This document shows, piece by piece, positions 1-64,000 of a stretch of DNA of 64,000 nt. The stretch is taken from the NCBI GenBank assembly GCA_965214605.1, contig OZ243961.1:1696001-1760000 (forward strand), given 5' to 3'. Each line of letters opens with the position of its first letter. Position 1 is the stretch's first letter. The notes below the pieces were generated by a model. That model searched no databases. It saw nothing but the letters and a program-made list of their open reading frames with translations, and was not told where the DNA came from. The translations under genes were made by a program, and so were the position numbers. This DNA comes from an uncultured Candidatus Binatia bacterium (GTDB lineage Bacteria > Desulfobacterota > Binatia > Bin18).

Positions 1-501
1 GTCGGCGCGCGAGAACTCGAACTCTTCCAGCATCAGGCGGTCGCCGTGCGCAATCAGCGGGCTGTCCTTGGCGCAGACGGCCTTGGCACAGACGGCCTTG
101 TCTTTCTCGACCGTGGGAATCGCGGGGAAGTCACCGCTGCTGACAAGCCCAAGATCACGTTTGAGCCGGTTCAGCACTGCTGGACACGTCACCCAAGCGA
201 ACACGCCGGTCAGCGAGCGGACTGGGAAGGCGAGAATGCGGGCGTCCGAGAACGTGGCCGCGCCGGCATGGTCGGACGCGGCGTCGGTCTCCGGCCCGAA
301 TGTTGCCAGGACATCCTTGTCCTTCCGGTTGTCTTTCGCGCATTCGGCCCGCAGGACGCCCTTGAGCGACGAGCCGGGGATCAGCGGCCAGTTGGTGTGA
401 CGTTCGCGCTGCACCGGCAGATCGACCACTCCCAGGGCCGTGCCGCTGCCGGGATGAAGTCCCGTCAGAGCGTGAATAAACAGTAAGGTTTTGTCAGACA
501 T
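1..501 (-). CDS. cmr4: Type III-B CRISPR RAMP protein Cmr4 (runs off window start)
   Basis: Not in ORF track. Manual translation from ATG at 501: MSDKTLLFIHALTGLHPGSGTALGVVDLPVQRERHTNWPLIPGSSLKGVLR, the typical Cmr4 N-terminus; overlaps the cmr3 stop. Confidence 0.93.
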   Translation of the reverse strand, partial: MSDKTLLFIHALTGLHPGSGTALGVVDLPVQRERHTNWPLIPGSSLKGVLRAECAKDNRKDKDVLATFGPETDAASDHAGAATFSDARILAFPVRSLTGVFAWVTCPAVLNRLKRDLGLVSSGDFPAIPTVEKDKAVCAKAVCAKDSPLIAHGDRLMLEEFEFSRAD

Positions 502-1594
502 AGCTCCAGTTCCCCTCCACAAAACAGCCCCAGCCGACGCGCGCATCTTCATCATTGACGAGTTGGCGTGGGACTTGGGCGTTTGGCTCTACGAAATACA
601 CCGATCCGGCCGGGACCATGAAGCGGTTGGGCTTGGGGCCGCCCTTAGCCAAGTCCCAGCCGGAAACAGACTGATGTTTGCCCACAGCAGCGGCCACCGG
701 CTTGATGCCCGGCGGCTTCCAGCCGTTGAACCACGCCGGCGTGGTCAACAGCACCAGTCGGCCTCTGTTTGGCTCGGGTGGAATGTTTGGCCAGCTCATG
801 CCGTGGTCAGCAGCACGGACGACGACGTGCCGGCCTTCACCGCCAAACTTCATTAGGACCGGTTCAGTCGCAAGCGGGGCCAGGACGTCGGCAGGGCCTT
901 TCAGTTCGGCGTACAAGCCAGCCGTGGGCTTGATGACCAACATGCGAACAGCGTAGATGCGACCTTCCTGCGCGGCGTTGCGTTGCGGATCAACACTAAT
1001 ACCGGTGCGGTTGTCAAACTCGTAGACCTCCTTTTCCGGTTCCCGGATCAGATCGCCCGGCTCCGGTAGGCCACCTTCAAGGAAGCGACCCAGACCAGAC
1101 AGCTTGAGAAACCCGTCGGCGGCCTCTACAGTCTCCCGGCCACAACGCCACCACAGGGGCAGCATCTCCGGGACTTGGGGTTGCCAACCAGGCAACGGGG
1201 TTTTGAGCGGGTCTAGTCGAACCAGCCGGGTTTTCTTTTCCTGTCTGAGGGTTTTCTTTTCCTGTCTGAGGTTGGCAGGGACTGGGATGAGCACCTCGCC
1301 GTTCAGGGTGAACCATGGGCCACGTGTCCGCACCGAGGCCACGGCCGCAGCAGTGGAGCCGAACTCGCCAAGCGCTTCGGCAAGAGGGACCCCATTCCTG
1401 GTGTGTTCCCCCAGCCGATCGAAATCCACCCCGTGCCGCTCCATGAGGAGGGTTCGCACCGCACCCGCCAAGGTCTGCGGCATGGGCAGGCCGGAGGACA
1501 CACGGCTGGCCGGCTCGAACGGTCGTGCATCCCGGAAGAACAAACTATCGACCGGCTCGATCTTCAGCCGGATCAGGGTATCACCGTCAGCCAT
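494..1594 (-). CDS. cmr3: Type III-B CRISPR protein Cmr3 (Cas5 group)
   Basis: EPVDSLFFRDARPF, PMPQTLAGAVRT, KFGGEGR, SGWDLAKGGPKP..VPAGSVYF, C-terminal GWG; lies between cas10 and cmr4. Confidence 0.93.
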   Translation of the reverse strand: MADGDTLIRLKIEPVDSLFFRDARPFEPASRVSSGLPMPQTLAGAVRTLLMERHGVDFDRLGEHTRNGVPLAEALGEFGSTAAAVASVRTRGPWFTLNGEVLIPVPANLRQEKKTLRQEKKTRLVRLDPLKTPLPGWQPQVPEMLPLWWRCGRETVEAADGFLKLSGLGRFLEGGLPEPGDLIREPEKEVYEFDNRTGISVDPQRNAAQEGRIYAVRMLVIKPTAGLYAELKGPADVLAPLATEPVLMKFGGEGRHVVVRAADHGMSWPNIPPEPNRGRLVLLTTPAWFNGWKPPGIKPVAAAVGKHQSVSGWDLAKGGPKPNRFMVPAGSVYFVEPNAQVPRQLVNDEDARVGWGCFVEGNWSYV

Positions 1595-4217
1595 CGTGAC
1601 CTCGCGCTACAAAAGCTGCGCCCTGGCACAGCAGAATAAATGATTCGAGAAGTTTCGCCCTAACACCGGGATTGTCCTGGGCATAGCGCCGCCACCAGTC
1701 TTCTACGTCTTGACCCGAAAGGGCGTTTGAGTCTGACGCCGTGGCATCTGTGGACCGATTGACGAGCCGGCGTATCTCAGCAGTGACAGCGTCACAGGAA
1801 ACTGCACGGAGGGTCGGGAGTTCCTGACGCAGACGATAGGTCCAGCGGTCGGTCGATCCGGCGGTGAAGCTCGCTACCAACTGCTGGAACCATGACGCAA
1901 GCTTCCACGACAACCCAGCCTCGGAGTGTTCACCGGAGCGGCGCATGAAGCGCAGCATCAGCCGATTCCGTCCGCTGTCCTTGGCCGCTTGTTCGGCTCG
2001 GCGTGCGGCGTCAAGTGCCAGGCGAAGATCCTCCATGTAATGGACAAAGGCAATGCCGGCAGACAGGGTGGCGTTGCTCCCCATCATCAGCAGCTGGCGG
2101 TTGTCTCTCTCTGTCCAGCCGGGCGGATCTCCGTCCTCGCCACGAAAGGCGCGGTATAGCTCAGCCGCGCACTTGACCGCCTGGCGCGCCGGCAGCAGGG
2201 CCAGGACGTCGTCACCGCCTGAGTAGATCAGAGTGCCCTTATGCTCTTCTACAATGCCGGGAGCAATATGGCTGGCAAAATTGTTGAGGGCTTCGCTGAT
2301 GGCAGCGTGTAGGGCCGGCCCAACGGGACGCTTGGCGTCAAGGCCGGCTTTGGCCTTGACGCCAAGCCGTTCGTAGTAGTCCACCATCTTCGGGTGAAGA
2401 ACTTCGCACACCCGTGGCGCGTAGTCGCCCTTGAGCCAGAAGCCCATGTGGTCCGCATCCATTACCAGGATCGCATAGTACGTGGACGGTTTTTGCTTCT
2501 TCCGCGCGGCCTCTATTCTCTCCCAGACCTGTTCCGGAGGGGGCGGGTCGCCCTCTTCCACATCATCACGGCGCTTTTGGTGAAGCCAGCGTCCGCTCCA
2601 ACTCCCGTGCCTGCGCCGGATTTGATCGACCTCAAGCTTTTCTTTGGCCAGCCACTCGGCGGCGGCTACGGTCGCCGTGTCGGGGAAACGCAAGTCGGCG
2701 GGTTTGAGATGCAGTTCGCGGGTAAACGTTGCCGGGGCGGCGAACCGCTTGCACAGCGCAACCGCGGAAAAGCGCTCACTCTTGCGCAGGCGAACACCGT
2801 CGACCTTGACTTTGGCAGTCGCCTCTTTCCAGAAATTGCGCGAATCGTTCAGGTTTGCCGGCCCCATTTGCTCATAGGAGCCGAACAGGCTGCACTTGGC
2901 CGGAGCGTTTTCCTCCGGCGTGGTTTGCCTCACCGTGGGTACGTGTCGAATAGATCGCTGCGCTTCCATCAGCCGCGCCGAGACCTCAAGCTGGGCCTGC
3001 CAGCGGCCAGCGGAGCGCTGATCGTAGCGCGGGCGCTCGTTCTCTGGAATCGCATCGGCAAGCCTGCGGACCTTGCCAGCCTCCTGCCACACCTCATCGA
3101 AAGAGGCGGTGTTGGCGATGAGCCGCGCGAGACACTCGTCTTTCATGTCACGCAGGGGCAAAGTAGCCGTCCGGACCTCGAAAAAGCTCTTGATCTGAGC
3201 GTCCCAGTGCCGATCCCATTCGGGATGAATGGCATACAGCCTGTGGGCGACGAGACAACGGCGGACATCCTCTGCCAGACGACGCCACGCCGCGCGGACC
3301 GCCCCGGCGCATTTGTCGGCCATGTCCTGAACTGTCGCCCCCTCGGGTCCCCCCGGAACAACTGCAACAAAACGGTTGGGGATGGACGGGGAGCGGCGCG
3401 CCTGTATACTTGGTTCGGGAACACGGTCGTCCAGCCCAGGTTGATCGCGCAACCACAGGTCCATCAGCGGATTCCCGCGCAGGGCCGGGTAGACCAACGC
3501 GGTGGGGCCAAGTGTTTCGAGCACCGGGCGGAGCCCCTGGAAGACGAGCCACGACAGGGTGGCACTGCCGGTCCACAGATCGCGCACGCTGCGGGCCGCC
3601 TCAATGAAACTTTGCACCGGACTGAGCGAGAGCGACAGGAGGGCTCCACCGTGCGCACCTTGCCTGCTGGCCCACAGGCCGCTGGTAATGTCTGCATGCT
3701 GGGTCAGGGTATGGTCGGGAATACGGGTGTCGGCGGGCAGACGTACGAATGCGTGCCCCAAGCACTTCGCAAGCCGTTCGGGCAGGAGTCGCCAAAGAGC
3801 TAGAAAACGGGAACGTGCGCACGGCAGATCATCGACGATACTGCCGATAGTCTCAAGCACCTGCTCCTCGGCAACAATCAACCCCTCCAGAGTGTTTCTG
3901 CCTGCGCTAACCGGGTGGCATGCGTCCAGCCGGCCGTCTTCGGGGCCAACGGCGCGTTCCCCGTTTCGGCCGGCGGTCGGCATGGGAACCCGCTCGGCGA
4001 TTGCAGCGAGCGAGTCTGCTAACGACGCCGAACTTTTGATCTCCTTCCGAGTCACGTCACGGTCAAGCGCGCGGGAGGCGTACCGGGCCGCCCGAGCCTC
4101 GTGCCCCCGTATATCGAGTGCCTTGTCGACAGGGTCGTGCAGATAAGCCACCAACAACTGATCCCAATCAACGAGGTCGAGTCCGGCCGACTGTTTATTT
4201 AAGGCGGTTTTTTCCAT
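1587..4217 (-). CDS. cas10: Type III-B Cas10/Cmr2 with HD motif and GGDD palm
   Basis: N-terminal YLHDP, LPADTRIPDH, PVQSFIEAARSVRDLWTGS, YYAILVMDADHMG, IYSGGDDVLALLP; ATG at 4217 preferred over track start 4241. Confidence 0.95.
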   Translation of the reverse strand: MEKTALNKQSAGLDLVDWDQLLVAYLHDPVDKALDIRGHEARAARYASRALDRDVTRKEIKSSASLADSLAAIAERVPMPTAGRNGERAVGPEDGRLDACHPVSAGRNTLEGLIVAEEQVLETIGSIVDDLPCARSRFLALWRLLPERLAKCLGHAFVRLPADTRIPDHTLTQHADITSGLWASRQGAHGGALLSLSLSPVQSFIEAARSVRDLWTGSATLSWLVFQGLRPVLETLGPTALVYPALRGNPLMDLWLRDQPGLDDRVPEPSIQARRSPSIPNRFVAVVPGGPEGATVQDMADKCAGAVRAAWRRLAEDVRRCLVAHRLYAIHPEWDRHWDAQIKSFFEVRTATLPLRDMKDECLARLIANTASFDEVWQEAGKVRRLADAIPENERPRYDQRSAGRWQAQLEVSARLMEAQRSIRHVPTVRQTTPEENAPAKCSLFGSYEQMGPANLNDSRNFWKEATAKVKVDGVRLRKSERFSAVALCKRFAAPATFTRELHLKPADLRFPDTATVAAAEWLAKEKLEVDQIRRRHGSWSGRWLHQKRRDDVEEGDPPPPEQVWERIEAARKKQKPSTYYAILVMDADHMGFWLKGDYAPRVCEVLHPKMVDYYERLGVKAKAGLDAKRPVGPALHAAISEALNNFASHIAPGIVEEHKGTLIYSGGDDVLALLPARQAVKCAAELYRAFRGEDGDPPGWTERDNRQLLMMGSNATLSAGIAFVHYMEDLRLALDAARRAEQAAKDSGRNRLMLRFMRRSGEHSEAGLSWKLASWFQQLVASFTAGSTDRWTYRLRQELPTLRAVSCDAVTAEIRRLVNRSTDATASDSNALSGQDVEDWWRRYAQDNPGVRAKLLESFILLCQGAAFVARGHDG

Positions 4218-4243
4218 CAGGTTCTTCCCTCGCAGCTCCACAG

Positions 4244-5440
4244 TCAGTCCAGCAGTAGACTCAGATTTTGGGCCAGAACAGTGGGTAGTTGCCGACGGTC
4301 TTTAAGCAGTTTTCTGCTTTCGGGCTTGGCTGGATCGGTGCCATGCGCCAGCGTGTTTCTCAAATCCTTCAGAGCACGGTAGGCAGTGAACCGTTTGCCG
4401 GTCAACGATCCCTGGTTCATGGCGGCGGTGACTTTGTCACGGTCGTCGTGCTTGTCGGGACTCAAGCCGCCTCTTTCGCACTCCCGCGTGACCACGGCTT
4501 CCGAGCCGAAAATGGCGGCGCGCAGAAAATCACCGCGCTCCAGATATTTCTTTGCCAGAAAGTGCTGACGGCGAGAGCGTGGTTCGCCTTTCGTCCACCC
4601 AAGCGCCTCTCTTAGTTTATGCTGAAACAATCCCGACGCGCCTTGCAGCTGTTCATTCAAAACGGGCAGGAAGGTGTCCAGACCACGCTTGGCATCCCGA
4701 TCGTTGGAAGTGCGCTCATAAAACGCGGCGATCTCCAAACACTGAGCTTTGTCTTTCGGCACCCCGTCTTCGAGCAATAACGGCACAAAGACCCCGTAGT
4801 CACCGTTCGCGTCGAATCGGTCCAAGGCATCCACCCAACGCCGCACCAGAACCAGGCCGTCGAGCTTGAGCACGGGCGCGATGTCGTCACGCATCATGTC
4901 GAGCGCCCCATACCAGAGGTGGTCAACCTGCAAGGTGCGTATCCGCTCAAGCATGAAGGCGGATAGGAATCCGATCATGCCGAGATGGCGAAAGCCATGG
5001 GTAAGATCGAAACTGAGCTTACCGTCCGGAACGGTATCGGCAATAGCGCTTAAGATGTCGTATTGCTCAGCGAAGTCGGCCCCGAACGGAATGAGGCGCG
5101 GAACGACCTGCAGGCCAACGGCTTGACTCATGATTGATTCCACTTTGTCGAGCATGGCTTGGGTTACCGTTTTTTGCGTTTCCGCTTCGAGCAATTCAAG
5201 CCGCGCATCTTCGTCCTCATCCACGGAGGCAAGGCTTTCGACCAACACGCCCCACATGCTGCCGCTCGTGCCCAGAATCACCACGCTGTCCGCGTCAAGG
5301 TGGCGTGCCAGCTCCAGACCGAGAAAGGCGGTTTTTTGCAGCTGGCCATCGGGGAATCGGTAAGTCGCGGTTCGGTAGCCCATCTGCCTATCTTCCCGGC
5401 CCCTGCCAAGAAATGTCACGAGTGTGTTGGTTTTATTCAT
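4244..5440 (-). CDS. csx1: Csx1-family (TM1812/DxTHG) CARF-HEPN ribonuclease
   Basis: TLVTFLGRG..YRTATYRF, GTSGSMW, FDLTHGFRH (DxTHG), C-terminal HEPN motif RNTLAH. Confidence 0.9.
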   Translation of the reverse strand: MNKTNTLVTFLGRGREDRQMGYRTATYRFPDGQLQKTAFLGLELARHLDADSVVILGTSGSMWGVLVESLASVDEDEDARLELLEAETQKTVTQAMLDKVESIMSQAVGLQVVPRLIPFGADFAEQYDILSAIADTVPDGKLSFDLTHGFRHLGMIGFLSAFMLERIRTLQVDHLWYGALDMMRDDIAPVLKLDGLVLVRRWVDALDRFDANGDYGVFVPLLLEDGVPKDKAQCLEIAAFYERTSNDRDAKRGLDTFLPVLNEQLQGASGLFQHKLREALGWTKGEPRSRRQHFLAKKYLERGDFLRAAIFGSEAVVTRECERGGLSPDKHDDRDKVTAAMNQGSLTGKRFTAYRALKDLRNTLAHGTDPAKPESRKLLKDRRQLPTVLAQNLSLLLD

Positions 5441-5649
5441 TGCGCTCCCCGCCATCGTCCAAAAAGAGAAGACTCCCCCGTCTCCAGCGGCCCGCCTCTG
5501 CGTGAGCCGGACTCAACACCAGAAGGCAAGCCCCCGGCCGTATTCAGTATCGTCGTCTTGATGCCTGTCTGCGTCTCACTGCTGATTGTATCGTCTTTGA
5601 TGTTTCTCTCCATTGCGATGAGCTCTCCGTGCCTGCCCTGCTCCGGCAT
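5437..5649 (-). CDS. Small hypothetical ORF (70 aa) coupled to csx1
   Basis: ATG 8 nt after a TGcTATGAT -10 box; its TGA overlaps the csx1 ATG (ATGA). No recognisable family. Confidence 0.4.
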   Translation of the reverse strand: MPEQGRHGELIAMERNIKDDTISSETQTGIKTTILNTAGGLPSGVESGSRRGGPLETGESSLFGRWRGAQ

Positions 5650-5702
5650 GAATACCTATCATAGCAGCTATCACCGGGCGCGCCTTATTTGGCAAGCTTG
5701 CC
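5649..5702 (-). promoter_or_regulatory. Putative promoter with palindromic operator upstream of the csx1-cmr operon
   Basis: Minus strand: GGCAAGCTTGCC(A)-N26-TATGAT-N8-ATGCCGGA; perfect 12-bp palindrome at 5691-5702. Confidence 0.6.
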
Positions 5703-6956
5703 GTCCCTCGGGCCGTCGCGCTCGGATGGGTCGATGACCTCAAATCGGATGGCGGACACTGGAAGGTCTATACCGAACCGTTGTGAGCCAGACTGTTCCG
5801 TAGCAACGATTGTATATATCGCAGCACGGGTCCTACCGAGGGCTGGACTGAGAACCTGCTTGAGCTGCCGATTCAGCTTAGACTTGGTCTGCGTGAAGAA
5901 CTCATGATGCATGCCCTTCGCCATTGCTTTGCTGGTGCGATCGTCATTACTCCGCTCCCTAAATACCGCACGGTATTCAGCGACATATGCCGACCGTGGC
6001 AGATCAATTGAGGAAGGTTTCCACTCACCAAGTATCGCGCGATATTCTGCCAGATACTCATCCCGATAGTCTGCTTCATACACGGCCTCGTGCCGAATAG
6101 GGCAGGTCACGCCTTCTTCGTCGTGAATGCGCCGACGGCCCAGCCACGCCAGAAAGGCGAGTTGAGTCGGAGGCAGTTGCACGACCCGACCTCCGGCACG
6201 AATGCGTTTGCCGGTCAGGTCTATTACGAGTTCGGGCGGTCCAACGGCGAGTTGCGCTGCCTTGACCGTATTGACGAAGCTCTCCTGACCATTGAGAAGG
6301 CCCTCGGGCAAACCCTCTCGAAGCCGCACGAACGGAATGGTCGCCAGGGTCACCTTTGCCCGGTTCGCATCGTGAGGGCGCTTGTCGCGGTCGTGGATCA
6401 CGCGCCGGCTGCGCGATGGGTAGAAGAAGTTTGGCAAGGATTCATACGGCGCAGAGACCAGCACGTGGCTCAGGCGATCTTGGGCACGTCCGTAGAGCGA
6501 AAGCGCATAGCCAGTGTAGAAGCCCATCGTCTTCCTACCGCCGGCGATAGAGACGTGGAGAGCCGAATCCCGATCACTTGTGAGCTTACGGACCTGTTCC
6601 GCGATGTGATCGGCGGCGACATCGTTGTCTTCTTCCGTGCGAATGTCTGTCAGCGGATCAGAGCCACCGATCACATGGATATTGTCCGGCGAAAAAGCGA
6701 CGGGCGGCAGGTCGTATTCGTCGCACAGCCGACCGAGCCAGGCGTCGCCGGCCAACAGACTGAGTTCGGCATTGCGCTTGCCTTCTTTGGTGGTCAGCAA
6801 GTGGATTTCTGTGGGAGTGAACCGTGGTTCTCCCGCAACCGCCAACGCGTAAATGGTCTCGGTCACCACTTGGGGCGACAGACCGGTGGCAGCGAGTAAA
6901 ATACGATGCGGGTATTCGTATGGAGCCAATCCAGAGTGACGTTTGTGATCCGGCAT
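5685..6956 (-). CDS. NE0113/Csx14-family CARF protein (ring-nuclease-like) with probable C-terminal winged-HTH region
   Basis: RILLAATGLSPQVVTETIYAL, IHLLTT, DIRTEEDN, LHVSIAGGRKTMGFY, LYGRAQDRLSHVLV, IPFVRLR. C-terminal LVIDL..VQLPPTQLAFLAWL..FFTQTKSKLNRQL resembles OmpR-like wHTH tails. Confidence 0.88.
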   Translation of the reverse strand: MPDHKRHSGLAPYEYPHRILLAATGLSPQVVTETIYALAVAGEPRFTPTEIHLLTTKEGKRNAELSLLAGDAWLGRLCDEYDLPPVAFSPDNIHVIGGSDPLTDIRTEEDNDVAADHIAEQVRKLTSDRDSALHVSIAGGRKTMGFYTGYALSLYGRAQDRLSHVLVSAPYESLPNFFYPSRSRRVIHDRDKRPHDANRAKVTLATIPFVRLREGLPEGLLNGQESFVNTVKAAQLAVGPPELVIDLTGKRIRAGGRVVQLPPTQLAFLAWLGRRRIHDEEGVTCPIRHEAVYEADYRDEYLAEYRAILGEWKPSSIDLPRSAYVAEYRAVFRERSNDDRTSKAMAKGMHHEFFTQTKSKLNRQLKQVLSPALGRTRAAIYTIVATEQSGSQRFGIDLPVSAIRFEVIDPSERDGPRDGKLAK

Positions 6957-7007
6957 AGGTCTCAATATAACCAATTCTCTCCATTTGCTCCGATCTGGCA
7001 AGCTTGC
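6956..7007 (-). promoter_or_regulatory. Putative promoter with palindromic operator upstream of the NE0113 CARF gene
   Basis: Minus strand: GCAAGCTTGC(CA)-N26-TATATT-N7-ATGCCGGA; 10-bp palindrome at 6998-7007. Confidence 0.6.
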
Positions 7008-7112
7008 GGTTACTGACCGGCTCGGCCTTGGCTGGAGAGGGGACAGGACAAGGGCAAAGGGAGTAGAGTCTGAAGCCGCAGACGGGCCCTCATCACTCTC
7101 CGAGAGGCCTGT

Positions 7113-7485
7113 TCAGCCCACCTTTAACCTCTTCCCACTCGTTTGGCTCCCGCCGGCGACAACCTGCCGGTGCATTTTTGACCCGTGCTCATAAAAGCGG
7201 GCGGCCCAGATACCGCTGAACGACTCGTTCTCCCCAGGCATTCTCCAGGTCATGACCTTAGCTGATCCAAGCGTCACGCCAATGAGAGCACGTGGTTGGT
7301 CGTGCGTCTCCGTCAGATAATGACCGCCTGACTCTTCATCCACATAACGCATGGTAATCCGGCGGTAGATATCGCGCCAGGCATCGTCATGGCCAAGTGG
7401 ATACAGCACCTCGGCTTTCCCCTCAACCAACACCTTGCGGTACAGACCTGATTCTTCGTCAATAGTAATAGCAACACAGGCATCT
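7113..7485 (-). pseudogene. 5'-truncated pyridoxamine 5'-phosphate oxidase-like (PPOX) gene
   Basis: CVAITIDEESGLYRKVLVEGKAEV..ITMRYV..AKVMTW is the C-terminal half of a PPOX-fold protein; upstream DNA is res-derived. Confidence 0.65.
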
Positions 7486-7800
7486 TTGCGCCATTGCAGA
7501 CGGGTCCGGGGGATTGGCTCTGCGTCTTGTATTGTCGAAGGTCACGCTCATGATGAGATTGTAGGCACGCTCGGCATTGTCGCGATTGATCTGGCTGTTC
7601 TCGGCCGTATCCGTCCACCCGCCTTTCCTGTCTATCGAGAATAACCGTCGTGAACCTCCTGGGCGGCCGCCGAGAGGTCCACTTCCCTGAACAGCGATTG
7701 GTAGTCGGGGTGCTGCGCGAGCCGTCGGTACTCTTCCTCGAACATTCCCACATCCACACCCTTGACAGCGTTGCCAGCCTCGTCATAGCGGCGGTAACTT
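7486..7800 (-). pseudogene. Displaced patchwork fragment of type III Res subunit
   Basis: Translates YRRYDEAGNAVKG..MFEEEYRRLAQHPDYQSLFREVDL..VHDGY / IDRKGGWTDTAEN..RDNAERAYNLIM (frameshifted). 7486-7523 is identical to 8594-8631 and 7531-7548 to 8671-8688. Confidence 0.8.
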
Positions 7801-7869
7801 TACCCGTAGCAGCGGACAATCCGACCGTGTTGGATAGTTTAATGGCAGAATAGAAGCCCAAGCCCGAGA

Positions 7870-9818
7870 TCAGTTCGCAACGCTTCTCGCGAGCAATTGG
7901 TCAACGCTGGCAGCAACCTCGTAGCGGGCCGGATTTTCCCCGACCTTGAGCGCTCGAAAGTGTACCTTGCCGCATTCGATCTTGCCGGCTTCCGCGAGGC
8001 GGAGATCGTCCAGGAGGGTGCTTGCTTTCGTCTCAACGACGAAATAAACGCGTTCGCCCTCATCCGTGTCGGTGAGAACGGCCCAATCGGGGTTGTAGCT
8101 CCCGAGCGGCGTCGATACCTGAAACCAACCCGGTAGCTTGACATAGAGCTTGACGGCGGCGTTCTTTTCCAAATCGTCAGCGAACCGGGCCTCCGTGTCA
8201 GACTCGTAGATGACCTTCTCGTGGACCGACTTCTCAGCCTTGAGCATATTCTTCAGGTAGCCGATAAATTCCTCCTGCTCAAAGAATTCCTGAGCGTAGT
8301 AGGCCTCGTCCCCTATCCGTTGGTATTTTATGCCGGCGACCAGCGCTCGTTGCTTACAACTGTTGATGGCCTGCGCGGCAAGCTCAATGAACTGCTGCGG
8401 ATTGCGCTTGAAGTCGTCAAGGCGCTGGCTGCCGACGAGAAGTCTATGGATGCTGCGCCGGGTGAGCTGCGTCCGGTCCTGAAGCTCGGTGAGTAGGTCC
8501 GGTAGTTCGATATCGGTCTCTTCGAGGACGACGGTCGCCGACCCGGCAATCTCGGTTGCCTCGACTCCCGCCTGACCGATGGCTATGTCCGCCTTGCGCC
8601 ATTGCAGACGGGTCCGGGGGATTGGCTCTGCAGTCTGTAACGCAGTGGCCGAGTTCTTCAGCAAGGCTTCATTGTCGAAGGTCACGCTATAGTTGGTCTT
8701 GTGCTTGATGCGGTCCCACAACGCCTTGAACTCGGCGCTAGCGAGTACGGCTTGGCGCGGGCGGACAGTTTGCCTTTCGTCGGCATTCCTGACTTCCAGA
8801 CGCCCCGAGAGTTTGCGCAACACCGAAACGATCTCCGTCCGGTGCGCAGCAAATTCTTCGGGCAGGGCAAGAGCGTCGTCCCGGATCGCCTCCCGGAGAG
8901 AGTCCTGTATCCGCCCTCTGCGGTCGATATAGCCTTCTGCCTGCAAGTGGTCGAAAAACGCCTGCGACTTGTCGAAACCGAGGGTTGTTGTTTCTCCGCC
9001 GTCGCCGGTTACCGGAATCTGCGCGAACTGATAAGGCGATAGATCATGTGGTGCTTGTCGACGTGCGTTGCCGAGTAACGCAGCGTGCAGAGCGGGTTCA
9101 TGGCGTCCAGCGCTTTTTTGCCCCGTCCAGCTAGGCCGCCGTCCACGCTTTGCGGCTCGTCGATGATCAGTATCGGGCGCGTGGCCCGGATAAGGTCTAT
9201 CGGCCTTTCGCCGCCCGTCTTCTCGTTGTTCTTGTAGAGGTTGTTGACATCCTTCTTGTTGATGGCGCCGACCGTGACTACCATGATCTGGATTTGCGGG
9301 CTGGTGGCGAAATTGCGGACCTGGCCGAGCTTTTCCGAATCGTAGAGGAAGTACTCGAACGGCGTGCCTGAATAGAGCGTCTGGAAATGATCGTCGGTCA
9401 TCTGGAGCGACTTGTAGACGCCTTCCTTGATCGCAACCGACGGTACGACGATGACGAACTTGGTGAAACCGTAGCGCTTGTTCAATTCGAAGATCGTGCG
9501 CAGATAGACGTAGGTCTTGCCGGTGCCTGTCTCCATCTCCACGGTGAAGTCGCCGGAGCCCAGAGAGACGGACGGCGGCAGGCCGTTCCGAAGCTGGATG
9601 TCCTTCAGGTTCGCGAGAATCTCGTCGTCGAGCAACGTCAGCCGGTTGCCGACGCCGAGGTCGTTCTGGGCGAAGGCCAGCCGCTCTTGCCGATCCCACC
9701 GATCCCGGGTGACCGTGAACTCCGTCCGGCAGACCTCCTGACCGCGGAATAGGTCGCAGACGGCATCCACCGCCTGGAGTTGGAAATCGAGGTTGGGCTC
9801 GAAACGGAGCTTCATCAT
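7870..9818 (-). pseudogene. res: Type III restriction enzyme Res subunit, internally deleted and frameshifted
   Basis: N-part MKLRFEPNLDFQ..EMETGTGKT..IIDEPQ..LRYSATH; out-of-frame junction near 9035; C-part YVKLPGWF..YNPDWAV..VVETK (PD-(D/E)xK). Confidence 0.9.
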
Positions 9819-9857
9819 GCCGCAAGCTTCTCTCAACTATGTTACTACGCCATGCGG

Positions 9858-10073
9858 TCAAGCAAGCATCAGCCGTTCGCCCTTCGGCTGCGGGACCGGC
9901 CGACCCAACTCCTGCGCTCGCTCGACCCAGAACCGCATGGCGTCCTTGACATTTCGCAACGCGGTTTCCTGATCGTCTCCGTGCGCCATGCATCCGGGCA
10001 GTTCGGGGGCCTCAGCGATGAACGCCTGGTCCTCGTTGCTCCAGTAGAGAATGATCTCGTATTTGTGCATCAA
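9858..10073 (-). CDS. hicB: HicB-family antitoxin
   Basis: MHKYEIILYWSNEDQAFIAEAPELPGCMAHGDDQETALRNVKDAMRFW..GRPVPQPKG. Confidence 0.92.
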   Translation of the reverse strand: MMHKYEIILYWSNEDQAFIAEAPELPGCMAHGDDQETALRNVKDAMRFWVERAQELGRPVPQPKGERLMLA

Positions 10074-10458
10074 TCGTCTCCTCCCAGCCTGTATTTCATA
10101 ATGAACTGCCGGACCTGCTTCACTTGGTAGGGCTTGGCGTGTCCGCCACGGCTTTGCAGATTGACAATTTCCACCATACCATCCTTGTCGAACAGGTGAT
10201 GGCTTCCGCGTATGCGCTCCTCGAACCTGTGGGACCCCATCCGATTCGTGCCCATGGAGGCGGATGGCTTCCGCGTATGCGCTCCTCGAACCTTGCCCGC
10301 CACCTGGGCCGGGGTGGCGGGCGCGATCACGGATGGCTTCCGCGTATGCGCTCCTCGAACCCCAAATACTCCATCAGGGCACGCAGATCGGAGAACCGGA
10401 TGTTCGCGTCCGAGCGTCCCCGGAGAATTGTCTGCAAAAGCCGCTCATGCCGGTTCAT
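10070..10458 (-). pseudogene. hicA: HicA-family toxin disrupted by two repeat-spacer insertions
   Basis: Removing 134 bp (two repeat+spacer units) restores a 255-bp ORF: MNRHERLLQTILRGRSDANIRFSDLRALMEYLGFEERIRGSHHLFDKDGMVEIVNLQSRGGHAKPYQVKQVRQFIMKYRLGGDD. As present, a TGA follows ...RGSHP. Confidence 0.92.
10198..10361. repeat. CRISPR-like mini-array: 3 x 30-bp exact direct repeat with 35- and 39-bp unique spacers
   Basis: GATGGCTTCCGCGTATGCGCTCCTCGAACC at 10198-10227, 10263-10292 and 10332-10361. Confidence 0.95.
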
Positions 10459-12381
10459 GGACTATCATCCCCAACCCGCCGGTATCACACCGCACGTTGC
10501 CGAGGCCGCGCTGCTTGAGAGTCTCGGCGAGGTTCGCCTTCGCGACGTCGTCTGCGAAAGCGCTGTCACGGAAAATGACGGTGGTCTCACCGGCGGGGGC
10601 GAGCGCATCATGCCAGTCGGCTATGCCCGCCGCCAGCGGCTCCACATCATCGCGAGAAACTGCTTCGACAAGGCAGGCGATCAGCGTGCCGGCGCCGACC
10701 GAGTGCACGCACTTGCCCGCGATGGTCTTTGTCTCGATGGGCACGCAGAGATCAAGACCGAGCTTCAGTAGGAGTTCGTAGAGAATGTCTTCCTCGCTTC
10801 GATCCGACTTAATGTGGTCGATGCTTCCGAGCAACGTCCCATCCAAATCTTCGCGGTCTGGTTCCCAGGCACGGATGTTGGACGAATCCAACTTGAAGAC
10901 CCTGAAGCCGGTGTCGCCCTTGTGGTCGGGATTCTCAGCTTTTATTCGCTCACCGGCAGCCTTTGCGCGCGCCTTTGTCACTTCGAAGATAGTCGAGAAC
11001 TGCTCATTTCCTGCTACAGGCTCTGGCAATTGAACCAAGATGAAGCGACGGTAACCGCCCTCATCCCTGTTCAACAACTGTATGACAGCGTGGCCGGTGG
11101 TCCCACTACCCGCAAAGAAATCCATGACAATAGCATTTGGATCCTCGCCAGTGACGGCGAGTAGACTGTCGTAAACAGACCAGAGGCTCTTGGGAAACGT
11201 AAAAGGCGAGTCTGGAACAAGGTCTCTAACTAATCTTGTTCCGTAGTCATTCGCGTCATACCTCTTGTCAGTCCAGACAGTCCTAAAGCGCCCAAAGTCC
11301 TTTCTTATCTCAATCTCGTAACCTCCATCCTCTTCCTAGGACGAAGCAGGTGCTTTCTGGCATCAACCGATTGCCTGACGTATCGCCACTTTCGCTCGGT
11401 ACCTGACTTGTCGATCGGGTAGACGTAAACAGCCTCACATCCATGGACGCTCTGCCGTGGATGGAAGTCGTCATCACATACATCGCCGAAGCCGGTAATC
11501 TCACCATCCTTCACTATTATTGGATAGAAGCAATTCTTCGCATCCTTTCTTTCAGACTCTGTTCCCCAATTCCTGAATTGGGACCACTTCTTCTCGGATT
11601 CATCAATCTTCCTATCGGAAATTGCTTTCGTTCCACTTGGATAGACGAAGAAGGCATATTCGTGGACATATGAGAAGTTCCGGCCCTGCACTCCTCGCGG
11701 ATTGTGCACAATCGGTACACACACGTGATCGTAACTACCCTCTTCATATATTTCCTTTAGGACCATCCCCAACTGGGTTACTTCATTGTCGTCAATCGTA
11801 CAGATAAGTACTCCGTCCTGCCTAAGGAGATTCCTGGCGACCTTGAGCCGTGGATAGATCATGGACAGCCAATTGGTGTGAAACCGGCCACCGATCATGG
11901 GATTACTAGAAAGGCTCACGCCTCCCTCGACTTGGCCGGTTACTTCAAGATAAGTGCGAATACCATCGTGATAATCGTTGGGGTAAATGAGATTCTTACC
12001 GGTGTTATAAGGAGGATCGATATAGATGGCTTTTACGCGGCGACTGAAACTCTTCTGCAGGAGTTTCAGCACCTCCAGGTTGTCGCCCTCGATCACCAGG
12101 TTCTGAGTGGTGTTCCAATCGACGCTCTCATCGGGACATGGGCGGAGTGTGCCGGTGGACGGAGTGAGAGCAAGCTGCCGTGCGCGCGCTTGCCCGTGCC
12201 AGTTGAGGCCATACTTTTCCTCGCGATCGTTCACAGCGTCGCCGAGAAGCTGCCGGAGCACCTCGAAGTCTATCTTTCCCTCGGAGAATGCTTCGGGGAA
12301 CAAAGCCTTCAAGCGTTCGAGGTTGTCGGCAAGGATATCCGCGGAGCGGGTTTCCGGGTCGCCGCCGCCGATCTTCTCCAT
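10445..12381 (-). pseudogene. mod: Type III R-M DNA methyltransferase Mod, frameshifted
   Basis: EKYGLNWHG, IEGDNLEVLKLLQKS, IYIDPPYNTG, then a frameshift near 11325 into DGGYEIEIRKDFGRFRTVW..FTFPKSL..MDFFAGSGTTGHAV..DTGFRVFKLDSSN. Confidence 0.9.
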
Positions 12382-12395
12382 GATACCCCTCTCCC

Positions 12396-12672
12396 TTAAA
12401 GTCTGGCCCGAGCTGCATCGCGGTCGGCGCGCAGACGCGCAAGCTCCATGTTCATTTCAGCCCGGCGGGACATCTGTTTCTCCTTGCTGGCGGCGGATTG
12501 CACATTGACGATTCTATCATCGAGACACCAATTCCTCGATACCCTGCTGAATACGCCGCCGGTCGCCCGCCCGGACGGCACCGTTCTCGATCAGGAGCGT
12601 CTTGGGCACCCGGCGATCAATGAGCGCATCGGGTGGGAGTGCGAGCGCCGAGAACGGATCGAACCGCGTCAT
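12396..12672 (-). pseudogene. DUF4391-like gene, internally deleted (type III R-M associated)
   Basis: N-terminal ALALPPDALIDRRVPKTLLIENG..RRRIQQGIEEL joined out of frame to C-terminal AASKEKQMSRRAEMNMELARL. Confidence 0.7.
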
Positions 12673-12699
12673 GACGCATCTTCCGCGAGCACGACGAGA

Positions 12700-12970
12700 A
12701 ACGCCACCACCTCGAAACGGGAAGCTCTGGGAACTGCGAGGGCGGGCCGAGGGCGGCATCGCGCGCGGGAGCAGCGTGACGACGGCGGGCCGGCGGGTGG
12801 GGGTGGTGCATGTCTTCGCCGAAGCAGTCGCGCAAGAAGCCGCTTCCGGGCGCTCCGACCGCCCGGCAGCGGCTGAGGCAGGGGATGCCATGACGAAGCG
12901 GAAGGATCTGAAGGCGCGCTTGATGGCGGACCCGAAGTTCCGGGAGGAATACGCGCGGGTCGACAGGGTT
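12700..12970 (+). pseudogene. Relic of RelE/Gp49-like toxin plus N-terminus of HTH antitoxin
   Basis: GKLWELRGRAEGGIARG..VTTAGRRVGVVHVF followed at 12890 by MTKRKDLKARLMADPKFREEYARVD. Confidence 0.65.
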
Positions 12971-13481
12971 GCGCACGGCTACGCCTGGATTGGAACGAAT
13001 CCGCTTTCAGAATAATTATATGATTTTCTGGAATCCACTTATCCGATTGAAATAACACGATATTTATTGCAATACAGCTTACCGACACAAACCACACCGG
13101 GACAACACTAGGGCTGCCGTCTTCCCGGAGGGTGGCAATCCGCGCCAGATGACCGCGCTCTTACAGAAATGTGTCGCGTTCTTAAGACGATGGACGCTTC
13201 TTCAGAATCCTTGCATCACCGGTCTCAATCGCCTCACGTGGTTGAACCCCAAGGCCTCTTGCGACGTTATCCCAGTCTGGCGGGCTCGGCATGATCTCTC
13301 CCTTCTCTACTCTCTCATTCTTCTTCCCGCCTCTGCAGAGGCCCCTCGGAGCCCCCCTTGTACCACTGGCTCATCATAACTGCCAGACAATCAGCTCCAC
13401 GCGGACCCTTCCAAGCTCACCCCGGTCGGCGGCCTTCTCCAATCGCCAAGAGCCAAAACCCCGGAGAGGAGCAATCCTTTT

Positions 13482-13511
13482 TTGACATTCGTGGCTGTTC
13501 TTTGTAATAAT
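13482..13511 (+). promoter_or_regulatory. Sigma70-like promoter of tup operon
   Basis: TTGACA (13482-13487), 17-18 nt spacer, TAATAAT, about 20 nt before the ATG at 13531. Confidence 0.55.
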
Positions 13512-13530
13512 TCGGCCTCATTCCATCCCC

Positions 13531-14238
13531 ATGCATGATTTCGGACACGCGCTCGGCTTGGCCTGGAAACTGATTGTCGGGGCTGACCCGATGCTGCTTG
13601 AAATTGCTGGTCTGTCCCTGCAGGTCAGTATGACCGCCGTTCTAATCGCGTGTGGGCTAGGTCTACCGGTTGGGGCCGGTCTGGCCACCACCCGCTTTCC
13701 GGGTCGGAGCTTTGCCGTTGTGCTGCTGAACGCTCTGATGGGGCTGCCGCCCGTGGTGGTGGGTTTATGCGTATATCTGCTGCTGTCAAACGCCGGGCCG
13801 TTCGGTTGGCTGCGCCTGCTGTACTCACCCACAGCAATGATTATCGCCCAAACCGTGCTGGTCACCCCGTTGGTGGCGGCCCTGGCCCGGCAGGTGCTTG
13901 AGGACCTCCACAACGAGTATGAGGAGCAGTTCGAGTCGCTGTGTGTTCCGGCTCTGACGGCTATCCGGGTCCTGCTGTGGGACGCGCGCTATAGCCTGCT
14001 GACCGTTGCCCTAGCCGGTTTCGGTCGCGCCATCGCCGAGGTTGGGGCGGTAATTATTGTTGGCGGCAATATCAGGCATGTGACACGGGTGATGACCACC
14101 GCAATCGCCCTTGAAACGTCTAAGGGCGACCTCCCCCTCGCTCTGGCCTTGGGACTCATCCTGATGGCGCTGGCCCTGGCGGTCAACCTGGCGGTTTCGG
14201 CCCTGCGCAGCACGGCCAACAGGTGGGCGTATGGGTAG
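13531..14238 (+). CDS. tupB: Tungstate ABC transporter permease
   Basis: LNALMGLPPVVVGL, LAGFGRAIAEVGAVIIVGGNI..TRVMTTAIALETSKG. Confidence 0.88.
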   Translation: MHDFGHALGLAWKLIVGADPMLLEIAGLSLQVSMTAVLIACGLGLPVGAGLATTRFPGRSFAVVLLNALMGLPPVVVGLCVYLLLSNAGPFGWLRLLYSPTAMIIAQTVLVTPLVAALARQVLEDLHNEYEEQFESLCVPALTAIRVLLWDARYSLLTVALAGFGRAIAEVGAVIIVGGNIRHVTRVMTTAIALETSKGDLPLALALGLILMALALAVNLAVSALRSTANRWAYG

Positions 14239-14974
14239 TCCGAGGGGGGCCAAGGCCCCTCCCCTGCTGCCGCTCCGGGTCAATCGGCTCGTATACAGCG
14301 TGAACGGCACAGCGCTGCTCAAAGGTGTAGACCTGACGCTGGCCGCGGGTCCCCGGACGGTTGTTATGGGGGCCAACGGCGCAGGGAAAAGCCTGCTGTT
14401 GCGCCTCTTACATGGTCTGCTGACGCCGACCTCGGGCGTAATTGAGTGGGGACAGACAGGGTGGGGCACGGCCGTGCGACGTCGCCAGGCCATGGTCTTT
14501 CAACGTCCGGTGCTGCTCCGCCGTTCGGTCAGGGCAAATCTCCGTTTTGTCCTTGCTCTGCGGTCCGGTAGATATAAAGACCGCCCCCAGCGGCTGGTCC
14601 GGCTGCTTGAGCTGGCCGGATTATCCGCCGTGGCCACCCGTCCGGCCCGAGTGCTGTCAGCCGGCGAGCAGCAAAGGCTGGCGTTGGTACGGGCGCTCAG
14701 CCTGGAGCCGGAGGTCCTGCTGCTGGATGAACCGACGGCTAGTCTCGACCCGGCCACGGTTGCCGCTATAGAGAGCTTGATCCGAACCGCGGATACCCAG
14801 GGAGTCAAAATCGTTCTTGTTACCCACGATATTGGGCAAGCCAGGCGTATCGCTGACGAGGTCGTTTTTGTCCATCACGGTCGGATTGCCGAACATACGG
14901 CCGCTGAGGAGTTTTTTGGACGGCCACGCTCGGAGCCGGCCCAGGCCTATCTTGAGGGGCGGCTGGTGCTCTAG
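14231..14974 (+). CDS. tupC: Tungstate ABC transporter ATP-binding protein
   Basis: GANGAGKS, MVFQRPVLLRRSV, LSAGEQQR, LLLDEPT; operon context. Confidence 0.85.
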   Translation: MGSPRGAKAPPLLPLRVNRLVYSVNGTALLKGVDLTLAAGPRTVVMGANGAGKSLLLRLLHGLLTPTSGVIEWGQTGWGTAVRRRQAMVFQRPVLLRRSVRANLRFVLALRSGRYKDRPQRLVRLLELAGLSAVATRPARVLSAGEQQRLALVRALSLEPEVLLLDEPTASLDPATVAAIESLIRTADTQGVKIVLVTHDIGQARRIADEVVFVHHGRIAEHTAAEEFFGRPRSEPAQAYLEGRLVL

Positions 14975-15010
14975 CCAGCGGCCTGCGGCTACTCAGAAGG
15001 AGCGTCTGTC

Positions 15011-15859
15011 ATGGTCCACTCCTGTCGTCCCGCGTCTCTTCTCCGTGCGCTCGGTCTGGCCTTGGCGCTTGGTATCGGCGTTGAGTTGGCTCAGGCTGCA
15101 GGCCAGTTTATCGTTGTGCAGTCCACGACCTCAACCCAGAACTCGGGTCTATTCAATCACCTGTTACCTCACTTTCAGGAGCGGAGCAGTATCCAGGTTC
15201 GGGTGGTGGCGGTCGGCACCGGCCAAGCCCTGAGAAACGCCCGCAACGGTGATGCTGACGTTGTCTTCGTGCATGCGAAGGCTGCAGAAGAGCAGTTTGT
15301 CGCCGACGGTTGGGGCGTGAAACGCTATGCGGTGATGTGCAACGATTTCGTGATTGTTGGGCCGCAGGCCGATCCAGCCACAGTCGAAGGGCTGACTGAT
15401 GCTCCGGCGGCGCTAAAACGCATCGCTGCCAGTCGCGCGGTCTTTGTGTCGCGCGGTGACGACAGCGGCACGCATCAGAAAGAGCAGAGCCTGTGGCAAC
15501 TAGCCGGTCTTGACCCGACTGCGGCCAGCGGCAGCTGGTACCGTGAGACCGGTTCGGGCATGGGCGCCAGCCTGAATACTGCGGTCGGCATGTCGGGCTA
15601 TACCCTCACCGATCGCGGCACCTGGATCAGCTTCCGCAACAAGGCCGATTTTCAGGTGTTGGTCGAAGGCGATCCACGACTGTTCAACCAGTACGGTGTG
15701 ATTCTAGTCAACCCGGTCAAGCATCGCCACGTTAAAGCCGCCCAGGCCCAAGAGTTTATCGACTGGCTGATCGGCCCGGAGGCGCAGCGGCTGATCGCAG
15801 CCTACACGATCAACGGCCGGCAGCTCTTTTTTCCAAACGCGCCCGACAATACGAAGTAG
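15011..15859 (+). CDS. tupA: Tungstate ABC transporter substrate-binding protein
   Basis: Signal peptide; STTSTQNSGL, AVGTGQAL, FVSRGDDSGTH, YTLTDRGTW, LFNQYGVI. Confidence 0.88.
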   Translation: MVHSCRPASLLRALGLALALGIGVELAQAAGQFIVVQSTTSTQNSGLFNHLLPHFQERSSIQVRVVAVGTGQALRNARNGDADVVFVHAKAAEEQFVADGWGVKRYAVMCNDFVIVGPQADPATVEGLTDAPAALKRIAASRAVFVSRGDDSGTHQKEQSLWQLAGLDPTAASGSWYRETGSGMGASLNTAVGMSGYTLTDRGTWISFRNKADFQVLVEGDPRLFNQYGVILVNPVKHRHVKAAQAQEFIDWLIGPEAQRLIAAYTINGRQLFFPNAPDNTK

Positions 15860-15938
15860 GCAGGACACACGCGAGCGCTTGACAGCCCGCGGCTGCCCAC
15901 CCGATAATTACTTGACTGTTGGCCGGATAGGAAGAGGC

Positions 15939-17594
15939 ATGAATTACGACGTGATCATCGTTGGGGCGGGTTCGGCCGGTTGCCCACTGGCGGCCCGGCT
16001 GTCGGAAGATCCACGCCGGTCGGTCCTGCTGTTGGACGCCGGCCCGCACTATGAGCGTATCGACGAATTTCCAGAAGTCCTCCAACAGGGCGGCTCCATG
16101 GCGTCAAGTTTCCCCGGCCATCCCAACAACTGGTCATTCAAGGCCAACCTGACCCCTGAACTCCCCTACTCGGTGCCGCGCGGAAAAGTGGTCGGCGGCT
16201 CAAGCGCGTTGAACGGGACGGTTTTCATCCGTGGCGTTCCGCAAGACTTTGATAGCTGGGCTGAGCTGGGGAACCCCGCTTGGTCGTATGACAAAGTGCT
16301 GCCCTATTTTAAGAAACTGGAGGCGGACCAAGACATCCACGCCCCCATGATCCAAAACGCATTCCATGGCGCCAACGGTCCTATTCCGGTCCGACGGCCT
16401 AAGCCAAAGGAGTGGAACTCAGTACAGCAGGCCTTCGTGCAGGCCTGTCTAGACGCCGGTCACCAAGAAGACCCGGATATGAACCACCCGGACTCAATCG
16501 GGGTCGGTTCCCTGCCGCTCAACAATATCGACGGGATTCGGATGAACACCGCGGTGACCTATCTGACGCCGAATCTCCACCGCCAAAACCTGAGCGTGTG
16601 GGGGGAGTCCCATGTCGGGCGGGTGTTGTTTGAGGGCCGTCGGGCGGTCGGGGTGGAAGTCGATAGACGGGGGGAGCACCTGGTCATTTACGGTGGGGAA
16701 ATCATCCTCAGTGCCGGGGCGGTCAAGTCTCCACACCTGTTGTTGCTGTCGGGCATTGGACCGGCCGACGAGCTGCGTCGGTGTGATATCCCGGTGTTGC
16801 ATGACTCTCCCTACGTGGGCAAAGACTTCACCGACCATCCGGCAGTGATGGTTATGTACAAAACCAAGAAGACGCCGCAGACCTATCAGGGTATGCCGAT
16901 GCTGCAGACCGGTCTGCACTATACCGCCGAGGGATCGACGACCCGGGGCGATATGGAAATCTTGCCGTTCTGTTTTTCAATGACCGATTCGTTTGTCACC
17001 GCCAGTCGAAAAGACGGCGCCCAGCTGCCCGGCCTGCCGTCCTTTTTACGCCACCCCTTTAAGACCCTGTCCGCCATGCGTGGGATTTCGGTCAAGCGGC
17101 TGCTCGAACAGGTCCGGCGCGGGCGCGACCTGATGATCGGTAGCTCGCTCCAAGAGGCACGCAGCAAGGGCAAGATGCGGCTGGTATCGGCCGACCCCTA
17201 TGTCCAGCCCGAGCTCCACTACCACTATCTATCCGACCCGTTCGACCGTCAGCGTATGCGCGAGGGCGTTCGGCTCGTCATCGACCTCATGCAAAGCCGA
17301 GCGTTTAAGCCGCTGGTATCGGAGCGGACGGTGCCGGACGACGAACAGCTGGCCTCAGACCAAGCTCTGGATCACTGGATGTATACGACGCTCGGCACCG
17401 CTATCCACATGTCGGGCAGCTGCAAAATGGGCCCGGACGATGACCTCACCGCAGTGGTCGATCAGTTCGGGCGCGTGCGCGGGGTGGAAGGGCTGCGAGT
17501 GGCCGATACCTCTATCCAGCCCAATGTGGTCCGCCGCCCGGCCAACGCTACGGCGATCATGATCGGCGAGCGCATGGCGGAGTGGATTACCTAA
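15939..17594 (+). CDS. GMC family oxidoreductase (choline dehydrogenase/MftG-like)
   Basis: YDVIIVGAGSAG, PRGKVVGGSSALNG, LLLSGIGP, HMSGSCKMG, GLRVADTS, ANATAIMIGER. Confidence 0.9.
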   Translation: MNYDVIIVGAGSAGCPLAARLSEDPRRSVLLLDAGPHYERIDEFPEVLQQGGSMASSFPGHPNNWSFKANLTPELPYSVPRGKVVGGSSALNGTVFIRGVPQDFDSWAELGNPAWSYDKVLPYFKKLEADQDIHAPMIQNAFHGANGPIPVRRPKPKEWNSVQQAFVQACLDAGHQEDPDMNHPDSIGVGSLPLNNIDGIRMNTAVTYLTPNLHRQNLSVWGESHVGRVLFEGRRAVGVEVDRRGEHLVIYGGEIILSAGAVKSPHLLLLSGIGPADELRRCDIPVLHDSPYVGKDFTDHPAVMVMYKTKKTPQTYQGMPMLQTGLHYTAEGSTTRGDMEILPFCFSMTDSFVTASRKDGAQLPGLPSFLRHPFKTLSAMRGISVKRLLEQVRRGRDLMIGSSLQEARSKGKMRLVSADPYVQPELHYHYLSDPFDRQRMREGVRLVIDLMQSRAFKPLVSERTVPDDEQLASDQALDHWMYTTLGTAIHMSGSCKMGPDDDLTAVVDQFGRVRGVEGLRVADTSIQPNVVRRPANATAIMIGERMAEWIT

Positions 17595-17611
17595 CGGAAA
17601 GGGAAGACACC

Positions 17612-18253
17612 GTGACCACGATAGCGCCGATGCTCACCCTGTCGCACCAGTATGGAAGTGGCGGCAGTCTCATTGCCCGCGAACTCGGTCAGCGACTCGG
17701 CTGGTCAGTCTGGGATAAAGAGATTGTGCAAACGATTGCCTCGCAGCAACATGTTGCCGAAGGGTATGTGGAAAACAAAGACGAGCGGGTTGGCTCGTTC
17801 ATTGAGCGAGTGGTCGGCTTTTTTGGCGTGGGCGGTTTTGAGACCGCCTATAATATTCCCCCGCCGCTGCGCCTGAGTGATACGCAGCTGGCCCGGCTGA
17901 CCCGCGAGCTGATCGAAGACGTCGCCAAACAGGGCAATGCAATCATTGTTGGGCGGGCCGGCAACTGCATTCTAGCCGACCGACCGAACACCTTACACGT
18001 GTTTGTGTTCGCCCCTATGGAGGCTCGTATCAAGCGTGCCATGGAGGTCGAAAAGCTGACCCACTCAGAGGCTGAACGGCGGATTGCCGGCATGGACAAG
18101 CTGCGGACCGAGTATGTGCACAACTGCTATCAGGCCGAATGGCGCGACCCGCAGGGATATCATCTACAACTCGACTCCGGGGAGTGGGGTGAAGACAGGG
18201 TAACCGAGCTGGTGATATGGGCTCTGGAGCATCGGCCGGAGGCCGGGCGCTAG
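17612..18253 (+). CDS. Cytidylate kinase-like family protein
   Basis: LTLSHQYGSGGSLIARELGQRLG..DKEI, GNAIIVGRAGN, YHLQLDS. Confidence 0.82.
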   Translation: MTTIAPMLTLSHQYGSGGSLIARELGQRLGWSVWDKEIVQTIASQQHVAEGYVENKDERVGSFIERVVGFFGVGGFETAYNIPPPLRLSDTQLARLTRELIEDVAKQGNAIIVGRAGNCILADRPNTLHVFVFAPMEARIKRAMEVEKLTHSEAERRIAGMDKLRTEYVHNCYQAEWRDPQGYHLQLDSGEWGEDRVTELVIWALEHRPEAGR

Positions 18254-18561
18254 GCGGGCTCCTCTTCTGCCTTCGGCCATGACTCCTCGCCCGGAGGATT
18301 CGGATGACACTGATAGGAGGTCAGCCCCAGCCCACTCATGTCGGCCGGTGGGGACGAGAGACCGGCCGGGGGCGCAGCCTCCAACCCGGCCTGACCCTTC
18401 TGCTCGGCTTCCGGTATCGCTCGACCGTTTGTGCTGTAGGGGCGCAGTTCGGCAACCGGCTGTCCCTGTCGGACCACAACGAGGGTATGCCCGTTTTCGA
18501 CCTGTTTGAGGTAGCCGCCCAAGCGGGACCGCAGCTGTTTGGTAGTAACTGATTCGTGCAT
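18250..18561 (-). CDS. Phd/YefM-like antitoxin domain protein (orphan)
   Basis: SVTTKQLRSRLGGYLKQVENGHTLVVVRQGQPVAELRP followed by a low-complexity tail. Confidence 0.7.
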   Translation of the reverse strand: MHESVTTKQLRSRLGGYLKQVENGHTLVVVRQGQPVAELRPYSTNGRAIPEAEQKGQAGLEAAPPAGLSSPPADMSGLGLTSYQCHPNPPGEESWPKAEEEPA

Positions 18562-18710
18562 GGTCCCTATTCTCAGCCATCGCAGGACTGGCTGTCAATC
18601 AAGAGTGGCGATCCTAAATTTCCGTCGGGGACAGAGGCCCCCGGCTTGACTCCCCGCCGCCTCAACGGTAGCGGTAGGCCCAGAAACCAACGTGCACCAA
18701 GGGGGTTGGC

Positions 18711-19745
18711 ATGAAACTGGGTATTGGCATTGGCTATTCTGGCGGGCAGGTCCGACTGCCGATGGAACATATTCTTGAGACCGAGCGGCTCGGCTATGAC
18801 TCGGTGTGGAGCGCCGAAGCGTACGGCTCCGATGCGGTTACTCCGCTGGCCTACTTGGCGGCGAAGACGACGCGACTGAAGCTCGGCACTGGCATTATGC
18901 AGCTGGCCGGGCGGACTCCGGCCATGTGTGCCATGACGATGTCAACGCTTGACGCCCTGTCCGAGGGGCGAGTCCTGGTCGGCCTGGGACTGTCGGGTCC
19001 ACAGGTCATTGAGGGCTGGCACGGTATGCCGTACGACAAACCGGTGGCTCGCCTGCGCGAGTATGTTGAGATTCTCCGCAAGATCTGGGCCCGGGAAGAA
19101 CCGGTCACCTTGGACGGCAAAGCGTATCAGTTACCTTACCAGGGGCCTGGGGCGACCGGCCTGGGCAAAGCGCTGAAATCCATCTTGCATACCCGCCAGC
19201 TGCCGGTCTATCTGGCCACCATGCAGCCACGCAGTGTACGACTAACGGCCGAGGTCGCCGACGGCTGGCTGCCAATCTGGTTCTCACCCCAGCGCGTCGG
19301 TATCTACGCCGAGAACATCGAAGAGGGTTTTCGACGCGCCGGGAACGGGAAATCATGGCGGGACTGGGATATTGCGGCCGGTTGTACGGTGATTATCGGC
19401 GATGATGTCAAAGCCTGTCTCGCAAAAATCAAGCCGACCCTGGCGCTGTACGTCGGCGGCATGGGGGCCCGCGGCAAGAATTTTCATAACGAGATGGTCA
19501 CCAACTACGGTTACGGTGAGGCTGCGGCGCGGATTCAGGAGCTGTACCTGGCCGGCCACAAGGCCGAGGCCACGGAAGCGGTACCGGACGAGCTGTGCGA
19601 TGAGCTGTCGCTGTGTGGCCCAGAGGCGCGGATTCGGCAGCGCTTCACGGCCTGGGAAGACGCAGGAGTGACAACACTGTTGGTGTCTTCCCAGCAACGC
19701 GAGGCTTATCATCTGATGGCGGATATTGCCCAGACAAAAAACTGA
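18711..19745 (+). CDS. LLM-class (probably F420-dependent) oxidoreductase
   Basis: GYDSVWSAEAYGSDA, LGTGIMQLAGRTPAM, GLGLSGPQVIEGWHG, ALYVGGMGARGKNFHN. Confidence 0.9.
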   Translation: MKLGIGIGYSGGQVRLPMEHILETERLGYDSVWSAEAYGSDAVTPLAYLAAKTTRLKLGTGIMQLAGRTPAMCAMTMSTLDALSEGRVLVGLGLSGPQVIEGWHGMPYDKPVARLREYVEILRKIWAREEPVTLDGKAYQLPYQGPGATGLGKALKSILHTRQLPVYLATMQPRSVRLTAEVADGWLPIWFSPQRVGIYAENIEEGFRRAGNGKSWRDWDIAAGCTVIIGDDVKACLAKIKPTLALYVGGMGARGKNFHNEMVTNYGYGEAAARIQELYLAGHKAEATEAVPDELCDELSLCGPEARIRQRFTAWEDAGVTTLLVSSQQREAYHLMADIAQTKN

Positions 19746-19763
19746 CGAGCAAGGAGCAGCCCT

Positions 19764-20636
19764 ATGAGCGAAACCATCTCGGCCAAGGACCTCTACCAAC
19801 GCAAACGGATCGCTGTGCTGGACAGCGACATGGCCTATGTTGATACCGGCTCGGGCGATCCGGTCGTCTTCTTACACGGCAACCCAACCTCGTCGTATTT
19901 GTGGCGGAATGTGATTCCGTCGGTAGCACCTGCCCGTCGCTGCCTGGCTCCGGACCTGATCGGTATGGGCGATTCGGGGAAAAATCCGGCCGGTTCGTAC
20001 CGTTTTGTAGATCACGCCCGCTATCTGGACGCCTGGTTTGAAGCCCTCGGGCTGACAGACAACGTCACCCTCGTTGTGCATGACTGGGGCTCGGCCTTGG
20101 GATTTTACTGGGCGCATCGCCATCCGGACCGCATCAAGGCACTGGCCTATATGGAGGCCGTTGTCCAGCCCCTGACCTGGGACACTTGGCCGGAAGCCGC
20201 GCGCCAGATCTTTCAGGCTCTGCGCTCGCCAGCCGGGGAAGAAATTGTGCTGCAAAAAAATACCTTTGTTGAACGTATTCTGCCGGCCAGTGTGATCCGG
20301 GGGCTGACCGATGAAGAAATGACGGTCTATCGACGTCCGTATCTGGAAGCGGGCGAGTCTCGGCGGCCGACCCTGACCTGGCCGCGCCAGATTCCGATTG
20401 ACGGCGAACCGGCCGATGTGACCCAGATTGTCGACGCCTACGCCGCCTGGCTGTCACGGAGTACTATCCCTAAGCTGTTTGTGAATGCCGACCCGGGTGT
20501 TATCCTGACCGGCCCGCAGCGCGAGTTCTGTCGAAGTTGGCCGAATCAAAAAGAGGTGACGGTCAAAGGGCTCCATTTTGTACAGGAAGACTCGCCAGCC
20601 GAGATCGGTCAAGCGATTGCCGAGCTCTTAGCCTAA
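19764..20636 (+). CDS. Haloalkane dehalogenase (LinB/DhaA-like)
   Basis: [46 protein letters not shown]. Confidence 0.92.
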
Positions 20637-20647
20637 CGGAGGGCAGG

Positions 20648-21442
20648 ATGGACTATTCCACCATCACGTTTGAGGTTCAGGATAGGATTGCCACGGTCAG
20701 GCTAAATCGACCGGATAATGCCAACGCGCTCAATATCGACATGTCCAGAGAACTCATGCAGGCGGCGATCCGGTGTAGTGAAGATCGGGCGATTCGGGCG
20801 GTGCTGCTGACCGGTACAGGCCGGATGTTCTGTGCTGGCGGAGACTTGAAGAGCTTTGCGAGGCACGGACGCGGGGCGTCACTGGCCAGCCACCTCAAGG
20901 AGGTCACCAGCTATCTGCACAGTGCGGTGTCGCGCTTTCTGCGCATGGATCCGCCGCTGATCGGCGTCATCAACGGGATAGCAGCCGGTGCAGGGATGAG
21001 CATCGCGTGTGCGTGTGATCTCGTCCTGGCCGCCGAGTCGTCCAAATTTACCATGGCCTATACGAGGGCCGGTTTAACCCCCGACGGGTCTTCGACCTAT
21101 TTCTTATCCCGGGCGGTGGGGATGAAACGTGCCACAGAACTCGTCCTGACCAACCGCACGCTCTCGGCCCAGGAAGCCTACGAGTGGGGTATTGTCAATC
21201 AGGTCGTCCCGGACGCCGGGCTGATGAGCCGAGCCACCGAGCTTGCCACCTCGCTGGCTGCCGGAGCGACCGGCGCGTTTGGCGCGGCCAAACGTCTGCT
21301 GCATAACGGCTGGACCGAAACAGTGGAAACCCAGATGGAACTGGAAGCCCAGGCCATCGCCGCCCGGGCCCACACGGCCGACGGGCATGAGGGGATCCAG
21401 GCCTTTTTAGAAAAACGAGCTCCCGGTTTTCATGGGAAATAA
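20648..21442 (+). CDS. Enoyl-CoA hydratase/isomerase family protein
   Basis: LNRPDNANAL, FCAGGDL, AAGAGMS, GLTPDGSSTYFL, EGIQAFLEKR. Confidence 0.9.
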   Translation: MDYSTITFEVQDRIATVRLNRPDNANALNIDMSRELMQAAIRCSEDRAIRAVLLTGTGRMFCAGGDLKSFARHGRGASLASHLKEVTSYLHSAVSRFLRMDPPLIGVINGIAAGAGMSIACACDLVLAAESSKFTMAYTRAGLTPDGSSTYFLSRAVGMKRATELVLTNRTLSAQEAYEWGIVNQVVPDAGLMSRATELATSLAAGATGAFGAAKRLLHNGWTETVETQMELEAQAIAARAHTADGHEGIQAFLEKRAPGFHGK

Positions 21443-21453
21443 GGAGTCTGGTT

Positions 21454-22599
21454 GTGTACAGTTTCGATCTCAGTCCGGAACAACGGCAGCTCAAAGAGAC
21501 CGCGCATCGTTTTGCGGTCGAAGAAATCGTCCCCGTTGCCGCAGAGTACGATAAGAAAGAAGAGCTGCCGCTTGCAGTCTGCCACAAAGCCTGGGAACTC
21601 GGTTTTCTCAATCCTCAAATCCCGACCGAATACGGAGGTCTGGGCCTGGGAGTGATGGATACCTGCCTCATTGACGAAGAAATGATTTATGGATGTGCCG
21701 GTATCGCCCTCAACATGGTGGCCAACAACTTGGCCATCCTGCCGCTGCTGATTGCGGGCGATACCGACCAAAAGAAGCGGTATTTAGGTCAGCTGGTCGA
21801 AGAGCCAAGTTTTGCCGCCTTTGCCCTAACCGAGCCTGGGGCCGGCTCCGACGCCGCCGGCATCTCGACTAGCTATCGCAAAAGTGGCGATGAGTTCGTT
21901 CTCAACGGCACCAAGCACTTCATCACCAACGGCACGATTGCCAACTGGTACGTGGTGTTCGCGACCCACGACAAAGATCGCAAACACGGGGGGATTTCGT
22001 GTTTTGTGCTACCGTCCGATACGCCCGGTATTACCGCCAATCGGATGCATCACAAGATGGGCCAGCGCGCCTCAGACACGGCCGAGATTGTGCTTGAGGA
22101 GGTACACGTACCGCGCATCGGGCTCGTCGGCGCAGAGGGGGCGGGCTTTAAGGTGGCGATGCACACCTTTGATCACAGCCGTCCTGAGGTCGGCGCGTTT
22201 TCGATCGGTATCTCCCAGCGGGCTCTGGATGAGTCGCTGAAATACGCCCAGCAACGCGAGGCCTTTGGCAAAGCCATCGCAAATTTTCAGGCCATTCAGT
22301 TCATGCTGGCAGATATGGCGATTGAGTTAGAAGCCATGCGGCTGCTGACCTATAAAGCGGCCTGGATGCTTGACCAGGGGGCGCAGTCCTCGATTGTGTC
22401 CAGCTATGCCAAAGCCTTTGGTGCTGATCGAACGATGCAAATCACCACCAACGCGGTCCAGATCTTTGGCGGCTATGGCTACCTGGGCGAGTACCCGGTT
22501 GAGAAGCTGATGCGCGACGCCAAGCTACTCCAGATCTACGAGGGCACCTCGCAGATTCAGCGTGTGGTTATTGCCCGGCATTTGCTGAGAGGCCACTAG
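21454..22599 (+). CDS. Acyl-CoA dehydrogenase
   Basis: FALTEPGAGSD, LNGTKHFITNG, KMGQRASDT, QIFGGYGY, RDAKLLQIYEGTSQIQR. Confidence 0.93.
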   Translation: MYSFDLSPEQRQLKETAHRFAVEEIVPVAAEYDKKEELPLAVCHKAWELGFLNPQIPTEYGGLGLGVMDTCLIDEEMIYGCAGIALNMVANNLAILPLLIAGDTDQKKRYLGQLVEEPSFAAFALTEPGAGSDAAGISTSYRKSGDEFVLNGTKHFITNGTIANWYVVFATHDKDRKHGGISCFVLPSDTPGITANRMHHKMGQRASDTAEIVLEEVHVPRIGLVGAEGAGFKVAMHTFDHSRPEVGAFSIGISQRALDESLKYAQQREAFGKAIANFQAIQFMLADMAIELEAMRLLTYKAAWMLDQGAQSSIVSSYAKAFGADRTMQITTNAVQIFGGYGYLGEYPVEKLMRDAKLLQIYEGTSQIQRVVIARHLLRGH

Positions 22600-22714
22600 C
22601 CACCCTAGCAGCATTGCTTCAGACTGTACCAACTATGCCAACGGCACCATCAGGACTAGGGGTTCCACGGAGGAGCCTGTCAGCCACAAACTTTTGGAGA
22701 GGAGCACCCCAACC

Positions 22715-23368
22715 ATGGCCGAAGAAATGGGTATTTTTGAGACTATGTATAGCATGCGGGCGATGCGTCGCCTCAAACCCGATCCGATTCCTCTGGAGAC
22801 GATCCGCAAAATCCTGGAAGCGGGCACTCAAGCCCCGAGCGGCCAGAACTTACAGGGCTGGGCGTTTGTCCTGCTGCAAGAGCCGGACAAAAAAAAGTTC
22901 TTTCAGGAACGCTATCATAAAGCCATCCTCGACCGCTTCGGCGACAATATGAAACCCGATCCCAATGACACCTCCGCATGGGCACGCACGGTGCGCTCGG
23001 CCCTCCATCTGGCTGAACACATGCACGAGGCGCCGGTCCTGCTGCTGGTATGTGGCAAACGCGACTGGCCGTTTGCCGTGCCCAAAGAAAAGCGGGTCGG
23101 CCACGCGCCGCCGTCCTACGGTTCAATCTATCCGTGTGTCCAGAACATTCTGTTAGCCTGTCGCGCCCTAGGGCTGGGGGCCAGCCTGACGACTATGCAC
23201 CAGATGTTTGAAGCTGAGTTGCGCGAACAGACCGGCATTCCCGACGACTACGGCGTGGTGGCGACCATTCCGATCGGTTTTCCCAGAGGGAAGTTCGGTC
23301 CGGTGAAGCGCCGGCCTGCGTCCGAGGTGACCCATTTTGACACCTGGGGTCGGCACCAACCCTCCTAA
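22715..23368 (+). CDS. Nitroreductase family protein
   Basis: RAMRRLKPDPIP, APSGQNLQGW, SIYPCVQNILLACRALGLG, IPIGFP. Confidence 0.88.
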   Translation: MAEEMGIFETMYSMRAMRRLKPDPIPLETIRKILEAGTQAPSGQNLQGWAFVLLQEPDKKKFFQERYHKAILDRFGDNMKPDPNDTSAWARTVRSALHLAEHMHEAPVLLLVCGKRDWPFAVPKEKRVGHAPPSYGSIYPCVQNILLACRALGLGASLTTMHQMFEAELREQTGIPDDYGVVATIPIGFPRGKFGPVKRRPASEVTHFDTWGRHQPS

Positions 23369-23384
23369 ACGGGAGCGCGTCGCC

Positions 23385-24401
23385 ATGAAGCACGCGATGT
23401 TTCTGCCCTACGACACCCCTGACACCATGATCGAGTGGGCGCGCAGGCTTGAGCAGGCCGGCTTTGACTCTGTCTGGCAGGGAGAACTCACCAACTCGGC
23501 TCTGCTCCCGTTGGCCGCAGTGGCCCCGGCCGTCAAGCAGATTAAACTCGGCGCCGGGGTGGTCCTCGCCTTTACCCACAGTCCGGTCATGCTCGCCTTT
23601 GAGGCCCTGGACCTGGACTATTTCAGCCACGGCCGGTTTGTCCTAGGTCTCGGCGTAGCCCATCCGAACCGCAACAATAACTGGTATGCGGGCTACGACG
23701 CGGGCAAGCCGGTCAGTCAGATGCGGGAGTATATCGAGGTCGTGCGTCTGGTGATGGACACAGCTCAGCAGGGCGGCAGTATCGAATACGACGGCAAATT
23801 TTACCAGATTAAGGCGCGCAATTTTTTTGGCCGTTCGACGCTCCAGCCGCGTTCTCGCATACCGATCTATATTGCGGCGGTCAAACCCCGCATGGCCGCT
23901 CTAACCGGCGAGATCGCCGACGGCTTGGTTGGCAACCCGATGTTCTCGCCCAAACACGTCGGCGACAATATCGTGCCCGGCCTTGCCACCGGCCTACGCA
24001 AAGTCGGCCGTCGGCGCTCGGACGTCGAGGTTCTGGGTCAGTGTTTTGCGGTAGTGGATGACGACCTCGCGACCGCCTACCGAGTGGGCGCCGGAGCCAT
24101 GCTGTTTAGCATTTGGGCGATGATTTATGACGATATTTTTGCCGCTCACGGTTTTGCCGAAACCGTGGCTCAGGTCCGCGCTACCCAGCGCACCCCGCAA
24201 CGTATGGACGCAATTGACCTCATTCCCAAGGATATGGTGGACGCCTTTTGCGCGGTCGGGCCGGTTGATCGAGTCCGGGCTAAGGTTGATGAGCGCGAGG
24301 GCTTGCTCGATACGGTCATTGTTGCCGTGCCGAATACCGGCACGACGGCTGAGCAGCGCGATCACTACCGGAATAAGCTGATTGAGGCCTTCTCGGCCTA
24401 G
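23385..24401 (+). CDS. LLM-class flavin-dependent oxidoreductase
   Basis: EQAGFDSVW, GRFVLGLG, IPIYIAA, GEIADG. Confidence 0.85.
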   Translation: MKHAMFLPYDTPDTMIEWARRLEQAGFDSVWQGELTNSALLPLAAVAPAVKQIKLGAGVVLAFTHSPVMLAFEALDLDYFSHGRFVLGLGVAHPNRNNNWYAGYDAGKPVSQMREYIEVVRLVMDTAQQGGSIEYDGKFYQIKARNFFGRSTLQPRSRIPIYIAAVKPRMAALTGEIADGLVGNPMFSPKHVGDNIVPGLATGLRKVGRRRSDVEVLGQCFAVVDDDLATAYRVGAGAMLFSIWAMIYDDIFAAHGFAETVAQVRATQRTPQRMDAIDLIPKDMVDAFCAVGPVDRVRAKVDEREGLLDTVIVAVPNTGTTAEQRDHYRNKLIEAFSA

Positions 24402-24964
24402 AGACCCTCGGGAGCTCGGCCGCGCCGAACAGTGTAATTTCAGACATGCATGTCTGATGTTGTTGGCGAAAAGGCGCAGCTTTTCTGGTCGCGCTAGTGT
24501 AAGACACAGGGGCGGCCGGGCACCTCCACGATCTCCTGCGTCTGCTGCCCACCCTTCAGCTAATCAACCAGAACATCAACATCAACCAGGAGTTGGGCGC
24601 GGGCCGCCTATACCTCCTCTGTCGGTCAGCCAAAACCGCCCCAGAGCTATGAGGGTCGCAGTCCCTGAGTGGGTTCACATGGGACCCGCCTTTCCACATC
24701 CGAAATTCGCGTTCTTGTAGAGGGAGAGCCTGAGCGAAATAGTGGTCAGTGACCGGCTGAGGAACGCGGTGCTGCTTGCCAATATGGGACCGCCGGGCTT
24801 TGCTGCTTGGCGAGCCGCAGACCCCCTCGGCTCAGAGTGTGGACACCTCGACGGATTCCTACGGTATGGACTCCAGGGTAAGAAACGGTTTTTTGCATAT
24901 TTCTCGTTCAGTATTTGGAGGAGATTCGGTATTTTTCCGTCCTATAGAAAAGTGGTGGTGCGTG

Positions 24965-26347
24965 TCAGATTCGTACCCGTGCCCAGCTTCCGGTCTCCCA
25001 GCTCCAGACAAAGACTGCGGACTGAATCAAGTGATAGCCGATGTTGAGATTCCAAATCGCCAACAGTCCCAGGCCAAACGCCGTGCTGAGCAGAAACGCC
25101 AGGGGCAGAAAGAAACACCACTGCAGCCCCAGGGAAATCACCATCACCCGCCGGCTGTGACCCGCCCCGTAATGGGCGTTCATCAACACCATGCCGATGA
25201 CCTCAAACGCCATGGTGGCGGCGGTAAGCTGCAGCGGCAGGCGGGCCAGGCCAAGCGTCGTCGGATCGCGCAAGAAGAGGCCCAGAAACACATCCGGGAC
25301 GAGCACGGCCGGCAACGCCAGCAACCCCACGCACACCATCGCCAGACGGACCACCTGCCAGGCCCAGACCCGCGCCTCATCAACCGCGCCGGCTCCCAGC
25401 GCCTGGCCGACCAGCGAGGCGGCCGCCAGGCCAAAGCCGTTGGTGAGCAACATCCACAACAGCAGGAAATTCGACAACACATGTCCGGCCGCCAACTCGG
25501 CCGTGCCAATCGTACCCAGAATCCAGAAGAACAGCGTCATGCCCAAGGCAAAGAAAACGTGCTGGATGCCGGCCGGGGCCGACACGCGGATCAGCGTCCA
25601 CAGGATTGCCCGGTCCGGCCGACGGACGAGAAAGCCGCCATCTCGGGCGCGCCGGTAGGCGGTCAACAGGTAGGCGAGCGAGCCGATTGATACCGCCGTC
25701 GTCGTCCCAATTCCGGCCCCGAACACGCCCAGTGCCGGCGCACCCAGGTTGCCGAATATCAACACCCAGTTCAGAAAGATATTCGTCACGTTCATGAGGA
25801 TGATCGTGCGCATATAAATCGCCGACAGATTGACCGCATTCCAGTAACCACGAAACACAAAATTCGTTCCCATCGCCGTCAGGCCGACCAGTCGGGCCTG
25901 GAGGTAGAGGGTACCCTGACTGGCGACAGCGGCATCTTGGCTGAGGAGCGGAAAGAAACGGGGGGCGACAAAGATGAGCCAGATCGACAACGGAACCCCC
26001 AGCAGCAGGACTAGCAGCAGTCCGCCGTTTAAGGGCACGGCAATCTCGCGTTGGCGGCCCGCCCCCAGCCAGCGTGCTGAAGTAGCCTGTACGCCGGTTG
26101 AGATACCGAGGATAAACGCGCCACAGGTAAAGGTGGTAAACCCGGCCAGCCCGACCGCGGCCAGTGCCTCATCGCCCAACGAGCCGACCATAGCCGTATC
26201 GACCAGGTTCATAATGTTCTGGGACACCATGCCGCCCATGATGGGCAGAGCGAGAGTGAGGATGCGGCGCCAACGAGAGAGAAACTGGGCAGAGACGTCT
26301 TGCGGAGAAGAATCAGCGTACAAAGGGGGACTTTCAGTTACACACAC
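24965..26347 (-). CDS. MATE family efflux transporter
   Basis: LALPIMGGMVSQNIMNLVDTAMVGSLG, NIFLNWVLIFGNLGAPALGVFGAG; about 12 hydrophobic segments. Confidence 0.9.
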   Translation of the reverse strand: MCVTESPPLYADSSPQDVSAQFLSRWRRILTLALPIMGGMVSQNIMNLVDTAMVGSLGDEALAAVGLAGFTTFTCGAFILGISTGVQATSARWLGAGRQREIAVPLNGGLLLVLLLGVPLSIWLIFVAPRFFPLLSQDAAVASQGTLYLQARLVGLTAMGTNFVFRGYWNAVNLSAIYMRTIILMNVTNIFLNWVLIFGNLGAPALGVFGAGIGTTTAVSIGSLAYLLTAYRRARDGGFLVRRPDRAILWTLIRVSAPAGIQHVFFALGMTLFFWILGTIGTAELAAGHVLSNFLLLWMLLTNGFGLAAASLVGQALGAGAVDEARVWAWQVVRLAMVCVGLLALPAVLVPDVFLGLFLRDPTTLGLARLPLQLTAATMAFEVIGMVLMNAHYGAGHSRRVMVISLGLQWCFFLPLAFLLSTAFGLGLLAIWNLNIGYHLIQSAVFVWSWETGSWARVRI

Positions 26348-26539
26348 GTGAGGAGCTGACAGCGGATTTTGACTACCACGTCAGGGAGGGTCTGGATAGG
26401 GGCCGCGCAGATCCTACGACACCAGGAAGTGCTCCAACTCCTCGCCTCGGGCAGGAGGCTGAGACAATCCCCTAGCAGGCGGATCTCCCCTCCCTTTTTT
26501 TGGCCGTGGCTGTTAGACAGACAGGGGAGCGAGTCAATC

Positions 26540-27435
26540 ATGAGGCAGAGGCTGCGGAACTCTTGGGATATCGCCCGTGCCAGTTCACGCCTAGGCAAAA
26601 AGCCGCTGGCAAGTCGGGGGCCCGACCAAGATCTGGTTGTTTTTCGAAACGCGACTGGCCAAACCCACGCCTTATTCGACCGCTGTTCTCATCGCGGAGT
26701 GCGCTTATCGCTCTGGGTCGGCTGACTGCCGAAAGCCTGGCGTGTTCCTACTCATAGCTGGCACGACGACGAGACGGGACCGTGCATACATATTCCATCG
26801 CTGTCTGCAGACCGTATTATCCCGGCAGGGATCGCTGCTCCATTCTTTAGTTTGCCAAGAGCAGGAGGGAGGGCTAGGGATTCCTCATTTCAAGCAGCAT
26901 CACCCGGGCATCAAGGCCCAATACTCATACAGGGCGCAGCCATGAAAATCATGGGGAACACCCTTGATGTCCGCCACGTGCCGTTCATTCACCGCTGGAC
27001 CCATCCCTATGCCGACCGGTTCCTGCGGTTTTATTGAGGGCAGCTATAAGATCCGTCTTATCGAACGGGGGATGGTGCTGTTCGTTCCCCCCACCCCCGC
27101 CGCTCCCATTCCTAAAGCGGCCCAAAGTGCTGCTAGGCTTCGAGCTGCCCGACCGGATGCCGATCGAGCTGTGCGGAAGCCGTTTCACATGATCGCCATC
27201 ATGCACGCTCTTCCGACCGGACCAAACAACCGTCGTTTTGAGTGGCTGGGAACCACAATCCTGCCGTTTGGGCGGCGAGCTTCCTAGCGGCGCAGGGGAC
27301 AGTTCCTCTTTCATCAAGACCAGCGTGTCGTCGAGAGCGCCCAGCCGTGGTATGACCAGGCCCAGGAGCAGTTTGAGCGCAGCGTGCAGGCAGAGATGCC
27401 TCGACCGTAATTGGCCCGCCGCATTGTCGGGCTAG
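26540..27435 (+). pseudogene. Degraded Rieske non-heme iron oxygenase alpha subunit
   Basis: LVVFRNATGQTHALFDRCSHRGVRLS, CIHIPSL and GNTLDVRHVPFIHRWTH fall in different frames with stops; end approximate. Confidence 0.75.
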
Positions 27436-27522
27436 ACGCGGGCCACGGGTGGGAACAAACGCCTCGGGGCCCAACGCGGCGGCGGGTTGTTGCGGTCCGG
27501 GCTTAACGGATAAGGAGTCGGT

Positions 27523-28392
27523 ATGACAGACACGATTGGTCTTCTCCATCCTGGAGAGATGGGAGCAACGGTTGGAGCGGCCGCCCAACTGAACGGCGGG
27601 CGGGTGGTATGGGGCTCAGACGGGCGTGGTCCCCAGACCCGAAGCCGGGCCGAGGAAGCACGGCTAACCGATGTGGGCTCCTTGCCCGCGCTAGTGGCAC
27701 ACAGCCATATTATTTTCAGCGTATGTCCACCTCACGCTGCAACCGAGCTAGCCCACGCCGTCGCCGGCCAGCACTTCTCGGGCGTTTATGTTGACGCCAA
27801 TGCCGTCTCTCCCACGACCAGCCGAGACGTCCGCCGGATTGTCGAAGCGGAAGGGGCGAGCTTTGTCGACGGCGGTATCATCGGCCCGCCGGCTCTGAAA
27901 CCGGGCACGACTCGTCTGTATCTGTCCGGCGCCGAGTCCACACGGGTAGCGGCCTGTTTTCGTCATGGCCCGCTTGACGCGTATGTCCTTGACGCTCCGC
28001 CAGGGGCGGCCTCGGCACTCAAAATGACGTATGCGGCCTATACCAAGGGCACGGCCGCCCTGTTGATTGCGATTCGGACCTTGGCCATGCATGAGGGCGT
28101 TGACGCGGCGTTGATCCGTGAGTGGGAACTGTCACAGACCGAGTTGCCGGGCCGTTCGGCCGGCGCAGTGCGGGCCAACGCCAGGAAAGCCTGGCGTTTC
28201 AGTGGCGAGATGGAAGAGATTGCCGACACCTTTGCGGCTGCGGACCTGCCGGACGGTTTCCACCGTGCCGCAGCCGAAGTCTACCGTCGCATGTCCGAGT
28301 ATAAAGATGCGCCTTCCCCACCTTCGGTTGAAGAGGCCGCAGCCAAGGTATTGAGACGGGGACGGCCTCCGTGGAATAAAAACTCCACCTGA
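27523..28392 (+). CDS. NAD(P)-dependent oxidoreductase with DUF1932-like domain
   Basis: IGLLHPGEMG, YVDANAVSP, FVDGGIIGPP, ASALKMTYAAYTKG, KAWRFSGEMEEIA. Confidence 0.85.
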   Translation: MTDTIGLLHPGEMGATVGAAAQLNGGRVVWGSDGRGPQTRSRAEEARLTDVGSLPALVAHSHIIFSVCPPHAATELAHAVAGQHFSGVYVDANAVSPTTSRDVRRIVEAEGASFVDGGIIGPPALKPGTTRLYLSGAESTRVAACFRHGPLDAYVLDAPPGAASALKMTYAAYTKGTAALLIAIRTLAMHEGVDAALIREWELSQTELPGRSAGAVRANARKAWRFSGEMEEIADTFAAADLPDGFHRAAAEVYRRMSEYKDAPSPPSVEEAAAKVLRRGRPPWNKNST

Positions 28393-29465
28393 GTGACGGA
28401 TCATCGGTCGTCATCCGCCTCTGTCAGTCCGACGATGCGCCGCTCCTGCATAATATCGGACGCGAATCCATCAACGAGATTAGGCCGTGCTGTTATCGCT
28501 TCTTCCAGCGGACGACCCACGAACGAATATCGTTGTCGGGATGCAGACACACTTCTCTTCGGGTGGTGGTTTTGGAAAGCGCCTCTTGGCAATACGCATC
28601 AAAACGGACGGACAGTCGCGAGGGCAAAATTTCAACTCAGGGGACGGATGTTTTTGGGACACGCCGAACGATACCTCCCTTTGGGCGACCAAACTTTCAT
28701 TTTCACCGCCAGCGTTCCGAAGCCAACCGGATAGCACTCTTCTCTCGTCTTCCAATCTCTACCGCGCCCTAAACGGCCTCTCTCAGAATACTCCTATTCG
28801 GTTCGAAGTGCGTGTTCCGAAGGCGTTCCTCCTTCTCAGTGTAAAGAAGCGTTCCAATGGGAAGAATTGCGCAATTATCTGCACGCCTGGGCTTGAAGCT
28901 GCTCCTCTGCGTCGATGTTGCTCAGTTTCGCTCCAAGGGGAGGCCTGACTCACTCTGGTCTCTTCATGACATTCTCGCTCCCTCGCATGGATTCGCGTGC
29001 TATACGCATCCTGATCGGCTTGAGTCAGCACTAGTTCAAGTCGTCCGGCGCCCAGGAGTGTCGATTTATCGGCAGGTCACCGGCAATGCTCGCCGGTGCG
29101 TCCTTTTCTGCGATGTGAGATGCCGTGTCGGGTATGGCGGCCAGTGGGCTTGAACGCGTCGTCAAACGCCGTTGGCCATCATTCAGCAGATACCCGCCAG
29201 CCTGGCAGCGCCTGAATCCCTGCAGTCACCATGGCTCCCATGAAATAAGAAGTTGGCTCCTCTTCCTCACTAGTGAGCCATCAGGTCATTCCAAAGGGGG
29301 GCCAGTGCTTCATTTCCCATGAGTAGGGAGCGGCATTCCCGCCTGCTTCGACCCATCAAAATGCCGGCTCATGAGAACGGAGGCAGCTTCCATTCCGTAT
29401 GGTCCTTCCTGTTTGTTCATCGCTGACGTTGATGGGAAGGCGTTGAGACAGGAGAGGACTTCGAA

Positions 29466-29503
29466 GCCGTAGGGCGGCTTCTCCCCCCACTTCGCCCTAC
29501 GGC
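29466..29503. repeat. 11-bp inverted repeat (GTAG-type REP-like hairpin or terminator)
   Basis: GCCGTAGGGCG...CGCCCTACGGC, 10 nt downstream of the stop of the minus-strand gene ending at 29514. Confidence 0.55.
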
Positions 29504-29513
29504 CAGCTCGCGC

Positions 29514-30572
29514 TTATCCACACGCCAAGGCATATACATTCTTTACACCGGCCGGGAGCCGATACTCGGTCCAGGTCGCGCCGCCGTCCTGGGTGCCAAA
29601 GACCTGCCCCGTGCTGTTCACCCCATACACACAGCCCGCGTCCCGACGACTCGGCGCAACCGCCATCATCGTCCGCTGTGGCGTAACATCGTGGTCAAAG
29701 CGCTGCCAGGTCCGCCCCAGATCTTGACTGCGATAGATGGCGCCGGCTTTGCTCAGAGCGGCCGGACTGAGCGCAGCGTACAGCGTGTTGGGATCGTGCG
29801 GTGCGACCTGAATATCACGGGCGTAGGAGAAGGGTGAGGCCCGCCAAATTTCCATCTCCTGCCAGCTGTCACCCCGGTCGGGGCTACAAAACATCCCCAT
29901 CCGGGTGGCCAGAAAAACCATGCCGGGGCGGGCTGGGCTGACCTCTAGGGCGTGAGTATCCATCATCCCCTCAGTGTCGGTGTCACTGCCGATCCGGCTC
30001 TTGAGGTGGTCGCGTTCGACCAATTCCAACAGCGCCGGCGTACAGTCATGCCAGGTCTCCCCAGCGTCAGAGCTGCGCATCACCCCGCCGACTTCAAGCC
30101 CGGCATACACATCATCCGGGTTGCTGGGATCAATCGTCATCCGAATCACTCGCATGGGAAAACCCATCTGAACCCCGCCCTGCGGTTCAAGAACGGACAA
30201 GCGACGCCAACTCTCCCCGCCGTTCTCACTCCGGTAGACGATAGCCGGGGCGGTACCCAGATACATAATGTCCGGATTCTGGGGATGAAAAATAATCGTC
30301 CATACCACCGCGCCGGGGTCTGGAAAATCAAGCCGCTGCCAGTGCTCGCCGCCGTCAGTTGTCCGGTACGGTCCATCCTGGGTGCCAAGGTAGACGACCT
30401 GCGGATCCCGGGGATGAATGGCAATAGCCCGTACCTCAACCTTGTCCGGAAGGCCATTGCTGAGCGATTGCCAGTCTGTTTCGCCCACCGCCTGACGAAA
30501 CAGCCCACCGACCGCCCCAGTCTCTCCGGCTCCTGACCACTGAGCAGCTCCGGAATATACATACTGTGTCAT
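29514..30572 (-). CDS. BNR/Asp-box beta-propeller protein (glycosyl hydrolase/YCF48-like)
   Basis: Repeated TTDGGEHW, SENGGESW, SSDAGETW, SPDRGDSW, SQDLGRTW, TQDGGATW Asp-boxes. Confidence 0.85.
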   Translation of the reverse strand: MTQYVYSGAAQWSGAGETGAVGGLFRQAVGETDWQSLSNGLPDKVEVRAIAIHPRDPQVVYLGTQDGPYRTTDGGEHWQRLDFPDPGAVVWTIIFHPQNPDIMYLGTAPAIVYRSENGGESWRRLSVLEPQGGVQMGFPMRVIRMTIDPSNPDDVYAGLEVGGVMRSSDAGETWHDCTPALLELVERDHLKSRIGSDTDTEGMMDTHALEVSPARPGMVFLATRMGMFCSPDRGDSWQEMEIWRASPFSYARDIQVAPHDPNTLYAALSPAALSKAGAIYRSQDLGRTWQRFDHDVTPQRTMMAVAPSRRDAGCVYGVNSTGQVFGTQDGGATWTEYRLPAGVKNVYALACG

Positions 30573-30702
30573 ACACAACCCCCTCTCAATCGTTAGGCTG
30601 GCTCTGACCATACGCATTGCCGCCGGCACAATGCAAGCGATCCGTTCAGCGTTTTTTCTACCCTACTTGTTTTCGCTTTTTTTTCGCTTATAGATTAACA
30701 GT

Positions 30703-31113
30703 ATGAGGACAAACACCTCGCCCAAACGCAGGAAACGGTCGGCCGCAGCCCGGCCACGACCAGTTTTGCCTGATCCGCGGGCATTGCAGCGGGCGTATGA
30801 CGCCCACACACGCAGTCTCGGCCCGGACTTTGGTCTCATTGATGAATGGTTGATGGATCATCGACCCGAGCTGTGGCAACAGATTCACCGGGAAGATGAC
30901 AAATTATTTCGACTCCGGACCTTGGCGGTGAGTGAGCGTGAGTATAAGGCCGCCCTTGAGACCTTTATCTCTCTGTGCCAAGAGGCCGAGCGTCTGTACT
31001 ACGAGGCCAATCCCGATGAGCTGAGCCTGCCGCTACTAGGTGAGGGTGAAGCTGTGGCCGTTTACTTCAGGTTGGCCGATGGGTCTCTACAGAAAGCGAG
31101 CGGCACGGCCTAG
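30703..31113 (+). CDS. Hypothetical protein
   Basis: 136-aa ORF with protein-like composition, preceded by an AT-rich promoter-like stretch; convergent with the radical SAM gene. Confidence 0.6.
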   Translation: MRTNTSPKRRKRSAAARPRPVLPDPRALQRAYDAHTRSLGPDFGLIDEWLMDHRPELWQQIHREDDKLFRLRTLAVSEREYKAALETFISLCQEAERLYYEANPDELSLPLLGEGEAVAVYFRLADGSLQKASGTA

Positions 31114-31964
31114 GTCAGCGCTGTGACGCCCCGGTTGAACCCTGTCCGCGAATAGGCGACCCGTTCCTCTCCCATGCGCTTGATTAAGGCAGCCATCAGG
31201 TGTTGCGTGGTTTCTGGTCCAAACCAATCTGGATAGCCGTGCTGAGCCAGCCGGTTGGGCACGCCACGTCGGCGTGAGCGGGCGCCCTTGGCTCCATCAC
31301 CGTGGAAAAAATCGTCGACAATGACCCGCCGACACGAGTCCGCAATCAGCGCGGCAAACCGCTCAGGATTGTGGGGCAGGGCCGGAGAGACACTAATCTG
31401 GGTAAAAATACCCCGCTCCGTTGCGGCCTGGACAACGGCCAGACGGCGTTCAACAGTAGGGCAGCTAGGGGTCAGTTGACGCCGTACGCGATCATCGTCG
31501 GTCTCAATGGTGAGGTTCAATACCGCGCTTGGAATCGCCGCAATCACCTCAAAGTAGCGTTCCACCAAAGGAGAGCGCGTTTGGAGCACCAGAAGAGCGG
31601 GCGGGAAGCGGCTCAAGGCCTCAAGACACTGTCGCGACAGCCGATACCTCGGTTCAAGCCTCGGTTGAAAGGGATCGGTTGCGCCGGAGCAATAAATACG
31701 CAGCTGAGTTCCTCGACGGGTAAATCGGTCCAGCTCTTTCTCCAGGACGTGGGCAATATTGATCTTGGCGGTGACCCACTCGCCCCAGGCTTGCCCGTCG
31801 GCATAAAAGCGCTGAATCTGGCTCTCGGCAACGTAACAGTAGAAACACGAGTTCCCGTACGAGCACCCCCAGTATGGGGTCAGACTGTGGGTGAAACCGG
31901 ACAAAAAACCGCCAGTTTTGGTCAGGGCCGATTGAACGCGCGTGGAGCGCACGGTGAGGGGCAT
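31110..31964 (-). CDS. Radical SAM protein, SplB/Rv2578c-like
   Basis: HSLTPYWGCSYGNSCFYCYV, GATDPFQP, QTRSPLV, TIETD, RRLAVV. Confidence 0.85.
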   Translation of the reverse strand: MPLTVRSTRVQSALTKTGGFLSGFTHSLTPYWGCSYGNSCFYCYVAESQIQRFYADGQAWGEWVTAKINIAHVLEKELDRFTRRGTQLRIYCSGATDPFQPRLEPRYRLSRQCLEALSRFPPALLVLQTRSPLVERYFEVIAAIPSAVLNLTIETDDDRVRRQLTPSCPTVERRLAVVQAATERGIFTQISVSPALPHNPERFAALIADSCRRVIVDDFFHGDGAKGARSRRRGVPNRLAQHGYPDWFGPETTQHLMAALIKRMGEERVAYSRTGFNRGVTALT

Positions 31965-32098
31965 ACAGTACCGTTCTGCACCGCCCGGTCGCCGGGTGTC
32001 AACACCGCCGCCGTCCGGCTTGACGCGGCGCACGCCGATCTGCATAGACTAGGCGGCTATGATCCGACGACTATGATTCGGCACTGAGGAGAGACGCC

Positions 32099-33412
32099 AT
32101 GGAGTCACGCCAGAAATCGTCTGGCACCACCGGCACCCAGACCGCCCTACCGCTCGGCCTCTACTGGCCACGCCGCTATAGCCTCGTTGCTCTGTGCTTT
32201 CTGAGCACCTTTATTTGCTATATCGACCGGGTCAATATCTCGGTTGCGATTATTCCGATGGCCGAAGAGTTTGGTTGGGATCAGACCACCCGTGGCATTG
32301 TGCTGTCGTCTTTTTTCTATGGTTATCTGGCAACCCAGATCTTTGGCGGGTGGCTGGCTGATCGGTTTGGCGGAAAAATCGTTCTAGGTATTGGTGTGGT
32401 GTGGTGGTCGCTGTTCACCGTGATCACTCCGTTAGCCGCGACCCTGTCTTTCACGGTCCTGTTTCTGGCCCGGGTGGGGATGGGGCTCGGCGAAGGGGTG
32501 GCCTTTCCGGCCGTCTATAATCTGTATGCGCGCTGGATACCCAAGCAGGAACGCGCCCGCTCTATCGCCCTCACCATCAGCGGCATTCCCCTGGGAACGG
32601 TTGGAGCCCTGCTGTTGACGCCGCCGATTGTGGTCGCTTTGGGTTGGCCGTGGGTGTTTTATTTGTTTGGGATCTTGGGTTTTGCGTGGTATGGTCTGTG
32701 GCACTTTTTGAGCACTGACACCCCCCACAGCCACCCCAGCGTACACCCCTCGGAGTTGGCGTTTATTCGTGACAACGTGCCTCCCGTGCCCCGGAATGAG
32801 ACGATTCCGTGGGCACGGCTGTTATCCAGGGCGCCGGTCTGGGCCATTATTGTCAATCATTTTTGTGCAAACTGGGGCTTTTATGTGATCCTGACCTGGT
32901 TGCCCACATATTTCACCCAAGCTCTGGGAGTCGATCTGTCTCAGGTCGGGGTCTATGCCATTTTACCCTGGCTCACGATGTTTTTGCTGAACAACATCGC
33001 CGGTTGGGTTGCCGATAAGCTGATCGAGTCCGGACTGTCGGTAACGTTTGTGCGCAAACTGATGCAAACCGTTGGTTTTCTGGGGCCAACCATTTTTTTG
33101 AGCCTGATCGGCAGTGTCGGTTCAGCCCCGCAGGCAATCACGTATATGTGCTGTGCCCTGGGGCTGAACGCGTTTGCCCTGTCCGGTTTTGGCGTCAATC
33201 ACCTCGATATCGGCCCACGCTATGCGGGTATTTTACTCGGCCTCTCCAATACCGCGGGCACCATACCAGGCATCCTCGGGGTGACCTTGACCGGCTATAT
33301 CCTTGATCTCACCGGCTCGTGGGATCTCGTGTTTTTGATTGCGGCCGGAATTTATCTGTTCGGCCTGTTCGTATGGCTGCTGTTTGCGACCGGCGAACGG
33401 ATATTTGCGTGA
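32099..33412 (+). CDS. MFS transporter, anion:cation symporter (ACS/SLC17-like)
   Basis: ICYIDRVNISVAI, LSSFFYGY, GLGEGVAFPA, NHLDIGPRYAGILLGLSNTAGTIPG. Confidence 0.9.
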   Translation: MESRQKSSGTTGTQTALPLGLYWPRRYSLVALCFLSTFICYIDRVNISVAIIPMAEEFGWDQTTRGIVLSSFFYGYLATQIFGGWLADRFGGKIVLGIGVVWWSLFTVITPLAATLSFTVLFLARVGMGLGEGVAFPAVYNLYARWIPKQERARSIALTISGIPLGTVGALLLTPPIVVALGWPWVFYLFGILGFAWYGLWHFLSTDTPHSHPSVHPSELAFIRDNVPPVPRNETIPWARLLSRAPVWAIIVNHFCANWGFYVILTWLPTYFTQALGVDLSQVGVYAILPWLTMFLLNNIAGWVADKLIESGLSVTFVRKLMQTVGFLGPTIFLSLIGSVGSAPQAITYMCCALGLNAFALSGFGVNHLDIGPRYAGILLGLSNTAGTIPGILGVTLTGYILDLTGSWDLVFLIAAGIYLFGLFVWLLFATGERIFA

Positions 33413-33583
33413 GGGAAGAACGGGTCGGCCGAGAACGTATGCTCATCCCCAGCGGGCTCTTCCCTGTCCTCCACTCTCTATAGCAGGTGTTGGTCCAGCC
33501 GAAAGTCGTAGAGCCTATCACCAGGGCAAGAACGAGGCCGAAAGCCGGCGCACCTGAGGGCCATAGCCTCCGAGGTTTGTGTC

Positions 33584-34042
33584 ATGGCAGTAAAACAGAT
33601 TCGTCTCCAAGATCTCCCGACTCTTGTCGGCCAGGAAGTCGGGCTATCGGACTGGTATCTCGTCACTCAACAGGCAGTAGACGCCTACGCCGCGGCGACC
33701 GATGATCATCAGTGGTTTTGCGAAGATGTTGAGCGTGCGAAAAAAGAATCACCCTTTGGCGGAACGGTTGCACCGGGCTACTTTATCCTGGCTCTAGCTC
33801 CAGGGCTGCTGAAAAAGATCTGGTATCTCCAAGGAGCCCGACTTGGTCTGAACTATGGCCTCAATCGTCTGCGTTTCCCTGCCCCGCTTCGCATTGGGAC
33901 ACAGGTTCGCCTGCGACTCAGTATTCGCAGGGTCAAACCCGTTCCGGATGGCCAAGAAGTCACCTTGGTCCTTTCGTTTGAAGTGGAAGACGGGGAGAAG
34001 CCAGTGTGTATTGCTGAGCCGGTGTATCGCTACCTCGGCTGA
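33584..34042 (+). CDS. MaoC family dehydratase
   Basis: SDWYLVTQ..ATDDHQW..SPFGGTVAPGY, LNYGLNRLRFPAP. Confidence 0.88.
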   Translation: MAVKQIRLQDLPTLVGQEVGLSDWYLVTQQAVDAYAAATDDHQWFCEDVERAKKESPFGGTVAPGYFILALAPGLLKKIWYLQGARLGLNYGLNRLRFPAPLRIGTQVRLRLSIRRVKPVPDGQEVTLVLSFEVEDGEKPVCIAEPVYRYLG

Positions 34043-34076
34043 AACTCCGTTGGGGTTCTTCGGGTTTGGGTGCCCC

Positions 34077-35984
34077 CTAGTTTGTTTTGGGGTCTTGGCT
34101 GACCGCGCCGTTCCGGCCGCCATCTCCGCCAGCCTCGAAGGCGAGCAGGGCGTTGCCCGGCATACCGCCCCAGAAGCCGTAGCCGGAAAAGACGTACAGC
34201 ATGCCCCCGGCAATGGTTGGACCGGGTCCATCGAGCGAGCCGCCTTTGGTGGCGACATCGTTGACCGAGTAGTACTCCTGGGCTGTGTCATAGTCCCACA
34301 CAATAGACCCGTTCTGAGTCGAATAGGCCCGCAGGTGGCCGTCAACCGAGCCGGAGAACACAACGCCGGGCAAGACCGAAATGGCCGCTGATTGGGCCGG
34401 GCTGCAATTCGCCTTGTCGCCACACCCAGGCGGTGGGGTGAACCACAGTTTCTCACCGGTCTCAATACGATAGGCCGAGATGCCACCGCCCTGCTTGTTG
34501 TCGATCGAGGACGTGATCGAGCCCTCCTGAGTGCGCTCAAGATTGACCTTGACATCGGATAAGGCCACGTAAATATTCGATTCATCCGCAGCCGGCCCCC
34601 ACTGGATACCACCCAGAATGCCGCCCGCTCCAGCCCGCTGCTGCCATATGATCTTGCCATCCCGGTCAGGATCGACGGCGTGCACGACGCCCGACTTCTG
34701 GCCTGCGAGCAGGATGCGCTCGCCGTTGGGCAGCTCGCGCAAAATGGCCGAGGAGCCAAAGTCCAGGTCTGGGCCGCGCGCCTCCGGACAGTTGGTGTCG
34801 TCGCCTGATTCACACGCGATATTAAACGCATCGCCCTTGGTAAACTGCTGGGTCCAGATATTTTTTCCGGTTTCCATATCGAACGCCATGATCGCGTCAC
34901 TCGTGTCCGAGGGCGGGTCTGAATAGTTGTCACCGGTGGTCGCATAGACTCGTTTGAGTTTGGTATCAAGCGTAGGAGTCGTCCATATCGCGGCTCCGGA
35001 CGGTCCCCACAGTTGGGTGCCGATCTTGTTCTTGCGAACTTTTTTCGGTTCATCGACCGTGTAAGACTTCCACAACACCTCTCCGGTCGTTGCGTTCAGC
35101 GCATTGATACTCCCCCGAAAGGTACAACACTCGTAGTCAGCTTCGCCGCCCGCCCCTTCTTCAAACGAGGCTACGCCAACGTAGAGACGGTTATCATGCA
35201 GGGCCGGGCTACCCGTGATGCGACCCGTCGGATGCTGCTCAATCTGGGTTTTCCAGATGAGTTTACCGGTCCGGGCATCAAGGGCATAGACGTTTCTTTC
35301 CACATCCCCAAAATAGGCTGCCTGGCGCGGCGGGTCGCTCCCCTCCAAAGGACCGATCGTCACGGTTGAACGTACTCCGGCTCCGGTCGGATAGGCCCAA
35401 TATAAACAGCCGGTCTTGGCGTTTAGGGAAAACACCACCCCCCGCATGCTGCCGATATACACCCGCCCGCCAAATACGGTCGGCTGAGAGGTTTGGTAGT
35501 GCTCAGGCAGACCAAATGACCATTTGAGCTTCAGGTTCGGAATATCGGCCGCGGACAAGCCGGCTTTGTCCACCGGCTGAAAGCGAGCGTTGCTAACACC
35601 ACCGCCCCAGCCGTTCCAGTTGGCACTCTCGGACAGGTCGAGCTGGCCCGGTCGCAGCGAACAATAGGTCCACGAAGCGGCCTGGTCGTCCCGAGCCGTG
35701 CCAAACTCTTTCTCTGAAACATAGGCTGCAATGGCCAGCCGTTCGGCCTTGGTCCGCATCACCCCCTGGAAGACCATCCGGCCGACCTCAAGCGAACGCA
35801 TAATGAACTCGGGGGGCAGTTTTTGCATAACCCTGAGTTTGGGCGCTCGGGCTACCGACTCATGACACTTGGCGCAGTGTTCCGTGTACAGTGCCTCGCC
35901 ATCCGGTTCTGCGACACTAACAGCCCAGGCCGGTCCGCTCAGCACCATAAGACACACGACAACGAGAATCCCTGTGCGGTACAT
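34077..35984 (-). CDS. PQQ-dependent quinohemoprotein dehydrogenase (polyvinyl-alcohol dehydrogenase-like)
   Basis: Signal peptide, heme motif CAKCH, LKLKWSF, ECCTFRGS, GPSGAAIW, GPDLDFG, AGQKSG, PQQ propeller repeats. Confidence 0.9.
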   Translation of the reverse strand: MYRTGILVVVCLMVLSGPAWAVSVAEPDGEALYTEHCAKCHESVARAPKLRVMQKLPPEFIMRSLEVGRMVFQGVMRTKAERLAIAAYVSEKEFGTARDDQAASWTYCSLRPGQLDLSESANWNGWGGGVSNARFQPVDKAGLSAADIPNLKLKWSFGLPEHYQTSQPTVFGGRVYIGSMRGVVFSLNAKTGCLYWAYPTGAGVRSTVTIGPLEGSDPPRQAAYFGDVERNVYALDARTGKLIWKTQIEQHPTGRITGSPALHDNRLYVGVASFEEGAGGEADYECCTFRGSINALNATTGEVLWKSYTVDEPKKVRKNKIGTQLWGPSGAAIWTTPTLDTKLKRVYATTGDNYSDPPSDTSDAIMAFDMETGKNIWTQQFTKGDAFNIACESGDDTNCPEARGPDLDFGSSAILRELPNGERILLAGQKSGVVHAVDPDRDGKIIWQQRAGAGGILGGIQWGPAADESNIYVALSDVKVNLERTQEGSITSSIDNKQGGGISAYRIETGEKLWFTPPPGCGDKANCSPAQSAAISVLPGVVFSGSVDGHLRAYSTQNGSIVWDYDTAQEYYSVNDVATKGGSLDGPGPTIAGGMLYVFSGYGFWGGMPGNALLAFEAGGDGGRNGAVSQDPKTN

Positions 35985-35997
35985 GTGCTCCTCCTTA

Positions 35998-36240
35998 CTA
36001 TTTCTCAATCAGAATACGCCAGCGGGCGCCTTTTTCAGCGTCGGAGAACTCGTCGATAGCCACGATGGCGTAGCCCTCAGCCTCGGCGGCGCGCGGAATA
36101 TCGCGCCGTCCCTTGGGATCATCAATCAACAACTCCAACACATCGCCCCGCTCCAGGTACTCGAGGCGTACCTTGGCCTTGGCCCAGTTTAAGGGACATT
36201 TGACGCCGTGCAAATTTATCTGTTCGCTCTTGTGGGGCAT
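35998..36240 (-). CDS. TusA/SirA family sulfurtransferase
   Basis: INLHGVKCPLNWAKAKVRLE..GDVLELLIDDP. Confidence 0.85.
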   Translation of the reverse strand: MPHKSEQINLHGVKCPLNWAKAKVRLEYLERGDVLELLIDDPKGRRDIPRAAEAEGYAIVAIDEFSDAEKGARWRILIEK

Positions 36241-36437
36241 TGACCCTCTACATAGCAGACCCGAGCATCCTTGTCAGCGCAAAGCGGACCCGGCCGAGCC
36301 GACCCAGCCTGCGGGCGACGCTGACGGCGGACGGCTTTTCCGCTATAGTCGGGCTAGACTTTGCTCAACGACGAAGCGGCAGAAAGGTGAACGATGGTGA
36401 TCACCTCGCCAAGAAGACCTCATCCGTTCACCTCTAG

Positions 36438-38468
36438 ATGGAGAACGGAGCGGTGAACGACGAAACACGCCCTTTAACATATAAGCTGCGTCCGGAGTCT
36501 GACGACCGAGCCAAGCGCTTCTTGATTCACTATAAGGAGGAGCTCAACCCTGCCCAGTACGAGGCAGCCGTGACCCATCAGGGCCCGCTGCTAGTCCTGG
36601 CCGGAGCGGGGAGCGGTAAGACCCGTACGCTCGTTTTTCGAGTGGCACGCATGGTTGAGGCGGGGATTGACCCGACTTCCATCCTGCTGATGACCTTCAC
36701 CCGGCGTGCGGCCCAAGAGATGCTGCAGCGGGTTGAGACACTCTTGGGCAACCGCTGCGACCTGGTTACCGGCGGCACCTTTCACTCCTTTGCCAATACG
36801 ATTTTACGCCGCTACGCCCAGCTGCTGGGGTTTGCCAACGCGTTTACTATTCTTGATCGCGGCGACTCTGAGGATGTGATCAATCTGATCCGTAGCCGTA
36901 TGGGTTTAGACAAAAAAGAACGCCGTTTTCCCCGTAAGCAAACCATTGTGGAAATCTTCAGCCTAGCGGCCAACAAAATCTGTGGTGTGGCCGAGGTGCT
37001 AGACGAACAGTTTCTGCACCTGTCCAATGAGCTCAATGATTTGGCCCAGATTCGGGAGTATTACCAGAACTATAAACGCCAACGCAGCCTGTTGGACTAC
37101 GACGACCTGCTGACCTATCTGCGCGACTTACTGCGCGACCATCCCGAGCTTGCCGAGCGGCTGTCACACACCTTCCGTTACATCATGGTTGATGAGTACC
37201 AGGACACCAACCGGCTGCAGGCCGAGATCGTCCGACTGCTTGCTCACTCCCACGACAATGTCATGGCGGTTGGGGATGACGCCCAGTCGATTTATAGCTT
37301 TCGGGGTGCGACGGTGCGCAATATCTTTGAGTTTCCTGATCTCTTTCCCAACACAAAAGTCATCAAACTCGAAGAGAATTACCGCAGCACTCAGCCGATT
37401 CTTGACCTGTCCAACGAAATCATCCTGCAGGCCAAGGAGAGCTATACCAAAAACCTGTTCACCCGCCGCGAGACCGGCCTCACGCCGATCTTGGTTGAGG
37501 CCGAGGGCGAACGCTACCAGTCTCGCTTTGTCGGTCAGAAGATCCTAGAACTGCACGAGTCCGGGGTGCCCCTGCCCGAGATCGCCGTCCTCTTTCGCTC
37601 CAGTTTTCATGCTTTTGACCTCGAAATCGAGCTCAGTAGGCGGAATATCCAGTTTGTCAAACGGGGTGGTTTCAAATTTATTGCGACCACTCATATCAAA
37701 GACGTATTGGCCCATTTACGGATCATTGCCAATCCGCAGGATGCGGTCTCGTGGTACCGCGTCCTGCTGCTCTTAGACGGCGTAGGACCCAAGAGCAGCG
37801 AAGCGATCTTGGCCCATGTGCTTGACGGCCCGGATCAATTTCAGGGCTTAGCCACCTATAGGGGTCGAAATACGGTGACCACGGCCTTGAAGAGCTTGGC
37901 CGAGACGCTCCAACAGGCCAGGGCCGAAGACCTGAAACCGGCCGAACAGCTCGAGGTCATCGTGCGCTATTATTTACCCCTCTTGAAACGTCGCCATCGC
38001 GACGACTACCCCAAACGCCAAAAAGACCTAGAGCACTTTACTAGCATCACCGAGCGCTACCGGAGTTTAGAGCGGATGCTCTCCGACATGGCGCTCGAGC
38101 CCCCGACAAACAGCGTGGATAATGTCTTGGCCACCCAGGACGAAGACGAGGGTCTGCTGACCTTATCGACTATTCACTCGGCTAAGGGGCTTGAATGGCA
38201 CTCTGTGTTTATTATCTGGGCGGTCGAAGGCCGCTTTCCGAGCCTATACAACAAAGACGACGACGAACTCGAAGAAGAGCGGCGTTTGATGTACGTGGCA
38301 GCCACCCGCGCCAAAGAAAACCTGTTTATCACCTATCCGGTTAATGTCTTTGATCGGGCCACCGGCATGGTTCTTACCCGGCCATCGCGCTTCTTAGACG
38401 GCGTTCCTCGACGCATTCTGACTCCAGTCATGTTAATGGAAGAGGAGGATGAAGACGGACGGGCGTAG
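36438..38468 (+). CDS. UvrD/PcrA/Rep family ATP-dependent DNA helicase
   Basis: LAGAGSGKT, MVDEYQDTN, VGDDAQSIYSFRGA, LEENYRST, TIHSAKGLEW, EERRLMYVAATRA. Confidence 0.95.
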   Translation: MENGAVNDETRPLTYKLRPESDDRAKRFLIHYKEELNPAQYEAAVTHQGPLLVLAGAGSGKTRTLVFRVARMVEAGIDPTSILLMTFTRRAAQEMLQRVETLLGNRCDLVTGGTFHSFANTILRRYAQLLGFANAFTILDRGDSEDVINLIRSRMGLDKKERRFPRKQTIVEIFSLAANKICGVAEVLDEQFLHLSNELNDLAQIREYYQNYKRQRSLLDYDDLLTYLRDLLRDHPELAERLSHTFRYIMVDEYQDTNRLQAEIVRLLAHSHDNVMAVGDDAQSIYSFRGATVRNIFEFPDLFPNTKVIKLEENYRSTQPILDLSNEIILQAKESYTKNLFTRRETGLTPILVEAEGERYQSRFVGQKILELHESGVPLPEIAVLFRSSFHAFDLEIELSRRNIQFVKRGGFKFIATTHIKDVLAHLRIIANPQDAVSWYRVLLLLDGVGPKSSEAILAHVLDGPDQFQGLATYRGRNTVTTALKSLAETLQQARAEDLKPAEQLEVIVRYYLPLLKRRHRDDYPKRQKDLEHFTSITERYRSLERMLSDMALEPPTNSVDNVLATQDEDEGLLTLSTIHSAKGLEWHSVFIIWAVEGRFPSLYNKDDDELEEERRLMYVAATRAKENLFITYPVNVFDRATGMVLTRPSRFLDGVPRRILTPVMLMEEEDEDGRA

Positions 38469-38614
38469 TGAGGGTGGGGAGGTTGTGAAGGCTGAAGCGA
38501 ACCTTGTTCAAGATCCCCACATCACAACCGCGCCCGACTCTGCGGGAGAGGAGAGTCGGGGCGGGCCAAGCATAAAGTCCGGCCGCCCTCCACAAACTTC
38601 GCGTGTCAAAAGCC

Positions 38615-39733
38615 TCATCCCTGCAGAGTCCCGGTCCGAGGCGCCGAGACTGCACGCTCTTGTGTATCGGGCAGGCGACAGCGCAGCAGCTTTGACTCAA
38701 AAACTGCTCCCAACAGCATTTCTCCGTTGTATACCGCGGCGATGCTGGCGGCCGAGAGTTCCTCTCCGCTGCCGACATACACGTCCTCAAGCCCTGTTCC
38801 ATCTGCGCCGAGCCGGGCCACCCGGCTCGGCGAGAGGGCGTGAGGACTGCTGGCGTGAGCGATGAGCTTGACCATATTGGGGTGGGCGGCGATCCAGATA
38901 TCCCCCTGTTCGTCGATATCGATATTGTCGGGTCCACGCCCGACTTCTATGTCTTGGTCAAGCGTCAGGCTTCCGTCTTCCGGCGTTCGACGGTAGATAC
39001 GCAGGCTGTTGGCCCGTGTCTCAGTAATAAAGATACGGTTGGTCTGGGCATCAAACTGAATGCCGTTGGCGAAGGTTAGCCCGTTGAGCACGACACTGGC
39101 AACCTGGCCGTCAAAATAGACCACATCCGAATTGGCCCACCCGAAAATCTGCTCCAAACGCATGCCGATCCCCTCCAAATAGCCATGGTCATTGGTGAGA
39201 TAGAACTGGTTCGGGCCAACCGCCGCAATATCGTTCGGCGAACGAAAGAGCAGGTTGGTAATCGTCTTGAGGTGGCGCAGCCCGTTTTCCGCTATGGCGA
39301 AGATTTCAACGCTGTGACCGGCTCTCGGCTGATCCGGCACGGCGTGATTGACCACAAACAGCAGGACCTCGTCGCTAGAGGTGCGAAACAGACTGATGCC
39401 GTGCGGATGGAAAGGGCTCAGCTGTTCAGTCCCGGCCAGGGGCTCGGGAACGGTGTCGGGCCGGGACAAGTCAAGTCGATAAATCCGGCCCGGAATGGTT
39501 GCCCCGCGCTGGTGAGCCCATCTATCGTCAGACGAGATATAGGCCACCCCGGCCTGTCGGTCGATGGCAAGATCTTCGGGCCCGGGCGGCCCGGGGACGA
39601 CCGTGCAACTCCCGGCAAAGTGGGGAACGAGCGGATCGAACACCCCCAGGGCGGATGACACGGCCAACATCGCCAGTCCGAGAGAGACCCCCACCACAAT
39701 ACATCCAACCACAACCACCTCTCTCATCACCAT
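38615..39733 (-). CDS. Paraoxonase/arylesterase-like beta-propeller (SMP-30 superfamily)
   Basis: N-terminal anchor; GPEDL, FHPHGIS, LFVVNH, PNDIAAVG..FYLTNDH, FANGI, DNIDID, WIAAHPN. Confidence 0.85.
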   Translation of the reverse strand: MVMREVVVVGCIVVGVSLGLAMLAVSSALGVFDPLVPHFAGSCTVVPGPPGPEDLAIDRQAGVAYISSDDRWAHQRGATIPGRIYRLDLSRPDTVPEPLAGTEQLSPFHPHGISLFRTSSDEVLLFVVNHAVPDQPRAGHSVEIFAIAENGLRHLKTITNLLFRSPNDIAAVGPNQFYLTNDHGYLEGIGMRLEQIFGWANSDVVYFDGQVASVVLNGLTFANGIQFDAQTNRIFITETRANSLRIYRRTPEDGSLTLDQDIEVGRGPDNIDIDEQGDIWIAAHPNMVKLIAHASSPHALSPSRVARLGADGTGLEDVYVGSGEELSAASIAAVYNGEMLLGAVFESKLLRCRLPDTQERAVSAPRTGTLQG

Positions 39734-39773
39734 TCCTCCTTGATACTCGCCGGTCCTGGATTCCGGACGGCGT

Positions 39774-40190
39774 CTACATCTGTGGCATCTTGGGCACCTT
39801 GGGTAGATCGGGATTCATCACGTCCCACGGCTGGGCACTGTCGGTATAAATGTCCATAGCCGGCTGGAACCAGCTCGGATCATCCAGACTCGCCGCCTTA
39901 AGACCAATGATATCAGGGTTAGCGGATAATTTCGAAAAGAGACCCGAACCGCACTGTGGACAGAAACCCCGGCTGACCGTCTCACCGCTGTCGGACTGAG
40001 AGGTATAGTAGGTGGGTTTGCCTTGGATGATGCTGAGGGTGCCTTTGGGCACGGCCAATACCGGAGCATAGGCGGTGCCAGTTGTCCGCTGGCAATCACG
40101 ACAGTGACAGTTGATCGAAAACAGCGGTTCCACCCGGCTCTCGTACCGAATAGCGCCGCACAGACATCCGCCCGAAAATGGTGCTGTCAT
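39774..40190 (-). CDS. GFA (glutathione-dependent formaldehyde-activating) family protein
   Basis: GGCLCGAIRY, CHCRDCQR, RGFCPQCGS. Confidence 0.92.
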   Translation of the reverse strand: MTAPFSGGCLCGAIRYESRVEPLFSINCHCRDCQRTTGTAYAPVLAVPKGTLSIIQGKPTYYTSQSDSGETVSRGFCPQCGSGLFSKLSANPDIIGLKAASLDDPSWFQPAMDIYTDSAQPWDVMNPDLPKVPKMPQM

Positions 40191-40333
40191 ACTCAGACCT
40201 CCGCGAGTTTCACTATCAGTAGGAATATCGCATTCGACGGGCTAGGAGAAGAGGGCTGGATGCCTCTTGCATCTGGGACCGGATCATTGTTATGTCCGAA
40301 ACACATGCGCTAGGGAAGACAAGGAGGAACGGA

Positions 40334-40789
40334 ATGGCACTCAAAGAAAAAGTCGGCGGCGAATATGTCCACGTCAGCTCAGTCGCCTGGCAACCCTTTC
40401 CGGGCGAATTTTCAACTGGTGGAATCCAATGGAAGCTCCTCCACGTCTCGCCCGAATCCGGCGCGTGGACAGCCATGTTCGACTGTCCCGAGGGTTCGTC
40501 CTTTGCCAGACACATCCATATTGGACCGGGCGAATACTTTTTGACCAAAGGCACAATGGAAGTCCGGGGCGGAAGCGGGGAAGGCGGCGCTACGGCTACG
40601 GCCCTTGGCTACGGCTACGAAGCCTGCAACGCTCGCCACGATCAGACGAATTTTATCGAAGACAGCGAGTTTTATATGACATTTCTGGGGCCGCTGCAGT
40701 TTATTGATGAGGGCGGCAACACCTTAGCCGTGGTCGGTTGGGAACAGGCGCAGACGCTGTGGGCGCAGCAGACGGGCAAGGCTGCATGA
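40334..40789 (+). CDS. Cupin protein (2,4'-dihydroxyacetophenone dioxygenase/ChrR-like)
   Basis: KLLHVSPESGAWT, FARHIHIGPGEY, YGYEACNARH; strong AGGAGG RBS. Confidence 0.78.
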   Translation: MALKEKVGGEYVHVSSVAWQPFPGEFSTGGIQWKLLHVSPESGAWTAMFDCPEGSSFARHIHIGPGEYFLTKGTMEVRGGSGEGGATATALGYGYEACNARHDQTNFIEDSEFYMTFLGPLQFIDEGGNTLAVVGWEQAQTLWAQQTGKAA

Positions 40790-40827
40790 GGATGGCCGCA
40801 AAACGGCGCGTCCTCAAGGGGGCATTA

Positions 40828-41907
40828 TTAGCGCCACGGCTCGACGAGAATCTTAGCGTGCCGCTCAGGTGAAGCCAGCTCCTCAAACGCCTGGGCCACG
40901 TCCTCAACCCCGACCTTACCAGTGATCAGCGGCTCAACCGGCAGCCTGCCATCGGCAATATGAGAGAGCGTCTGGCTGAACTCCTCGCGCGTGTAGCCGA
41001 GGACAAACTGGAGGTTCAACTCCTTGTTAATGCCAAACATGGGCTGAATGGTGTCGTCTTCCATACACACTCCGACCACCACAATCCGGGCACTGCGAGG
41101 GGCTGAGCTCATAATCTGATTGATCACCCCAGGAACGCCAACGCACTCAAACATCACCGCCGGCCGCAACGGTGGACCAGTCGCCCAGGGAGCCTGCTGC
41201 GAAGCCGTACTAGGGTCGGCCACTGCGGCTTCTTGCCAGCTGGCGTAGGGAGATTGCTCTTGGGGGTCAATGACGATATCTGCGCCCATAGCCTCGGCCA
41301 GTTGGCGTCGACGGGGAGAGAAGTCTGCGGCCACGATGGGCCGGACGGCTTTGAGGCGAAGCGCGGCAATCACCGCTAAACCAACCGGGCCACAGCCAAT
41401 GACGAGCGGCACGTCGTCCTTGTCCAAGCGCGCCATTTGGACCGCGTGGTGGCCAACCGCCAGCGGCTCCGTGAGGGCGGCGTAGTCGGTGGGCAGGCCG
41501 TCTGGCACCGCCAGCAGCAAATCCTCGGTCAGCCGCATCAGCTCACCGTAACCACCGGGGTGGTCGTTTGAGTAGCCGACCGTCTCAACACCGGAAGGGC
41601 GAATCAATACCGGCATTGAGCAGGCCCGGGTGCCGGCTTTGAGCGTCTTTGCCGTCTCAGGTCCATGGTCGACCACTTCAACACAGAACTCATGGCCCAT
41701 GACAATGTCGCGTTTGAGGTCCATGTCAAAGACCCCGCCTGACTTCTCGGACACCTCAACCAGCTTCTCGGCATGCTTGAGCGCGTGGAGGTCTGAGCCG
41801 CAGATACCGCAGGCTAAGGTTTTGACCAGGACTTCGCCCGGTCCGGGCTCTGGAGTTGGCACATCATCAACGATCAGTTGCTGGTCTCGCATTATCGCCG
41901 CACGCAT
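40828..41907 (-). CDS. Zinc-binding alcohol dehydrogenase (MDR family)
   Basis: CGICGSDLH, GHEF, LTEPLAVG, GCGPVG. Confidence 0.9.
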   Translation of the reverse strand: MRAAIMRDQQLIVDDVPTPEPGPGEVLVKTLACGICGSDLHALKHAEKLVEVSEKSGGVFDMDLKRDIVMGHEFCVEVVDHGPETAKTLKAGTRACSMPVLIRPSGVETVGYSNDHPGGYGELMRLTEDLLLAVPDGLPTDYAALTEPLAVGHHAVQMARLDKDDVPLVIGCGPVGLAVIAALRLKAVRPIVAADFSPRRRQLAEAMGADIVIDPQEQSPYASWQEAAVADPSTASQQAPWATGPPLRPAVMFECVGVPGVINQIMSSAPRSARIVVVGVCMEDDTIQPMFGINKELNLQFVLGYTREEFSQTLSHIADGRLPVEPLITGKVGVEDVAQAFEELASPERHAKILVEPWR

Positions 41908-41926
41908 TGTGTATTCTCCTTGCTCC

Positions 41927-43279
41927 TCATTGTTGCTTTGTCCGCATAGTCACAAACTCTTCAGCCGCAGTGGGATGAATCCCAATGGTGGCGTCGAACT
42001 GGGTTTTGGTCGCCCCGCACTTGATCGCTACCGAAAAGCCCTGGATAATCTCCCCGGCCTCGGGACCAACCATATGACAGCCCAGCACCCGGTCAGACGC
42101 CTGGTCAACAACGAGTTTCATAAACGTCCTTTCAGACCGCCCACTCAGTGTGTGCTTGAGCGGCCGAAAGGTCGAGGTGTAGACGTCGATGGCAGGGTAG
42201 CGTTGTCGCGCGTCGTCCTCGGTCAGACCGACCGTGCCGATCGGCGGATGACTAAAGACCGCGCTGGCCACATTGGTATGATCGGGCTCGGTCGGCCGGT
42301 TGTGAAACAGGGTTTCGGCTACAGCCTGGCCTTCAGCAATGGCCATAGGTGTCAAATTCAGCCGATCGGTACAATCCCCAATGGCAAAGATATGAGGGAT
42401 CTTGGAGCGTGAGTAGGCGTCGACCGTGATCGCGCCGATATCGTTCATCTCCACTCCAACCGCTTCGAGTCCGATATTTTTGGTGTTCGGCAAACGTCCG
42501 GTGGCGTACATGATCAGGTCGGTGTCCAGACGCGTGCCGTCTTTGAGCGTGGCCGTGAGCGTACCGTTGTCGCGGTCAATCCGCGCGACATCGGCCTGGA
42601 AACGGAGGTCGATCTCACGTTTGCGCATCTCCTCGGCCAACACCCTGCGGACATCGGTATCAAAGCCGCGCAAAAACAACTCACCCCGGTACAGTTCTGT
42701 CACCTCAACGCCAAGGCCGTGAAAAATCGTGGCAAACTCAACCGCAATATAGCCTCCGCCAACAATAAGCACCCGTTTGGGCAGCCGGTCTAAATAAAAC
42801 GCCTCGTTGGACGAGATGGCGTGTTCAATACCCGGAATTTGGGGGAGATACGGCCAGCTGCCGGTCGCCACCAGAATATACTCGGCCGTATACCGCAGGC
42901 CATCAACGGCAACAGTATGCGGATCAAGCAGCCGAGCCCGGCCTTCGATAATCTCCGCTCCGGCGTTGGTCAGCAGGTTGCGGTAGATACCGTTGAGGCG
43001 TTCGATCTCAGCATTTTTATTGGCGACCAGAGTCGGCCAATCAACACTGCGGCGACCCACGGTCCAGCCAAAGCCGGCGGCATCTTCAAAATGATCCCGG
43101 AACTCGGCCGCATACACAAACAATTTCTTGGGAATACAGCCGACATTCACGCACGTCCCACCGAGGTAGCGTTCCTCGACTACGGCCACCCGTGCTCCGT
43201 AGGATGCCGCCATGCGGCTGGCTCGCACCCCACCTGAACCGGCTCCCAGCACAAACAGATCGTAATCATAGCGGCTCAT
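41927..43279 (-). CDS. gor: Glutathione-disulfide reductase
   Basis: [54 protein letters not shown]. Confidence 0.95.
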
Positions 43280-43373
43280 GCTCCCTGTCTACAATGAGAC
43301 GCCGGCCAAGTCCAGGGTTGGCGGGAAAACTGCCCTTGGACAGCCCGATTCTTTTCAAGAAAAAATCTGAATC

Positions 43374-43895
43374 CTACAGAGACCCCAGCGGCAGATAAAA
43401 AACCAGGCCCAGATAAACGGACGGGATACTCAGGGAAATCACCCTGCCAATTGATCTCGCCGGGTCGGCCTGAAGACAGAGATGAGGCTCCCCCCATCCG
43501 ATAGTGAGAAGAAACGCCTTGACCGGAGTCTTGTCCCTGTGAGGGGTGGTCCCCGGAGTCAGGAGAGCAAACCCGAAGCGGGGAAACGCAAAGACCGCCC
43601 TCCCACCGGCCGGCATGCTCCCGTGGAAGGAGCCCAGCAGGTCGAAAACGTCGAGGGCGATCAGTCCCTGCCGGGCCCCATCATTGTCGCGTACGATGCG
43701 GCTCAACGCCGGGGGCAGGGGCGAGTCCATTCTTGCGGGGACATCACGACCGTCTCCCAACAGACCACCCCGGAGTTGGTACGCCACAACGCACAGGACA
43801 ACCACGGTCAGGATAGCCAGGCCAAAGCCCAGCAGGATATTGCGCCGGGGGTCGGTGGTCTCCTCGGCTACCTTGGTCATTCCTGCAATCGTCAA
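43374..43895 (-). CDS. Hypothetical membrane-anchored protein
   Basis: One N-terminal hydrophobic helix; start uncertain. Confidence 0.5.
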   Translation of the reverse strand: MTIAGMTKVAEETTDPRRNILLGFGLAILTVVVLCVVAYQLRGGLLGDGRDVPARMDSPLPPALSRIVRDNDGARQGLIALDVFDLLGSFHGSMPAGGRAVFAFPRFGFALLTPGTTPHRDKTPVKAFLLTIGWGEPHLCLQADPARSIGRVISLSIPSVYLGLVFYLPLGSL

Positions 43896-44542
43896 AAAGA
43901 ATCAGGGGGCAAAGGGCATTGCGGGAAAAGTGCCGGCCCAGCCGCTAGACAGGGCGTGTGTGGTTAAATTCCGCCGTTCAAAATAGGGCGCTGCCGAACA
44001 CCGGGAGGCCGGAGCGCGAGAGAGCGTGGTAGTCAGCAGCAGCTCAAACATGGCCACGATTTTGGCCCAATAATGCCGAGGGCAGTGAAAATCAGACAGG
44101 CAGCACGGTCATCGTCGTGGTGGTTGCGTGCCCGGATTCCAGTTTGACGAAACAGCTCCCTACGGACAGCGGGACAAAAATAAATTCGCTATTCTGGGTC
44201 ATGCCGCCCTCAACCCCTCACCGTCGGGCCTGGGCGGCGCCACGGCTTAGGGGACGACAGACCAGTTCTACGCAGCTGCAGGCTGACAATCGCCAGGCCC
44301 CGGGTTTCACCCTTGAACAGGCCAAGGTTCCAGTCGAAGTGCATCTTCAGAGAATGGCCCATTGCCGCTCTCCATAGCATCAAAGGCCCCAGACTCTACT
44401 CCCAACGATGTTCTATGAGCGGCGAGTTCCTCGCTTCACACCGCTCTACAAATCGCGCCAGCTAGAGCCGAAAAGTACGAAGGGAGATGCTTGCCACTAT
44501 GGGTTTTTCATCCCCTTTTTTTTATGGTTTACTGAACGTTCA

Positions 44543-45355
44543 ATGGACCGTTTTGATCTCGATACCGCCTACCAGCTCGCCCGGGCGGCGAGGGCGGCCT
44601 ATCCGGATCGGCTGCAAAGCGTCCCAAGCCAGCTCGGTGTGGAGCAGGTTACTCCGTTTGAGCGAGGCGTGGTGGCTGGTTTTGCCGGTCGCTGGGGGGA
44701 GAGTGTCGTGGTGGCATTTCGGGGCACGCCCATGCTGCATAAGGGCGGTCATCCACGCCAGCTAGCCGAGGCGTTAGTGACCGAGTTGGACACCGGTCTG
44801 ACACGTCAGCAGGGCGTGCCAGGGGCAATTCACCGCGGCTTTGCCCGCGCCCTGAGCGCCGTCAACACGATCATAGCCGAGGTCTTGCACATCTTGTTGG
44901 ACACGAGCCAAAATCCGCGCGTCTGGCTGGCTGGCCACAGTCTGGGGGGAGCGCTGGCCATCCTCGCCGCCCAAAACGTCTCTCGCCAATACGGCCTGTT
45001 GCCGTGCGTCTATACATACGGTGCGCCGCGGGTTGGCAATCACACTTTTCGGCAATATTACAAGCCGACCCATTATCGGCTTGAACGGCGCACGGACCTT
45101 ATTCCCTACGCTTTTCCGCTCTACACGACGGGATTTCTCCGACCCTGGTCACCCTTCTCGCCCAGCCTTCCAGGGATATATAAACATACTGGTATCCGGT
45201 GTTGTATAGACGGAGCGCGTCTTGAAATTGGGAGAACCTTTGCACCGCTCGTCGACCCGCTAGACATGGTCGCTGCCCGTCTCGGCAAAGAACACAATAT
45301 GGACACCTATCTGACCGACCTGCAGAAGAGACCTCGCATTACCTACGCCGAGTGA
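44543..45355 (+). CDS. Lipase class 3 family protein
   Basis: VVAFRGT, IHRGF, AGHSLGGALA, YTYGAPRVGN, DLIP, YKHTG, HNMDTY. Confidence 0.88.
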   Translation: MDRFDLDTAYQLARAARAAYPDRLQSVPSQLGVEQVTPFERGVVAGFAGRWGESVVVAFRGTPMLHKGGHPRQLAEALVTELDTGLTRQQGVPGAIHRGFARALSAVNTIIAEVLHILLDTSQNPRVWLAGHSLGGALAILAAQNVSRQYGLLPCVYTYGAPRVGNHTFRQYYKPTHYRLERRTDLIPYAFPLYTTGFLRPWSPFSPSLPGIYKHTGIRCCIDGARLEIGRTFAPLVDPLDMVAARLGKEHNMDTYLTDLQKRPRITYAE

Positions 45356-46047
45356 GTGTGCTTGTGAAAAAGGAGACGTCTATATCGAGGGCGAACGTCC
45401 AGCCCCAGTGGTATCTGAGCGGCGAATACTGTGAGGCGTGCAGTTGCGATTACGTCTGCCCTTGCCTGTATACCAATCTGGAGGCGCTTCCCAGCCACAC
45501 GTCTTGCGTTGCACTGGGGGGCTATCACATTGATGCAGGACGGTTTGACGATATTGTTTTAGACGACCTGAATTTCGCCACAGTTGTCCGCTCTCCTGGA
45601 GCGATGATTCAAGGTGGCTGGGTGGTGGGCTTAATCGTAGACGAACGCGCCAACCCAGACCAGCGACAGGCTCTGAGCGCTATTGCAAGCGGCCGGAACG
45701 GAGGTCCGTTTGCGCCCCTCGCCCATTTAGTCAGCGATTTCCGTGGAGTCGAAGCGAGGCCGATCCATTTTATCAAGAATAGTGCCCATAGCCGCACGTT
45801 GACGATTCCCGGCGCTTTGGAGCACCTCGTTGAGGGAGTGGTAAGTCCGGTTGTTCCGAATGAGCCGCTTATGATGGATAATACGCTGCACTTCGCGAAC
45901 AAACGGATTGGTTTGGCCAGAGTCGTCCGCATGGTGGTCAACGCGTTTGGCATCAACTGGCAGGACACAAGTGGACAGGCCAACGGTCACTACACCGCGA
46001 TTCATTGGCGTAGCGACAGCGATACCCCACTCTCGCCCCGATCCTAG
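45352..46047 (+). CDS. DUF1326 family protein
   Basis: GEYCEACSCDYVCPC, HIDAGRF, VDERANPDQRQAL..SGRNGGP. Confidence 0.85.
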   Translation: MSVLVKKETSISRANVQPQWYLSGEYCEACSCDYVCPCLYTNLEALPSHTSCVALGGYHIDAGRFDDIVLDDLNFATVVRSPGAMIQGGWVVGLIVDERANPDQRQALSAIASGRNGGPFAPLAHLVSDFRGVEARPIHFIKNSAHSRTLTIPGALEHLVEGVVSPVVPNEPLMMDNTLHFANKRIGLARVVRMVVNAFGINWQDTSGQANGHYTAIHWRSDSDTPLSPRS

Positions 46048-46072
46048 TCTTCTTTGCAGGATTGTGTGGAGC

Positions 46073-47815
46073 CTAGCGGGGGATAATCGGGAGCACGATG
46101 TGTGATGGTCGCATTGTATCGTGAAATACACGCTGCAGAGCCGGCTCTAATCGGCTCGCTTCCGCCGCTCCCTGTCCCGTCTGGGGATTTCGGTCAAAGC
46201 GGGGGAAATTCGAGCTGGCGATCTCAAGCCGGATACGATGGCCGACTTTGAACATATTGCTCGTCGCCCACAGGTCGATGGTATACTCGTACACCTTGCC
46301 CGGCGTCAGCAGTTTTGCCTCGGTCTTCGACTCTCGATAGCGCCCACGGATAATCCCATCGGTGAGATTGCGCGCGTATTCGTCCGGCGCGACGTCCACC
46401 AGCTTGGCGGTAAAGTCGGTATCGACCGCGCTCGTCGCCGCGTAGAGCGTCACGCTCAGCGGTCCGGTCACCTCAAGGTCCTGCTCCAAAACAGGACTGG
46501 TATAAACCAGCACATCCGCACGTTCTTCAATCCGTCGTTGGTCAAACGCTCCCCCCGGCATCGCGGCCGGCCAGCCTGTCACCGCCCCACCCCTGGTTGG
46601 TACTGGATCGCGCGGGTCTGAGACATACACATCGGCCGGTTCACTACCAGGAGCGTCAGGGCTGAGCAGTCCATCCCCGCCCAGACCGTTCGCCCGTCCG
46701 TTGCTATGGAGGTAGTACGTGGTGTACTGCGTGCGGGTCAGCGGCCATTCGTTCTCAGTCCGCCACGTGTTCTCTCCCATAGTAAATATGCGGACCGGTG
46801 CCTCGTCGATAATATCGTTGGGTTTGCCCTTCAGCCAGTAATCAAACCATTTGATATGCAAACCGTCTAAGTCCGCCGCAAGACTATGACTGGCAAAGCC
46901 GTAGTCAACATCGCCCACAACGTTCCCGAGCGGTAAAGTATGGTACCAGGGTCCAATGACGAGTTTTTGTCCTTGCCGAGCTTCGGGGGTCCCACCACAT
47001 GCGCGCATGCCGATGTAGTTTCGGAGCGTTCCGCCCAAGAAAATGTCATACCACCCACCAACGTTGCAGGCAGGCACGTTGACAGACCTGTGGTGGGCTT
47101 CAATGTTCCAGCGCGCCCAATAGTCATCATCATCAGGATGGGCTAGCCAATCGTAAAAATACGGAGCGGCATCGACCAAGAGCGGAAAGTCTTTGAGCGG
47201 CAGATGTTCAAACAGCTGTCGCAGCTGATCGATGCCTCCAATGAGAGCGTTCAGTCTTTCCCCGCTCTCGGGCTGTGTCTGAGTCAGACGCCCATACGTA
47301 TCGGGTGCCAACCGGGCCAATGTCCAGCTGGCGCTAAACCCCAGGGCAAAAGCCCCGCCCTGATACGTCCAGCCCTCATGGTAGTGCGAGGCCGTGATCA
47401 GCGGAAAGATGGCTTTGAGATGCGGCGGAGCGCTCATCGCCGCCAACCACTGGGTTGCTCCGACATAGGACGCGCCGTACATGCCAACCTGGCCGTCTGA
47501 CCAGGTTTGGGCCGCGCACCATTCAACGCTGTCGTAGCCGTCCGCAACATCATCCCGAAACGTATAAAACTCGCCCCCAGAGGCGTACCGACCACGGGTG
47601 TCCTGAATCACCACCGCATAGCCTTCCCTCGCCGTGCGGACGACGTCCAACATCAAGATCGCTCCGGCCAGCAGATTTTTGTTATACGGTGTCCGCTGAA
47701 GGATGACCGGATATGTCCCAGCTGTGGCCGGACGGTAGACATCGGCCCGTAAGACTGTACCATCCCGCATTGGGACGGGAACGTCTTTCTCAATAATGAG
47801 ACTTGATTGTGGCAT
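46073..47815 (-). CDS. CocE/NonD family serine hydrolase
   Basis: VPMRDGTVLRADVYRP, RTPY, QDTRGRYASGG, GASYVG, GGWYDIF, IGPWYH, SSNFPRFDRN. Confidence 0.92.
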   Translation of the reverse strand: MPQSSLIIEKDVPVPMRDGTVLRADVYRPATAGTYPVILQRTPYNKNLLAGAILMLDVVRTAREGYAVVIQDTRGRYASGGEFYTFRDDVADGYDSVEWCAAQTWSDGQVGMYGASYVGATQWLAAMSAPPHLKAIFPLITASHYHEGWTYQGGAFALGFSASWTLARLAPDTYGRLTQTQPESGERLNALIGGIDQLRQLFEHLPLKDFPLLVDAAPYFYDWLAHPDDDDYWARWNIEAHHRSVNVPACNVGGWYDIFLGGTLRNYIGMRACGGTPEARQGQKLVIGPWYHTLPLGNVVGDVDYGFASHSLAADLDGLHIKWFDYWLKGKPNDIIDEAPVRIFTMGENTWRTENEWPLTRTQYTTYYLHSNGRANGLGGDGLLSPDAPGSEPADVYVSDPRDPVPTRGGAVTGWPAAMPGGAFDQRRIEERADVLVYTSPVLEQDLEVTGPLSVTLYAATSAVDTDFTAKLVDVAPDEYARNLTDGIIRGRYRESKTEAKLLTPGKVYEYTIDLWATSNMFKVGHRIRLEIASSNFPRFDRNPQTGQGAAEASRLEPALQRVFHDTMRPSHIVLPIIPR

Positions 47816-48160
47816 AGAATCTTTCCCTTCTTCTGTGGGCCAGCCCGAGAGGTGCCGCAGCTGGACAAGAAAGTCAAATGTAGAGTATAGAGTCGGCAAG
47901 GCTCCCGGATTGTCGCCGGACCTGACCGTTTGCCGACAGCATTATGACACCGATGCCGTTTCTCACCACTCCCCTATGCGACCGACAACCTGAGTTGGTT
48001 CCGGTTGTCGAGTCACTGCTCACCAACACTGGCGCTGAGGACGGCGGAGCGTCCGTGCGGCAGGTCCTGCTGGACGAGATGGGGACGAAAACGCGCTCAA
48101 ATGGCAAGGAGTTATTATCTGGAGCCTCGACCATTAAGGGCGGGCAGGAGGGATACTGCT

Positions 48161-48766
48161 ATGAAAGTAAGCGGCGCGCTGGCCTGGCATCCTGACGTGG
48201 CTATGAGCCAGGAAGAAATCGACGATTTTCTGTCGGGACGCTGGGTCGCCCGCCTGGCCACGATCGGGTCCGATGGTTATCCGCACGTCAGCCCGTTATG
48301 GTACTACTGGGACGGGCGGTGCGTGTACATGGCGCTGACCCACACCCGTAAGCCTTGCAGGCATTTGCGCCACAACCCACGCTGTTCAGTGGCGATCGAT
48401 ATGGACGACCGACCGCTCATGGGCATGCGGAGCAATATGGCCAAGGCGGTTATTATCACCGGCCAAGCCGAGCTGGCCGAGGTCGGGTCGGGGAAAAAGG
48501 TCGCGATTGAGGCCGGTCCGTGGCAGGGGGAGTATAGCCCAGAACAGGTGGTGGCGATGATCACCCGCCGCTACCCGCTGTCCGCCCGCGACGGGGCACT
48601 CGGTTTCACCTTTGAATCCTACCGCGAACTATTCTCCCAACCGGGCATTGAACAGAGTCAGCTGTTTAAAGACAACGCCAGGCGAGTGGTAACCAAGATT
48701 ACGCCCAAGAGAATCCAGGCGTGGGATTTTTCAAAATCGCCCATTGGCACTGTAGACAAAGGGTGA
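48161..48766 (+). CDS. PPOX-class (pyridoxamine 5'-phosphate oxidase-like) protein
   Basis: MSQEEIDDFL..ARLATIGSDGYPHVSPLWY..LRHNPRCSVAID. Confidence 0.85.
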   Translation: MKVSGALAWHPDVAMSQEEIDDFLSGRWVARLATIGSDGYPHVSPLWYYWDGRCVYMALTHTRKPCRHLRHNPRCSVAIDMDDRPLMGMRSNMAKAVIITGQAELAEVGSGKKVAIEAGPWQGEYSPEQVVAMITRRYPLSARDGALGFTFESYRELFSQPGIEQSQLFKDNARRVVTKITPKRIQAWDFSKSPIGTVDKG

Positions 48767-48785
48767 AGCAGACGAGGAGGGGGTT

Positions 48786-50225
48786 ATGCTTGATCTTATT
48801 ATTAAAGGCGGACAGGTTGTCACTCCCCACGCCGTCGGGGAGATGGATATCGGTATTCAGGGTGAAAAAATTGCTGCCGTTGGCTGGTCTGGCAGCCTAG
48901 CTGCGGACGCCGGGCGGGAGATTGATGCGAGCGGCAAGATTGTCATCCCGGGCGGCATCGAACCCCACGCTCATATCGGCATTCCGGTGCCCAGCGAGTG
49001 GTCTGGCCTGCCCGATATCATGACCCAACCGCCGCAGGACGCCAGCCGGGCGGCCGCCTTTGGCGGAGTGACAACGATTGTCGATTTTGCTGGAGACCTG
49101 AGTCTGGAGGAAAAGGGCGACGCACCGGCGAAGTCGATTATGAGCGTACTCGAAGAACGCCGCGCGGTGTTCCGGACTCACGCCTACACCGACTATACCT
49201 TTCATTACATTCTGGCCGGTGAGGTCGCGCCGGAGACGATAGGCGAGATTGGTGAGGCCGTACAGGAGGGCGTGGCCAGCTTTAAAATCTTCACCACCTT
49301 TCATCCGATTCGGGTTCCCTACGGCCATCTGTCGGCCATCTTCACCGAGGTCGCCAGGCACGGTGGCATCATGGCCGTGCACGCCGAAGAGGACGAGGTG
49401 GTGCGCTATATGACCGAGAAGCTCAAGCGCGAGAAGAGAGCCCAAGGCTACAACCTGCACTTAGTACATAACAATCTGTCCGAGGATTTGGCCTTCCGGC
49501 ATATTATTCGGCTGGCTCAGCACAGCGGTGTGGGTATTTACTTTGTGCATACCACAGCCAAGGAAGGCGTGGCGGCGATTGCTGAGGCACGCAACGCCGG
49601 CCAGCCAGTGTACGGTGAGGCCTTGCACAACTACCTCGAGTTTACCTGCGAAGATTATAAAAAGCCCGGCGGGACCGCTATTCATACCTACCCGGCTATT
49701 AAGTTCGCCGATGACCGGGACGCGCTGATCGCCGGCCTGATGGATGGGCGGCTGTCCACCACCGCCACGGACGAATATACCACCCACAAGGGGCCCAAGC
49801 TCTGGGGTGACACCATTGAGACGGTGTGTGGCGGCCACAATGGGATTGAAACCCGCATCCCGGTTGCGTACACCAAATTTGTGGCCGAGCGTCATATGTC
49901 CCTGCAGCGCTTTGTGGACATTACCTCGGCCAATGCGGCCAAGCTGCTCGGACTCTACCCCCAGAAGGGGGCGATTCAACCAGGTAGTGATGCCGACCTC
50001 GTCGTGCTCGACCCCGCGCTGCAGAAGACCATCAGCCTAGACGATCTGCACGCGAACTCCGACTACAGCATCTGGGAAGGATTTGCCTCTCAGGCCTGGC
50101 CGGTCATGACCCTGCTGCGAGGCAAGGTCATTGTTGAGAATGGGAAATTGACGGGCAGTTCGACAGACGGCCGTTGGCTCAAACGGCGCGTGTCGGGGGA
50201 TGTGATATCGCGGCCGGCGCTGTAA
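48786..50225 (+). CDS. Dihydropyrimidinase/hydantoinase-like amidohydrolase
   Basis: PGGIEPHAH, SRAAAFGGVTTIVDF, SFKIF, VHAEE, SANAAKLLGLYPQKG..GSDADLV, YSIWEG. Confidence 0.88.
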   Translation: MLDLIIKGGQVVTPHAVGEMDIGIQGEKIAAVGWSGSLAADAGREIDASGKIVIPGGIEPHAHIGIPVPSEWSGLPDIMTQPPQDASRAAAFGGVTTIVDFAGDLSLEEKGDAPAKSIMSVLEERRAVFRTHAYTDYTFHYILAGEVAPETIGEIGEAVQEGVASFKIFTTFHPIRVPYGHLSAIFTEVARHGGIMAVHAEEDEVVRYMTEKLKREKRAQGYNLHLVHNNLSEDLAFRHIIRLAQHSGVGIYFVHTTAKEGVAAIAEARNAGQPVYGEALHNYLEFTCEDYKKPGGTAIHTYPAIKFADDRDALIAGLMDGRLSTTATDEYTTHKGPKLWGDTIETVCGGHNGIETRIPVAYTKFVAERHMSLQRFVDITSANAAKLLGLYPQKGAIQPGSDADLVVLDPALQKTISLDDLHANSDYSIWEGFASQAWPVMTLLRGKVIVENGKLTGSSTDGRWLKRRVSGDVISRPAL

Positions 50226-50249
50226 CCGAGGCCAGCAAAGGAGGAGACA

Positions 50250-51140
50250 ATGAATCGGACTCTCACTGTTGCGGCCGCCCAGCTCGGTCCCAGTTCGATG
50301 AGCAAAAAGCAGACAGTGCAGCGGATGGTGCGCCTCGTTGAGGAGGCAGGGCGACGAGAGGTGGAGCTGTTGACTTTCCCGGAGCTGTCTCTGAGCCCAT
50401 ATTTTGCCACGCGGGTGCGGGATTCGTGGCACGACTTTTTGGAAACCGCGTTTCCTCCCGAAGGCACCCAGGCACTGTTCGCCACAGCAAGGCGGGCCCA
50501 GCTGCACTGGTTGTTGCCCTATGCGGAGCGGGAGAACGGCCAGGCCTACAACTGTGCGGCCCTGATCGACCCCGACGGCGCCCTCGTGCATAAATACCGC
50601 AAAGCCCATATTCCCGGCGTGGTTGAGCCGCGTGGGGAGGGACCCGATATTTTTGAAAAGCGCTATTTTGCCGAGGGAAATCTCGGCTTTCCGGTCACGG
50701 CGCTGCCCAAGGTCCAATTCGGCAGCCTCATCTGCTATGATCGGCGCTTCTCAGAGGCGTACCGGAGCTTGGCCCTAGGCGGCGCGGAGCTGATCTGCAT
50801 CCCGTATAACACCCCAACCTTTGGCCAGCCGCGTGAGACCGCGCACGAAACGGCCGAGATTCTGCTGCGTGCCGCGGCGATTGAAAACCAGCTTTTTATT
50901 GTGGCAGCCGGAAAGGCGGGTAGCGAAGATGGTTTGGAGTACATTGGGGGGAGTGAAATTATTGCTCCGACCGGTGAGGTGCTAGCCGAAGCCCAAACAA
51001 ACGGGGACGAACTGGTAGTGGCGACCGTTCAGTTACACACGATTGGCCAGCTAAAAGCAAAGTGGGATTTTTTGCCCGACCGTCGGCCCGAGCTGTATCA
51101 CAACTTGACACGAACACCCACACAAGGGGAGCGACCATGA
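50250..51140 (+). CDS. Carbon-nitrogen hydrolase (N-carbamoyl-amino-acid amidohydrolase-like)
   Basis: E-K-C triad: FPEL, YRKAHIP, ICYDRRF; FEKRYFAEGNLGFPV. Confidence 0.88.
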   Translation: MNRTLTVAAAQLGPSSMSKKQTVQRMVRLVEEAGRREVELLTFPELSLSPYFATRVRDSWHDFLETAFPPEGTQALFATARRAQLHWLLPYAERENGQAYNCAALIDPDGALVHKYRKAHIPGVVEPRGEGPDIFEKRYFAEGNLGFPVTALPKVQFGSLICYDRRFSEAYRSLALGGAELICIPYNTPTFGQPRETAHETAEILLRAAAIENQLFIVAAGKAGSEDGLEYIGGSEIIAPTGEVLAEAQTNGDELVVATVQLHTIGQLKAKWDFLPDRRPELYHNLTRTPTQGERP

Positions 51141-52003
51141 CTAGGGAAACCTATCAAATAGACGTTGAAGATGTTGAGTACCTCCGCCACGGCGACAAGC
51201 CGCTGTTGGCTCGCCTGTTCAAACCACGTGGCCGCGGACCATTCCCGCTCATCATTGAGTTGCACGGTGGCGCCTGGTGCCTGGGTGATCGGTTGATGGA
51301 CACGCCCATCAACGAACCGCTGGCAAAAAGTGGGGTGGTAGTCGCGGCGTTAGATTTTCGGGTTCCACCGGACGCCTCCTACCCCGGCTCGCTAGTCGAT
51401 ATCAACTACGCGATCCGCTGCTTCAAGGCGCAAGCCGCCAGCCTAGGCAGCGATCCTGATAAGGTCGGCCTCTTGGGCAGCTCCAGCGGCGCCCATCAGG
51501 CCGTCCTGCTCGCTATGCGGCCCCACGATGCCCGCTACTCGGCTTTACCCCTGCCGGCCGGTTCAATGGTGGTTGACGCCCGGGTGCAGTGCGTGATTCC
51601 GTGCTGGCCGGTCATCGATCCACTGGCCCGCTATCACTACGCCAAGAAACTTATCGCCGGGGGCAAACCCTATCCCGAGCTGGCCGACCTTGTCGTGCCC
51701 CTGCACGACAAGTACTGGAAGACCGAAGAAGCCATGGCCGAGGGCAACCCGGTGTTGGCGCTTGAGCGGGGAGAACAGGCCGAACTTCCGCCGGTCCTGT
51801 ACATCCAGGGCACCGAAGACAAAGCCCACCCCCGACCGGATCTCGATCGTTTTGTCGAGCACTACCGCGCGGCGGGTGGTCAGGTCCAGCTCGAGCTGTT
51901 CGAGGGCGAGGCCGAGGGGTTTGCCATTCGGAAACCCGATGCCCCCGCTTCCCGGCAAGCGATTGAAAAGATCATCACATTCGTGCATCAGCAGCTCAGC
52001 TAA
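51137..52003 (+). CDS. Alpha/beta hydrolase (HSL-like)
   Basis: HGGAW, GSSSGAH; ATGA overlap with the upstream gene. Confidence 0.85.
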   Translation: MTRETYQIDVEDVEYLRHGDKPLLARLFKPRGRGPFPLIIELHGGAWCLGDRLMDTPINEPLAKSGVVVAALDFRVPPDASYPGSLVDINYAIRCFKAQAASLGSDPDKVGLLGSSSGAHQAVLLAMRPHDARYSALPLPAGSMVVDARVQCVIPCWPVIDPLARYHYAKKLIAGGKPYPELADLVVPLHDKYWKTEEAMAEGNPVLALERGEQAELPPVLYIQGTEDKAHPRPDLDRFVEHYRAAGGQVQLELFEGEAEGFAIRKPDAPASRQAIEKIITFVHQQLS

Positions 52004-52020
52004 ACACAAGGGAACAGGAT

Positions 52021-52863
52021 ATGAAAAGCACGACGAGACTCCGACAGCTGTTAGACCAACCGGGGCTGCTTGTCTCCCCCGGGGCTCACGATGTGATGAC
52101 CGCTCGGATTATCGAGGCCCAAGGCTTCGAGGCCCTCTACCTGAGCGGTTTTGCCACCTCGGCCAGTATGCTAGGTATTCCTGATCATTCCCTGATTACC
52201 ATGACCGAACTGCTCAACCGGGCCCGAGACGTTGCGGCAGCGGTCGATATCCCCATCCTGTCCGACATCGACGACGCCGGCGGCACGCCGCTCAACGCCC
52301 GGCGGACGATCCGCCTAGCCGAGCAGGCTGGCATTGCCGGCATGCACGTTGAGGATTTGATCCCAGGCAAACATTTTACCGGCCATAAGGACAGGCTGTG
52401 CGCGGTGGAACAGGCGACGGACCGGATTAAAGCCATGACCGACGCGCGTAGAGATCCGGATTTTGTCATTATTGCCCGCTCTGACGCGATCGGCGTAACC
52501 TCCCTTGAGGACGCTATAGAACGGGCCACAGCCTACGCAGAAGCAGGAGCGGATGTTCTGTTCCTGCCCTATCTGCGTCTCGAAGACACCAAGAGGGCCG
52601 CTGAGGTGCTGCCCAAACCGCTCCTCAACGTGGTCATCGACACGCCCAAGGAAGCCCTTGAGGCAGCCGGTCTGAAGGTGGGGATTTATCCGGTCCAAAC
52701 TCTGTTTCTGGCCTACGTCGCCGCCCGAGATATGCTCAAGGAACTCAAGACCTCGGGCACCATCGTCAATTTCTCTGAGCGAAGCCCGTCCTGGGAGGAA
52801 TTCAACGAGTTTATTGGCACGACGCAGGCCACTCAGCTAGCGGAGAAGTATCACATTGTGTAA
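52021..52863 (+). CDS. Isocitrate lyase/PEP mutase family protein
   Basis: PGAHD..ARI, YLSGF, DIDDAGG, HVED, IIARSDA, AYAEAGAD. Confidence 0.88.
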   Translation: MKSTTRLRQLLDQPGLLVSPGAHDVMTARIIEAQGFEALYLSGFATSASMLGIPDHSLITMTELLNRARDVAAAVDIPILSDIDDAGGTPLNARRTIRLAEQAGIAGMHVEDLIPGKHFTGHKDRLCAVEQATDRIKAMTDARRDPDFVIIARSDAIGVTSLEDAIERATAYAEAGADVLFLPYLRLEDTKRAAEVLPKPLLNVVIDTPKEALEAAGLKVGIYPVQTLFLAYVAARDMLKELKTSGTIVNFSERSPSWEEFNEFIGTTQATQLAEKYHIV

Positions 52864-52869
52864 GGCGGC

Positions 52870-53390
52870 TTGATGGAAGAAGCGGGTCTGCATTCGCAGC
52901 AGCAGCTCCATACTCACCCTCAACAGCCTTCTTGATACGCGGCGTGATCTCCGGTGACAGCCGGGCGAAAGCGTTGTCCGGCAAACCCTCAGAAGCTCGC
53001 TCGCCTTCGTCACAGTCAGACTCACTTCCTCACTGATCTCCGTACGGATGCAATCCCTGGATGCGAAGGGGTCAGGTGCACTTTGGCTACCCCTGGGAGC
53101 TATCAGTGAGAATCCTTCAAGTTCAAACGGGCGCCGTAGCCACCCTCTTCTTCAAACGGGGATCCGCCACTTGTTGGATACTCAAACGCCCCCTCATCCT
53201 GACGATCACCTGAGAGCTGGTGGACACGCCAGCCACGGGGCACAGCGCCATAAAGCCGTTCAAGTCTTCAGCTAGGATCAGCGCCGCCAAGATCTTGCGT
53301 ATTCGGTTGCCCGGGTCGCGCTGCAGGAACTGTGGAGCATCACCTTCGGATGAACCGGCGTAATCCTCCGTGGCGATCAAAGCAACACCG
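52870..53390 (-). pseudogene. Degraded HigB-HigA toxin-antitoxin pair
   Basis: Frameshifted pieces RHGGLRRF..RIRKILAAL..GWRVHQLSGDRQ..LNLKDSH (HigB) and PSHPG..LTVTKASELLRVCRTTLS..LSPEI..VSMELLLRMQ (HigA); limits approximate. Confidence 0.7.
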
Positions 53391-53493
53391 TTCACCCCAC
53401 AGGTTTTCTCCAACTAGTACTAAAGCCTCTCTGAACACCAACCGGGACAGGCAACGTGGTCTCAGCCGCCTCCATACCTCCTATACAGACCTA

Positions 53494-54191
53494 GGCTCAG
53501 GACTCATAACCAGAAGATGACGGGAGCGGCAAGACGGATGACACTGTGGAAGATGTGGCGACATCGGTCGTACCGGGTAGCGAGGCGGGGCCAATCCTCG
53601 AGCCTGCCGAACAGGCGCTCGAAGGAGGTTGCGGCTCTTGTAAAGCTCACTCTTGTAGACCACTCCTCCTTGCGATGGACGCGGCCTGGAATGCACGAGG
53701 CGAGGCCGCGCCCGGCAAGGGCCCGGCGCCACTAGTCGCTGTCATCGCCCGTGTTGGCGATCAGGACATCGGTCTCCGGCAGAGCGGAAAGCAGCGCATC
53801 AGCTCCGAGGTAGTCGCTGATCTGGCCCGCCGTCAGATGCAGGGCAATGGGCTTGCCATCGCCGCCGTCGCAGACCGTGTGGAACTCGAAGGCGAGGGGC
53901 CCGCCTCGGCTGCATCTGATGCAGCGCTCGAAATCCCCTTCTTGAACAGGCCGGCGGCGGTGCGACGCGCCCCATCAGACCGTATCGGATGCCGTGGATG
54001 ATGCCGCTGATGATCTTTCGGTCATCGACACGAGTCACGCCCCTCGGACCTTGTTGGGCAGGAGGGGTTGAAGTCGCGCAATCTGAGCGTCGGACAGCCG
54101 GACATGATACTTGGGGATGATCTCCTTCATGGAGTTAGGATCTTGAGTCCTGTCACTTCCCCAAGAATAAGCTATTGATAGGTCCTGAGCC
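53494..54191 (-). mobile_element. Degraded IS5-family insertion sequence (about 700 bp)
   Basis: Terminal inverted repeats GGCTCAGGAC (53494) / GTCCTGAGCC (54191) flanked by TA; transposase relic RLSDAQIARLQPLLP..RVDDRKIISGIIH. Confidence 0.82.
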
Positions 54192-54345
54192 TACTGAAAC
54201 GCGACACCAGCAATGAAATCAGCCTATACCTCCCCGGAGGAGCTGTCCGCGTCTCTTGTCGGACCTCCCCGATTCGGCTAGGGTGGATTGACGTTTTTTG
54301 TGATCGTACCCTTTGCGAGGACAGAGGGGAAAGGAAGGAGTGACC

Positions 54346-55464
54346 ATGAAAATCGGCATACAGATGGTCCTACAGAACCACAAGGCCCACGACGACCGGG
54401 AAATGTATAAAAATGAAACCCGTCTAGCCATCGAATCAGAAGGCATGGGCTTCGATATAGTCTGGCCTGTTGAGCACCATTTCTTTGATTACTCAATCTG
54501 CCCCGATAACATGCAGTACCTCAGCTATATCGCTGCCCGGACCGAGCGCCTGCAATTGGCGACGGGCGCAATCATCCTGCCCTGGAACAACCCCATGCGC
54601 GTGGTCGAGAAGATGGTCCTCCTCGACCACCTGTCCGATGGACGGGCAGTCCTCGGGCTTGGCCGGGGACTGTCACGGCGTGAGTATCGCGGTTTTGGCG
54701 TGGATATGTCCGAGGCCCGGGACCGCTTCAACGAAGCGGCGGAGATCATCGTCAACGGGCTCGAAGACGGCTTTGTCGAAGCCGACACCCAGTACTACAA
54801 ACAGGCACGGATTGAGGTCCGGCCGCGGCCGGTTGGCAGCTTCAAGGGCCGTCGCTACATGGTGTGTATGTCCCCAGAGTCGTTTGATGTCGCTGCCCGC
54901 CTAGGTCTTGGGGCGATGATGTTCTCCCAGATGGGCTGGGAAAAGGTAGCCGACAACATCCACCAATACCGGGAAAACTTCCGCAAACACAACAACGGCG
55001 AAGAAGCCCCGCCAGTCAACTGCGCCGACTTTGTGGCCTGCACCGAGGACGCCAAGCGGGCCGAAGAGATCGCCAGGGTCAATATAGTCGGCTATTACTG
55101 GAGCGTGATGGAGCACTATGAAATGACTGGCGATCATTTTGCCGAAACCGGCAAATCCTACGCCCACTACGCCAATGCGGCTCAGCAGATGAAGGCCGCC
55201 GGCATGGATGCCGTGGTGGAGGATTTCCTGAACGCCAACCTGTGGGGCACGCCTGACATGTTGGTTGAGAAAGTTCGGAAACGCCGCGAGGTCATAGGCG
55301 ACTTTGAAGTCAACGGCTGCTTCAGCTTCCAGAGCCTGCCCTATGACGAAGTCGAGCGATGCATGCGTCTGTTCGCCAGAACCGTCGGCCAAGAGCTCCA
55401 CAGCTGGACGCCCAAGACCGTCCCGGTTGATGTGGCGGTCGGTGCGCCGCTGCAGGCTAAGTAA
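54346..55464 (+). CDS. LLM-class flavin-dependent oxidoreductase (luciferase-like)
   Basis: GFDIVWPVEHHF, ILPWNNPMRVVEK..LDHLSDGR..GLGRG. Confidence 0.9.
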   Translation: MKIGIQMVLQNHKAHDDREMYKNETRLAIESEGMGFDIVWPVEHHFFDYSICPDNMQYLSYIAARTERLQLATGAIILPWNNPMRVVEKMVLLDHLSDGRAVLGLGRGLSRREYRGFGVDMSEARDRFNEAAEIIVNGLEDGFVEADTQYYKQARIEVRPRPVGSFKGRRYMVCMSPESFDVAARLGLGAMMFSQMGWEKVADNIHQYRENFRKHNNGEEAPPVNCADFVACTEDAKRAEEIARVNIVGYYWSVMEHYEMTGDHFAETGKSYAHYANAAQQMKAAGMDAVVEDFLNANLWGTPDMLVEKVRKRREVIGDFEVNGCFSFQSLPYDEVERCMRLFARTVGQELHSWTPKTVPVDVAVGAPLQAK

Positions 55465-55507
55465 GCCCTTGGGGGGATTGATCAAGCCCCCCCGATCTTG
55501 GTTTCAC

Positions 55508-55533
55508 AGCCCCGCCTCGTGTGGGGCTTTTTT
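55508..55533 (+). terminator. Rho-independent terminator between convergent genes
   Basis: AGCCCC-gcctcgtgt-GGGGCT followed by TTTTT. Confidence 0.65.
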
Positions 55534-55921
55534 ACGGCACGTTTTCTTCTGGATCGACAACGAGGGTGAGACCCCGAAAGGCCCGGACGGTCACCCGACT
55601 GCCGGACGGCAGGGCCTGATCGGCGTGTTCGATTTCGGCTCGCCACAGCTCGCCGTTGACTTGTACATAGCCCTGGGGATTCAGCGCTTGGCGGACCCGT
55701 CCCCGAGTTCCAAGCAACCGTTCGGCCCCCGTTTTTACGTCGGACTCATAGGCCGAGCGCACGTACGGGTAGAGGGCAAAGTCTTTACCGACGGCCAGGC
55801 CGAGCAGGATCAGGCCGGTCCACAGTGGCAGGTTGAGCCACAAGTGGGCTCCGACCAAAATCAGCCCCCATATGATCCAACCGGGGATTTGGAGCAACAG
55901 GTATTTACGAAACGTCCCCAT
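55532..55921 (-). CDS. NfeD family protein (short, C-terminal OB-fold type)
   Basis: TM helices, then TGAERLLGTRGRV..GYVQVNGELWRA..GLTLVV. Confidence 0.85.
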   Translation of the reverse strand: MGTFRKYLLLQIPGWIIWGLILVGAHLWLNLPLWTGLILLGLAVGKDFALYPYVRSAYESDVKTGAERLLGTRGRVRQALNPQGYVQVNGELWRAEIEHADQALPSGSRVTVRAFRGLTLVVDPEENVP

Positions 55922-55953
55922 AGCGAGGCTTCATCTCCCGCTCACTCAGGCTC

Positions 55954-58900
55954 TTAAGCACCTCGGGCTGAACCACCCTCTTCTACCACCCGACAGAAGA
56001 CATTCACCGCCGCCATTTGGCCCAGCGTCGTACAGCGCGTGCGTGACAAACCGGGATGAGCCACCACAATAGCGAGGCTGTACGCCCGCGACAGAGCCAC
56101 ATTCAGGCGATTGCGGTTAAACAGAAACTCAATACCCCGTGGCGGAGCCTCGCCATGACTCGCACACATCGACATAATCACCACCGCAGCTTCCTGACCC
56201 TGAAACTTATCGACCGACCCGACCCGCGCCTGTGGTCCCAAGGCAGCCTTGAGCTTACGTACCTGCATATTATATGGGGCAACGAGTAGGATATCATCAA
56301 GTCTGACTGTTCCTGTCGACTGTCCCGTTTTATCGGTGAGCTCGCGTCCCACTAGTTCGTGAACAATCCGTCGGATAAGGTCAACTTCTCCATCGCTGGC
56401 CTGGGTGTTGCCCGTATGCTCAACCGGGACAAAGACGAGGCCGGCCTCTTGGTGGATATAACGGGCTCCGTGTGCCGGTACGCGGACCAGCCGGTTTTTG
56501 GTGTGTGGTGCAGCTTGCAAGCGACCATCGTACATAGTGTCGGAAATAAAACGACACAGTCTCGGATGGAGACGCCAGCTGGAGTCCAGGAAAATCCCCA
56601 ATGTATCGGGAATAGTTGCCCGGCCTTGGAGCAGGTATTCTAGAGCTGACTGGCCGCTCTGACCGGGATGCGACCCCTGTATCGGCTGGCTGAGCTGCAT
56701 CTGGTCGCCCAGGAGAACGAGGTTTTTGGCCGAGGCAGACATCGCGATCAGATTGGCCAGCGGGACTTGTCCGGCCTCGTCAACAAACAGATAGTCAAGC
56801 TTGTCTCGCATGCTGGCAGCGCTGAACGCCCACGCCGTGCCGCCAATCAGCCCAACCTGGGTCAGCTCGGGCAGGGCATATCGTATGGAGCTAACGTAGC
56901 GTGCTTCGCGGCAGTGGGTAAAAAACGGGGCGTCCTGCGGTCCACCGACCTTGATACAGTTAAGCCCGTCGTTGCGCAGCTCGCTACATTTCTGCATCAG
57001 GTTCAGAATCGCGTCGTGACTGTTTGAGCTAATCCCGACCCGTTTGCCCTGCTGTAAGAGAGAGACGATCATAGCGGCTCCAACCGTGGTTTTACCCGTA
57101 CCGGGTGGGCCTTGGATACATAGGCTAGAATGATCAAGCCCGGACACCAGACGCACCGCAGCGGTTTGCAGGTCTTCGCCGGGGGCAACGAGAGACCGAG
57201 GTATGCCGGCACGTTCTTCGCCGGGTGGGTGTAGACGGGGTGGGCGGCGGGCCAGGAAGTCGGCCAGCGCCGGGGAGAGGTGGCGGCTTTCCTGCCAGTT
57301 TCGGGCAGTGTGTTCTATGGCTTCGGCAATCACCCTAGCTGAGACGTGCTCATTTGGAATCAGGGAAAGCCTAGCCGGGGGGCGGCCGTCAGCGAACTGC
57401 TGGAGCTTGTTGCGGCCAAACCTGAGACACACTCGCCCCGCGTCCCGATCAAGTTCTTGGATTGCGGTGGTGACGGCAAGATCGTGGGCAAAAAAGCAGG
57501 TCGCGTCCCGCGTCAGCTTGGTATCCTGGTCTGGATCAAAGACGAACCAGAAGCCCAGAGAGTTTTTGATGGGAACAGGTGGCTCCGGCGCTCTATGCAG
57601 ACCGCCTAGGCAGTCAAAGTCTTCAATTAATTCCTGCTCGGTCATAGCCTGGCGCTCAAAGGTCGCCCACCATACCGGCTTTTCCTCACGACGGTGAAAC
57701 TCGACCACCTGGCCCAGAATCTCCTGGGTTTGCCAGCGCTGCTCATCCTGCGCCCGCTCTTCTCGCTGTTGGGGAATGGCGGCAAAAAGCCGCTCTGCCA
57801 GTTCGTGGCGTGGATTGGAGTGAATCACCCTCTCTCCTGGGTCGGTCGCCTCGGCCCGTCCAGCTTTGGGGGGCACAATCCCGGCCTCGCGCTGCCGCTT
57901 CCGCAGCCATCCGGCGAGCCGCCAGACAGATTCACAGTCATCCCGATTGTAGGCTCGAATCTCTTGCAGAATAGGTGAGGCCCGCCAGTCCTGCGGCTCG
58001 CCGCTGGCCAGCCAGCGTTCATAGGCCACCACTGAGTCAAGCGCAGTACCGACCAGGCCGGTCCGTTTGGCGTGAAACAGTCGCTCAAGATTTTTGATTG
58101 AGTAACGCGGCTCGCCAACCCGCAGCCCTTGGCGGACAATGGTGTACAGATCGACAAAAACGCCGTTTTGCAGGAGGCTGTCAACCTCGGCCTCACGCGT
58201 CGCGTAGCGGCCCATCAACCGCCGCAGCGCCGCCACTTCGTAGTGGCCGTAGTGGTAAAGGTGCGTGCCCGGGTCAGCCTGCCAACGGGCAAATGCCCAA
58301 TCGACAAAGGCTTCAAAGACACGCTTTTCCTGTTCACTGTCGTGGGCCCACCAGTCGAAAAACCGGGGCTTGGCGTGTTCGACACAACTCGCCCCAAACA
58401 GGTATTCTCGCCCGCCCTCAATCAGCGGATAGCCCTCTAGGTCAAAATACACATCCAGGGCCGACTCGGGCGGCAGAAGAGCCAGCCCACGGCGCGGGCC
58501 GGGGTGCACGGGTTGCACAACCCGGTAGGCTGGCACGTCAGCCCCGGCAGACGCAAGCTGAAGCTGGGCCTGTTCCCGCAGCTGGGCAAAAACTGTTTCG
58601 TCCAGACGCGCCACGTGCCGCAGGTCGGTGTTGGCCAAGCCGTGCATGGTCCGTATCCCTGCAGCCTGGAGTTTTTCGACCTGCGCTTGGGTAATATTAG
58701 CGACCCGGCACAGATGATCGCTGGCTTGAAGCAGCGCCTCGGCGTGCGACTGCCAGCGGCCATTCCCGCCCCACGGATTGGGCGACGGACGGTCAGGCGT
58801 CAAGTCGTACAGGAAGGCGACAAAGGCCCTTTTCAGCGCTCGGTAGTAATAGATGTAATCGGCCGTCCGAAAGGCGCATACCTGTCCGTTGCCCAGAACA

Positions 58901-59397
58901 CAGTAAAGTTGACTGGGAGCGCGTCCCTGGACCGACTCAAGCAGGTCGGCATAGCCGCACAGCTGGATGAGAAATTCAGGCTTCACCAGCCGTGCCAGCT
59001 TGGTCTCGTACACCTCATACGAATAGCCGCCCAGAAGCGATGGGGATTCAACCCGAATCAGAAAATCCGTCTCTCCGACAAAATCAGCCTGGGCCAGTAC
59101 GCCATGAAAAATTACCTCGCGGCCAGCCTGCATAGCGCGCAGCGTGTGTGTTACGCGGTCTCCGTCGGACGGAATGCTGTACACCCGGCGGCCCTGGACG
59201 CGAAGCTGTTCGAGGAAAGCCTGCTCGTGGCGGCGACCGTGTTCGGCCAAACTCAACTGCTGGGGCGATTCGGCATCCGGCTGAGCAGCCTGGGGGTCGT
59301 CAAGCCACCTGCGCGTCATCCAGCTCGCAAACGGCGAGCTCAGAAATTCGAGCAGGTCGGAAGGGCTGTAGCGATAGCGATCCTCATCCTTCCACAT
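55954..59397 (-). CDS. TM0106-family RecB-like nuclease fused to RNase H-like and DNA2/NAM7 SF1 helicase domains
   Basis: SPSDL, ETDFL..YETKLAR..IQLCGY, YFDLEG, YSIKNLE, YNRDDC, IQGPPGTGKT, VDEAGQ, GDQMQL, VDKFQGQEA, NRLNVALSRA. Confidence 0.92.
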   Translation of the reverse strand: MWKDEDRYRYSPSDLLEFLSSPFASWMTRRWLDDPQAAQPDAESPQQLSLAEHGRRHEQAFLEQLRVQGRRVYSIPSDGDRVTHTLRAMQAGREVIFHGVLAQADFVGETDFLIRVESPSLLGGYSYEVYETKLARLVKPEFLIQLCGYADLLESVQGRAPSQLYCVLGNGQVCAFRTADYIYYYRALKRAFVAFLYDLTPDRPSPNPWGGNGRWQSHAEALLQASDHLCRVANITQAQVEKLQAAGIRTMHGLANTDLRHVARLDETVFAQLREQAQLQLASAGADVPAYRVVQPVHPGPRRGLALLPPESALDVYFDLEGYPLIEGGREYLFGASCVEHAKPRFFDWWAHDSEQEKRVFEAFVDWAFARWQADPGTHLYHYGHYEVAALRRLMGRYATREAEVDSLLQNGVFVDLYTIVRQGLRVGEPRYSIKNLERLFHAKRTGLVGTALDSVVAYERWLASGEPQDWRASPILQEIRAYNRDDCESVWRLAGWLRKRQREAGIVPPKAGRAEATDPGERVIHSNPRHELAERLFAAIPQQREERAQDEQRWQTQEILGQVVEFHRREEKPVWWATFERQAMTEQELIEDFDCLGGLHRAPEPPVPIKNSLGFWFVFDPDQDTKLTRDATCFFAHDLAVTTAIQELDRDAGRVCLRFGRNKLQQFADGRPPARLSLIPNEHVSARVIAEAIEHTARNWQESRHLSPALADFLARRPPRLHPPGEERAGIPRSLVAPGEDLQTAAVRLVSGLDHSSLCIQGPPGTGKTTVGAAMIVSLLQQGKRVGISSNSHDAILNLMQKCSELRNDGLNCIKVGGPQDAPFFTHCREARYVSSIRYALPELTQVGLIGGTAWAFSAASMRDKLDYLFVDEAGQVPLANLIAMSASAKNLVLLGDQMQLSQPIQGSHPGQSGQSALEYLLQGRATIPDTLGIFLDSSWRLHPRLCRFISDTMYDGRLQAAPHTKNRLVRVPAHGARYIHQEAGLVFVPVEHTGNTQASDGEVDLIRRIVHELVGRELTDKTGQSTGTVRLDDILLVAPYNMQVRKLKAALGPQARVGSVDKFQGQEAAVVIMSMCASHGEAPPRGIEFLFNRNRLNVALSRAYSLAIVVAHPGLSRTRCTTLGQMAAVNVFCRVVEEGGSARGA

Positions 59398-59409
59398 AAA
59401 CCGCTGGCC

Positions 59410-60000
59410 TTATTCCAAGACAACACCACGAAACGACGACCCAAAACTCACCCCGGTCACATGTGGTTGGGCGGCCAGCAGGGTCTGGACGGAGTGACGG
59501 GCGTGGAAGTCCTGATGGACGGCGTTAAAGGCGGTATCGGCCCCGCCGCCTTCACGGAGTTCGGGCAGAACATGATCGAGTTGATGCAGTAAAATCCTGA
59601 CCTGTTGCCGGTTATAGACCGACCAGACGACCTCCTGACCGACCCCGACCTTTAGACTCTCGTTCAGGAAGAGTAGCGGAAACCCCTCCTGCTGGGCCAG
59701 ATTGTGGAGCAAATGATAGTCATCGGCCTGGCGGGGGTTCAGATAGGCAATGCCCTCAAGCAGGGACTGGGCGTCGGCTGCAATCCGAAACGCCACGGCT
59801 ATCAGCCACACCCCCTCCCGACCCTGATAGCCGACGAGACGCACGGTGATGGGCAGCCCTTCGCGCCGGAAGGAAAACAGCTCGCGTACCCGCATGGCCA
59901 GTCCGGTTTTGCGCCGACCGGACAGGCCAACTAGGGTGGGCGTGTAGAAAGCCTGCCGTCGCAGTCGGGCATGGTAGCCGGTGGCCACATTGATTTTCAC
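59410..60000 (-). CDS. Hypothetical protein
   Basis: 196-aa ORF with AGGAG RBS, ending 12 nt before the TM0106-like gene. Confidence 0.65.
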   Translation of the reverse strand: MKINVATGYHARLRRQAFYTPTLVGLSGRRKTGLAMRVRELFSFRREGLPITVRLVGYQGREGVWLIAVAFRIAADAQSLLEGIAYLNPRQADDYHLLHNLAQQEGFPLLFLNESLKVGVGQEVVWSVYNRQQVRILLHQLDHVLPELREGGGADTAFNAVHQDFHARHSVQTLLAAQPHVTGVSFGSSFRGVVLE

Positions 60001-60559
60001 AACACACTACTCCTTCGCTCACACGTCCAGTCCGGCCTTACATCTACGAAGGCGCGCGGTCAAGATGGGAGAGAAGCCGTCCCTGCCCATACGGGGCGAG
60101 GGACCTGATTATTCTTGGTCTCTTGTACGCCTTGGGCTGGATGCGTAACGCGGTATTTTGAGGCGCCTGAGGTCTTCATCATCCTAGGCTTTGCACGAGG
60201 CGTGGAGAGCGGTATCCATGCTGATGACAACAGGCGCTCTTCCCGTCGGCAGTCGGAGCTTGGCATGAGCAGCAAGAGGTCCCTCCATCCAAACGTGTGA
60301 TCTCGGACGTGTCAATCCCTTCGCCTGTCGGTGCGTCACGTCCAATTGACGGCGGAGGGTTTCTTGAGACTTGCCTGCGCTCGTACTGCAGAGCCTTTGT
60401 AGAGAGGGAATACGGATAATCTTCTTCCCTCGACCCGGTGTGGCCGATCGCCATAAAGTTTCGCAAGTAGTGGTTGGGGGCTCGCCGTTTTTCCTACGGG
60501 TTCCCGGCCGGCCTACGCTTGAATGGAGGCAGGAGCCGCCTTGAACCTGATGACCATTG

Positions 60560-61536
60560 TCAGCCGCTCCCCCGACCAGGAAGTGCATTAAGCATCTTGA
60601 AGAAGTCCGCCGGGGCAACCGGCGGCCCCTTCAAGTGAGCGCGTGGCTCGGAAGGCGGACGGGGAGCGGGGCGGGCGCTGGACTTGCCACGGCTGCCGGA
60701 ACAGTTTCCATGTCCTGTCCGGGACGATCTTCAAGAAAACCAAGATTCCCCTGCACCCGCGCTCTCGGCCTCCTTGTCAAGGCCGAGAAGCGTCGGTCAA
60801 GCTGTCGGTTGGCCCGCGCTCTCGCCATGAGCCAGCAATCGGCCTGGGAGATGCAGCCGTGTATCCGGGCGGCCCTACCCGGATACACGGCCGCTCTCCT
60901 GCAGGACCTCGGAGAAGCGGACGCAACCGACGTGGGCGGGCAGCCTCGGCGGCCGAACAAGAAGGCAACTCGGAAGCCGAACACACCGGGTCGAGGGACC
61001 ACAAAGACGGCAGGCGTCGGAGAGGGTGGCGGTGAGGGCGTTGTCAAGGTGGGTGAACGGCTGACCGGGTCGGCCGTCGCCAAGTTCCTCACGGGCACGC
61101 CTGCCATGGACGGCTCCCCCCTGCTTACAGAGGAATCCAAGGGCTCCAACACTATCCGGGAGCAGAGGCCCCAGGCCGGCATTCCTCATGAACAGGGGGA
61201 TGCCGAGGGGCCGGGTTCACCCCACGACCCTTGCAGGCTGTTGGGCCCTTCTGAAACGCTCCCGGTCCGGCCGGCCCCACCACTCCGGCAAACGGTCCAT
61301 TGCCGCTATCCGTGCCGGCAACCTGCCGGACATACCACGCCCGCCAAGACCGCCACGCTTTTGGAACCTACCTCCGGGGGGGCTTCTCATGAGTCCCAAT
61401 CGTCTTTTCTATGGAGTCTGTCCGACCCCAACGGCGGTTTGCCCCGCCACTGTCGGCGGGCAAAGGGGAGAAACAGGCGCGTGGCGTCCAAGCCCCAACT
61501 ACTAATTCCGTACAGTTTTTGAGAGAGGAAAGTGCC
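60560..61536 (+). mobile_element. Heavily degraded IS1595-family element
   Basis: Relic GRWTCHGCRNSFHVLSGTIFKKTKIPL plus EADATDVGG..PGRGTTKT in another frame; possible right end GAAAGTGCC (61528-61536); left limit approximate. Confidence 0.65.
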
Positions 61537-61556
61537 GAAAACCCCTTGGCCCCATC

Positions 61557-62548
61557 GGCACTCTCATGTAATATCCGGTCCTGTTGATGAGAGAGGACAC
61601 GGATACGGACATGGCGCACAAGGCACCCGGCAAGAGCGCCCGCGTAGGCATCTCTCTGGTCGACATCTTCCGCATGTTCCCGGATGACGCGACGGCGGAA
61701 GCCTGGTTCGTCGAGGGTCGCTGGTCCACCGGGATCGCAGGCCCGCATTGCGGCTCGCTGAACGTGCAGACTGGAGCCAAGCACAAGACGATGCCCTACT
61801 GGTGTCGCGGGCAGGAGTGCGCCAAGCGGTTCAGCGCGAAGACCGGCACGGTTATGGAGGGTTCGAAGCTCGGGCTGCAGACGTGGATGATCGCCGCCTA
61901 CCTTCCGTCCACATCGCTCAAGTCGGTGTCCGGCCTGAAGCTGCGCCGCGCTCCCGACATAAACCAGCGCTCGGCTTGGTTCCCCGCGCACCGGCTCCGA
62001 GTGGCGCTTTCCGAGGATGGCGGCATATGTTCCGGCCCGGTGGAGCTTGACGAGTCGTATTTCGGGGGGAAGCGGAAGAACATAAGCAACGCCAAGCGTA
62101 AGAAGCTCGTCGAGCAGGGGGCGAGTCGCGGGGCCATCGGCAGGACTGCGGTAGTCGGCATCAAGGATTGGGCTGCGAACCACATTCGTGCGAAAGTGAC
62201 GCACTCCGCCGTGGCTCCGGCACGGCAGGGATTCGTCGTCGCGAACACCAGCCCGAACGCCTCGGCGAGTACGTCAAGGGGATGGCGCGCACCAACGGCG
62301 TCGAGTCGTTGTGATCGATGCTCAAGCGCTCTCACATGGGCACGTTCCACGAGCTCTCGCCGCAGCACCCGGATCGCTGCGTGCAGGCATTCGCCGGACG
62401 GCACAACCTCCGCGAAACGGATACCATCGACATGATCGGCGCAGTCGCCGACGGGATGCCTGGCAAGCGGCTCCGCTCCCGCGAATTGATCGCCGACAAC
62501 GGACTCAATTCCGACGCTCGTTGCTCATTTCGTAGACGGACAAGTTGA
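61557..62548 (+). mobile_element. IS1595-family transposase pseudogene with putative left end
   Basis: MAHKAPGK..MFPDDATAEAWF..PHCGS..FSAKTGTVME, GPVELDESYFGGK; internal deletion/frameshift, then MLKRSHMGTFHELSPQH..FAGRHN. GGCACTCTCATGTA at 61557. Confidence 0.85.
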
Positions 62549-62558
62549 ACAGACTCAG

Positions 62559-64000
<1,442 letters not shown>

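What the first reader, a model, noticed from the sequence alone, without database searches (positions are those of the whole stretch)
5649..7007. Twin palindromic operators flank the CARF gene: candidate cOA-responsive transcription circuit for a bacterial type III CRISPR system
Seen on the minus strand: upstream of the NE0113 gene, GCAAGCTTGCCA-N26-TATATT-N7-ATGCCGGA; upstream of the csx1-cmr operon, GGCAAGCTTGCCA-N26-TATGAT-N8-ATGCCGGA. The palindrome, the 26-nt distance to a -10 hexamer and the leaderless-type start are shared, while the intervening 26 nt are unrelated, so this is not a simple duplication. The palindrome sits just upstream of the -35 position, where activators often bind. 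Established: archaeal Csa3 proteins are CARF-wHTH transcription factors; NE0113-type proteins are usually annotated only as ring nucleases. Inference: this dimeric CARF protein with a wHTH-like tail binds GCAAGCTTGC and controls both itself and the effector operon according to cOA level, giving feedback on immunity.
Basis: partly seen in the sequence, partly recalled or inferred. Interest (0 to 1): 0.82.

Follow-up and report, generated by a model that had tools for sequence, protein, structure and literature searches.

The report
Conserved operator of a CRISPR transcription factor
Two copies of a short DNA palindrome bracket a sensor-plus-DNA-binding gene in a bacterial type III CRISPR locus, and the same palindrome sits at a fixed distance from promoters next to this gene family in several phyla, which marks it as the likely switch that controls these immune genes.

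Summary
GCAAGCTTGCCA-N26-TATNNT-N7/8-ATGCCGGA occurs twice on the minus strand (6949-7007, 5642-5701) and in 0 of 100 shuffles. The 12-mer occurs nowhere else in the 4.37 Mb genome.

The flanked gene (5685-6956) encodes an NE0113/TIGR02584 CARF domain fused to a winged helix of OmpR/PhoB fold. The genes downstream are csx1-like, cas10/cmr2 (GGDD intact) and cmr3-6.

In 89 homologous loci from at least four phyla, an unbiased palindrome count ranks this motif first. GCAAGCTTGC is exact within 200 nt upstream in 51 of 89 loci and has at most one mismatch in 67 of 89. The consensus is CGGCAAGCTTGCCG. A -10-like hexamer follows 28-29 nt later in 62 of 69 sites, and no -35 element is detectable. 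Further copies precede cas6, cas10/csm1 and RAMP genes.

Distant subfamilies carry variant palindromes (GCAACGTTGC, tandem GAAAnnTTTC) together with different recognition helices. A congeneric cmr operon without this gene has no palindrome.

Most likely reading: the CARF-wHTH dimer binds the operator centred near -45.5 and controls its own leaderless gene and the effector operon, probably as a cOA-dependent activator. DNA binding, the direction of control and cOA dependence were not tested. The shared ATGCCGGA and the site-B "leaderless ORF" are not conserved.

The parts
6996..7009 (-). Operator A: CCGCAAGCTTGCCA (10-bp palindrome at 6998..7007). It matches the family consensus CGGCAAGCTTGCCG at 12 of 14 positions.
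   Evidence: conservation
6964..6969 (-). -10 hexamer TATATT of the CARF-wHTH promoter, 28 nt after the 10-mer.
   Evidence: the 28/29-nt spacing holds in 62 of 69 sites
6954..6956 (-). ATG start codon of the CARF-wHTH gene, 7 nt after the -10. This is the predicted transcription start of a leaderless mRNA.
   Evidence: 26 of 46 homologous promoters have 6-8 nt here. The TSS was not measured.
5685..6956 (-). CDS of 423 aa: NE0113/TIGR02584 CARF domain plus C-terminal winged helix.
6252..6908 (-). CARF domain (about aa 17-235). Conserved GLS/TPQ (S27) and GGRK (K142) motifs; carries the dimer interface.
   Evidence: Pfam PF09623 1.9e-49; Foldseek matches to solved CARF domains; alignment; dimer model
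5712..6251 (-). C-terminal DNA-binding domain (about aa 236-415): winged helix of OmpR/PhoB fold with helical inserts.
   Evidence: Pfam and Foldseek gave nothing significant.
5838..5906 (-). Predicted recognition helix (aa 351-373, HEFFTQTKSKLNRQL...).
   Evidence: DSSP helix 351-373; aligned to the RstA recognition-helix region (weak second stretch); covaries with operator type
5690..5703 (-). Operator B: CGGCAAGCTTGCCA (10-mer at 5692..5701). It overlaps the last five codons of the CARF-wHTH gene.
   Evidence: site-B conservation in relatives, including in a different reading frame
5658..5666 (-). Extended -10 (TGCTATGAT) of the csx1-cmr promoter, 28 nt after the 10-mer. TGCTAT is conserved in five of the six relatives' site-B copies (TATAGT without TG in L021).
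5456..5651 (-). Predicted 5' leader of the csx1-cmr transcript, about 190 nt and peculiar to this genome. It holds a non-conserved 70-aa ORF (5437..5649).
   Evidence: no Rfam match; no significant fold
4244..5455 (-). TM1812/Csx1-like CARF protein (403 aa) with an RNTLAH HEPN-like motif.
   Evidence: (TIGR02221, 2.5e-48)
1587..4241 (-). Cas10/Cmr2 with an intact SGGDD cyclase motif.
494..1594 (-). Cmr3. The operon continues beyond the window start with cmr4, cmr5, a cmr6-cmr1 fusion, a TIGR02710 CARF gene, cas1 and a CRISPR array.
7201..7216 (-). Terminator-like hairpin upstream of operator A. It would isolate the CARF-wHTH promoter from the gene upstream.
   Evidence: consensus scan only

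Best explanation
The palindrome (consensus CGGCAAGCTTGCCG) is the operator of the protein encoded between its two copies. That protein is an NE0113-family CARF sensor fused to an OmpR/PhoB-fold winged helix, and it forms a two-fold symmetric dimer through its CARF domains. The operator is centred about 33-34 bp upstream of the -10 hexamer, near -45.5, in promoters that have no -35 element.

In this genome, one copy drives the factor's own leaderless mRNA. The other, embedded in the last codons of the same gene, drives the csx1-like/cas10/cmr3-6 operon.

Most likely sequence of events, all inferred. Cas10 (GGDD intact) makes cyclic oligoadenylate when the Cmr complex meets invader RNA. The CARF dimer binds it. 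The winged helices are then set to fit the palindrome and recruit RNA polymerase. Both the factor and the effector complex rise as a result (positive feedback). If the CARF domain is also a ring nuclease, it then removes the signal and resets the circuit.

Shown here: the element, its conservation, its fixed spacing, its co-occurrence with the gene, and the folds. Inferred: that this protein is the binder (about 0.85), that it activates rather than represses (about 0.6), that cOA controls it (about 0.6), and that it cleaves cOA (about 0.5).
For: (1) The twin sites are exact and unique in the genome.

(2) 89 distinct homologous loci were examined. L025 and L026 were dropped as duplicates; L018-L024 were dropped as partial or weak hits. 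A count of all gapped palindromes ranks CAAG|CTTG first (58 of 89) and GCAA-N2-TTGC second (47 of 89) in the 150 nt upstream of the gene. Neither appears among the 12 commonest in gene-interior controls.

(3) GCAAGCTTGC within 200 nt upstream is exact in 51 of 89 loci, has one mismatch in 16, two in 7, and is absent in 15.

(4) GCAA[GC][GC]TTGC occurs 117 times in the 617,083 nt of these loci. Two control palindromes of the same composition occur 4 times each. The density in the host genome is 2.5 per Mb.

(5) An nAnnnT -10 follows at spacer 28 in 45 of 69 sites and at spacer 29 in 17 of 69. The match to TTGACA at 16-18 nt spacing equals background, and TGn is present in only 12 of 91 sites.

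(6) Of 98 sites that have such a -10 and a downstream ORF, the ORF is the CARF-wHTH gene in 46, a RAMP gene in 10, cas6 in 8, cas10/csm1 in 7, and other genes in 4. It is unassigned in 23.

(7) The C-terminal domain model has pLDDT 91. The top 24 rows of a search over 48,161 chains are all OmpR/PhoB-type DNA-binding domains: BaeR Z 8.0 (rmsd 3.1, 100 aligned), CadC Z 7.8, VanR Z 7.8. A sequence profile of the domain hits RstA at 2.2e-5, then KdpE, MtrA and PhoB.

(8) The homodimer model scores 0.78, with the best of 3 controls at 0.00. The mark was reached by 20 of 30 proteins solved as pairs and 1 of 23 solved as single chains. The runs agree in at least 58% of contacts and the partner pLDDT is at least 82. 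CARF dimers are already solved, so this pass may come from likeness to known structures.

(9) Operator type tracks the recognition helix: QTKSKL with GCAAGCTTGC, QVCARI or SYVSKI with GCAACGTTGC, QNISKI with GAAAnnTTTC. The GAAAnnTTTC sites keep the 28-29 nt spacing, or 38-40 nt for the distal copy of a tandem pair.

(10) The site-B palindrome is kept in a different reading frame in L014-L016, so the constraint acts on the DNA.

(11) Natural control: G007, of the same genus, has a cmr operon 59-80% identical but no CARF-wHTH gene. It has no palindrome with at most one mismatch in 18 kb.

(12) Cas10 has SGGDD, and two CARF proteins with R-x(4-6)-H motifs that I read as HEPN-like are present, so a cOA pathway is plausible.
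Against: No binding, expression or TSS data exist, and no RNA run was listed.

The operator is not universal. 15 of 89 loci have none within 200 nt upstream; several of these genes sit directly behind cas6. In 29 more distant loci, only 8 have GAAAnnTTTC and 4 have GCAAnnTTGC in the promoter zones. In 22 Chromatiales csm loci, 10 have the exact palindrome upstream of csm1 and 8 have none with at most one mismatch in the fetched 1.4 kb.

The with/without evidence rests on one congeneric genome and two Csx14-type loci. Related loci are not independent samples.

The half-sites are only about 7 bp apart, which is unusually close for two winged helices, and OmpR/PhoB domains usually bind direct repeats.

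Pfam does not recognise the tail and Foldseek gives no significant match.

In the archaeal Crn1 relatives Sso1393/Sis0811, the wHTH is reported to auto-inhibit the ring nuclease rather than to bind DNA (PMC10018336, passage read).

For Csa3, the nearest characterised analogue, cA4-dependent specific DNA binding could not be shown in vitro (PMC8699464, abstract and passages).

In this genome TTGCCA-16-GAGAAT could be read as a promoter in which the palindrome overlaps the -35. That would argue for repression, although this arrangement is not conserved.
Confidence: 0.75

Rival explanations
1. Same protein and same operator, but the apo-protein is a repressor (or negative autoregulator) that holds the type III locus down. 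Cyclic oligoadenylate releases it.
For: Negative autoregulation is the common case for bacterial regulators, and type III effectors are costly (general knowledge). In this genome the right arm plus flank, TTGCCA, with a 16-nt spacer and GAGAAT scores as a sigma-70 promoter, so a bound dimer would cover its -35. [quoted passage not shown]
Against: The alternative -10 at 18-20 nt after the 10-mer is not enriched: 15 of 69 sites over three offsets, where I estimate about 13 by chance. The -10 at 28/29 nt is present in 62 of 69. The conserved operator therefore lies upstream of where a -35 would be and overlaps no core element. These promoters have no -35 above background and rarely a TGn, which is typical of activator-dependent promoters. 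OmpR/PhoB-type domains usually activate from this region (general knowledge).
Confidence: 0.25
2. The winged helix does not bind DNA but regulates a ring-nuclease activity of the CARF domain, as reported for Sis0811/Sso1393. The palindrome is bound by some other factor.
For: NCBIfam names the family a ring nuclease. The wHTH of the Crn1 large form is reported as auto-inhibitory (PMC10018336). S/T27 and K142 are conserved; I compare them from memory of CARF motifs, without a structural alignment, to Crn1 Ser11 and Lys106.
Against: The palindrome travels with this gene across at least four phyla while the surrounding DNA is unalignable. A host factor cannot explain that, and no other DNA-binding protein is shared by the loci. 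Operator variants track the recognition helix. The two roles are also not exclusive.
Confidence: 0.05
3. The palindromes are junction or recombination sites at which type III gene modules (cas6, regulator, effector operon) are shuffled, not transcription signals.
For: Copies lie at gene junctions. In G035, site B is missing together with most of the csx1-like gene. In G007 the regulator, the csx1-like gene and both sites are all missing.
Against: The fixed 28-29 nt spacing to a -10 and the consistent orientation towards the downstream gene are not expected of recombination sites. In the loci annotated here no recombinase was found beside them. Leaderless starts 6-8 nt after the -10 in 26 of 46 promoters tie the element to promoters.
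Confidence: 0.03
4. Chance repeat, or a remnant of a local duplication.
For: The bare 10-mer is at about chance frequency in the genome (5 copies).
Against: 0 of 100 shuffles give the composite pattern even once. The spacers are unrelated. The same element recurs in 67 of 89 independent loci.
Confidence: 0.01

Closest known systems
Csa3 (CARF-wHTH transcription factors of type I-A loci; S. solfataricus/S. islandicus Csa3a/b, T. thermophilus Csa3)
   Same: A CARF sensor fused to a DNA-binding winged helix, dimeric, with palindromic promoter-proximal sites in CRISPR loci (CAPPa, TCCC-N8-GGGA, just upstream of BRE/TATA). It binds cA4 and is proposed to feed type III signalling back on CRISPR gene expression (PMC8699464, abstract and passages; PMC8844856, abstract only; PMC9704534, passages).
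   Different: No sequence membership: only TIGR02584 and Csx14 match at E <= 0.01. The DNA-binding domain here has the OmpR/PhoB fold with inserts. The operator is a compact 14-bp palindrome at a fixed distance from a bacterial -10. It sits in type III-A/III-B loci and includes the factor's own leaderless promoter.
Crn1 large standalone ring nucleases (Sso1393, Sis0811; CARF7 + wHTH)
   Same: CARF plus C-terminal wHTH with no other effector domain, and type III associated. NCBIfam labels the NE0113 family a ring nuclease. Solved Crn1 small forms are among the structural matches of the CARF domain (7z55, 7ygh).
   Different: The Crn1 model NF040581 does not match the window protein at E <= 0.01. 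For Crn1 the wHTH is described as auto-inhibitory and no operator is described (PMC10018336, PMC9638899, passages). Ring-nuclease activity of the NE0113 family was not found tested in the papers searched.
OmpR/PhoB-family response regulators (DNA-binding domain)
   Same: The fold of the C-terminal domain, including the N-terminal beta-sheet, recognition helix and wing. Binding just upstream of, or in place of, the -35 to activate sigma-70 promoters (general knowledge).
   Different: The sensor is a CARF domain, not a phospho-receiver. Pfam Trans_reg_C does not match. There are helical inserts of about 50-70 residues. The site is an inverted repeat with half-sites about 7 bp apart rather than direct repeats 10-11 bp apart.
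CalpL-CalpT-CalpS
   Same: A type III cOA signal converted into a transcriptional response in bacteria (PMC11229360, passage).
   Different: CalpL works through a SAVED-Lon protease and release of an ECF sigma factor. The protein here is a one-component sensor and regulator.

Membership tests
Cas_NE0113 / TIGR02584 | HMM score above the curated cut-off | tested here: met
   PF09623: 168.7 bits against cut-off 23. TIGR02584: 225.5 bits against 80.65.
Cas_NE0113 / TIGR02584 | Encoded in a type III CRISPR-Cas locus | tested here: met
   The csx1-like gene, cas10/cmr2, cmr3-6, cas1 and a CRISPR array lie downstream. In Chromatiales, 22 of 22 genomes with csm1 also have the family.
CARF superfamily | Rossmann-like CARF fold | tested here: met
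   Foldseek finds 35 matches at E <= 0.001, all listed ones being CARF proteins: Cad1-CARF, Csm6, Cam1, Can2, Crn1.
CARF superfamily | Two-fold homodimer through the CARF domain | tested here: met
   Model only. Score 0.78, best of 3 controls 0.00. The mark was reached by 20 of 30 solved pairs and 1 of 23 single chains. Contact agreement at least 58%, pLDDT at least 82. The pass may reflect solved CARF dimers.
CARF superfamily | Binds a cyclic oligoadenylate | not testable with these tools
   Context only: Cas10 has SGGDD.
OmpR/PhoB winged helix (Trans_reg_C) | Pfam family match | tested here: not met
   No Pfam hit for residues 235-423, nor for any of 48 C-terminal domains at E <= 1.
OmpR/PhoB winged helix (Trans_reg_C) | Fold and profile similarity to solved DNA-binding domains of the family | tested here: met
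   VIA-align: top 24 rows are all of this family, Z 8.0-5.3, 78-101 residues aligned. Profile against PDB sequences: RstA 2.2e-5, KdpE 0.004. Foldseek is not significant. Z of about 8 is middling by the tool's own note.
OmpR/PhoB winged helix (Trans_reg_C) | N-terminal phospho-receiver domain | tested here: not met
   The N-terminus is a CARF domain.
Csa3 | Sequence membership | tested here: not met
   No family other than TIGR02584 and Csx14 matches at E <= 0.01 in NCBIfam. No Csa3 chain appears among the listed Foldseek rows.
Csa3 | CARF + wHTH architecture with palindromic sites at CRISPR promoters | tested here: met
Crn1-type ring nuclease | Family HMM (NF040581) | tested here: not met
   Not among the hits of the window protein at E <= 0.01. 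It does match the Csx14-type neighbours in G017 and G015 weakly.
Crn1-type ring nuclease | Catalytic Ser after beta-1 and conserved Lys | tested here: inconclusive
   S/T27 (GLS/TPQ) and K142 (GGRK) are conserved or invariant in 32 sequences. Their equivalence to Crn1 Ser11/Lys106 was not checked by structural superposition.
Crn1-type ring nuclease | Cleaves cA4 | not testable with these tools

The most novel reading that the evidence does not exclude
The NE0113 family is a portable, host-independent, one-component controller of type III CRISPR-Cas. A cOA-sensing CARF dimer switches on its own leaderless gene, cas6 and the effector operon from -35-less promoters through one near-invariant 14-bp operator. 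It then destroys its own ligand as a ring nuclease, giving a self-resetting pulse of immune gene expression. Because operator and protein are conserved across phyla and diverge together in subfamilies, they would also supply orthogonal cOA-inducible promoter systems.
Probability: 0.3. Interest if true: 0.85.

Novelty: new variant of a known kind. Interest (0 to 1): 0.72.

Why it matters
How type III CRISPR-Cas expression is tied to infection is largely open. The only characterised cOA-binding transcription factor, Csa3, has not shown clean cA4-dependent specific DNA binding in vitro (PMC8699464). Recent surveys of type III loci explicitly left regulators aside (PMC11229360) or used a 250-aa cut-off that would exclude this about 400-aa family (PMC12409355).

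This finding offers a very large bacterial family: more than 4,500 hits among the 8,000 candidates scored, and present in 22 of 22 csm1-bearing Chromatiales genomes searched. It comes with a sharply defined operator, a fixed promoter geometry and a small predicted regulon. That makes cOA-controlled transcription directly testable with a 14-bp oligonucleotide and a reporter. It also suggests that the database name 'ring nuclease Csm6' describes at most half of the protein.

Tried and rejected
- Foldseek of the C-terminal model against the PDB gave no match at E <= 0.001. The top weak rows were BaeR, CadC, EmbR, ToxR and PhoB.
- Pfam on 48 C-terminal domains gave nothing relevant.
- The full-length profile against PDB sequences gave nothing below E 0.6.
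- Rfam on 5300..7400 at E <= 1 gave no match.
- Folding the about 190-nt site-B leader gave z = -0.63, no sign of structure.
- The 70-aa ORF at 5437..5649 as a real leaderless gene: no homologue after site B in L008, L010, L011 or L013. It is not conserved. The shared ATGCCGGA stays unexplained.
- The alternative promoter TTGCCA-16-GAGAAT is not conserved.
- Genome-wide counts of GGCAAGCTTGCC in 61 relatives: 26 genomes have 1-3 copies, and 15 genomes hold 17 control sites. This does not discriminate at genome level.
- A with/without test in Chromatiales was impossible because 22 of 22 csm1 genomes carry the family.
- Sequencing runs: no RNA holder was listed.
- Makarova et al. 2020 (NAR 48:8828), which classifies CARF families and may describe this architecture, is not held. 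I write nothing from it except what other papers quote.
- Supplementary files were not opened. Those of PMC4012209 (domain architectures) and PMC12409355 (ring-nuclease table) may bear on prior description.
- Searches for prior description of the operator found only the 2014 prediction: NE0113+CARF, CARF7+ring nuclease, CARF TF terms, NE0113/TIGR02584/PF09623/cd09741.
Full report
THE OBSERVATION

Reading the minus strand and a pattern search confirm two copies of GCAAGCTTGCCA-N26-TATNNT-N7/8-ATGCCGGA, at 6949..7007 and 5642..5701. None of 100 dinucleotide-preserving shuffles gives the pattern even once. The 26-nt spacers are unrelated, so this is not a plain duplication.

The 12-mer occurs only at these two places in the 4.37 Mb genome. 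The 10-mer palindrome occurs five times, which I estimate to be about what chance gives. The relaxed pattern GCAA[GC][GC]TTGC occurs 11 times, or 2.5 per Mb. It is therefore not a genomic repeat.

Site B lies inside the last five codons of the flanked gene (…DGKLAK*, stop at 5685..5687). Its -10 is of the extended type (TGCTATGAT).

THE GENES

The flanked ORF is 5685..6956, 423 aa. Its start is the ATG at 6956, fixed by the N-terminal alignment.

- It matches Pfam Cas_NE0113 over residues 27-234 (1.9e-49).
- It matches TIGR02584 at 225.5 bits against a cut-off of 80.65. NCBIfam names that model 'ring nuclease Csm6'.
- Residues 235-423 match no Pfam family.

Downstream on the same strand lie:

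- a TM1812/Csx1-like CARF protein with an RNTLAH motif;
- Cas10/Cmr2 with an intact SGGDD cyclase motif;
- Cmr3, Cmr4, Cmr5 and a Cmr6-Cmr1 fusion;
- a TIGR02710 CARF protein;
- Cas1 and a CRISPR array of at least 25 repeats.

Upstream is a restriction-endonuclease-like gene, followed by a terminator-like hairpin. This is a type III-B locus with the parts needed for cyclic-oligoadenylate signalling.

The nearest named relatives of the locus are Binatia MAGs.

THE PROTEIN

The family is very large. 4,565 proteins had E <= 0.001 among the 8,000 candidates scored, and the 120 listed are mostly 375-430 aa and cover 85-100% of the query. The long form is therefore the norm.

An AlphaFold2 model of the whole protein (pLDDT 88.8) has an N-terminal domain that Foldseek matches to solved CARF domains: Cad1, Csm6, Cam1, Can2, Crn1.

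The C-terminal 188 residues were modelled alone with 48 homologues (pLDDT 91.2).

- Foldseek gives no significant match.
- An all-against-representatives structural search gives OmpR/PhoB-type DNA-binding domains in all of its top 24 rows: BaeR Z 8.0 (rmsd 3.1, 100 aligned), CadC Z 7.8, VanR Z 7.8.
- A sequence profile of the domain hits RstA (2.2e-5), KdpE, MtrA, PhoB and others.

By the tool's own note, Z of about 8 is middling. What makes the assignment credible is the agreement of the structural ranking with the independent sequence-profile hits.

The helix at residues 351-373 (…FFTQTKSKLNRQL…) is the predicted recognition helix.

A homodimer model passes: score 0.78, with the best of 3 controls at 0.00. 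The mark was reached by 20 of 30 proteins solved as pairs and 1 of 23 solved as single chains. Contact agreement is at least 58% and pLDDT at least 82. The interface lies in the CARF domain. Solved CARF dimers exist, so the pass may reflect likeness to them.

No solved structure of the family was found by sequence.

COMPARATIVE TEST OF THE PALINDROME

I collected homologous loci from relatives and from one genome per species of GTDB. After dropping two duplicates (L025, L026) and seven partial or weak hits (L018-L024), 89 distinct loci remained. Going by the record titles and the unnamed relatives, they come from Binatia, Gamma- and Betaproteobacteria, Acidobacteriota and one Desulfobulbaceae MAG. 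Protein identity to the window is 32-78%.

The main counts are these.

- A count of every 4+4 palindrome with 0-8 nt gaps, made without reference to the motif, ranks CAAG|CTTG first (58 of 89) and GCAA-N2-TTGC second (47 of 89) in the 150 nt upstream. Neither appears among the 12 commonest in gene-interior controls.
- Within 200 nt upstream, GCAAGCTTGC is exact in 51 loci, has one mismatch in 16, two in 7, and is absent in 15.
- Over all 617,083 nt of these loci, GCAA[GC][GC]TTGC occurs 117 times. Two control palindromes of the same composition occur 4 times each.
- The extended consensus is CGGCAAGCTTGCCG.

PROMOTER GEOMETRY

A -10-like nAnnnT starts 28 nt (45 of 69) or 29 nt (17 of 69) after the 10-mer. 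With the usual numbering this puts the operator centre near -45.5.

The best match to TTGACA at 16-18 nt spacing has the same distribution as at random positions, and TGn precedes the -10 in only 12 of 91 sites. These promoters therefore have no -35 and mostly no extended -10, which is the usual signature of activator dependence.

In 26 of 46 promoters of the regulator gene, the start codon follows the -10 by 6-8 nt. A leaderless mRNA is thus a conserved feature, in Binatia and also in several proteobacterial loci (for example those titled Rhodoferax).

THE REGULON

Of 98 sites that have a -10 at the right spacing and an ORF within 300 nt, the downstream gene is:

| Downstream gene | Sites |
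|---|---|
| The regulator itself | 46 |
| RAMP (Cmr1/6-like) gene | 10 |
| cas6 | 8 |
| cas10/csm1 | 7 |
| Small glycine-rich membrane protein | 2 |
| csx1-like gene | 1 |
| DUF2130 | 1 |
| Unassigned | 23 |

The unassigned cases arise mostly because my rule picked a short spurious ORF. Family names rest on Pfam or NCBIfam checks of representatives: 7 of 7 cas6 candidates, 2 of 2 csm1, and 1 of 2 RAMP. The rest were assigned by BLAST to those representatives.

In the close relatives, site B is kept at the 3' end of the gene in G034, G006, G001, G020 and G027, followed by TGCTATNNT. In L014-L016 the palindrome lies in a different reading frame, so the constraint is on the DNA and not on the protein tail.

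CO-VARIATION AND CONTROLS

More distant subfamilies carry variants.

- GGCAACGTTGCC sits at the gene end in L014-L017, L022, L139 and L141.
- In 29 loci from the wider phylum, GAAAnnTTTC, often as a tandem pair 11 bp apart, occurs in the promoter zones of 8 loci. Its density there is 22.6 times that of the rest of those loci, and three control patterns occur 0-1 times. Its -10 lies 28-29 nt from the proximal copy or 38-40 nt from the distal copy.
- 17 of the 29 have neither exact pattern.

Recognition-helix sequences differ in step with the operator: QTKSKL with GCAAGCTTGC, QVCARI or SYVSKI with GCAACGTTGC, QNISKI with GAAAnnTTTC. These are a few clades, not many independent events, so this is suggestive only.

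Natural controls are as follows.

- G007, of the same genus, has a cmr operon 59-80% identical at protein level but no regulator and no csx1-like gene. It has no palindrome with at most one mismatch in 18 kb. Its cas10 leader is still recognisably related to that of G006 downstream of the -10.
- G035 has lost site B together with most of the csx1-like gene.
- Two Csx14-type CARF genes beside cmr2 lack the palindrome. One is 227 aa; the other is 291 aa and fused to a LuxR-type HTH.
- A larger with/without test in Chromatiales failed for an informative reason: all 22 genomes with csm1 also carry the family. Among those, 10 have the exact palindrome upstream of csm1 and 8 have none with at most one mismatch in the 1.4 kb fetched.

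WHAT IS NOT SUPPORTED

The ATGCCGGA shared by the two sites is peculiar to this genome. The ATG at 5649 opens a 70-aa ORF with no counterpart after site B in relatives. The csx1-like gene starts at 5455, after a leader of about 190 nt that has no Rfam match and no significant fold (z = -0.63). I cannot explain the 8-nt identity.

A sigma-70 scan also reads TTGCCA-16-GAGAAT at site A, which would make the palindrome overlap a -35. That -10 position is not enriched among homologues.

MECHANISM

Shown here: a conserved cis-element with fixed promoter geometry, tied to a gene for a dimeric CARF protein with a DNA-binding winged helix.

Inferred: the dimer binds the palindrome (about 0.85). It activates (about 0.6, from position and the missing -35). 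cOA made by Cas10 controls binding or activation (about 0.6, by analogy with Csa3 and from the locus). The CARF domain may also cleave cOA (about 0.5, from the database name and the conserved S/T27 and K142, not verified structurally).

The close half-sites, about 7 bp centre to centre, are unusual for OmpR-fold domains and need a structure.

PRIOR KNOWLEDGE

- Makarova et al. 2014 (PMC4012209, passages read) already predicted that Csa3 and NE0113 proteins 'regulate transcription directly'.
- A 2022 review calls Csa3 the only characterised non-nuclease CARF effector (PMC9704534).
- A 2024 survey set regulators aside (PMC11229360).
- A 2025 ring-nuclease survey used a 250-aa cut-off (PMC12409355).
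- My searches found no description of the operator, the regulon or the OmpR-like fold.
- The 2020 CARF classification is not held and supplements were not opened, so prior mention there cannot be excluded.

VERDICT

The core interpretation is well supported by comparative evidence but has not been tested biochemically. This is a new variant of a known kind: a CARF-wHTH regulator that is bacterial, type III associated and OmpR-fold, with a defined operator.

Noticed in passing
L011:1220-1441 (-) and the matching ORF after site B in L013: In G001 and G027 the operator-B promoter is followed by a conserved 72-73 aa glycine-rich, probably membrane-spanning protein (…GFATAGAALGKG…GLAGYGLYRL…), not by a csx1-like gene. 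It has no Pfam family. It could be a small membrane effector under the same control.
   Followed up: partly
L023:1471-2346 (+) (G015): A Csx14-type CARF domain fused to a LuxR/NarL-type HTH lies next to cmr2. This is a second, different CARF-HTH architecture in the same bacterial family, and it has no GCAAGCTTGC palindrome.
   Followed up: partly
L112-L141, e.g. L125 1409-1430, L131 1470-1491, L137 124-145: Distant NE0113 homologues carry tandem GGAAAC(C/G)TTTCCGAAACGTTTC sites 11 bp apart at their own or the next gene's promoter. This looks like a diverged operator with the same spacing to the -10.
   Followed up: partly
window 6985-6995 and the corresponding places in L008-L013: Directly after operator A, the Binatia relatives share C(A/G)G(A/G)(C/T)C(G/A)GAC (e.g. 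CGGACCGGAC). CCGGA also occurs in the ATGCCGGA at both predicted starts of this genome. Meaning unknown.
   Followed up: no
L105 3-2414 (G000:C1:1682003-1684414), outside the window: Several tblastn fragments 58-75% identical to Cas10, in broken frames, lie beyond the CRISPR array. This is probably a decayed second cas10.
   Followed up: no
L105 5747-7739 (G000:C1:1687747-1689739), outside the window: A CRISPR array of at least 25 repeats of 37 nt (GTTTCAATCCCCTATCAAGCGGGGCGTAGGTTTAAAC) lies next to cas1 and a small cas2-like ORF. No operator-like palindrome is seen in its leader. No cas6 was found in the 18 kb examined.
   Followed up: partly
L105 10784-13183 (-): Cmr6 and Cmr1 are fused in one 799-aa ORF.
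   Followed up: no
window 7870-9993 (-): A 707-aa protein with a C-terminal restriction-endonuclease domain (PF19778) and weak similarity to type III R-M endonucleases lies directly upstream of the CRISPR locus. This suggests a defence island.
   Followed up: no
L110 (G027:C1:5048001-5066000) 10408-10988: A decayed copy of the regulator gene (two fragments) still carries the site-B palindrome (GCAACCTTGC) in front of an intact cas10-cmr operon. An intact paralogue elsewhere in the genome could act on it in trans.
   Followed up: partly
window 5468-5485 (-): A weak terminator-like hairpin with a U-tract lies in the genome-specific leader, just before the csx1-like start codon. It could be chance: 4 such sites were found against 1.5 expected in the scanned region.
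   Followed up: no

Follow-up and report, generated by a model that had tools for sequence, protein, structure and literature searches.

A CRISPR-like array in the hicA toxin gene of a Candidatus Binatia bacterium, probably made by off-target spacer integration

In the genome of an uncultured Candidatus Binatia bacterium, two spacer-sized inserts have entered a hicA toxin gene with exact duplication of the same 30-bp coding stretch, and the empty site exists in a relative. Off-target integration by Cas1-Cas2, an enzyme whose part in this we infer, very probably made the resulting array of three repeats and two spacers. The initial annotation of this DNA had proposed such a neo-CRISPR, and four lines of evidence now support the proposal: the empty site, the copies of the inserts, the four cas1-cas2 systems of the genome and the genome-wide occurrence of comparable units. 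The hicA array is one among many misfires in this genome. Positions below are those of the window, meaning the whole 64-kb stretch of DNA that was analysed, whereas positions with the prefix C1 refer to the assembly of the genome (G000).

The interrupted hicA gene and its empty site

The 30-mer that makes up the repeats reads GATGG...GAACC on the plus strand. A repeat search and a DNA search of the 64-kb window both found it in three exact copies (Table 1), with no match at all in any of 100 shuffles, and a search of the whole 4.37-Mb assembly confined it to these three copies in hicA. The start-to-start distances of 65 and 69 nt leave inserts of 35 and 39 nt, which have no kinship with each other or with hicA, confirming the tripled hicA stretch with two unrelated inserts that had been described at the outset. 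The borders of the 30-mer are uncertain by 1-2 nt (range 29-32 nt): an extra CG stands 5' of copies 2 and 3, and a T stands 3' of copies 1 and 2.

Table 1. Features of the hicA array and its surroundings, by position in the window
Feature	Position	Strand	Remarks
Distal part of the type III-B locus	1..7001	-	RAMP, Cmr3, Cas10/Cmr2, TM1812-family and NE0113-family CARF genes
Type III restriction-modification res gene	7870..9836	-	two frames, 9009-9836 and 7870-~9000
hicB antitoxin gene	9858..10073	-	71 aa, intact; HicB_lk_antitox, 38.1 bits (cut-off 27)
hicA 3' fragment	10070..10227	-	FEERIRGSH to the original stop
30-mer copy 1	10198..10227		runs on into the hicA 3' part
Insert 1	10228..10262		35 nt
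30-mer copy 2	10263..10292
Insert 2	10293..10331		39 nt; holds a 10-bp GC-rich inverted repeat
hicA 5' fragment	10327..10458	-	43-aa ORF; stop one codon past copy 3
30-mer copy 3	10332..10361		adjoins the hicA 5' part; codes GFEERIRGSH of the N-terminal fragment
Type III restriction-modification mod gene	10445..12381	-	frameshifted, ORFs 11305-12381 and 10445-11125; end overlaps the hicA start

Translated on the minus strand, the 30-mer gives (G)FEERIRGSH, and the N-terminal ORF (10458-10327) ends in ...GFEERIRGSHP followed by a stop codon. When the 134 nt of the two units are deleted in silico, an 84-aa hicA frame with a single terminal stop is obtained, in agreement with the earlier statement that removal of the units restores an 84-aa HicA. 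Aligned with intact 84-aa relatives (88-90% identity), the two fragments together span these proteins, and FEERIRGSH is the only part they have in common. They likewise tile a 61%-identical homologue in the relative G009; for this comparison protein alignments were used, a MAFFT alignment of the G009 hicA gene against the array having been set aside for its poor placement. Judged from the reading frames, the two inserts frameshift HicA and truncate it after residue 42, with hicB left intact. Of the toxin knock-out claimed initially, the frameshift and the truncation can be seen; the loss of activity is putative.

The identity of the toxin comes from its relatives. Neither hicA fragment alone gave a Pfam match, both being too short, and the G009 homologue reaches 26.6 bits against HicA_toxin, for a cut-off of 27. 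Many close relatives of 84-87 aa have a precomputed PF07927 match, and two of them are named HicA family toxin by NCBI. A PDB sequence search with HicA returned chance matches only. The name hicA is accepted here as a sequence-based assignment, though the window's own pieces are without a profile match.

The hicAB pair is placed exactly at the junction of mod and res in a type III restriction-modification operon. It is probably an acquired cassette, because nothing separates mod from res in the relatives G006 and G007. The mod and res genes next to hicAB are likewise decaying. A scan of positions 9700-11400 gave no promoter-like site and three terminator-like sites (1.3 expected) and is uninformative on whether the array may be transcribed with the hicAB message, as the initial annotation suggested.

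A type III-B locus, in which Cas10/Cmr2, Cmr3, Cmr5 and RAMP subunits are found together, ends ~3 kb from the hicA array. It continues upstream of the window (C1:1687758-1696555) with Cmr5, a fused RAMP gene, a Csm6-like gene, cas1, cas2 and an array of 25 repeats. The distance of about 3 kb given by the initial annotation therefore holds for the end of the locus, whereas its cas1, cas2 and array (G000:C1:1687758-1691273) lie ~15-18 kb from the hicA array.

The state of the gene before the insertions can be read from sequencing data. Logan contigs of four runs were compared with positions 9700-10900, and in two of them, X1 (from a 2024 study) and X5 (from a 2019 study), a contig ~90% identical to hicA joins 10197 straight to 10332, skipping exactly 134 nt. 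It has 15 differences from hicA in 143 nt and 14 in 184 nt, 30 letters fit either side of the joint, and its flanks are unrelated beyond 10055 and 10515. This contig is a zero-insert allele, in a relative, so that the search for alleles with other numbers of inserts was successful in both X1 and X5. No single-insert allele was seen in the contigs of the four runs, and contigs cannot show absence.

The same two runs contain contigs of the strain itself. These show 0 differences to the flanks of the array, break off at 10227 in both runs and restart at 10332 (X1) or 10360 (X5), and the depth over insert 1 equals that of the strain in X1 and X5 alike. Mis-assembly of short repeats is possible, the data compared being contigs. 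Even so, it is extremely improbable that the array is an assembly artefact: the contigs of two studies match the flanks without a difference, although the assembly may itself derive from one of the runs, and they end and begin at copies of the repeat, the breaks at 10227 and 10332/10360 being those expected for a k=31 graph at a multi-copy 30-32-mer.

It is proposed that the Cas1-Cas2 spacer integrase would have put a prespacer into hicA twice, each time at the same 30-bp coding stretch. Each event would comprise staggered attacks, or cuts, 30 bp apart, and gap repair by fill-in would then double the 30 bp around a new spacer of 35 or 39 nt, as at a leader-proximal repeat. With both cut sites set by one and the same sequence, the duplication would be identical each time, and the product would be a neo-CRISPR of three repeats and two spacers inside hicA. 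The event may have persisted since the loss of a toxin whose antitoxin is kept should cost nothing.

Sources of the inserts and candidate integrases

Both inserts are of foreign origin. Insert 1 matches C1:4260285-4260318 in 33 of 35 positions (one mismatch and one single-base gap, a missing A), and the homology stops at the borders of the insert. The matching stretch lies within an ORF of unknown family, beside a C5-methylase fragment, for which Pfam and NCBIfam gave no match. The extra A of insert 1 merges two open frames at C1:4260 kb, taking the product from 180 aa to 250 aa, and insert 1 therefore seems, to judge from these frames, to record an unbroken version of the ORF. With two positions different, the genomic copy counts as a relative of insert 1 and not as its proven donor. 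The ORF at C1:4260 kb is on the plus strand, and insert 1, taken in the hicA sense, runs antisense to it.

For insert 2, a search of its own genome found no second copy, the best other match being 15 nt long. A separate contig of X1 matches positions 10294-10332 and has unrelated flanks; its depth is about 27, roughly five-fold higher. When the inserts with the middle repeat (10228-10331) were compared with 50,697 phage and 72,556 plasmid records, the matches were at chance level only (E about 1). Exact-pattern scans, which demand perfect matches and may omit the window's own genome, gave 0 matches for a 38-mer of insert 2 in IMG/VR and GTDB genome contigs, for its 28-nt hairpin core in JGI metagenome contigs and GTDB genome contigs, and for the 30-mer in IMG/VR and JGI metagenome contigs. 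Within the genome the inserts are single-copy except for the diverged copy of insert 1, which excludes the local templating and the REP/MITE family that had been put forward as other sources.

Cas1 and Cas2 are present in this lineage, with 8 Cas1 and 7 Cas2 matches in the genome. Four CRISPR-Cas systems are complete, each with cas1-cas2 and an array. The type II system (marker Cas9, 613 bits) has a repeat of 36 nt and spacers of 30 nt in 11 of 16 cases. In the type III-B system, marked by its Cmr genes, the repeat is 37 nt long and all 24 spacers measure 39-52 nt. The type I-E system, with Cse1 as its marker, combines a 28-nt repeat with spacers that are 33 nt long in 94 of 96 cases. Finally, the type I-D system (markers Csc2, Cas4, Cas6 and a helicase) has a 38-nt repeat and spacers of 33-40 nt (75 of 75), and its array lies 2.2 Mb from the hicA array. 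Degraded cas1/cas2 remnants and small arrays are also found in the genome.

The lengths of the hicA inserts both fall within the spacer range of the type I-D system, in which 35 nt is the length of 10 of the 75 spacers and 39 nt that of 7. The spacer lengths of types I-E and II fit neither insert. The initial annotation had placed both lengths in the range over which type III spacers vary; for the nearby III-B array this is true of the 39-nt insert (3 of its 24 spacers have that length), while 35 nt is out of its range. The duplication is a different matter. Its 30 nt, or 29-32 nt with the ambiguous borders, match no native repeat length (28, 36, 37 or 38 nt), and neither of the units (65 and 69 nt) has the length of a native period. 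In border-anchored comparisons with five native repeats, the best result was 14 of 30 positions for I-D (P = 0.09; P = 0.35 for the maximum of five), and against the shared repeat tail ...GATTGAAAC the 30-mer agreed at 5 of 9 positions (P = 0.08), a match that is suggestive at most. Its resemblance to the native repeats is no greater than that of random genomic 30-mers. In the comparison with the true repeats of the genome the 30-mer differed in length, and its likeness in sequence stayed at chance level.

No PAM-like motif common to the flanks of both protospacers seen could be recognised, and GTN, the PAM of type I-D, occurs in neither. In leader-first orientation, 48 of the 75 I-D spacers end in G, and G is also the last plus-strand letter of the two hicA inserts; the terminal G of both inserts is a weak hint that points to I-D and to the plus orientation. 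A flexible second cut by the I-D or III-B-linked integrases is plausible, because other units of I-D or III-B geometry in this genome also have shortened duplications of 33-36 nt. The best guess for the integrase is the I-D module first and the III-B-linked one next.

Units of similar build across the genome

With the known arrays excepted, the chromosome was scanned for direct repeats that match exactly. Among 83 pairs of at least 24 nt, the gap was 30-39 nt in 20 and 40-49 nt in 7, while the other 10-nt bins (to 369 nt) held 1-7 pairs each. About 20 further solo repeat-insert-repeat units were recognised, with lengths that copy those of the native systems (28+33, 36+30 and 37-38+35-41 nt). 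The 28+33 geometry of type I-E is found in four exact pairs, and seven units have a period of 61 nt when up to 3 mismatches are allowed (C1:91695, 125255, 500128, 1399850, 2694922, 3921609 and 4089123). One unit, at C1:4250365, has the 36+30 geometry of type II. In about a dozen units the duplications measure 33-39 nt and the inserts 34-44 nt; examples are C1:2103855 and 3068860 (both 38+35), 2197075 (37+40) and 3676203 (37+41). These ruler-length footprints appear to stem from the type I-E and type II modules and from the I-D and/or III-B-linked modules, the 37- and 38-nt repeats of the last two being impossible to tell apart.

Several properties of the units go beyond their lengths. The 29 exact pairs examined include four tandem or protein repeats and a single genuine mini-array; in nine of the 29, hicA insert 1 included, the insert recurs elsewhere in the genome with homology restricted to the insert. 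Two of the four sites tested are empty in relatives: at C1:4089123 the comparison with G006 gives a clean 61-nt gap, and C1:2103855 is single-copy in G003. At C1:2197075 and C1:4250365 the relatives do not align across the site, so the test is uninformative there. At the four exact sites of I-E geometry there is an in-register likeness to the I-E repeat (P = 0.03, 0.08, 0.01 and 0.08), and the site of type II geometry agrees with the type II repeat at 18 of 36 positions (P = 0.003). Two sites were hit more than once, namely hicA and a four-copy I-E-like array at C1:711165.

Some candidates were rejected in the course of the scan. The three-copy seeds at C1:834000, 2078434, 3015619, 3841112 and 3915044 were dropped as ordinary tandem or protein repeats, and C1:593262, 594395, 1511153 and 2602461 were also dropped from the set of solo units. 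A "donor" on contig C4 for the insert at C1:3068860 proved to be a duplicate contig that includes the repeats, and not a protospacer.

These units bear on two other origins of the hicA array. It is very unlikely that template switching, end-joining repair or some other process independent of Cas1-Cas2 made the filler-bearing duplications here. Such an origin could draw on the fact that the duplication length and the repeat sequence match no native repeat. It would, however, call for an identical 30-nt duplication on two occasions, both times around a spacer-sized copy of a distant locus. It would also have to account for genome-wide lengths that are quantised at native CRISPR values, as in the seven units of exactly 61 nt, and for sites of I-E and type II geometry that resemble the respective repeats at the P values given above.

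The second possibility is that the array dates from a former host, whose Cas1-Cas2 worked with a repeat of ~30 nt, and was imported with the hicAB cassette. Consistent with an import are the position of hicAB exactly at a mod-res junction that holds nothing in G006 and G007, the different genomic context of the 90% relative of hicA, and a 30-nt duplication that fits none of the resident systems. Yet a 33/35 copy of insert 1 lies in this very genome, the contig that matches insert 2 comes from a metagenome in which this strain is present, and the three repeats are still identical, which suggests recent events. Many other local misfires are present as well, some of them with duplications (33-35 nt) below the native repeat length, and import is accordingly considered unlikely. 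Integration by a resident Cas1-Cas2 is preferred over both.

Relation to known systems and significance

Neo-CRISPR arrays were reportedly obtained by Nivala, Shipman and Church in 2018 (Nat Microbiol) with over-expressed E. coli I-E proteins. Like the hicA array, they carry an insert of spacer length at a chromosomal position outside CRISPR loci, with target duplication on both sides, and in both cases the unit can seed an array and immunity is not expected. Unlike them, the hicA case is natural, lies in a toxin gene, was hit twice and has a duplication with the length of no resident repeat, in a genome whose four adaptation modules apparently leave such units. Shmakov 2020 is said to describe small arrays far from cas genes and to propose their de novo origin by off-target integration. 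The same origin is proposed for the hicA array, with the difference that here the pre-insertion gene is known, the empty site is observed and relatives of both inserts are traceable.

Off-target integration that spawns arrays is attributed to Nivala et al. 2018 in 10.1101/148544 and PMC6607411, and the former calls natural neo-CRISPR cases, in two other species, circumstantial evidence. According to PMC6698737, Cas1-Cas2 of Pyrococcus furiosus performs off-target full-site integration in vitro at sites that resemble the repeat and have G/C borders at a distance of 30 bp. These sites share with hicA the paired cuts at a fixed spacing, the G/C borders and the location in non-CRISPR DNA; the hicA 30-mer has G as its first and C as its last letter on either strand. 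In P. furiosus the off-target spacing is that of the native repeat (30 bp) and repeat bases are positionally conserved, whereas the likeness of the hicA 30-mer to native repeats is not above chance. A type III-A Cas1-Cas2 is described as promiscuous without HU in PMC13769266.

CreTA and other ectopic repeats (PMC9458426) resemble the hicA array in being CRISPR-like units outside arrays that are tied to toxin-antitoxin biology. CreA uses degenerate but genuine CRISPR repeats and guides Cascade; in hicA, by contrast, the repeats come from the coding sequence of the toxin itself, which is broken instead of being regulated. A function for the hicA array is unlikely, and that it is a selected, working mini-array or regulatory RNA locus akin to the CreTA-type repeats is highly improbable. 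Its site inside the hicAB transcription unit, ~3 kb from type III-B effector genes, would suit such a role, as would the regulatory roles known for ectopic repeats (PMC9458426) and the antisense orientation of insert 1. The repeat, however, is hicA coding sequence found nowhere else: canonical arrays have their repeat in common with other arrays or genomes, whereas no further copy of the 30-mer occurs in its own genome or, for exact matches, in IMG/VR and the JGI metagenome contigs. Its likeness to native repeats is at chance level, and nothing in the 30-mer therefore points to a Cas6 or 5'-handle signal.

A further reading is that an array is being born, in which an off-target acceptor, once hit, has become a preferred one and is gaining spacers, RNAs from the hicAB promoter could begin to serve as guides or antisense RNAs, and the genome is a ledger of the unfiltered adaptation of four integrases. 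This is a speculative reading and an unlikely one; if it were true, self-derived spacers would survive only by sitting outside functional arrays.

The kind of event seen in hicA, the neo-CRISPR, is already known, and the genome-wide record of several systems around it is the more unusual result. In the literature searched, no report was found of such an array in a toxin-antitoxin gene, or of one genome with the footprints of several systems. Off-target spacer integration has so far been known mostly from over-expressed E. coli proteins or in vitro work. The hicA array adds a natural case, with the intact target, the duplicated target and two inserts that have traceable relatives. It presents CRISPR adaptation as a probable endogenous insertional mutagen, here one that disabled the toxin of a toxin-antitoxin pair, if the putative loss of activity is real. 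The misfire sites may reveal the target preferences of several integrases at once in vivo, and the hicA array is a concrete substrate on which the origin of new arrays can be tested. The many self-derived inserts also hint at which DNA naive adaptation acquires ahead of any filtering by autoimmunity.

Solo units across the chromosome

The geometry of the split hicA gene, in which a repeated stretch flanks short inserts, recurs elsewhere in the source assembly. Outside the window, the chromosome contig C1 holds about 20 solo repeat-insert-repeat units, and the lengths of duplication and insert copy those found in the genome's own I-E, type II and I-D/III-B arrays. For several units, the inserted sequence is copied from other places in the assembly; for example, the insert at 500128 matches 974074 (33/33), that at 1399850 matches 1691840 within the III-B locus, and those at 4089123 and 4250365 have copies at 915912 and 1462672, respectively. 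Relatives with an empty site were found for two of the four unit sites tested. The locus of the unit at 3068860, including its repeats, is duplicated on a further contig of the assembly, C4. The four-copy C-rich array, the final copy of which is degenerate, looks like a neo-array of I-E geometry that has gained three inserts.

Repeat-bearing loci and related features (coordinates on C1 unless marked).
Feature	Position	Detail
Solo units	91695, 125255, 500128, 1399850, 2694922, 3921609, 4089123	period 61
Solo unit	4250365	36+30
Other solo units	2103855, 3068860, 1967743, 3085507, 916264, 4282949, 1509172, 1692733, 2197075, 2206322, 2360674, 3676203, 1803273	
Four-copy array	711165-711385	C-rich 28-29-nt sequence; periods 62, 60, 64 nt
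ORF with copy of hicA insert 1	4259798-4260549	split into two frames
Type III restriction-modification operon	window 7870-12381	decayed; mod and res both frame-shifted
Native arrays compared for spacers	1687758-1689739, 2301762-2307667, 3922754-3928385	
Two-copy array	912965-913056	palindromic 27-nt repeat; near Cas2-like ORF
Three-copy array	3644454-3644640	repeat ...GATTGAAAC; beside cas1/cas2 remnants
Second I-E array	2534815-2535085	five copies
Short-spacer array	612052-613540	15 copies of 24-nt repeat; period 43-44 nt

The setting of hicAB and the source of its first insert

The junction between mod and res is the exact insertion point of hicAB; in the related genomes G006 and G007, mod directly abuts res at this position. 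The split ORF holding a copy of insert 1 adjoins a C5-methylase fragment. One extra base in the hicA insert would join both frames of this ORF, extending it from 180 aa to 250 aa, so that the insert may preserve its unbroken state.

Arrays and their spacers

Three small genuine arrays (two-copy, three-copy and second I-E) lie near degraded cas genes. The short-spacer array is unusual: its repeat and period leave spacers of just ∼19–20 nt, about nine successive spacers are identical, and a weak Cas1-like ORF (E 1e-12) adjoins it.

Protospacers are shared, with overlap, between spacers of different native systems: 24/25 for III-B and I-E, 22 nt for III-B and I-D, and 19 nt for I-E and I-D. Some native spacers have a perfect match in the host chromosome, at C1:51258 for III-B and at C1:3218149 and C1:3170433 for I-E. 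Spacers of the I-D array (3922754-3928385) show an end bias: read leader-first, 48 of 75 have a terminal G and 36 of 75 a penultimate G. Contig C2 (1208 nt) is a fragment of an I-D array, and most of its spacers were not found in the chromosomal one, which suggests that array variants exist in the population.
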